Below the pieces are notes generated by a model, which was given only the letters and a program-made list of their open reading frames with translations, was not told the DNA's origin and did no database searches. The position numbers and the translations under genes were made by a program. A DNA stretch of 39,429 nt from Vitrella brassicaformis CCMP3155 (taxonomy: Eukaryota > Protista > Chromerida), in NCBI GenBank assembly GCA_001179505.1, contig CDMY01000629.1, positions 1 through 39,429 on the forward strand, read 5' to 3'. How positions within the stretch are numbered: position 1 is the first letter of the stretch; every line of letters begins with the position of its first letter. Shown here one piece after another: positions 1-39,429 of this stretch.

Positions 1-96
1 GCATTGATATATCCAGGTCAATCACGCATCGGTCCGTCATGATAACGCAGAGACACGGCAGAAAAATTTGGTGGTGGGGGGGCGTCACCACACCAC
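1..96. repeat. Dispersed repeat module C, inverted copy of 20081-20175
   Basis: gcattgatatatccaggtcaatcac...gataacgcagagacac...aaaatttggtggtgggg...gtcaccacaccac matches the reverse complement of 20081-20175 with few mismatches; the window starts inside the repeat. Confidence 0.9.
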
Positions 97-360
97 ACTC
101 CCACCCACCTGCGCCGAACCTCCGCAAGCTCGCTCTCCCTGCGTCACGTCCCTTCTCCTCCTTCCTTCTTCATTCTCTACTGCGACGCTCGGCGATCGTA
201 GGGCGAGCCTGCAGGGCGGGGCAAGCCTCGTCCAGGGTTCGTGCTAGGGTCTGTTACGGTTTTTTATATTAGACTAGCGAGAAGCCCACGCGCACAGCGC
301 CTGAACGAGAGCAAACAAAAAGGAGATAGGCAGCGATTTCCCACTTGTCCAGTTTGTCTC
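95..360. repeat. Repeat family A (G module plus core) immediately upstream of the GH3 start codon
   Basis: Reverse complement of about 24525-24760; the core gactagcgagaagcccacgcgcacagcgc..gaacgagagcaaacaaaaaggagatagg...cccacttgtccagtttgtct also occurs at about 27685-27768 (-) and 28753-28839 (+). Confidence 0.9.
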
Positions 361-398
361 TATATATAATCCTGCTATCTACTTGGCGGGGCGTGAAG

Positions 399-3300
399 AT
401 GCGCTCCAAAACGACGAAATCCTCAGCTCTGCTGGGGATGGCAGCGCTGACAACCTTTGTTGTGTTGGCTTCCCACAGTTGCGTGAGTGAGAATCTGAAT
501 ATCAGCGCACGTGGGACCGCGACAGTGCAGCAGCCAATCAGAGCCAACGTCGTATCGGTGAACGCAGATAGGCTTGATGTCAAGCACATTGTGGACCGGT
601 GAAACTCTGCTGTGTTGTCTAGCTACTCGTGGACGAGGAAGGGCTGGAAGAGAAGCGATGCTCGGTGAACCAGAGGCAGTGCAAGAGGTGTGGCAAGGGA
701 CTCACCGGTGACAAAAGGTGTGAGCTGTGCGAAGTGGGCTTTTTTCTGTCCAGAAACGCGTGCATACGTGAGCAAAGTGGCAACAGAATCGAGACGATCT
801 GTCAGTTGTTTTCTCTACTCAGCAATGAATAAGTGTAACGTGTTGGGTGATACTGTGTTGGGTGACACACAAAGAAATGACGTCGCACGAACAAGGTACG
901 CAAGGAAATTACCTCGTAGATTCAACTTCAAGTTCTCTTCCCTCCGCAGTCTGTTATCCTCCCTTGTTGAATGCCATTACAAGTGTGCCAGGTCACCCGG
1001 TTGTGAAGCAGTATCCTTCTATGATAATGGTCATTGCGTTCTCCACGACCACACTGCTCTTAAGACGATGGGCTACAAGCAGGGCGTCCAGAGCGCCAGG
1101 CTTGATTGTAAGCCTATTGAAGATCCAAGGGGGGACGGCTGTAGAGCATCTTATTGTGAAAAATGCGGCGAGGGAGACAGGGAGTGTTTGCAGTGCCGTG
1201 GTAACTTTACCAGGACCGACAAGGGGAAGTGCAGATACGAAAACAAAGAAGGTGATAGCACTACTTCACGAAGATTACTGAAACACTTTCTTGCTCGTGC
1301 AGAGGCCGACTGGCCAGATATCAGGCCTCCGACGTTCGGTTCTGAGTCTGAAATTATAAAAAATGAAGTGGCGAGGATCGTCAGTCTGATGACCATCGAA
1401 GAGAAGATAGGGCAAATGACAATGGCCCGCCAGAAGTGGATAAAACCCAGCGAGATGAAGTCGAATGCTGTGGGATCGTACCTGCTGGGCGGGGACGACG
1501 ATATCGGCGACAACTCAGCACAGGCGTGGGCCAGACTCTCAGATCGTTACTGGAATGCAACCACGGAGGTCGGCGACGCAATCATCCATCCCCTCTTCGG
1601 GATCGATGCCATCCACGGGCACAGCCATCTTTCCACAAGCACATTGTTCCCGCACAACATCGGTTTAGGGTGCACTAATGATCCGAAACTCATTCGGAAG
1701 ATCGGCAAGATAACCGCGAAGGAACTGGTGGCCACGGGTGTTGACTGGACTTTTGCGCCAACACACGCAGTTGCGCAGAACTGGCGGTGGGGGCGAACGT
1801 ACGAGTCCTTCAGCCAGGTAAGGCAGCCCGATCAGGAGTGCGTGCAAATGGATGGTTGCGCTGCTGTGCGTCTGCAGATACCAGCGAATGTCGAGAGACT
1901 TGCCAAGGAATTTGTCATCGGTACAGCAATCGAGTCCCACAGGTCATCTCCTTCATACCTGGCCGATTTCATACTTCAGGCCTCCAAGGCGCCGTTAATG
2001 AAACATTTCTCGGCGTGGAAAATGTCCTTGGGTGTGCCAAGCACTTTGGGGGGGATGGCGGCACCGAGGGAGGGATCGATCAGGGCAATTTTCGTGGGAC
2101 GCTGCAAGAGTTAAAAGACACCCATCTGTCGCCCTACTTCGGCTCAATCGAAGCCGGAGTGCAGACCATCATGGCATCGTTCAATTCGTGGAACGGCGTG
2201 AAGACGCACGGGAATGAGTTTCTGCTGAGGGACGTGTTAAAGAGGAGGCTGGGCTTCACCGGGCTGGTAGTCGGCGACTGGAATGGGCATGCACAGGTAG
2301 ACGGATGCTCACCTGTCCAGTGCGACCAAGCAGTTGAAGCAGGTCAACAAAGCGAGATAAGCAGCAGGCAGGCAATGCACCTTCCCGTGTGCTTATACAG
2401 GTGTTGACATCATGATGCTAAGCAAGCGCGATTGGAAGGGTTATCTCCAGAACACGACAAGCTCAGCCAAAAAGGGCAGCATCACAGCAGAGAAGATCGA
2501 CGATTCTGTGACACGAATCCTCACAGTCAAGGCTCTCTATGGGGCCATGACGACTCCCGCCCTCCGAGCAGCAGGCATAAAGGAGCGAGCCTCCCCGTCG
2601 CAGCGGCCTGGCGCAGGGCAGTCGTCGGTCTTGGAGGCTGCCGAGCATCGCGAGACGGCACGAGAGGCCGTACGGAAGTCTCTGGTCATGCTCAAGAATG
2701 GTGCCAAAGGAGCGACAGGCAAACCTGTACCTCTGTCCACGACGGGCAAGTATCTCGTCACTGGAAGGTGTGCAGATGACATCGGCCTGCAGAACGGAGG
2801 ATGGACGAGAGACTGGTAAGCATGTGATTCTTATACCACCCACTGCGGGCTGTTGGGCTGGCTGATCGGCCATCTACGTGTGTCTTTCACACAGGCAAGG
2901 CAGTCCCAACTATCCCAACCGCTTTTTCGGGAAGGGCGAGTCGATCTACAAGGGCATCCGGGGGGGAATGGATGGCGGCGGGTCCGCAACCCTCTACCAG
3001 ATGGTCGACGGTGAATTCCCCGACCTCAGCAGCTATGATGCCCTCATCTTCTGCACCGGAGAAGATCCATACGCAGGTAACAGCAAAAACCTTCGCATGA
3101 ATCGTGTTCTCGTGATAATTGTTGAATGCCACCTAGAGTACTTCGGTGACCGGCACTGGCCAGCATCGATGGATTTTGGACAATTCCGTGTCGGCGCTGC
3201 CGATGCGGGATTCCTGGAAGAGGTCCGGACCAAGTACCCGTCTCTGACCATCGTGACCCTCTTGTCCTCGGGCCGCCCACTCTACGTCAACAAGGAGATC

Positions 3301-3656
3301 AACCTGAGCGATGCTTTCATCGCGGTGTGGCTACCTGGGACACAAGGTGGCGGGGTGGCAGACGTGCTCTTCGGGAAAAACGACCTTGTGGGCAAGCTGT
3401 CGTTTCAGTGGGCATTGGATCCATGTGTAACCATGGAGTACAACGGGGCTCATGGTAACGATCCGCCGTTCACTAATCTGATGCTGCCGATTGGGTATGG
3501 GCTGACGTACGATGACGAGTCACTGATGCCAACTCTGAACGTCGATCATTTACCACAAGTAAGTTGACATGTGGACACATACGCGAAAACTGTTTCTATG
3601 TTCAACTTTTATGCTCGCTGGCTTTGTATGATCAGTGTGATCAGGAAAGGAGGTAG
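399..3656 (+). CDS. Secreted glycoside hydrolase family 3 beta-glucosidase / beta-glucan exohydrolase with N-terminal Cys-rich and PAN/apple-like domains (about 871 aa)
   Basis: Exons 399-482, 623-767, 823-895, 950-1817, 1878-1920, 1980-2342, 2401-2815, 2895-3076, 3137-3558, 3636-3656: all GT-AG, phases consistent, total 2616 nt. GH3 motifs MTIEEKIGQM, GIDAIHGH, FPHNIGLG, WRWGRTYES, AKHFGGDGG, SFNSWNG, VVGDW (nucleophile Asp), GEDPYAEYFGD, WLPGTQGGGVADVLFG; hydrophobic N-terminal signal. First and last exons are less certain. Confidence 0.92.
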
Positions 3657-5522
3657 GACACACCGAATTTAGAGGGTGGGGGAGCAGGGGTGAATGTGCC
3701 TTGGGAAAAGTCGATCCACCGGAGGAGTTGATGAGGGGCTCGCCGAAGGCCTCGCGCATCTTCTCATCGACAAAGGAAGCCGTGGATGGCACGGCAGGGC
3801 CAGCAGAGGGGGAGACGGCACCGATTCATCATCATCGCAAACGGCCGGGTCCGCGGGATACTCAAAATTCGTGCACGTGCCGCGCTTGCAGTTGACACAG
3901 TCAGTGCAGAGGCGCATCCTCGGCTGCATGTGGACAGCGCAGACTTCCCTTTCGCGTTGCATGCGCAACAGGGGAGCCCGCCGCCGTCTCGCGGGATGAG
4001 GGTCGCTGGAGGGGGCTGGGTGTAGTCCGACACACGCTCCCTCATCCGAAAAGGAGGAGAAACAGCCGAAAAATCACCGACTCAATCATTGGGCTATAGA
4101 TGGTAGAGAATGAATGAATGGTGTAGCAGTGAATGACTAGTCTTCGCTCTGTCTTTGCTGCACAGTCGATGCGGAGAAAGCAGGCAGGCAGGTAGTGTGT
4201 GTCTCTGTACAGACTTGTGTGAGGTATATCTCGCGAACCAGAGCAAGTGAGAAGACGGCTGTTTGAGTGGTTAAGGGGCTTTCCGTGTCGTTTCAGTTGG
4301 GGCTAGCCCGGTGCGTGTCTATCCAGTCGCTGCACAGAAAACAGTAAGGCAGACAATTGTTGTCGTCAGACAGAATTGAGTGAAGCACATCTCGCCAACC
4401 AGAGTATGAAGTGAGAGTCTTTTGAGTGAGGCTTCAGATGCGGCAGTCCGATCCGTGGTGGTGTCTTGGTTGCAGAGAAGGAGGCGAGTGGATGATGGGC
4501 TGTTGGAGGGGTGACAGTTCAGAATGAAGGAGAGTGAGGGAGGAGCTGCTGCTTGGTGTGAGTGAGGTTCTCACCTGGCCGGTTCACGTGACCTTTCCAT
4601 CAGGTGGGTGGGGTGTCTGTGAAATTTCATTTGAGGCGGCAACTCCGAAATGGGGAGTGGACCGGGAAAAAGTTTCGAGGCTCGATTGAATGGCAATGTC
4701 CAGCGAGGTTATTTGTTTATAGGTCGGCGAGGATCTCAGCTACCCCCCACCAGCGACACCGGCGGAGCTAGTCGCGCAGGGCCTCGTGACTCTGCCAATC
4801 ACATCAACCTACTGTCCTTCGGGACTCCTGTCTTCATCGATAACCCTAGTGGAAGAGGCGAGACACGATACATTGAATCGTCGCGCTTTTGCTGCACTCT
4901 TTAAACACCGTTACTGCCGCACGAAGCGGCTCGAGCCGGTTCCCAGGCGCCTCAAAGAGGGCCACCCCGCAACCACCTCTCCAAACACGGCCAAACACAG
5001 CCGCAGGAGCATACGAGAACATCTATGGCGAGCAGGCTGACGTGGCCACCCTCGCGACCGATTGAATTCCTCATCTTGATCATCAAACGCCATCGCCCGG
5101 AAGTATTGGCACTTGCTGACTCCCTCCGGGATATCCACCCAGTGCTCATACTGCTCCTTGTCCACCTCAGCAAACACTTCGGTCACCGAATCGTCACTTT
5201 GACCTGTGACAACCCGCCATTTCTGTGCGCGAGTGTCCCCGTTCCACGGAAAGTGCAACGTCAGAATTGTCACTTTGTTGTCAGCATCCAGGGGGCCGTG
5301 GGCGGCCATGCCGGCATCCCAGTCCAGGGGCCGTTGACTGCGCGATCAGTACCACGATATGAGCTCTAGCCTCCACTCTTCAGGTCCCAATCCATCCTTA
5401 TCAGCTCTTTCCCATCGCTCGTTGTTTCGATGTAGAAGGGATTGGAGAAGAGGTTGAAGAACTCGTCTCGGGTTAACCCCAGACAATACACACCGTTACC
5501 GTTGGGCACTCGTCTGTAGCTG

Positions 5523-6590
5523 TGTGGTTAAGTAGATGCATGAAACGGGCGACGAAGTTCGTCTAAGCATCAGTTCGTATCAAGCAAATGAGGCGAAACA
5601 ATACATGCAGAAACAACGGACAGCGCTCGTTGACTGCGAAAAACATGTCGCACACTGCAAACAAGCGCGAGACATGCAACATGACACGCACATTCAGAAC
5701 CCAAGTCCAGCCAGCCACCTTACAGCCCCGCAGCGGGACTGGTGTGGGGGCCTGTATGGCCCGCGGCTGACGAAGTCCTCCGGAAACGCGCTGGCCCTCC
5801 GTGGCCCTCTAGCGGCCGCCGCGCGCTGCGCACGACTCGCCACTTGAAACGCGTTGTGCTTCATCAGCTCGACGAACAGGAGCTGGCTCCAGTGGTTGAC
5901 GATGCTCTCTCGGAAAACTGTGTCCTCCATGGGAATGGATGTGGGGCGAGGCTTTCGCTTGGCGAGCATCTTGAGAAAATCCATGGTCTTGTCTCCCCAT
6001 CTGCCGAATGTCTCCACAGCGAGGGGCACGAAGCGGAGGCCGGCCGCTTGGGTGATTGGTCCATACTTGTCGATCTTGTCTTTCTCCGCAAGCTGAGCCG
6101 CCTTGCCACCTGGGAGCTGTGCACCACGCCGGTTGACTGTTCGGTGGAAGGGAATGGGGGAGTTGTCAGGGCGGCAGGGGTGGGCGACGGTGACGTCGAG
6201 CAGGTAATCACTGCCATCGATCACACAATAGATGTCCATGCGCTGGTTGTTGGAGTTGTCATCAGGCGGGGTGATGCCGAGGCTGTGCAGAGACACCTCC
6301 ACATTGGAGGGAACATCTGCTTCGGCCAGGATGCGAACAAACAAGTTGCGCATGTTGTTGTGTCTCGTGACTCGCTCACGGCCCGTGTGACACACGTAGA
6401 AGTGATCGCCAAACTTGTCCACCTCCCCGCCGCAGATGCATCGCTGCGAGACGGTTGCGTGCGGGAGGGCAATGCCGAGACACCCGGCGACGGCATGGCA
6501 ATACTGGAAGTTGTTCAGTGTCTTGCTATCGCTGGAAGGGATTGCTGACAGCCAACCAGAGGAAAGAGGCCCTTGGCAGCTCAGAAGACG
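5523..6590 (-). mobile_element. 5'-truncated non-LTR retrotransposon (CRE/R2-like, CCHC + restriction-like endonuclease C-terminus) with 4-bp TSD
   Basis: CICGGEVDKFGDHFYVC zinc knuckle, RHNNMRN, RMDI..LLDVTV, EKDKIDKY, FVPLAVETFGRWG; flanked by gctg at 5519-5522 and 6591-6594; the paralog reads AKGS-YRR uninterrupted at this site. Confidence 0.88.
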
Positions 6591-7303
6591 GCTGCCTTTG
6601 GCCCTCGCATAGATGCCTGTGTCGTATGAATGCACCAGACGTGCCTCCATTGGATGACCATGGCTATGGAAATCCAAGTCATACTCAACACCTCGTGAGC
6701 TATGCTTCCCTGTGGCGTTTATCGTCTCGAACCCGTTGTCAAACATGCTGATCCGGTATTTGCCGTCTGGTTTGCCCAGGTCTCTCACCTACATATTATG
6801 AAGCTACACGTGACCGCTACAGGAGTGTGGTCTCATGTCGCTCACGTCATGTTGCCCTGCGAAACGCCCTCTCGTATCGTCCATGATCCTAAACGTCGAA
6901 GAATTACACGACAAGGCCTGCACATTTTGTGACCCAAAGTCCAGCTCACTTGAAGTTTCCGCCCTTTCCACCGAGGCGCCACAGAACCTCGCCCGTATCT
7001 CTGCATATCGGCACGTACACGAGTCAGTGCTATGGATGGTTCTGAGCTAAAGCTGTCCGCACACCTTTCAATTTTGACAATTTGCGACATTTTTTCATTC
7101 TGAGCAATGCAGAAAAAGCAAGATGCGATGCATCGAAACCTGTTCGAGAGAATGTGTCAATGCGGGGCTCACGATAGCAGGATGTGGCCGTCGTGAGCTT
7201 CCTCTAGTGCTGAGGTCGGGAAATTCGCGGGGGAATACACGCACCCTGACGTTTGTAGCCTGTCTGTCTGTCTGTTTGTGTGTGGTTGGCTCTGCCTGTG
7301 CAG

Positions 7304-8675
7304 GTGGCCGTGTCGGACAGAAGAGCCGCCACCATGTGAACGACACCCTTCCCCTCCCACCCGATCCCCTCTCTCTCGATGCCGCCCAGACACAGGACAG
7401 CCGCTTGGAGGACACCGACGCCTGCCCGTCGGACCTGGAGCAGCGTGAGCAGGAGCTGCGGGTGTTCCGACGCGTGGTCTGGGGCAACGGGACGCTCTTG
7501 GTGGTGCGGATGTGGACCGACCCGTCCGCCCTGCCCCACTGGGTACCTCTCCCCTCCTTTGGCCGGCACGGAGTGACTGCGACGAACAGTGAGATACATG
7601 CCCAGCACACACTAAAGCCCTTCGTATTGGTGACGGCTGCTGTGCTGTATCAGGTTCTCATGGGGTTGTGACTCACCACATGGACGGCGAGGGGAATGGG
7701 GGGGAACCGCCACCTGCCGGGAGTCCTGTTGGGGGTGGAGCAGCAGCTGCAGCTGGTGCTCCTCAGGCCGCCGCAGATGGCGTCGAAGGTGTCGGCGGGG
7801 ATGGCCAGGTCCAGAACGCCGATCAGCCTTCTGACACAGAGGTGGGCTGCACTGGGGCAGGGGATGCATTCATGTCGATACAGTGGATGGCATGCCTTAA
7901 TTTCCAGGAGGAGATCTGTTCCGTGTGCGGGGCCGGCACGACGGACGAGCTGGGCCCCCCGCTGAGGTGTGTCGGCATTGCGGGGGCTGACGGGGATCGC
8001 TGCCCCACGTGCGACGGGGAGGCGTACAGACACATCGGGTGCTGGGGTAGTGTGGCCCTGCCGAGATGCGCAGGCTGTCGGGCGCTCAGTTCATCGGGAG
8101 CGGTACGAATACTGCTTTCGGAAGAGGTTTTTGATTCCCGCCCACGTGCTTTATGTCGCAGAACACTGATCTGCGGCAACAGGTCGACCAGCTACGCAAG
8201 GAACTGGAGAGGCTGCAGTTAGAAAACGCAGCCCTGCGAGCCACAACCAGTGCACGAGAGCACCACAGGTCCGTCACGCACCCGGGATTGTAGAGCCCGC
8301 TCACTCTCGTGTCTGTCTGTGTCTTGCCGTAGAATCGTGAGCGTGACGGCCTCACACAGGATGCCGAAGGTTGACAAGGGTTTCGTCAGCTACATGGACT
8401 ATCGAGAGGTGGCCATGTGCAGGTTGCCGGGCAAAGTCAAGGTTGTGTTCGAAGTGAGTAATCTATCCGCACATCGGCGTCCTACAGCGAAGATCCGCCA
8501 TTCACTCTTCTCTGATGTGTTGTAGGCCCACACGCTCTTGATGGACTGGAATAGCAGGCGCCCGAGTGGAGTGACGTTCTCCCGATACCTCATCGACCGA
8601 CTGGACCCCCTCCTGAGTCAACTCGAGGCGACCGTGGTAGAGCAGGATGGAGGGGGGGGGGGGGGGGTGGGGGTT
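7304..8675 (+). CDS. Captured gene fragment: PHD-like C4HC3 zinc finger + coiled coil, unspliced, lacking a first exon
   Basis: Exons 7304-7588, 7654-8102 (possible internal 66-nt intron), 8162-8268, 8333-8453, 8526-gap; all GT-AG with consistent phases. CSVC...CPTC...HIGC...CAGC followed by DLRQQVDQLRKELERLQLENAALR. Confidence 0.7.
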
Positions 8676-8975
8676 NNNNNNNNNNNNNNNNNNNNNNNNN
8701 NNNNNNNNNNNNNNNNNNNNNNNNNNNNNNNNNNNNNNNNNNNNNNNNNNNNNNNNNNNNNNNNNNNNNNNNNNNNNNNNNNNNNNNNNNNNNNNNNNNN
8801 NNNNNNNNNNNNNNNNNNNNNNNNNNNNNNNNNNNNNNNNNNNNNNNNNNNNNNNNNNNNNNNNNNNNNNNNNNNNNNNNNNNNNNNNNNNNNNNNNNNN
8901 NNNNNNNNNNNNNNNNNNNNNNNNNNNNNNNNNNNNNNNNNNNNNNNNNNNNNNNNNNNNNNNNNNNNNNNNNNN
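8676..8975. other. Assembly gap (300 N); further identical gaps at 22529-22828, 26235-26534 and 29509-29808
   Basis: Four N runs of exactly 300 nt, i.e. placeholder size. Confidence 0.99.
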
Positions 8976-10682
8976 GGGGGGGGTTGGGGTTTGTCGTCCC
9001 TGTCTGTTGTGTCGCATGTTGCGGTGGATGCATGGGTGGATGCAGATGTGTGTGTTCGACGGGGCTCCGAATCCGTGGAAGGCCAAGTTCGTCCCCTCTA
9101 GTGCTGAGTGGAATACGTCCCACAATTCGCCATCGTCATCATGAATCATTCCCGAAGTCTCCCAAAAGCTCAAAGGCAGATGGTCACCTGAAGACAGGTT
9201 GCGACTCGGCATTTATACACATCCTACCAATCCAACAGAGTAGAATACCTGTCTGCAGTGCCCATAACCAGTTTTATCCCCTGGGGTGCCCATAACAGTT
9301 GAAAGTCCTTACTGATTCGGTGGAATAGGAGTCGACTGCAAGAACACAAATTTGGAAGCACTTTCGCCTTCACTTACATCGCCAACAATTCGTTGCCTCC
9401 TCTCGCGAAACTCGTGCCCGTTGACGCAGCATTAGTTCGTGGGAGGTGCCATCCATCCGAATGTGTTGGGGCATCACATACCTCCTCCGTGTTTGGGAGT
9501 GAACCTGACTCGTTCGACATAATCAGGTCCGAGAACCATACTCTCATTCGCCCACGTCCTGATCTGCTCATGGTGTGAAGGAGCAAAGTAATGCCCCTTT
9601 CCAACCCAGACGGGATCGCCGAGCGGCGTCAGGATTAGTCCAATGTTCGGCCACATAAGGCCGGGTTCAGGTCCTCCTGCAAAGATGTAGCCAGCTGACA
9701 ATTCTTCAAGGTTGCCTCCAACAGTCACTTTAGCGCGGGGGTAGGCAGATGGGAGGGTCCTGACCAGAACAGGTGCAAAGCCAGGCTGACAGAGCTCAGA
9801 GGACATATCACCTGCATGAACAGTTGGGGATGTAGTACTCGCTCTTTATAGCTGTAGACTCCTTTTCGTCACAGTCGATGTCGTTGTGGTCGCCACCGTC
9901 CACTTTTCTCTTTCCCTCATGAATAGCAGAGATGCCTGACAGCCAATCGACATCTTGAGCCTTTCTGAAGAGTTCCAGTGTCTCGGGTGAAGAAGGCTCG
10001 TCAATGGCATTCTTTTGCGTCTTCGCCCCTTTGTATGTATCCATCTTGTTCCACGACATGGTAAAGCACCACGAGGAGGAAGGCAAGGAGTATTCCCCTT
10101 GACTTTGAATTCCTTTCTCTACTGTCACTCGAACAGACTCACCAGGTGTGAAAGGGGCGTCTGGCGTGAAATACACAGTTCGGCCGTCGCTCAGAAGCTT
10201 CGTGTTTCCCGTGTGGTTGCCGGAGGCGTCGCCTTGCACACTTATCTTGTCCTTGATGCTGCCTTTATCCACCTTGTCCTTCGGCCTGAAGGCAATTCAT
10301 GTGTACGGAGAGACGAGGACGGCGTTCGAGAGGGGATGAGCATAGACAAAGGGCGTCTCCCTCCTCAGAGCCTCCAGGTCGACAGAGGGCTCGAGGGTGT
10401 TCTTCGGGTCGTCTGCGTCTCTGAGGTTCGGCGGTCCCGCCCTGGGGTCGATGCCAGCGGCTTTGAGAGACCGAAGCAGCTGTTGCGCGTTCCGATCTGC
10501 CACCTCTTCGTCACTGATAGCGTGGCAATGTCGCACGACGTGTGTCGCACGCCCCTCTCAAATACAATAAAGACACACAGGCCATTGGGGTTCAATTCGG
10601 AACTGTTCGGAGAGGGAGAAGCAATTTGTTATAGGGGTCAGAGCGCCCACGACTGACCCCACGACCGATGCGGTAAATATCC

Positions 10683-11070
10683 ATGAAATTTCCCTCCTCC
10701 TGGCGGGACTCGCTCGCGTTCGCGAAACGAAATGCATGCAAAGCCCCCAAGCTCGCATGCAAGCCCCCACAAGGGAACCGAAGGAAGTGCTAGCTTGGCC
10801 CCAATTACGGACGGACAAACACTTTGTTTCGTATGAAATTTCCCTCCTCCGTCGGGCTGGCGGGACTCGCTCGCGTTCGCGAAAGAAATGCATGCAAAGC
10901 CCCCAAGCTCGCATGCAAGCTCCAAAAGGGAACCGAAGGAAGTGCTAGCTTGGCCCCAATATATATATCACGGACGGAGGAATTGTTTCGTAAGAGCGTG
11001 CCACGCTCGCTAAAAGCTCGCGAGTCCCGAAAGAGCGTGCCGCGCTCCGACAAAGCTCGCGAGTCCCGAA
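10683..11070. promoter_or_regulatory. Divergent intergenic region of the ASST pair with tandem repeats (2 x about 150 bp, then 2 x about 36 bp)
   Basis: atgaaatttccctcctcc...gtgctagcttggccccaat at 10683-10805 and 10833-10960; agagcgtgcc..gctcgcgagtcccgaa twice at about 10994-11070; atatatat at about 10961. Confidence 0.75.
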
Positions 11071-11348
11071 AGGTGTCATTGTGATTCGCAAAAATGACTC
11101 GCCGGCGGGTGGAACGACTGACTTCTCATGATAAAACAGTCTTCTTGCCAGCGTCAGGCAAGCCTTGAGTGGTTTTACAGGCACGAATACATACTATTGC
11201 AAGACGGCCAGAAAGCACTCTCGACAAACATGTGGATATTCGTTGCCAGGCATTTTCGTGTGCTCTCCGTCTGGCCGATCGCCTCCCATTACTCGGGGGC
11301 CCCTCCCCCCTCGTGACAGTTCGTTTGCGTGGGGTCCCATCGATTAAG

Positions 11349-13977
11349 ATGTCAAGCACTCTCGTTCTGCTGTGTATCTTCTGTATACAATGGCGTCAGG
11401 GCGGCGCCATCACTGATGGAGAAGCGGCCCAACGCAATACTGAACAAGTGCTACAGGCACTTAGAGCCATAGGTGTCGACCCCAAGAGAGGACCACCGCA
11501 GCTCAGAGCCGAAGACGACCCGAAGAATATTCCCAAGCCCTCTGTCAACCTACAGGCGTTGAGGAAGGAGACTCCCTTTGTCTATGCACATCCGCTTCCT
11601 GGTGCCATTCTCGTGTCTCCTCTGACGAGCATCGCTTTTCGGCCGGCGGACAAAGTGGACAGAGACAGCATTCAAAAAAAAATACTTGTCCGAGGTGATG
11701 TCTCGGGCAATCATGATGGAGAGACGCGGTTGCTGAGTGACCACCGAACCGTCTATTTCGTACCCGACGTGGCCTTCATGCCTGGCGAGTCTGTTAGCGT
11801 AATGGTAGAGAAGGGAATCATGACTGAAGATGGAGATTCACTCCCTCCCTCCTCGTGGAGCTTCAACATGTCATGGAGAGGCTTGGACACTTACCGCCGA
11901 GATGCAGGGATCAAAGTGCCAGAAAGCTCCATCAGTGAGGCTTCTTCGCCCGAGACGCTGCGTCTGTTTAGAAAAGCAGAGGCTTCTTCGCCCGAGACGC
12001 TGCGTCTGTTTAGAAAAGCTGAAGATATCGACTGGTTATTGGGCATCCCTGGTGTTGGTCAGCGAGAAACTGAGGCAGACGATATGGACGAGGTCAACGA
12101 CATCGATTGTGGTGAACCGGAGCCTTCAGATGATGAGAGACAGTTCTACGCTCCCAGCTGCTTGTACAGGCAAGATGAGTGATTCATTCAGGGTTATCCG
12201 TGGTCTGCTTCCTTAGTTTCATTCCGCTGCGTCCCCTTCAGGACTCTTCCTTCGAACTACCCCCGTGCGCGAGTGACTCTTCAAGGCAACCTCACAGAAT
12301 TGTCAGATGGCTACGTATTCACACTAGGACCGGAACCTGGGGGCCAAAAGCCTGTTTTTCACATCATCATGACAGCGCGGGGCGATCCAGTCTACTATGA
12401 TCGAAGCAGCGATCACCTCGAGCCTACGCACAACGGGCAGCTTACGCGGTGGTAGTCGGGACTACGCACACCGAGAACGCACATCAGGACTCGAGGAGGG
12501 GCCGCGAGGATCCTCGGTCCTGATTATGCCGAGCGGGCACGATTCTTCGTCAAACACGGAGGAAGTACGGACTGTTCCTAAGGTGCCACTTAATTGGCGA
12601 AACCTGTGTCACAGGTATGAATGGACACGACTTTCAGCTCACAAAAGATGGCAACGGACTGATGTTCACGTAAGTATCGCCTTTAGTTTCTGTCCTGGCC
12701 TCGCCGTTGCATCGCCAGAAGTATTTGCCACAGTGATATTTCGTGTCCTTGCATCAGCTATGATGTCCACATATTGAAGGTTGATGATTTCCATTTGGGT
12801 GTCAAAGGAGAGAAGGGCGTGATCGGCACTGCAGTCCAGGAAATTACCCCAACAGGAGAAGTTGTGTTCGAATGGAGATCATGGGACCACCTGCCGCTCA
12901 GTCTTTGGGAGAGTGAAGGGCGCCATCCCGAAATCTGGGACCTGTTGCACTCAAATGCGATTGTAGAAGCTCACAATGGCCATATCCTGCTATCGTAAGC
13001 TCTGTCTCGTTGAAGAATGAATAAGCATGATAGCTATCTTTTCAGGATGAGGAAAATGTCGCAGATTGCAAAAATCGACAGGTTCGAGAAAGGGTCAGAC
13101 GCAAGCCGTTCAAGAAGTGCATGTTGACGTGCAGAGATTCTGGTGAGGTCTTGTGGCGCCTCGGCGGGAAGGGAGGCAACTTCAGGTGAGCTCGAATGTT
13201 CAGGGAATGAAGTGCTCGTCTAGGAGCACATGTGTGTGTTTCAGAATCCTGAACGATACGAGAGGCTATTTCATCGGGCAACATGATGTGAGAGACCTCG
13301 GCAAACCAGAGGGCAAACAGCAAATCAGCATCTTTGACAACGGGGTTATCGCGGCAGACGGAAAAGCAAGGAGAGGATCACGAGGCGCTGAGTATGACTT
13401 GCATTTCGATAGCCATGGTCGTCCATTGAATGCCCGGCTGGTGAATTCATACGATACAGGCATCCTCGCATACGCGAAAGGCAGCTACAGGCGAATGCCC
13501 AATGGCAACGGTGTGTATTGTTTGGGGGTGGGTGTGAAGCAGCCGAGGGTATGGACTGCCAATCCTTTCTACATCGAGAAGGATTCCTCAGGCCGCGAAT
13601 TGGTTAGAATGGAATGGGATCTGCACGTGTACCGCCACTTTCTAGAAATCTATCGAGCGATCAAGGCTCCTTGGATCGGGACCCCTGCGTGGCCGCCGAC
13701 AGCTCTCTTGGATGACAATAACAAAGCGAAGACCCTTCGGCTTCATTTCTCTTGGAATGGAGCTACCAGGTTGCAAAGATGGCGGATTGTCACAGGTGAT
13801 AGCGCGAAAGAGCCTTTGACATTTGTGTATGCGGAGGTCGAGAAAAGGCAGTTCAAGCACTGGGTGAATATACAGGAGGGAATGGAGAAATGCCGGTACT
13901 TCCAGGCCATCGCTCTTGATGATGAGGGAGAGGAATTGAGCCGATCGCCTGTAGTTAAGACAACGCCATGTATGTAA
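11349..13977 (+). CDS. Secreted aryl-sulfate sulfotransferase (PAPS-independent ASST) with N-terminal Big_5/SbsA Ig-like domain (about 739 aa)
   Basis: Exons 11349-12169, 12242-12451, 12488-12564, 12615-12669, 12758-12994, 13046-13081, 13135-13185, 13245-13977 (2220 nt, in frame). Signal peptide; catalytic-type motifs NGHDFQLT, DLLHSNAI, SMRKMSQI, GQHDVR, ISIFDNG; W(R)LGG repeats of the beta-propeller. Confidence 0.88.
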
Positions 13978-14493
13978 TTGGGCTTTAGGAGACAGGCACC
14001 TGGATGCCTCAACACAGTTGGAAGACTCGATTCGAGGGTATATGGAGTGATGATATCCTCTGAGCCTGAAGGAAAGATTGTGTGTGCGTGGTCGGTGGTG
14101 TCACTGGAAGATACGCCAGGTGGGCGCGGATGATGGTGCTGGCATGTTTGTCGCGTGATTGACAGTCGGTCGATTCTCACAAATCATTTCATGAGACATC
14201 GTCGGACTCTGGCTGCCGTTGCCCTCTGTGTCAATGCATCTTCCCCGCCCTGGCAATGATACATTTCCAAATTATGCGTGCAATGCAGGACAATAGAATG
14301 CAGGCAAAGCGCAGGACACAAATGTACGCACACACGATGTGTAATACTAAGTTTCGTGTCGCCATCGGCTTTTTGTCCGCCTGGACGGGGTCCACGCCAT
14401 GCGTTTCTTTTGCGTCATGTACCTCCATGCCTCATCGCCCATGTTTGACGCCGGTTCCTTGTTCGGTTCGAGCTCTGCTAGGACACGACCAGA

Positions 14494-15248
14494 GACTGCA
14501 AGAAAATGCATGTCGCACACTGCAAAGAAGCGCAAGGCATGCAGCCCAGCACACACAGCATCCAGATCCAGCGAGCCAACTCACATCCCCGGAGCGGGGC
14601 TGGTGCGTGGCCTGTAGGGCCCGCGGCTGACGAAGTCCTCGGGCAAACGCGCTGGCCCTCCGTTGCCCACTGGCGGCCGTAGGGCGTTGTGCACGACTCG
14701 CCACCTGGAACGCCTTCCAATGTGCTTCACCAGCTCGACGGACAGAAGCTGGCTCCAATGGTTGACAACGCTCTCTTGGAAAGCTGCGTCCTCCTCTGTG
14801 GGAATGGAGGTGGGGCGGGGCTTCCGCTTGGCGAGCACCTTGAGAATCCATCGCCTTCTGCCCATCTGCCGAGTGTCTCCGCAGCGAGAGGCACAAAGCG
14901 GAGGCCGGCTGCCTGGGCGGTCGGACCATACTTGTCGATCTTGTCCTTCTCCGCAGGCTGAGCAGTCTTGCCACCTGGAAGTTGTGCGCTGCGCCGGATG
15001 ACTGTCCGGTGGAAGGGGATGGGGGAGTCGTCAGGCCGGCAGTGGTGGGCGATGGTGACATCGAGCAAGTGGTTACTGCCGTCGATCACACAATAGATGT
15101 CCATCCACTGGCTGTTGGGTCGTCGTCGGGTGGCGTGACGCCGAGGCTGTGCACAAAAGGAGCAAACAAGCCAGACAGATTGTTGTCTCGTGAGTCGCTA
15201 CCGGCCGGTGTGACACACGCAGTAGTGATCGCCAAACTCTTTTGTCGT
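14494..15248 (-). mobile_element. Second, decayed copy of the same REL non-LTR retrotransposon family
   Basis: FGDHYCVCHTGR*, MDIYCVIDGSNHLLDVT, EKDKIDKY, FVPLAAETLGRW; stop codon, frameshifts and an internal deletion relative to 5523-6590; the proximal 3' UTR is also shared. Confidence 0.88.
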
Positions 15249-15250
15249 CC

Positions 15251-15470
15251 CACGTGTCAAGTGGCGGGTCTCTTTTGCACGCTTAGGAAGAAATACATTT
15301 GTCAGATCTATTGTTGCGCTTGAAGCCGGCGCCAAAAGCATTAGGGCCGCGACAGTGTTGCGCCCTGCCTCTGGTTGTGACCGGGGAAGGGGGAAGATTG
15401 AGACAAACAGAAGTCCACGTGTGTGAAAAAGGCATGTGTATGCCCTTGGCTTTTTCTCCTTGATCACCCA
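15251..15470. repeat. Dispersed repeat module D, direct copy at about 19597-19750
   Basis: Shared blocks cacgt..caagtg..ggtct.ttttgca, ggggaagattgagacaaa.agaag...cgtgtgtg.aaaa, tttctcct.gat. Confidence 0.7.
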
Positions 15471-15625
15471 ATTTGGGTGCTTCGCCATTATCGATGGTCA
15501 AGAAGTCTGGCTTTCGACATTCAAAACTGTCGAACGTGCGATTTGTGCAAGCACCCTATGTATAAGCGATGTCCTATCGGACTGATGAAAATGAATCGCT
15601 GAATACTTCCGCAATGGTACACCGA

Positions 15626-15990
15626 TCAGCCCCGATCAATGAAAGCTAGAATGTCTCTGGTCTTTACCAATACATGAAGAACACCGTTGTACGCGACCTA
15701 CAACACAACACGCAGATACCATGGGCAGGCAAATCACTATCTTCTCTTCCACACCTCGCGCCCGAGGTGATCGCCGTAGGCTGTGAATATTACGCGGTCT
15801 CCGGCCACGACTTGGCCAGCCCTACTGGTTCCTGTGGGTGTAGCAACCACTGTGCCTGTCACTGGCGCGTTGTTCTTCTGCATCTGAGGGAAAAAATTGC
15901 GAATAGCATAGTATCCTTTGCTCTCTTCTCCTCACCTCCTTCGGCAACAGGACGCACGGCGGGTGAGACCATTCAAGCCTTTCGGTCGGT
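15626..15990 (-). CDS. Divergent GroES/Cpn10-like co-chaperonin (3' exons; 5' end unresolved, possibly to about 16675 or beyond)
   Basis: Exons 15936+, 15755-15883 and 15626-15697 joined by phase-0 GT-AG introns give VLLPKE-MQKNNAPVTGTVVATPTGTSRAGQVVAGDRVIFTAYGDHLGRE-VAYNGVLHVLVKTRDILAFIDRG*, matching the GroES pattern G.VVA...V..GD.V.F..Y....V...G....lv...DILA. Confidence 0.65.
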
Positions 15991-17189
15991 TCGGTAGAAG
16001 GACAAGTCCCCTACGTGACTCACAAGGGATTTCGGTTCGGTGCGGATCTCAGGTAGGTCCCGGTGGACAAGCGCCAGGGAAAGCCCGTGATGAGATGTTC
16101 TTCGGTATTGGTGCTTAGATCTGCAGACAGAGACAAACACACAGCCATTGAGGGTCCCCAGATGCCTTGATGCCTCACAGAAGGCTGTCTCCAGGAAATC
16201 GACAGGCTTTTTTCCCTTACTTCAGCCGCATCAGTCTCTCTCATCCTCTCTTTTCGGTACCCACCTCCTAGCGCAACGGCAGGCCGAGTCTGTCAGTCTC
16301 TCATGAAATGAACTGCAGGTTGAACCTTCCTGGTCGCTTCGGTTCGGCAGGCAACCCCGGAGGTTGGTAGCGAAAACTGCTCTCAGAGGGCCATTTCGCT
16401 TCGGCAACCCGGGAGGTTGTTTGACTCTACCTCATCCGGTCCGCCTGCTCGAGCGAAAAGCCATGGTTCTCCCCGCTCCAGTCTTCTTTTCACCTGATGA
16501 GGATGTAGCCTTGCACGGGGAGGAAAGGCTGAGTAAGCTTCAATCCCTCAAGGTCATGTTCTGCTCTGAATTCATCAGGCGCAAGGTATGGCGGACACCC
16601 ACAAGCCGAAGGGCCCAGTGGGGTGCCGTCATAAATGCTGCGTCCACAAGAATCCATAGATGAGCAAAGAAACATGCCGAGGCAAGCTGTGCGCGGTGCA
16701 CGACCCTCCCAGTGGATGGGGCGATTGCGCGTTTGACGGAGAATGCGGATGTGTCAAAAAAGAAAAACGTCGTTCACACCATCCATGCGATGAATTAAAG
16801 ATACACATATAATTGCATGCATGTCCTTCTCCCTTTTGTAGCTGTGTGTGTGTGTGTGTCTGTGCGCGGATGTGTCTGTGCGCGGATGTGTCATGATAGG
16901 TAGGAACACTAACAGGCACACAGGTAAGGACAAGACGCACAGCACAAATCATGAAGTGGGGGGAAGGGCGGATAATGAGGGGGACAGACAAACAGCGCAG
17001 ATCAACAAACAAGTGATTTACCGCTAAATGTCGAAAAATGACCGGTGAGAAGACTATGTCGAGCCTATTGGCACGATAGCTAGCCCATTGGCCCACGCTC
17101 TCCAGGTGCTTGCCCAGAGTCGTGACGAAACCAGCCCATCGTTGGACGGTTTCCTGGTCGTGTCTTTGTCCTTTGTGTCGATGGCGGCT

Positions 17190-17679
17190 CCGAACTTCGC
17201 AGACACAGAAGAGAGAGGCGTTGTTGTGTGCGAGATGTGTGTGTGGGTGGGTGGGTGGCGTGTGTATACACATGGTACCTTACCTGATGTCGATTCGCGC
17301 TGACGACCCTGACCACTGAGGCCACGGCTTTTTCACCGTCGTTGGTGACGGCAAACCTGATGCACGTAGAGATCTCATGCAAGCGACATCAGCGACGCAC
17401 ACAGCCAGATGGTCGTCATGTGGAAGGCACGATGCCGAACTTCGCAGACACAGAAGAGAGAGGCGTTGTTGTGTGCGAGATGTGTGTGTGGGTGGGTGGG
17501 TGGCGTGTGTATACACATGGTACCTTACCTGATGTCGATTCGCGCTGACGACCCTGACCACTGAGGCCACGGCTTTTTCACCGTCGTTGGTGACGGCAAA
17601 CCTGATGCACGTAGAGATCTCATGCAAGCGACATCAGCGACGCACACAGCCAGATGGTCGTCATGTGGAAGGCACGATG
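17190..17679. repeat. Near-exact tandem duplication, 2 x 245 bp, with a third partial copy at about 18144-18225
   Basis: ccgaacttcgcagacacag...tggaaggcacgatg starts at 17190 and again at 17435. Confidence 0.92.
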
Positions 17680-18742
17680 CCTCTCTGTTTGCCCTTGTTT
17701 ACCTGGCTTTGCCATTCTTTGCCATCGGGCAAGCGAGTGGGGCCGTTTACCATAAGCCTTCTTAACTTGGAGTGTGCAGCCACTTGAGGGTGTTCTTATA
17801 GTGCGCAGCCACCTGACGGTGCTCTTATCTCAGGAAGTTACGACCGAAGTCGCCTGATTCTTATGTAATGGTAGGAGAGGAGGGGCGATGGTGGATGTAT
17901 TACCTGCAGCAGACAGGCACGCACAAAGCACCACACGCATGGGATGGATGAAAGCCTTCTTAAGTCCTGCCTACCATTGTCTTTTGCTTAGACGTATGGT
18001 GGTCGTTCGGGCGACAAATCGTGTCTTCACGACCAGGCAAAGATCGATTGCCTGACTGACCAGCCACAGACAGACAGACAGACAGAAAAGGAGAGTGAGG
18101 GAGGGTGCTGTGTTTATGCATGTGTGTGTGTGTGTGTTCGCGTGTGACGGCACACCTGATGCACGTAGAGATCTCATGCAAGCGACAACAGCGACGCACA
18201 CAGCCAGATGGTCGTCATGTGGAAGCCACCATGTGGATTTGCCATCGGGCAGGCGAGTGGGACTTTGTACGAGGAAGAGAGAGGTCGACCACACAGGCCG
18301 TCTGGCTCATCTGGCTCGTCGCCTGTGTCAAAACCACGCCGCAAAACTCTCCTACTTGCGAGCTTAAAGGCGACCTCTCGATGGAACCCCCGCGAACGCG
18401 GGTCGACGAACGGGTACGAGGGGGTGGGAACCCCCTCGTAACGGAAGGCGATCGGAAAGGGACACCTTACAAAATGTCGCGGAACGAAAGGGTCCACACT
18501 AACTTCTAATTAGCTCGCATAGCTCGCACCGGTCGAGCCCTTCTCTCGAAAAGCCAGATGGGTAGCATCGTGTGAGGCGATTTGGCGGCCATTCTGAAGA
18601 CCTGGGGAAGCCGAATGAAGAGGTGCTTGCTCCGTGAATTACGATGCTGGCCGAGAAACCAAGAATCGGCTGCACTTGTGTACGTGACTGAAGAGAGGGC
18701 GTAGACAGGAAAGGGAGGTGGCAATTTGGACGACGCAGTGTC

Positions 18743-18792
18743 GCCCCCTCCCCCTTGAATGGGGGAGGGGGCTCATTCAAGGGGGAGGGGGC
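18743..18792. other. 19-bp perfect inverted repeat overlapping a four-tract G-quadruplex motif
   Basis: gccccctcccccttgaatg (18743-18761) / cattcaagggggagggggc (18774-18792); G5-a-G5-ctcattcaa-G5-a-G5 at 18761-18791. Confidence 0.85.
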
Positions 18793-18868
18793 TGCAAAAG
18801 GTCAGCTTCCATGAGCCAATGGTCAGAAGCAGAAGAGAGCGCGTCGACCACGGATGGATTGAAGGTGA

Positions 18869-19121
18869 TGATGGCCGTCACGTTGGATTCCGGCACACAG
18901 ATCTACTCGTTTGAGCGCTCGTGTGTTTGTCTGGCAGGCCTGTTGATGTTTCGTTTGGCCGCATTGCCGCCTTCTCTACTGCACGGTGAGCTGATGGCCG
19001 TCACGTTGGATTCCGGCACACAGATCTACTCGTTTGAGCGCTCGTGTGTTTGTCTGGCAGGCGTGTTGATGTTTCGTTTGGCCGCATTGCCGCCTTCTCT
19101 ACTGCACGGTGAGCTGGTGGC
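18869..19121 (+). repeat. Tandem duplication, 2 x 123 bp
   Basis: tgatggccgtcacgttggattcc...cacggtgagc starts at 18869 and 18992; gives a 41-aa repeat in ORF 18718-19245. Confidence 0.92.
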
Positions 19122-20291
19122 CGCGACGCAGTACTTCAGCTTATACACGTATGCTCCCACATGTGTCCCACATGTGTGCTCCGGTATGCGGGTCTCCTCG
19201 CATTCATGTGTCTGCGCCATTGATCCGTGTATCCATAGCATCTGAACACAAAGCTTTTGTCGTGTCCATGATTGTGTGTGTCCTTGCGTGTTTTATTGTT
19301 AATTACCACGTCGACGGAAGGGAATGCAGTGAGTGTCTATACAGCGTAAAGACATATTGAGCCGGTCAGGTAAATATGGGTCAGAAGGTAGAAGTGCGAG
19401 AGATGTCTGACTATGCTAAAGGTCTGTTGGAGCTGGTCCGCCGCTCCTCGCCCTTCCTTATGTCGCACCACTAGCGGTGGGATACCGATGGTGTAGAATT
19501 CATATTGTGTCTTTCTTGGCCGTTCCTCCCTCTATCCCAGTCTGTCTCCCTTCATGCTTCTCTTCCCACATCCCTTCCAATGGCCTTTGGTGTCGCGCAC
19601 GTCCCAAGTGAGGTCTTTTTTGCAGACCTATCCCTCTTACGATTAATGATGGGGGGGAGGGGGAAGATTGAGACAAATAGAAGCTCTCGTGTGTGGAAAA
19701 ACCCTCAAAGCATGAGAAACCCCATGCGTTTCTCCTCGATGCATGCACGAGGTTTTCTCTTTCCGAAAAGAGATCTGGGCGACCCGTCATGTAGCTCAGT
19801 ATCAGCACACGAAGTTTCAGCTTTCCAAGAGGGCATTTTCATCAAGTCCGTTACGCCATCCGCCATATGCGATTCGCGGACGACGGAGAAAAACTAGCCT
19901 AGAGCACTCCCCCAGCTGGTGCTTTTGGGGGGTCGTGAATATGGTCGGTTACCTACGGACCTAGAATTTTGAGCTTGCAGCAGACGTCCGTTTTCTCCAC
20001 TGGAAGGCCACGTCACTCCGTGCAGACCCCAGGAAACACCGGGGCCTCTATGTCTGTCGCCGACTATGTGTCGCTCGGCTGTGGTGTGGTGACACCCCCA
20101 CCACCAAATTTTTCCCGACGTGTCTCTGCGTTATCATGACGGACCAATGAGTGATTGACCTGGATATATCAATGCATTCGTTGCGTTGGTATTGGCTCTT
20201 TCACCTCATCGTGTCTCGATGTCCCAACGCATACGTACGTCTGCCTTCGCGGCTGTCTCTCATCTGAACAAGTGCTTATCTACTTGGCAAA

Positions 20292-22230
20292 TCAAGAGGG
20301 TGGCCCGACGGGCACCTCTGACGACGCGCTCTCTGATGCGCCAGCACCACTGCTGCTCGCCTCGGTGGATGGCTGCTGAGCCTCCTCCGTCGCGCCACCC
20401 GTCACCTCCCTCGATGCCGTCTTGACATCGGCCTTCTCGGCCTCTGAGCCGCCCTTGTCGGGTGTGTCGGCAATCTCAGGCCCACCACACGATGAACAAG
20501 ACCTGAGAGGCAGAAGCACACACAGCACAGGGAGAAATCTCGTGCTGTTCGTGTGTCTTCGTGACTGCCTTGGCGTACCTGACGAGCGTCTGAGCAAGAC
20601 GCGACACCCAGGAGCGACTGGACAGTCGCCAGCAAATGCTTGGAGGCGGCTGAATTCTCTGCTTGTCTGCATAACTGTAACCCATATATCTGCAGCTCTG
20701 CCCCTCATGCCCCGTCATCCTCGAATTCGGTGCATGTATGTGCTGCATGTTGCCTGCTTGTGGCTGTCTGACTGACTGGCTGGAGGTAGAATGGATGGAA
20801 ATCGATGGAAAAGGAAGGATTCGTTTATCGATGTACAGTTAGTGTCGCCCATCTGTGGGTTTACTTTGTCGATTGGTACTGGTTTGCGCCTGCGAGCGCT
20901 CGTTGAAAGGCGAACTGACTGTCTGAAGAGCCGTCTGAGACACGGCTTGTTTGCTTTGATTGGGGTTTACAAGCGAAAGGGAAGGTGCTTTGATTACTTT
21001 TGGAAAGGTCTATGTACTTACTTCACGAAAGAAAGGCCGAACAAGGGAAGACAAGAGAGCGCAGGCCAGGAAGGAAGGCTGGCCGTGGCTGAGTTTCTCG
21101 TTTACATGCAACCGCTGCATGCAACCGCTGTTTGTAAAGCATGGCGCTAGTTGTACAGGGTGCGTACATAACGCCATAACGCCGTACGGGCATTGTAGGA
21201 GCGAGGCCATTTTTCGAAGCCTTCAATGCTCACATCCCTCCTTCGAGTTTCTCTTTGTCGTTTGTCTTCGTCGATATTCCTTTCCTTCCTTCCCTCCCCC
21301 CCCCGTTGTCTTGTGCTCTGACGGACAAAGAGACTCGTTCCCGTATCGGGTTGAAGTGCTGAGTGTGTTGTCTTCGGCGTGTGATTGCTTGGAGACTCCC
21401 TCCGCAGAGCTGCCCTTTGCTGCCTCATTCCCTTTGAGTCGTTTGCTTTGCTTGTGCTTCGGCGCCTGGCGGACGACGATAAGGAGCCCAGGTATGACAT
21501 ACACAGATTGTGCTTGTGTGGCGTGGTGTGTCTGTGTCAGCGCGGAGACGTGTGCGAAATGCTGCCTGGGGTAGATGGATGTCGTCTGAGCGGGAGGCGG
21601 ACCTCACGGATCCGGGACTTACTTGCCTGAGTCTTGCCGTTGATACGGGTTCCTTCGGGGACGCCGCCGGTGGCTTCGTAAGTGCAAGGGTACCCTCGTG
21701 GGGAGAAGAGTCGCCTCGCAGAAGGCAATCCTTTGAAAGGGCTGTGAGGATCTCTGTTGAGTGGAGCTTTCCTTTGCGCTCCGTTCCCTCTGTGGTCGTC
21801 TGTGCGGTGCACCCAAGAGGGCCTTGACACCTCGTGAGGGCCGATGCCGAGGAGGAACTTGGGTCGGGGCTCTTCATGGCCGACCAAGAGATGAGTGGCG
21901 AGGACTGCTCTAGTGGAGGGAGCGCCTCTGAGCCGTGGTCTGGTCTGCTGTTGTAATGAAGTGATGCGCAGAGACGCATGGTCGGCGGCCTTGAGAGGAT
22001 CTTGGCTGGCCGTCATGTCGTTCGCGCTGGGACTGATGCCGCCTGCATCTTTTCCCCCATTCGCAACGTTCCTGCAACGCTCTCGGGTGGCCTGATGAGG
22101 ATGAGACGCGTCTCCTCTCAGCCCAACTCGTTTCGTCGGCTTCATGCCCACGCATTGGCGCAGCTCTCTCTGGTGTCTCACTTTCTAGCTGAGACTCAGC
22201 CCTCCCGTTGCGTACGGAATGAGTGACCAT
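20292..22230 (-). CDS. Hypothetical multi-exon low-complexity protein (model incomplete)
   Basis: Phase-consistent chain ...KFLLGIGPHE|gtgtca..cag|TTTEGTERK...ARLRQ|gtaagt..cag|APKHKQ...; S/E/A-rich last ORF 20292-20708; a C9 run at 21296-21304 may hide a frameshift; no recognisable domain. Confidence 0.4.
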
Positions 22231-23422
22231 GGATATTTCTATGACTGCGGCGCATGTACGCGCTCATAGTTCACCGACGGACGGACAAGCACCGACACAT
22301 CGATCAAAGATGACGATGATTGTTTGGTTGCTGCGTGGATGGACAAATCCCCCGTGTCTCGGGTGATATTGATTCATTCACGTATGTCTCATTCGGTCCA
22401 TGCCTCACACTCACCGACGCATCCATCTACCCCTGGCGGATGGCACACGTCTGGTGCTCATGGTGGTGATGTCAATTTGTGACAGGAGGGAGGGAGGTTG
22501 GAAGTGAAAGTCCTGACATGCATTGCCTNNNNNNNNNNNNNNNNNNNNNNNNNNNNNNNNNNNNNNNNNNNNNNNNNNNNNNNNNNNNNNNNNNNNNNNN
22601 NNNNNNNNNNNNNNNNNNNNNNNNNNNNNNNNNNNNNNNNNNNNNNNNNNNNNNNNNNNNNNNNNNNNNNNNNNNNNNNNNNNNNNNNNNNNNNNNNNNN
22701 NNNNNNNNNNNNNNNNNNNNNNNNNNNNNNNNNNNNNNNNNNNNNNNNNNNNNNNNNNNNNNNNNNNNNNNNNNNNNNNNNNNNNNNNNNNNNNNNNNNN
22801 NNNNNNNNNNNNNNNNNNNNNNNNNNNNGCTCTAGTGGAGGGAGCGCCTCTGAGCCGTGGTCTGGTCTGCTGTTGTAATGAAGTGATGCGCAGAGACGCA
22901 TGGTCGGCGGCCTTGAGAGGATCTTGGCTGGCCGTCATGTCGTTCGCGCTGGGACTGATGCCGCCTGCATCTTTTCCCCCATTCGCAACGTTCCTGCAAC
23001 GCTCTCGGGTGGCCTGATGAGGATGAGACGCGTCTCCTCTCAGCCCAACTCGTTTCGTCGGCTTCATGCCCACGCATTGGCGCAGCTCTCTCTGGTGTCT
23101 CACTTTCTAGCTGAGACTCAGCCCTCCCGTTGCGTACGGAATGAGTGACCATGGATATTTCTATGACTGCGGCGCATGTACGCGCTCATAGTTCACCGAC
23201 GGACGGACAAGCACCGACACATCGATCAAAGATGACGATGATTGTTTGGTTGCTGCGTGGATGGACAAATCCCCCGTGTCTCGGGTGATATTGATTCATT
23301 CACGTATGTCTCATTCGGTCCATGCCTCACACTCACCGACGCATCCATCTACCCCTGGCGGATGGCACACGTCTGGTGCTCATGGTGGTGATGTCAATTT
23401 GTGACAGGAGGGAGGGAGGTTG

Positions 23423-24207
23423 GAAGTGAAAGTCCTGACATGCATTGCCTTGATTCTTCTTGCAAGCCCGATCGCGCTTCTTTTTCCTCGACTCCCACCC
23501 GATCGGGTTTGCACGAAGAATTGCGTGTTGCAAACTGAGATTTGTGTGGTTATTGCTGGCAGGCGCCTCACGGGCCCCCGCCTACGTCTCTGCCCTTGCT
23601 GGACGACGATTGGCGGGCATCTTCGAGAATGTTGCACTGCAGCCAAGCAGAAGATCGAGCCGCTCTGCAACCCGGCGTCTAAAGAGACTAACAAGCTCAA
23701 GGCGATTGTCGAGACCATCACTTTTGAATGCTCTTCGAGGTACTTTGGAGGCACTTTGGTGGACAACACAATTGGCTCCATCGATTTTTGGCCTCACACA
23801 CCATGGCAGATGTGGGGGGGTTTGCCCTCACACACCAGGGCAGATGGGAGCCAATACATGATGCGATGGTGTGTGTGTGTGTCTGTGTGTGTATGTGCCA
23901 TTCGTTCTTGCGAAGCCGAGGCCCGAAGGGCCCAGCCTAAGCGTGGCCTCCCTCGTCTGTGTGTGTTCTCTGTGTGTGTATGTGTGTGCATCGTATGGAC
24001 ACCCCCATCCACCCCCTGCACTCATCGGTTGTCTCTCTCTCTCTCTCTCGCTATTTGTGTGTGTGTGTGTGTGTGTGGTTGATACGAAGGCGAGGCCCGA
24101 AGGGGCGAGCCGAGCCAAGCCAAGGCATGGTGTGTGTGTCTATGTGCAGCACATGATGGACACCCCCACACACACCTACTTGCCTTCTGCACTCATCGGT
24201 TGTCTCC

Positions 24208-24244
<37 letters not shown>

Positions 24245-27200
24245 TGGTGCGAAGGCGAGGCCCGAAGGGCCGAGCCGAGCGTGTGTGTCTGTGTGTGTGC
24301 GCATTCCACACACCCTCTGCACACACCCTCTGCACACATCGATTGTCTCTCTCTCTCTCTCTCTCTGTATCCACCAGGGCATGTTGAACCTTACTAATAC
24401 CATTTCACATGTGATTCAACATGTCTTTTGAGATTCTCCTTTGGAACAGACGCTCGCCTGCACCGCCGCGACGTGGCCAGCGACCGAGCCCTGCTCGCTC
24501 CGCCGCCTGCTAAGCGGCCAGACAAACTGGACAAGTGGGAAATCGCTCCCCATCTCCTTTTTGTTTGCTCTCGTTCACGCGCTGTGCGCGTGGGCTTCTC
24601 GCTAGTCTCATATGAAAAACCGTAACAAACCCTAGCGAAATCCTGGACGAGGCTTGCCCCGCCCTGCAGGCTCGCCCTTGCGATCGCCGAAGGCCGCAGT
24701 AGAGAATGAAGAAGGAAGGAGGAGGAGAAGGGATGTAGGGAGAGCGTTGGCGCTTGTTTTGGAGCGTTGGGGTAGGTGGGTGGGTGGGAGGGAGGGAGCT
24801 GACATGCATTGCCTTGCTGGGAGGGATTTTTCGTGCAGGCCCGATTGCGCTTCTTCTCCTCGGCTGGCACCCGATCGGGTTTGCACGAAGAATTTGTGGA
24901 AAAGGAGGGAGGAGAGGAGGGACGTAGGGAGGGCTCGAGCGTTTTGGCGCTCGGATGGCTTTCTTCTATGGGACTTCGCCAGCACAGAGGGACTTCGCAA
25001 TAAGCGTAGATTACCGGCGCCGCCCCGAGTCTCCAGAAATGTTTGAGGCAGGTGGGTGGGAGGAAGGGATGGAGGGAGGGAGGGATGGAGGGATGGCCTT
25101 TCATGTACTTTTCATGAAAGGCCTGACATGCATTGCAAGTACATGTCCTGCTGCCGCCTTTCTGTCTCTGTCTCTCTGTCTCTGACGTCCCGATGCTTGC
25201 AGGTCACGATGTGGAGGTTCGAGTCGTGTGGACGGCTGTGGCCCTGCTGGGAGACGGAAGTCATGGTGAGGAGACGCTGGCTCATGTGGTGCTCCGTGCA
25301 CCTGAATCGCCTCACCACAGTTTGGTTTTCCTGGTGGGTGGGTGGGTGGGTGGGTGGGGCGAGCACAGTGGAGAGACGAGCCGTGGGCACAGTCTGTGTG
25401 GTGTCGTGAACCGTGCAGACAGACGGTCCAGTCAATGTTGCCGTGGGCGAGTACGTGCTGTCTGTCACCTTTCTGTACCGACAGCAGCCCTTCATGTACG
25501 GGACAGTGAGCCAGTACAGGCAGTCCCTGGACCAGGCTCGCCCAGGCTCGCCCTACGGTCGATCCGAACACCGCAGTAGAGAATGACGAAGGAAGGAGGA
25601 GGAGAAGGGACGTAGGGAGAGCGTTGGCGCATGCGGAGCGTTATGGCAGGTGGGTGGGTGGGAGGGAGGCTGGAAGTGAAAGTCCTGACATGCATTGGCT
25701 TGATTCGTCGTGCAGGCCCGATCGCGCTTCTTTTTCTCGGCTCCCACCCGATCGGGTTTGCACGAAGAATTGCGTGTTGCAGACTGAGATTCGCCCGTCT
25801 CTCAGCTGCAGCTCCGCACTCATGAGCCAGCGGCCTTCAGAGGCACCCTCGCTACAGGCCGCTCGCGAGCATGACAGGCATGACGGCGAGGGCTCACCCT
25901 CCCACGAAATGCACATGCAGGACGGGGATGGCCATGGGGCTGCGCATTTCCACACTGGCCACGGGGCGGGGTGTGTGCGTGCCTCTGAGTGTTTGTTTTG
26001 TCTGGCTTTGGCAGGGGTGTATGCCGCATGGGCCGTTGATGGGATGGTGAATGATTAGAATGATGAGGGAGGGGAGGATGGCTTCGTTCCTTATCAGGTG
26101 AGGCGCAGCTCAAGACTGTAGCCATTGAATGATGTTTTGTATGGCTCTGTGCGGTCTGCGTAGGTCTTTGTGGTTATTGCTGGGAGGCGCCTCGTGAGCC
26201 CTGGCTCGGGCAGCGGAGGTTCGGGGCAGGTGGGNNNNNNNNNNNNNNNNNNNNNNNNNNNNNNNNNNNNNNNNNNNNNNNNNNNNNNNNNNNNNNNNNN
26301 NNNNNNNNNNNNNNNNNNNNNNNNNNNNNNNNNNNNNNNNNNNNNNNNNNNNNNNNNNNNNNNNNNNNNNNNNNNNNNNNNNNNNNNNNNNNNNNNNNNN
26401 NNNNNNNNNNNNNNNNNNNNNNNNNNNNNNNNNNNNNNNNNNNNNNNNNNNNNNNNNNNNNNNNNNNNNNNNNNNNNNNNNNNNNNNNNNNNNNNNNNNN
26501 NNNNNNNNNNNNNNNNNNNNNNNNNNNNNNNNNNCGGAGGTTCGGGGCAGGTGGGTGGGGGGGGGGGGGGTTGGTTACGGTGACGGGCCCTGGGAATGCC
26601 TCGCCCTCCGAGGGAGGAATTCTTCTTGCAAGCCCGATCGCGCTTCTCTTCCTCGACTCCCACCCGATCGGGTTTGCACGAAGAAATATACGATATATAT
26701 TGCGTGTTGCAAACTGAGATTCTGTGTGGTTATTGCTGGCAGGCGCCTCACGGGCCCCCGCCTACGTCTCTGCTCTTGCTGGACGAGGATTGGGGGGCAT
26801 CTTCGAGAATGAGCTGCAGCCAAGCAGAAGATCGAGCCGCTCTGCAACCCGGCGTCTAAAGAGACCAACAAGCTCAAGGCGATTGTCGAGACCATCACTT
26901 TTGAATGCTCTTCGAGGTACTTTGGAGGCACTCTGGTGGACAACACAATTGGCTCCATCGATTTTTGGCCTCACACACCATGGCAGATGTGGGGGGGTTT
27001 GCCCTCACACACCAGGGCAGATGGGAGCCAATGCATGATGCGATGGTGTGTGTGTGTGTCTGTGTGTGTACGTGCCATTCGTTCTTGCGAAGCCGAGGCC
27101 CGAAGGGCCCAGCCTGAGCGTGGCCTCCCTCGTCTGTGTGTGTTCTCTGTGTGTGTATGTGTGTGCATTGTATGGACACCCCCATCCACCCCCTGCACTC

Positions 27201-27388
27201 ATCGGTTGTCTCTCTCTCTCTCTCTCGCTATTTGTGTGTGTGTGTGTGTGGTTGATACGAAGGCGAGGCCCGAAGGCCCGAAGGGCCGAGCCGAGCCAAG
27301 CCAAGGCATGGTGTGTGTGTCTGTGTGCAGCACATGATGGACACCCCCCCACACACCTACTTGCCTTCTGCACTCATCGGTTGTCTCC

Positions 27389-27423
<35 letters not shown>

Positions 27424-27768
27424 TGGTGCGAAGGCGAGGGCCGAAGGGCCGAGCCGAGCGTGTGTGTCTGTGTGTGTGCATTCCACACACCCTCTGCACA
27501 CATCGATTGTCTCTCTCTCTCTCTCTCTGTATCCACCAGGGCATGTTGAACCTTACTAATACCATTTCACATGTGATTCAACATATCTTTTGAGATTCTC
27601 CTTTGGAAGAGACGCTCGCCTGCACCGCCGCGATGTGGCCAGCGACCGAGCCCTGCTCGCTCCGCCGCCTGCTAAGCGGCCAGATAAACTGGACAAGTGG
27701 GAAACCGCTCCCTATCTCCTTTTTGTTTGCTCTCGTTCACGCGCTGTGCGCGTGGGCTTCTCGCTAGT
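23423..27768. repeat. Modular repeat complex, family A (unit about 1.37 kb: H module, exon-like block, CA/GA microsatellite block, core, G module)
   Basis: About 23470-24606 directly repeated at about 26630-27768; H module (cccgatcgcgctt...cccacccgatcgggtttgcacgaagaa) at about 23468, 24840, 25717 and 26633; G module at about 24610-24790 and 25540-25670. Confidence 0.9.
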
Positions 27769-28179
27769 AATCCTTAAGAATAACTAGCGAGAGGCCCGCG
27801 CGCAATTTGCGCGCGCAAACAGATGCTCTAAGAAAGCCTCAGGCGCTGCTGGCGCGTCGCTTCGAGAGCCTTACGAAGAGTCAAGACTCGCCAACATGCT
27901 GGGTGGGTGACGAAGACGCCGTTCATCGATGTGTTTTTCTCAAGTGGGTAAGCGAGTGATACAGGGCATCAGCGTCGTGTTACGCGTTTCGGCGATGATT
28001 GAGTCATACCACACGATGCTGCCGATCCGGACGAATTCGACGTACGTGTTGTGTGTTGGTTGGTGTTCAGGAAGGCGTCCACATGTGGCCCCACGGAAGA
28101 GCGCTGAAGGCATGCAGATTGTCATGCGTTTATGTGGACGCGTGTCTGTGCTCATCAAGAACTTCGTGAATGATGCCAT

Positions 28180-29106
28180 GACAGACTCATGTCACATTGT
28201 GTCTGACGCGTGAACGACCTCATGTTGTTACCTGATGCGCGAGTGAGTCCAGTGTCTCTCTGTCGGCACGGTATGCCAAGTGCAAGCCGATTAACTCGGA
28301 TGAAGTCCACTTGCGGCGTGTTCACGCAGGTACGGTCGCGTCAAACCTCGGCGAGATCTGTCCAATTGTCCCTGCGTGACACCCTCTTCTCTAAATGCTC
28401 GGCGGTCGCCTCCTGGTGCCTTCCACGCTGCGCTGCCTCCTCTCGGTCGTGCGTCGCACTATGGTTTCTCTACGTCGGCGTCTGGAGCCTGTCTGCAGTG
28501 GGTCGGGGATCGGTAGGGTTTGTTACGGGTTTTATTGCGTCAAACCTCGGCGAGATCCGTCCAATTGTCCCTGTCTGAACAAGCTGGGCGGTCGCCTCCT
28601 GGTGCCTTCCACGGTGCGACGCTGCCTCCTCTCTCGGTCGTTCGTGCGTCGCCCACTACGGTTTCTCTACGTCGGCCTCTGGGGCGCGGCCTCGGTCCAG
28701 CGATCGGCGATCGGTCGGCGATCGGTAGGGTTTCTTACTTTTTTTCATATAGACTGGCGAGAAGCCCACGCGCACAGCGCGTGAACGAGAGCAAACAAAA
28801 AGGAGATAGGGAGCGGTTTCCCACTTGTCCAGTTTGTCTGGCCGCTTAGCAGGCGGCGGAGCGAGCAGGGCTCGGTCGCTGGCCACGTCGCGGCGGTGCA
28901 GGCGAGCGTCTGTTCCAAAGGAGAATCTCAAAAGACATGTTGAATCACATGTGAAATGGTATTAGTAAGGTTCAACATGCCCTGGTGGATACAGAGAGAG
29001 AGAGAGAGAGACAATCGATGTGTGCAGAGGGTGTGTGGAATGCACACACACACACACACACACGCTCAGCTCGGCCCTTCGGGCCTCGCCTTCGCACCAC
29101 ACACAT

Positions 29107-29143
<37 letters not shown>

Positions 29144-29231
29144 CAACCGATGTGTGCAGAGGGTGTGTGGAATGCACACACACACAGACACACACGCTCG
29201 GCTCGGCCCTTCGGGCCTCGCCTTCGCACCA

Positions 29232-29268
<37 letters not shown>

Positions 29269-30600
29269 GGAGACAACCGATGAGTGCAGAAGGCAAGCAG
29301 GTGTGTGGGGGGGTGTCCATCATGTGCTGCACACAGACACACACACCATGCCTTGGCTTGGCTCGGCTCGGCCCTTCGGGCCTTCGGGCCTCGCCTTCGT
29401 ATCAACCACACACACACACACACAAATAGCGAGAGAGAGAGAGAGAGACAACCGATGAGTGCAGGGGGTGGATGGGGGTGTCCATACAATGCACACACAT
29501 ACACACACNNNNNNNNNNNNNNNNNNNNNNNNNNNNNNNNNNNNNNNNNNNNNNNNNNNNNNNNNNNNNNNNNNNNNNNNNNNNNNNNNNNNNNNNNNNN
29601 NNNNNNNNNNNNNNNNNNNNNNNNNNNNNNNNNNNNNNNNNNNNNNNNNNNNNNNNNNNNNNNNNNNNNNNNNNNNNNNNNNNNNNNNNNNNNNNNNNNN
29701 NNNNNNNNNNNNNNNNNNNNNNNNNNNNNNNNNNNNNNNNNNNNNNNNNNNNNNNNNNNNNNNNNNNNNNNNNNNNNNNNNNNNNNNNNNNNNNNNNNNN
29801 NNNNNNNNAATTTTGAACTCGGATGAAGTCCACTTGCGGCGTGTTCACGCGAGTACGATCGCGTCAAAGCTCGGCGAGATCTGTCCAATAGTCCCTGTCT
29901 GAACACGCTCTCTAATGCTCGGCGCATGACAGACTCATGTCACATTGTGTATGACGCGTGAACGACCTCATGTTGTTACCTGATGTGCGAGTGAGTCCAG
30001 TGTCTCTCTTTCGACACGGTGCGCCAAGTGCAAACCGATGAACCCGGATGAAGTCCGCTTGCGGCGTGTTCACGCAGGTACGATTGCGTCAAACCTCGGC
30101 GAGATCTGTCCAATTGTCCCTGTCTGAACAAGCTGGGCCGTCGCCTCCTGGTGCGTTCCACGGTGCGACGCTGCCTCCTCTCTCGGTCGTTCGTGCGTCG
30201 CCCACTACGGTTTCTCTACGTCGGCCTCTGGGGCGCGGCCCTCGGTCCGGCGATCGGCGATCGGTCGGCGATCGGTAGGGTTTGTTACTTTTTTTTATAT
30301 AGAGTGCGAGTGAGTCCAGTGTCTCTCTTTCGACACGGTGCGCCAAATGCAAACCGATGAACCCGGATGAAGTCCGCTTGCGGCGTGTTCACGCAGGTAC
30401 GATTGCGTCAAACCTCGGCGAGATCTGTCCAATTGTCCCTGTCTGAACAAGCTGGGCCGTCGCCTCCTGGTGCCTTCCACGGTGCGACGCTGCCTCCTCT
30501 CTCGGTCGTTCGTGCGTCGCCCACTACGGTTTCTCTACGTCGGCCTCTGGGGCGCGGCCCTCGGTCCGGCGATCGGCGATCGGTCGGCGATCGGTAGGGT
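28180..30600. repeat. Repeat family B: 319-bp tandem unit (starts at 29985 and 30304) with degenerate copies at about 28240-28740 and 29815-29925
   Basis: gtgcgagtgagtccagtgtctct...cgatcggcgatcggtcggcgatcggtagggttt repeated. Confidence 0.9.
28753..29508. repeat. Inverted copy of family A (right arm of a long inverted repeat with 27151-27768), truncated by gap
   Basis: Reverse complement of 27151-27768 with an extra internal tandem block of about 126 bp; spacer 27769-28752. Confidence 0.9.
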
Positions 30601-30899
30601 TAATATATACATGGATGGATTGCACGATATGTTTAGCAGTTTTTCTCGATGCGAAGACCGTTCCGTGTATCGCCCATCGATTCACAGAACGGCAAGCCGT
30701 ACACAATGCAAGCCGTACACAATGCAAGCCGTACACAATGTGAAGGTCTCCATACACGTGCAGAGATGAAGGATAGAGAGACATGACAGAATATAAAATG
30801 TAGGCAGTGATGTCTGCAGACATTCTAAAGACGCGGACATTCAACAAAGAGACGGCAGAATATAAAATGTAGACAACGATATTGACGGACAGACGGCTC

Positions 30900-33800
30900 A
30901 TTCGCCCTTATGCATGGTCGCTCCACGAAAATGCTGCCTTCAGAAGATGGCTGTCTTTTGGAAACTTATGAATAGCCTGTAAACAGGTGTAGACATCCCC
31001 GCTTGGATACTTATCATTGTTTCGATGAGGTCGTGTCGTTGGCTCACTGTCGTGGGGAATGACGGTGCCGTCCGCGAGCATCATATCAGCCTTAAGAAAG
31101 GCGGCAGGGGCCGGGCTCTTGGGCATGAGTTCTTCCAGCAGCATGTCCATAACTGACATGGCTGGCTCTACGTCCTCAGCCTGCAGGCGGCCATCACAGA
31201 GAGAAAGAGAGAAGATAAAATTCGGCCCGAGAGTGGGGGAGATGGGCAGAGGGCGACGTGTACACACTGGGTGGCATTGCAATGTGCGGTTTTCCTGACC
31301 GTCTGGGTGTTGGTGGATGCCCAACCCGTGAGATAAACCCACACCCTCCTGTCAGACAGCATACGGCAGCCGGTCAACGAGGGAGTGCACCATGTGGCAT
31401 TCCTTTCTCCTCACCTGAGGAACTCCATCCTTATCAGTCCCTCACACACAGACCTGCACACAGCACACAGACAGCAAACGGATTCAGTGCAGCGCCACAC
31501 ATCATGATGGCGTGAATGCAAGAAGAGATGTCAGCGGTCTTTCCTCCTTTGGCCCCTTCCATACTCACCGTTGTGGTCTCGTCGCAGCGACCTTGGGGGC
31601 TCCTCAGCAGCTCCTTACGGCGGCTCTACGGCGGCTTTCTCGCCTCAAGAGGGCTCACTCGACCAATTGCACTCGACGCGGAAAGGTGCCGCAGTTGTTG
31701 GCGCTCGATTTCACCTCTCGTTTTCACAGCGAGAACCTTATTCGCTCGAGACCTTATTCGCGAGCTGCTGGCCTCTTTTTTTTGTGTGTTCTACGTGAAA
31801 GTCTGTGCCCTCGTAGCAGTTGCCGCTCGCAAACAGCGCCGTGCCGTCGCCGTGGATGCGCTCGTCGACCCACTGGCCCTCGAACACCGCACCGTCGGCG
31901 TCGCTGAACGTGCCCTGGCCCTCGTCCTCGTACTTCTCGTGCCCTGCACACACCACACCACACCATGACACGTGGACCGACGGATGGATGGTTGCATTTG
32001 TTTCGGTGTGCTGGTGTCGCTGGCTCACTGCTGTGAGGGATCACGGTGCCATCGGGGAGCAGAAGATCAGCCCTCAGAAACGCGGTTGGCGGCGGGCGCT
32101 TGGGCACCAGCTCGGCGACTAACATGTCCATGATGAACATTGGTGGCTCCTCGTCCTCCGGCTGCACGCGGCCATCACAGAGAGAGAGAAGATGAAATGC
32201 GGCCCGAGAGTGGGGGAGATAGGCAGACGGCGACGTGTACACACTGGGTAGCATTGCAATGTGCGCTTTTCCTGACCGTCATGGTGTCGGTGTGTGTGTC
32301 CTTCAGCCTCCCTATCCCTCTCATCAGATATCCCCATAGTCCCCTGTCAGAGAGCACACGGCAGCAACTTGAGGAACGGGGTGCACCACCTGGCCTTCCT
32401 CTCGCCTCACCGGAAGTAATCCATCTGTATCCTTGTCTGTATCAATCACTCAAAGCCCTGGCCTTCGAACAACTCACCGTGGCCCTCGCGGCTGCCAACC
32501 ACAAACTCGTCCTCGTACTTGTCCTTCCCTGCACACACCACACCATGACACGTGGACCGATGGACCGATGGATGGTTGCATTTGTTTTCGTGTGCTCGTG
32601 TCGCTGGCTCACCGTCGTGGGGGACGACGATGCCGTCCGGGAGCATCATATCTGCCTTCAAGAAGGCGGCAGGGGCGGGCACGGGCACCAGCTCCTCTAT
32701 CAGTAGATCCATAATCGACAGGGCTGGCTCTTCTACGTAGTCGGCCTGCACGCAGCCATCACACAGAGAAAGAGAGAAGATGAAATGCGGCCGAGAGTGG
32801 GGGAGATGGGAAGAGAGAAACATTTACTGGGTAGCATGATGTGCCCTTTTCCTGACCGTCTTGGTGGTGTTGGATGTGTCATTCTGCCCTGCTGCCCAAC
32901 CCGTGAGATAATCCCACACACGCTTGTCAGACAGCAGACGGGAGCCGGTCAACGAGGGGAGTGCACCACGTGGCATTCCTCTCTCCTCACCTGAAGAAGT
33001 CCATCCTTATCAAACTCTCACAGACCTGCACACAGCACACAGACAGCAAACGCACTCATTTGGCGTCACGTCCGATGTAGTGCAGCGCCACACATCACCA
33101 TGGCGTGAATGCAGGAAAGAAATGTCAGCGACCTTTTCCCCTTTGCCCCCTCCCATACTCACCGTTATGGTCTGGCGGCAGTGCCCTCCTCGGGGCTCCT
33201 CAACAGCGCGTTGCAGCCCTGGAAGTTGTTGGCGCACCTCTCGTTTCACCTCTCGTTCTCACAGGCAGAAAGTCAATTTCCACTTGATCTCCTTTGCTCC
33301 GAACTGCCGCTGTTGTTGCTGAATCCTCCGAGCTTCTGAGCTCGCAGTTCAGAATCTGTGTCCTCAGTGACGCCCGGGCTCCTCCACAATGCCTCGCGGT
33401 TCTCTCGCCTTACGAGGGCTCAGCGATTATCAGCGGTTTAACGCAATTGGTTTAACGCAACCTCAGCGAAGTGGTGCTCAGAGGTGAAGCGTCGGCGTGG
33501 CTGAACGTGTCCTGGCCCTCGCGCTTGCCAAACAGAATGTGTACCGTTTGGCCGCCTCGATGCGCTTCATGGACGTTGCCATGGCCTCCTTCTCCCTCCC
33601 TTGCTGACTCTGCACATACCCACACGCCATGCCACGCCAGGCATAGAGAGAGAGACGGATGTGTATGCTATGTGTGTCTGTGTGTGTGAAGACATGGGTG
33701 TGTGGTGGGGATGGGGTGGTTTTCGGCTGACTGACCATCGCGTTCTTGATGAGATAGTCCAGCCCCTCCTTCAACAACTTCTTCTGCAGCTGAGGGACCG

Positions 33801-34400
33801 CACACAAACGCAACGTGTTCATCGTGCCGTCCATCCATTCGTCCGATGTGCCCCCGCTCGGCTCACCTTGTGGGTGATCTGCATATCAAACAGATGGGCG
33901 GCCTTCTCCTTCCTGACACTATCGTCATCGGCCTCGGCCTCAGCCTGGGGTGGGGTAGCGGTGGGGTGGCTGTGTGGCACCACTGTGGCGTCGGGCAGCA
34001 TCATATCACCGTCCACACGCAGAAGGGGGGGTTCGTGGTGGGGGGGCACCAGCGCCATCACCACCTCGTCCATCATGGACAGATACATCCCGCCTCCTTC
34101 CTAAACACACAGATCCATACGCACACGACCACACAACTTAGTGCGATGGACGGCATGTGTGGGTGGATGTCGGGCGGATACATCTGACCGTGTGCTGCTG
34201 CCGGTTGCCCGTGATCCCTTCCCATGCATTGATATCATCCCTCGAGGCCTCCCATTTCTGTGTGTGTGTGTCGCTGCCGTGTTCCTTTGCTTATCCTCAC
34301 CGTGTCAAACCCATTGCTCCGCGTCCTCTCCTCTTCGCTCGACGCTCGCCACTGGCGTGCGCTTCTCCTCCACGCTATGGGAACTGAGTGGCTCCGGCTC
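30900..34400 (-). pseudogene. Tandem array of four truncated paralogs sharing a conserved N-terminal exon and degenerate MORN repeats
   Basis: Shared exon MD(M/L/E)(L/V)..ELxP....(A)FL(K/R)(A/V)D(G)D?M(M/L)L(P/A)D(G/A)TV(I/V)PH at about 31042-31195, 32030-32170, 32610-32750 and 33960-34088; MORN-like EGQGTFSDADGAVFEGQWVDERIHGDGTALFASGNCYEG (31805-31945), GSREGHGELFEGQG (about 32450-32520), GKREGQDTFSHADAS (about 33485-33535). Confidence 0.7.
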
Positions 34401-34584
34401 TCTCGGAAGGCCGATTCGTTTGGTCACGAACGTTCGTTCTTCAGTCAACGGACACCAAAACCGGCCCGAGAGAACGAAGAAAGCTCTTTTCTGCGCCGCT
34501 GCATCTTTTTTTTTGTTTGTGTTGCGTGAAAGTCTCGACGAGCTCCGTTTTACGCCAAACTCTAACCCGTCTTCTCGACGTCAT

Positions 34585-36053
34585 ATGGGCCTCCCGTGGT
34601 AGGCAGGCACTATTCGACAGCACAGTCAGCCTTCGAAAGCACGAAAGATCTGCCGGCGTTACGTCATCTATCGTCTCATGCGTCTCGTCTATGGATGAGT
34701 GTAGGTGGAAGCGGCGCCTGCTGTGGGCGTTGAAGGGCGATGCGTCGCTGCTGCCGTCGCACATTGCCATCATCATGGACGGCAACAGGCGGTTCGCACG
34801 CAAGAAGCACCTCGGCACTGGCGAGGGCCACCGCTCGGGATTCAACAAACTGCACGAGGTAGGCGGATCAGAATGCAGACACAGACACAGACACAGACAC
34901 AGACACAGAAACACAGACACACAGACACACAGCCAGACAAGTGTTGTGTGTTGATCGGTTTCGTTGATGTTCGTGTCAGACGCTCGAGATGTGTCTGGAG
35001 TTGGGGATCCGCCACGTGACGGTGTATGCCTTTTCTGTGGACAACTTCAACCGCTCGGCCGAGGAGGTGGAGGACCTCATGGACCTCGCTCAGGAGAAAC
35101 TGTCCGACGTTATGTGGCAGCGGTCGGTCAGCCTGCACAAGAATGAAACGATGACTGACACATAATGCAGCCTTGGTGGGTGGCTGCTTGTGTTGTTGGT
35201 GTGTGCGTGTGTGCAGCGACTTCCTGCAGGCGAATGAGGTGCAGATCCGGGTGGCTGGGGACATGTCCTTGCTGCGGCCGTCACTTCGCGCAGCCGTCGA
35301 GCAGCTCACGCAAGCCACTCAACACCACAGCAAGTGAGTGACTGTGGAAGGCCTTGCACCCATTCAGTCATTCGCTGTCGCATTGTCTGTCATTCGTCGC
35401 TCCTCTCTCCTTTGTGTCTGTTGGCCAGGGCGATTTTGACTGTGTGTCTGGCCTACGGCTCCCGCCACGAGATGCACGAGGCCATGAGGCGCTCAGCAGA
35501 GGCACAGCCCAGCCCTTCACCAGCCCCACGCCCATCGTCGCTCGAGCAGCCCCCCACCCACAACAGCAGCAGCAGCAGCAGCAGCAGCGGCGGCGGCAGG
35601 TCCGATGAGGCTGCGGTCTCTCTCCCCAGTGACGGCATTGCCCCCTCTTTCGACGCCTTTCTGTATACTGCGGGTCTGCCGGACCCCGACCTCCTCATAC
35701 GCACATCCGGTGGGTGGGCGGGCGAGATAGGGAACACCCATCTGCAGGCAGACAATGTCTGTTGATATGTATTGTGTGCAGGGGAAACGAGGCTGTCGGA
35801 CTTCCTGCTGTGGCAGGTGGGTGAGCGAATTTCGCTTCTTCGATTTCTTGTCGGGTATCGTATCCTGTCTGTCTGTCTTGTCCTGTTTTCATTATCTTGG
35901 TGTGGACTGCAGGTGTGTGAGCGGACGAGCTTCTACTTCACGCCGGTGCTGTGGCCCGAGATGACCACCCTGCAGTTCATCAGCCTCATCCTGCACTACC
36001 AGATATTCGCCGACCACCACACCAAACACACAACCACGGCGGGCGCCAATTAG
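34585..36053 (+). CDS. DHDDS: cis-prenyltransferase (dehydrodolichyl diphosphate synthase catalytic subunit, UPPS/Rer2 family; about 294 aa)
   Basis: Exons 34585-34598, 34705-34858, 34980-35122, 35217-35333, 35429-35709, 35782-35816, 35913-36053 (885 nt). Motifs [73 protein letters not shown]. Confidence 0.95.
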
Positions 36054-36607
36054 ACACATTGGCGCCAATTAGACAAGGTGACTTAAATCTGGCAAGATGA
36101 GCAGCCCAAGCAGACAGAAGACTTAGTGGGGTGGGTGCGTCTGCTGTGTCTGTTGTGGTGGCTTGGCTTGGTGCATCCATCTCTCCATCCAGCCAAGCGT
36201 GCCGTGGGGGTGGGGTGAATAATGGGGCGGTACGGCAAACACATACAGCCGGGGCCATGGCAGCCACATCGCTTTCCCTCCTTCCTGCCTGCCTGCCACT
36301 CATGAGCCGGGAGGGGGAGCGAGTGTCTGTGCACTGCAGTGAGTGATATCGACACACATAGAAATGCGGACTGAGTGGAGTGAGTGTACACCGACTGACT
36401 GACTGACGAAGCACTCACTGTCCAGTCAGTTCACTTGCACACGTGCGTCGAGATCTCTGCATGGATTAGATTAGTACTTGCGTACTGCGTCCCTCCCCTC
36501 CCCCAGTCAGTCTCTTCCTTCCCCATTAATGGCTCAGGATGCGTGGCCTGCACCGTCATCCATCCATCCATCCATCCAACTGCTCACTCGCTAGTCAGTG
36601 TGTCTAT

Positions 36608-37691
36608 CTACTGGCTGCCCGACCCCCCATGTCTGTCCTGGTACGTGTGCCACACCGCATACACCAGCAGCGCAGTCATCACCCCAAACACGCCAATCTG
36701 CACACAGCACACACGCATTGCAGACAGACAAGACACGGACACACCGCATCCATCCACAACTCAGACCAGACAGCACAGAGCGCTTACCAACAGAAGAAAT
36801 CGCCATGCAGGCGGCTCGCTGTCTGCACAGAGATTCAGACACAGACAGACAGACAGGCAAGGGAAGGGAAGGAGGGCAATCGGCCAATAGGTCGGCCATC
36901 GTCCTGCATCGCATGACCGTACCGTACCTTCCCCCCAGAGGTAGTTGAACGCCGCCTGTGAGTCGGGATTCTCCTCCAGAAACTTGCTGTACGCTTTAGT
37001 GACCTCCCCCTCCAAATCAAACACATCCTCCTCTCCACCATCACCATGCTCGCCCGCCCCCTCTGCCCCTGGCCCGCTGTCGGAAGCCGCTGAACCTGCA
37101 GCTGATCCTGCTGCTGCTGTAGCTGCTGCTTTGGCGGCAAGTTTGGCCGCCCTGTCCCGTTGCATTTTGTGGCTCATCTTCATGAGCAGCATGGCGCACT
37201 GCGCGTGGGTCTGCACGTTGTCGGGGACGCTGTAGATGCAGTCCTTGAACACACCCAACGCACCCTAGGGATACATACATTGCCATACCACACACACACA
37301 CAGGCAGTGATGGTGCGTCCGTCTGTCTGTCTGTCTGTCTGCTGTGTGTGGGGGAGGGGGAGGGTGATGTGCGTGCCTGTGGGTCGTTTTGTCTGATGAG
37401 TGTTTGGCACAGGTTGAGGTAGGCCAGGTCGGCGGTGGGGTCCTCGTCAAGTACATGACGAAAGCGCTCACTCGCCGACTCCAACTTGCCCGCACCCAAA
37501 TAGGCCGATCCTGCAGGGCGGACAGGACAAAAGCAGATTGATTGACATACAACAGACAGACAGGGTGGTTGGGGTGCTGGCTGGCCCGCTACCTAGGTTG
37601 TGGTGCGCCATGAGGTCGTCAGGGTAGTGGGCGACGATCTCCCGGTACAGCGATATGGCTTCCTCCCACTCCTCGCGAGAATAGCGAACCT

Positions 37692-37725
<34 letters not shown>

Positions 37726-39299
37726 AGAAAGGTTGGAGGGAGGGAGGGAGGGAGGGAGGGAGGAAGCACACACACACACACACACACACGTCTGGGTGTC
37801 TTTGTCTGTCCATCCATCCATCCATCCATCCATCACTGTGTTGACTTGCCTGTGCGAGATGCACTTTGGCCTGGAAATTCGCGGGGTTGACCTTCAGACA
37901 CTCGTGTAGCAGCTCCACTGACCTGCACACACGCACACACACACACGCACACACACACACGCACACACACGCACACACACACATACAAACCCACTGCCAG
38001 CCGGCCACCGTTCCCCCCAGCTTTTCCTTACCTCTGCGTCGCGGCGATGCGCCGCTTCAGTGCAGAAGCCTCGTCTTCGGCTGCTGCTGGCCTCTCGTCC
38101 AGTTTTGGTATCTCTTCGCCAGTGGCGCCCTCGCCGCTGTCACCGCCCTCTGCCTCTGTGTGGGCGGTGGGGGTGTCGGGCCGGACTGCCTGGTCGAACA
38201 GAGCCATGGCCAGCAGGTTGAGGGCGGTCTCGGACCTGCAGACAGACACATACACACACGACACACACGCGAATGTGGGAGTGATGTGGTGTCTGTTTCG
38301 TGTTGATTCAGCATGCTTACCTGGGTTCGAACGTAAGGGCGGTCTCGTAGCTGGAAATGGCCTTTCCGAAATCGTTGGCCTGACATACACACACACACAC
38401 ACACACACGCACACAAATAAACATACAGCACGTTCAGAACACCGTCACATGTGAACAGAGTTGTGGTGCGCATGGGTGGCTGGATGGCCGGACGGACGCA
38501 CGGACGGACGGACCTCTTGGTAAGCGAGGCCGAGGAATTTCCACAGCCGGGCGTCCTTGGGAAGCAGCACAAGAGACCTGACACACACACAGGGGGGCAT
38601 CAATCACATCAACACGCACACTGAACACGCCACTGGACCCGTCGTCTCTCTCACCTCTCGTAAAACGATATTGCCTGCTCGATGTTGCCCTGGTCATACT
38701 CGAGGTTCCCCAGAAGCGTCAGCAGCCCGCCCCAACCCTTCCTCCCCTCCTGCACCGTCCCCTGGCCACCATCACCATCACCCCCACCCCCACCCCCACC
38801 ACCGCCCTTCTGTCTGTCCATGCGATCGACAAACCTCCGGAGCTCATCCCTGGCCCTTTCTAGGTCGCCTTGCTTGATGAGGCACAGCACCAGCCACCGC
38901 ATGCTGCCGATGTCTGACGGGTCCTTGCCCAGCGCGACGCGGCACTTCTTGATCTGGGCGTCCAATGCCGCGCGGTCCGCGGGCTCTGCAGCTGCTGCCG
39001 CATCGGTGTGATCAGGCTGATTATGTTGCTGAGACGGCTGGGACGGCTGTGAGCTGAGGATAGAAACAGCAATTGTGACACACAGAATGGTCTGCATTGC
39101 ATGCACTCACTACGGCATATATCGACACGCACCTGGCATCGTTGGTGTGTTCCTCGACGGTCTCGGTGACGGTGGAGAGGGCGCTGATGTTGCCCTTCCG
39201 TGCTGACGCCTCATCACCGCCGCCCTTGCGATGCCTTAGACCAGACGAATGACCAGACGACTCATTGTCGGCCGCCGACGATGGATCAGACGACATCAT
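36608..39299 (-). CDS. Multi-TPR protein with C-terminal transmembrane anchor (about 552 aa)
   Basis: 11 exons (39133-39299, 38655-39053, 38514-38577, 38321-38379, 38032-38235, 37850-37922, 37593-37689, 37377-37510, 36928-37264, 36788-36822, 36608-36697; 1659 nt in frame; two GC donors). TPR motifs LGNLEYDQGNIEQAISFYERSLVLLPKDARLWKFLGLAYQE and AHHNLGSAYLGAGKLESASERFRHVL; C-terminal WRFLLLIGVFGVMTALLVYAVW. Confidence 0.88.
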
Positions 39300-39429
39300 T
39301 GCGTCGGTTGGTTGGTTGGTTCTTGTGTTTAACGAGACTCGTGTCTGTAACCCCGAGGGGATCCTGTCCAGGTCACGCACTAAACTAGCAGCATGCACAT
39401 GCATAGAAGCATGCACACGGCCTGTCTCC

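Follow-up and report, generated by a model that had tools for sequence, protein, structure and literature searches.

The window, i.e., the whole stretch of 39,429 nucleotides that was analysed, is an entire contig of the Vitrella brassicaformis CCMP3155 assembly, that comprises 72,700,666 bp in 1064 scaffolds; the features discussed below are collected in Table 1. Two arylsulfotransferase-like (ASST-like) genes, here termed copy A and copy B, lie head to head and are diverged paralogues of the PF14269 family that have a Big_5 domain close to the N-terminus. When compared with PF14269 as single exons, the exons of copy B gave E-values of 1.7e-5 and 4.2e-4, which is slightly below the gathering score. 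Copy A is collinear with copy B and differs from it by three insertions: the unique fragment that is the subject of this analysis (7215-9094), a 57-nt intron-like piece (6789-6845) and a 1068-bp piece (5523-6590) belonging to an R2-like non-LTR retrotransposon (LINE). The in-frame TGA of copy A (10297-10299) is AGC in copy B. Judged by its reading frame, copy A is a pseudogene already, and since it carries a stop codon as well as a frameshift, it tolerates insertions.

Table 1. Features of the ASST-like locus and of the DNA inserted in copy A (positions in the window).
Feature	Position	Strand	Remarks
ASST-like copy A, insertion host, pseudogene	4911..10522	-	in-frame TGA 10297-10299, 1-bp deletion near 5294, three insertions relative to copy B
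5'-truncated R2-like non-LTR retrotransposon copy in copy A	5523..6590	-	1068 bp, 3' part; 4-bp duplication (CAGC)
Left copy of 14-bp flanking duplication	7201..7214	.	native exon sequence of copy A; aligns with a single diverged site in copy B
Inserted DNA	7215..9094	+	1461 bp read, placeholder gap, 119 bp read; missing from paralogue B; unique in genome
Intron-like leader (putative), 89 bp	7215..7303	+	pyrimidine-rich, (CTGT)n tract, CAG acceptor
Putative exon E1, 94 codons	7304..7588	+	one confident beta-hairpin in model; no family match
Putative exon Ea	7654..7841	+	low-complexity, Gly/Ala-rich; in-frame ATG at 7680
Putative exon Eb	7908..8102	+	four Cys/His pairs in C4HC3 order, spaced atypically; no PHD recognised
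Putative exon Ec	8162..8268	+	leucine-zipper coiled coil, four Leu at heptad spacing
Putative exon Ed	8333..8453	+	no match anywhere
Putative exon Ee	8526..8675	+	runs into G-rich gap edge
Assembly gap, 300-N placeholder	8676..8975	.	G-rich runs at both edges; assembly statistics from PMC4501334
Right-hand insert piece	8976..9094	+	genome-unique; without similarity to LINE 3' end
Right copy of 14-bp flanking duplication	9095..9108	.	exact 14-mer match; copy B alignment
ASST-like copy B, uninterrupted	11346..13977	+	empty site ~12949-12966

The preliminary description of this locus, made from the sequence alone, proposed an insertion flanked by a perfect 14-bp target site duplication (TSD), and in this respect it was borne out. 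The 14-mer CCTCTAGTGCTGAG is exact at both flanks of the insert; these are its only two occurrences in the window, and there is none on the opposite strand. Independently of the 14-mer, copy B is continuous at the homologous point, which establishes that 7215-9094 is an insertion, located in a coding exon of copy A. Copy B can be aligned with copy A on the left side as far as the repeat (A 7201 = B 12966) and then passes directly to the right flank of A; with the insert taken out, the protein reading of copy A is WDVFHSALE-EAHDGHILLS and that of copy B is WDLLHSNAIVEAHNGHILLS. The polarity of the event follows from the Pfam ASST match in copy B, that crosses the site, so that the ancestral state was the uninterrupted one and the 14 bp that were duplicated belong to the exon itself. 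A deletion in copy B, rather than an insertion in copy A, is ruled out, since the ASST profile is unbroken across the B site. The insert was also considered as an intron of the host gene, and this was rejected: no GT/GC...AG pair lies at equivalent repeat offsets on the host strand, reading of the sequence leaves no GT-AG pair by which the insert could be excised exactly, and the host is in any case a pseudogene.

The insert contains at least 1.58 kb of read sequence, that is GC-rich and carries (CTGT)n and G-rich tracts, and it is interrupted by an assembly gap. The CCMP3155 assembly was produced from short reads with velvet (k = 75), SSPACE, gap fillers and REAPR, and it includes 3113 gaps holding 931,689 N, i.e., ~299 N per gap (Woo et al., 2015; PMC4501334). 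Given this mean, and since all four gaps of the window consist of exactly 300 N, the length of the gap at 8676-8975 is a placeholder. It follows that the coordinate span of the insert need not be its true length, and that continuity and reading frame across the gap are not fixed by the sequence. The G-rich edges of the gap suggest, short of proof, that a low-complexity tract was left out of the assembly, and the gap could conceal an enzyme gene or far more DNA.

On the plus strand the cargo can be read as a phase-consistent, stop-free chain of six putative exons separated by five GT-AG introns of 65, 66, 59, 64 and 72 nt. Because the first of these exons is preceded by an 89-bp pyrimidine-rich leader ending in a CAG acceptor, the cargo seems to begin inside an intron. 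It was described earlier as phase-consistent exons with their introns retained, starting within an intron; such a chain of six indeed exists and looks like unspliced genic DNA, but chains of this kind turned out to be common in controls. When no more than five GT..YAG introns, each of 55-75 nt, were permitted, a spanning exon chain was also possible in 24% of the dinucleotide-shuffled cargo sequences and from 21% of the contig start points; the minus strand of the cargo itself also permits one. In the light of the shuffle, contig and minus-strand controls, phase consistency is weak coding evidence in GC-rich DNA, and it was dismissed as a proof of a gene. Support for coding comes from a generic leucine zipper and a rare Cys/His cluster only. 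Four Cys/His pairs within 60 residues were encountered just twice in the ~200,000 six-frame residues examined, the other case being a LINE zinc finger, and the exon with this cluster (Eb) is followed directly by the exon with a charged leucine heptad repeat (Ec). It is judged rather likely, with considerable room for doubt, that the cargo is coding or was so until recently.

The domain and homology searches of the cargo were performed both on whole ORFs and exon by exon, and they gave no ground for the PHD-like and chromo-like labels that had been attached to it. Neither PHD (PF00628, up to E = 10) nor chromodomain (PF00385) was hit in Pfam with whole ORFs or with single exons, and the two segments had no hit among PDB sequences or in the Atlas. 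The Cys/His order of Eb is C4HC3, in agreement with the preliminary description, but the spacings (x24, x6, x8) are atypical for a canonical C4HC3 finger. Structure prediction did not rescue the labels either: single-sequence AlphaFold models had pLDDT values of 37 (Cys/His region) and 61, the sole confident element was one beta-hairpin in E1, where a chromodomain would have a three-stranded sheet plus a helix, and the E1 model had no match in Foldseek. The proposed coiled coil stood as a generic leucine zipper, with nothing more specific to be added. A word-index search, phmmer against 1.84 billion protein representatives and two metagenome contig scans found no relatives of the cargo, and no protein family is recognisable in its ~330 visible codons. 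The suggestion of a new class of elements that moves chromatin-reader modules is not supported: the domain labels fail every profile test run and the cargo is single-copy.

The single-copy status was determined at several levels. BLAST of 7215-8675 and 8976-9094 against the 72.7-Mb assembly returned the locus itself only, a 24-nt pattern of the left terminus has, with up to 3 mismatches, one occurrence in the whole genome, at this locus, and when the genome was searched at protein level with E1, Ea+Eb, Ed and Ee (E up to 1), the locus alone came back. Since the DNA, terminus and exon protein searches all end at the same place, the assembly holds neither the sister copies nor the donor gene for which the earlier reader had proposed genome-wide BLAST of termini and cargo; a deletion scar that would mark the source of the cargo was likewise not found. 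Other copies of the cargo may be missing from a short-read assembly with 3113 gaps.

Transposon hallmarks are absent as well, as the preliminary description had noted for inverted repeats and poly(A). Comparison of 7215-7300 with 9010-9094 gave no terminal inverted repeats (TIRs), and both ends of the insert, GTCGGG and TTCGTCC, lack an A-run. The insert matched no tRNA and no Rfam family, and neither end resembles the LINE 3' end in either orientation. Within the sequence outside the gap, Pfam revealed neither reverse transcriptase (RT) nor transposase in the ORFs of the insert, and no tyrosine recombinase was seen in the ~330 visible codons.

These properties set the insert apart from several known systems. 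Pack-MULEs and other DNA transposons with gene fragments also contain genic DNA with introns, flanked by a duplication; the focal insert, unlike them, has no TIRs, is single-copy and has a TSD of 14 bp, vs 8-11 bp for MULEs. In Vitrella LINEs are the largest classified class of transposable elements (632 kb) and cut-and-paste DNA elements are nearly absent (genome paper supplement, PMC4501334), so that a Pack-MULE-like element is improbable a priori too. The earlier interpretation as a mobile element with Pack-MULE-like gene capture is not upheld, given the single-copy cargo and termini, the missing donor, the lack of visible transposase or RT and the near absence of DNA transposons from the genome. 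A processed retrocopy has its introns removed and bears a poly(A) tail, whereas here five intron-like intervals are kept and there is no A-run. Introners occur as many near-identical copies with splice-site ends, whereas the insert exists in a single copy and has no splice pair for exact excision. Helitrons make no TSD, begin with 5'-TC, end with CTRR-3' and form a hairpin, whereas the insert has a 14-bp TSD and the ends given above.

The size of the duplication can be compared with that of the resident LINEs. The family to which the copy at 5523-6590 belongs has at least 135 genome matches, and some of its copies are 96-97% identical in DNA. In longer copies, ORFs of 1196 and 2190 aa encode a reverse-transcriptase domain, and the nearest solved relatives of the family proteins are R2 proteins. 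The 3' end of the family is ...CATCTACTTAA followed by a few variable bases, without poly(A). Flanking duplications were measured on 5'-truncated copies, whose ends were defined against longer copies, and amounted to 4 bp (the copy in the window), 8-11, 10, 11, 12 and 13-14 bp, mostly 10-14 bp; the survey also included three copies without duplication and three with N at the boundary. By these measurements the 14-bp focal duplication is of the size class of the genome's own target-primed retrotransposition. The insert is similar to 5'-truncated insertions of the Vitrella R2/CRE-like LINEs (of the restriction-like-endonuclease type) in that these have duplications of 10-14 bp, neither TIRs nor poly(A) and an arbitrary 5' end, and have hit the same gene. 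It thus has a duplication within the variable resident range, but it differs from a LINE copy in the absence of RT, of the LINE 3' end and of other copies, and in keeping spliceosomal-type introns.

The explanation preferred here, to which we give about an even chance of being correct, is that a DNA fragment was captured, or relocated, once at a staggered break, without transport by a transposon family. The inserted DNA, a unique and native-looking nuclear sequence of at least 1.58 kb, would have entered the coding exon of copy A in one event. The 14-bp duplication would represent the filled-in stagger of the target break, a stagger of the size left by the active R2-like LINE family, a member of which also inserted in copy A. 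The break may have been opened by a LINE endonuclease, after which a DNA fragment would have been captured and sealed in by fill-in and end joining. The duplication size is the sole connection between a LINE enzyme and the break, the LINE copy in copy A having a duplication of 4 bp only. The fragment itself would either have been relocated or have been captured from a donor that was lost afterwards. Part of an orphan gene with introns, antisense to the host, is probably contained in it, and the ends of the fragment disregard gene boundaries. From the five putative introns retained, taken together with the absence of a second copy, we infer capture of DNA, rather than RNA, by end joining. Mechanisms that copy their substrate (retroposition, orphan transduction, templated repair) are disfavoured, because a donor would be expected and none was found.

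A comparable process is the capture of ectopic or filler DNA at double-strand breaks, which includes the sequence gains with short flanking direct repeats that have reportedly been described in Daphnia. The focal insert is similar to such break-captured filler DNA, since it is a unique insert without clear origin, with short direct repeats and without transposon hallmarks. It is dissimilar in that its repeats, at 14 bp, are among the longer ones of this kind and that it does not function as an intron.

The target-primed retrotransposition put forward in the preliminary description is unproven, yet as a sub-hypothesis it is still live, because the 14-bp TSD matches the size class of the genome's R2-like LINEs. 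In its most explicit form the R2/CRE-like LINE machinery would have acted in trans and reverse-transcribed a pre-mRNA before splicing, or an antisense transcript not amenable to splicing, into a nick, leaving a 5'-truncated copy. We regard this as unlikely. It would account for a TSD within the range measured for the LINE family and for a cargo that begins at an arbitrary point in an intron-like stretch, as 5' truncation would yield, and the missing A-tail is no objection to it, since the resident LINEs lack poly(A). It is at odds with the donor search, as the donor should persist in the genome and none was found at DNA or protein level; moreover, such reverse transcriptases normally need the LINE 3' end, to which neither end of the insert is similar, and five retained introns speak against an mRNA template. 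Orphan 3' transductions by LINEs are known from human L1, and they are alike in that unique non-LINE DNA is inserted with a TSD by LINE machinery; they need a donor located beside a source LINE and, for L1, poly(A), neither of which is seen at the focal insert.

A low-copy or novel transposon, e.g., a Crypton-like tyrosine-recombinase element or one of another class, whose enzyme is located in the gap and whose other copies are absent or unassembled, is quite unlikely. Such an element would be in agreement with the clean flanking duplication, and the intron-containing ORF of the cargo itself enters the gap, whose length is a placeholder. The insert is, on the other hand, single-copy, its termini are unique and not inverted, ~330 visible codons belong to no recognisable protein family and the fragment ends disregard gene boundaries. 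To our knowledge, a 14-bp TSD fits no known DNA-transposon superfamily. Very little probability is assigned to the more specific proposal that the insert is a copy of an unseen, very low-copy chromerid element, which would make duplications of ~14 bp, lack TIRs and poly(A), carry an intron-containing zinc-finger/coiled-coil gene and hold its catalytic gene in the gap.

An artefact of assembly or scaffolding, in which contigs were misjoined or a junction is chimeric, is improbable. The assembly is a short-read velvet assembly and the feature contains a gap flanked by G-runs, which speaks for such an error; against it, each junction lies inside a contig assembled at k = 75, the same 14-mer is present at both junctions, and one exon is divided between the two contigs, its halves being ordered and oriented as paralogue B predicts. 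Very improbable, finally, is the integration of a circular DNA fragment by crossover at a chance identity of 14 bp, so that the repeat would be shared homology instead of a filled-in stagger: the end product would be identical, and by our own arithmetic 14-mers shared by chance between a 2-kb sequence and a 72.7-Mb genome would number of the order of a thousand, so that sites are available, but crossovers at 14 bp are inefficient, neither a circle nor a donor is in evidence, and the match with the LINE TSD size is left unexplained.

If the cargo is a piece of a gene that was relocated to, or captured at, a break of the LINE type, the locus would show genic DNA being shuffled in association with LINEs in an alga closely related to the apicomplexan parasites. 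The insert is a single case, and its importance would rise only if a replicating element turned up via gap closure or in other strains. What the locus offers is a tidy and datable example of how insertions accumulate in a pseudogene of a compact algal genome, with an internal empty-site control 4 kb off.

The arylsulfotransferase-like (ASST) gene on the minus strand, copy A, is a pseudogene, since relative to its head-to-head paralogue, copy B, it carries an in-frame TGA at 10297-10299 and a 1-bp deletion at about 5294; copy B looks intact. The spacer separating the two divergent genes contains tandem repeats of about 150 bp (10683-10950).

Copy A also houses a copy of the genome's R2-like non-LTR retrotransposons (the LINE family), flanked by a duplication of only 4 bp (CAGC), and the upstream ASST exon continues in frame into the C-terminal region of this LINE, giving a chimeric ORF of 364 aa (5694-6788). 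A short intron-like piece, which begins with GTGAG, ends with TAG and has a short GTGAG-GAC repeat on its flanks, looks like a recent intron gain.

Features in and beside the ASST genes
Feature	Window position	Strand	Location
R2-like LINE copy, 5'-truncated	5523-6590	-	within ASST copy A
57-nt piece	6789-6845	-	copy A only (A vs B)
Second LINE fragment, same family, more diverged	14494-15300	-	a short way downstream of ASST copy B

At five loci elsewhere in the genome (L023 on contig C608, L025 on C737, L034, L037 and L040) the 3′ terminus of the family reads ...CATCTACTTAA, followed by 0-15 variable bases, and the target-site duplications are in most cases 10-14 bp; one copy of the family has a short A-run there. 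The copies on contigs C77 and C926 share an identical 5′ truncation point and differ in their flanks. The N-terminal part of a long copy (L024, contig C381, minus strand near 7804) contains a Cys-rich, zinc-finger-like cluster. Across the loci scanned, only this cluster and the cargo inserted in copy A have four Cys/His pairs within a stretch of 60 residues; no similarity between this cluster and the cargo was detectable.

Further along the window, 23600-30600 holds long direct and inverted repeats with arms 98-99% identical; three placeholder gaps (a fixed 300 N each) break this block, which may partly be an assembly problem. An exact tandem duplication of 245 bp lies at 17190-17679.
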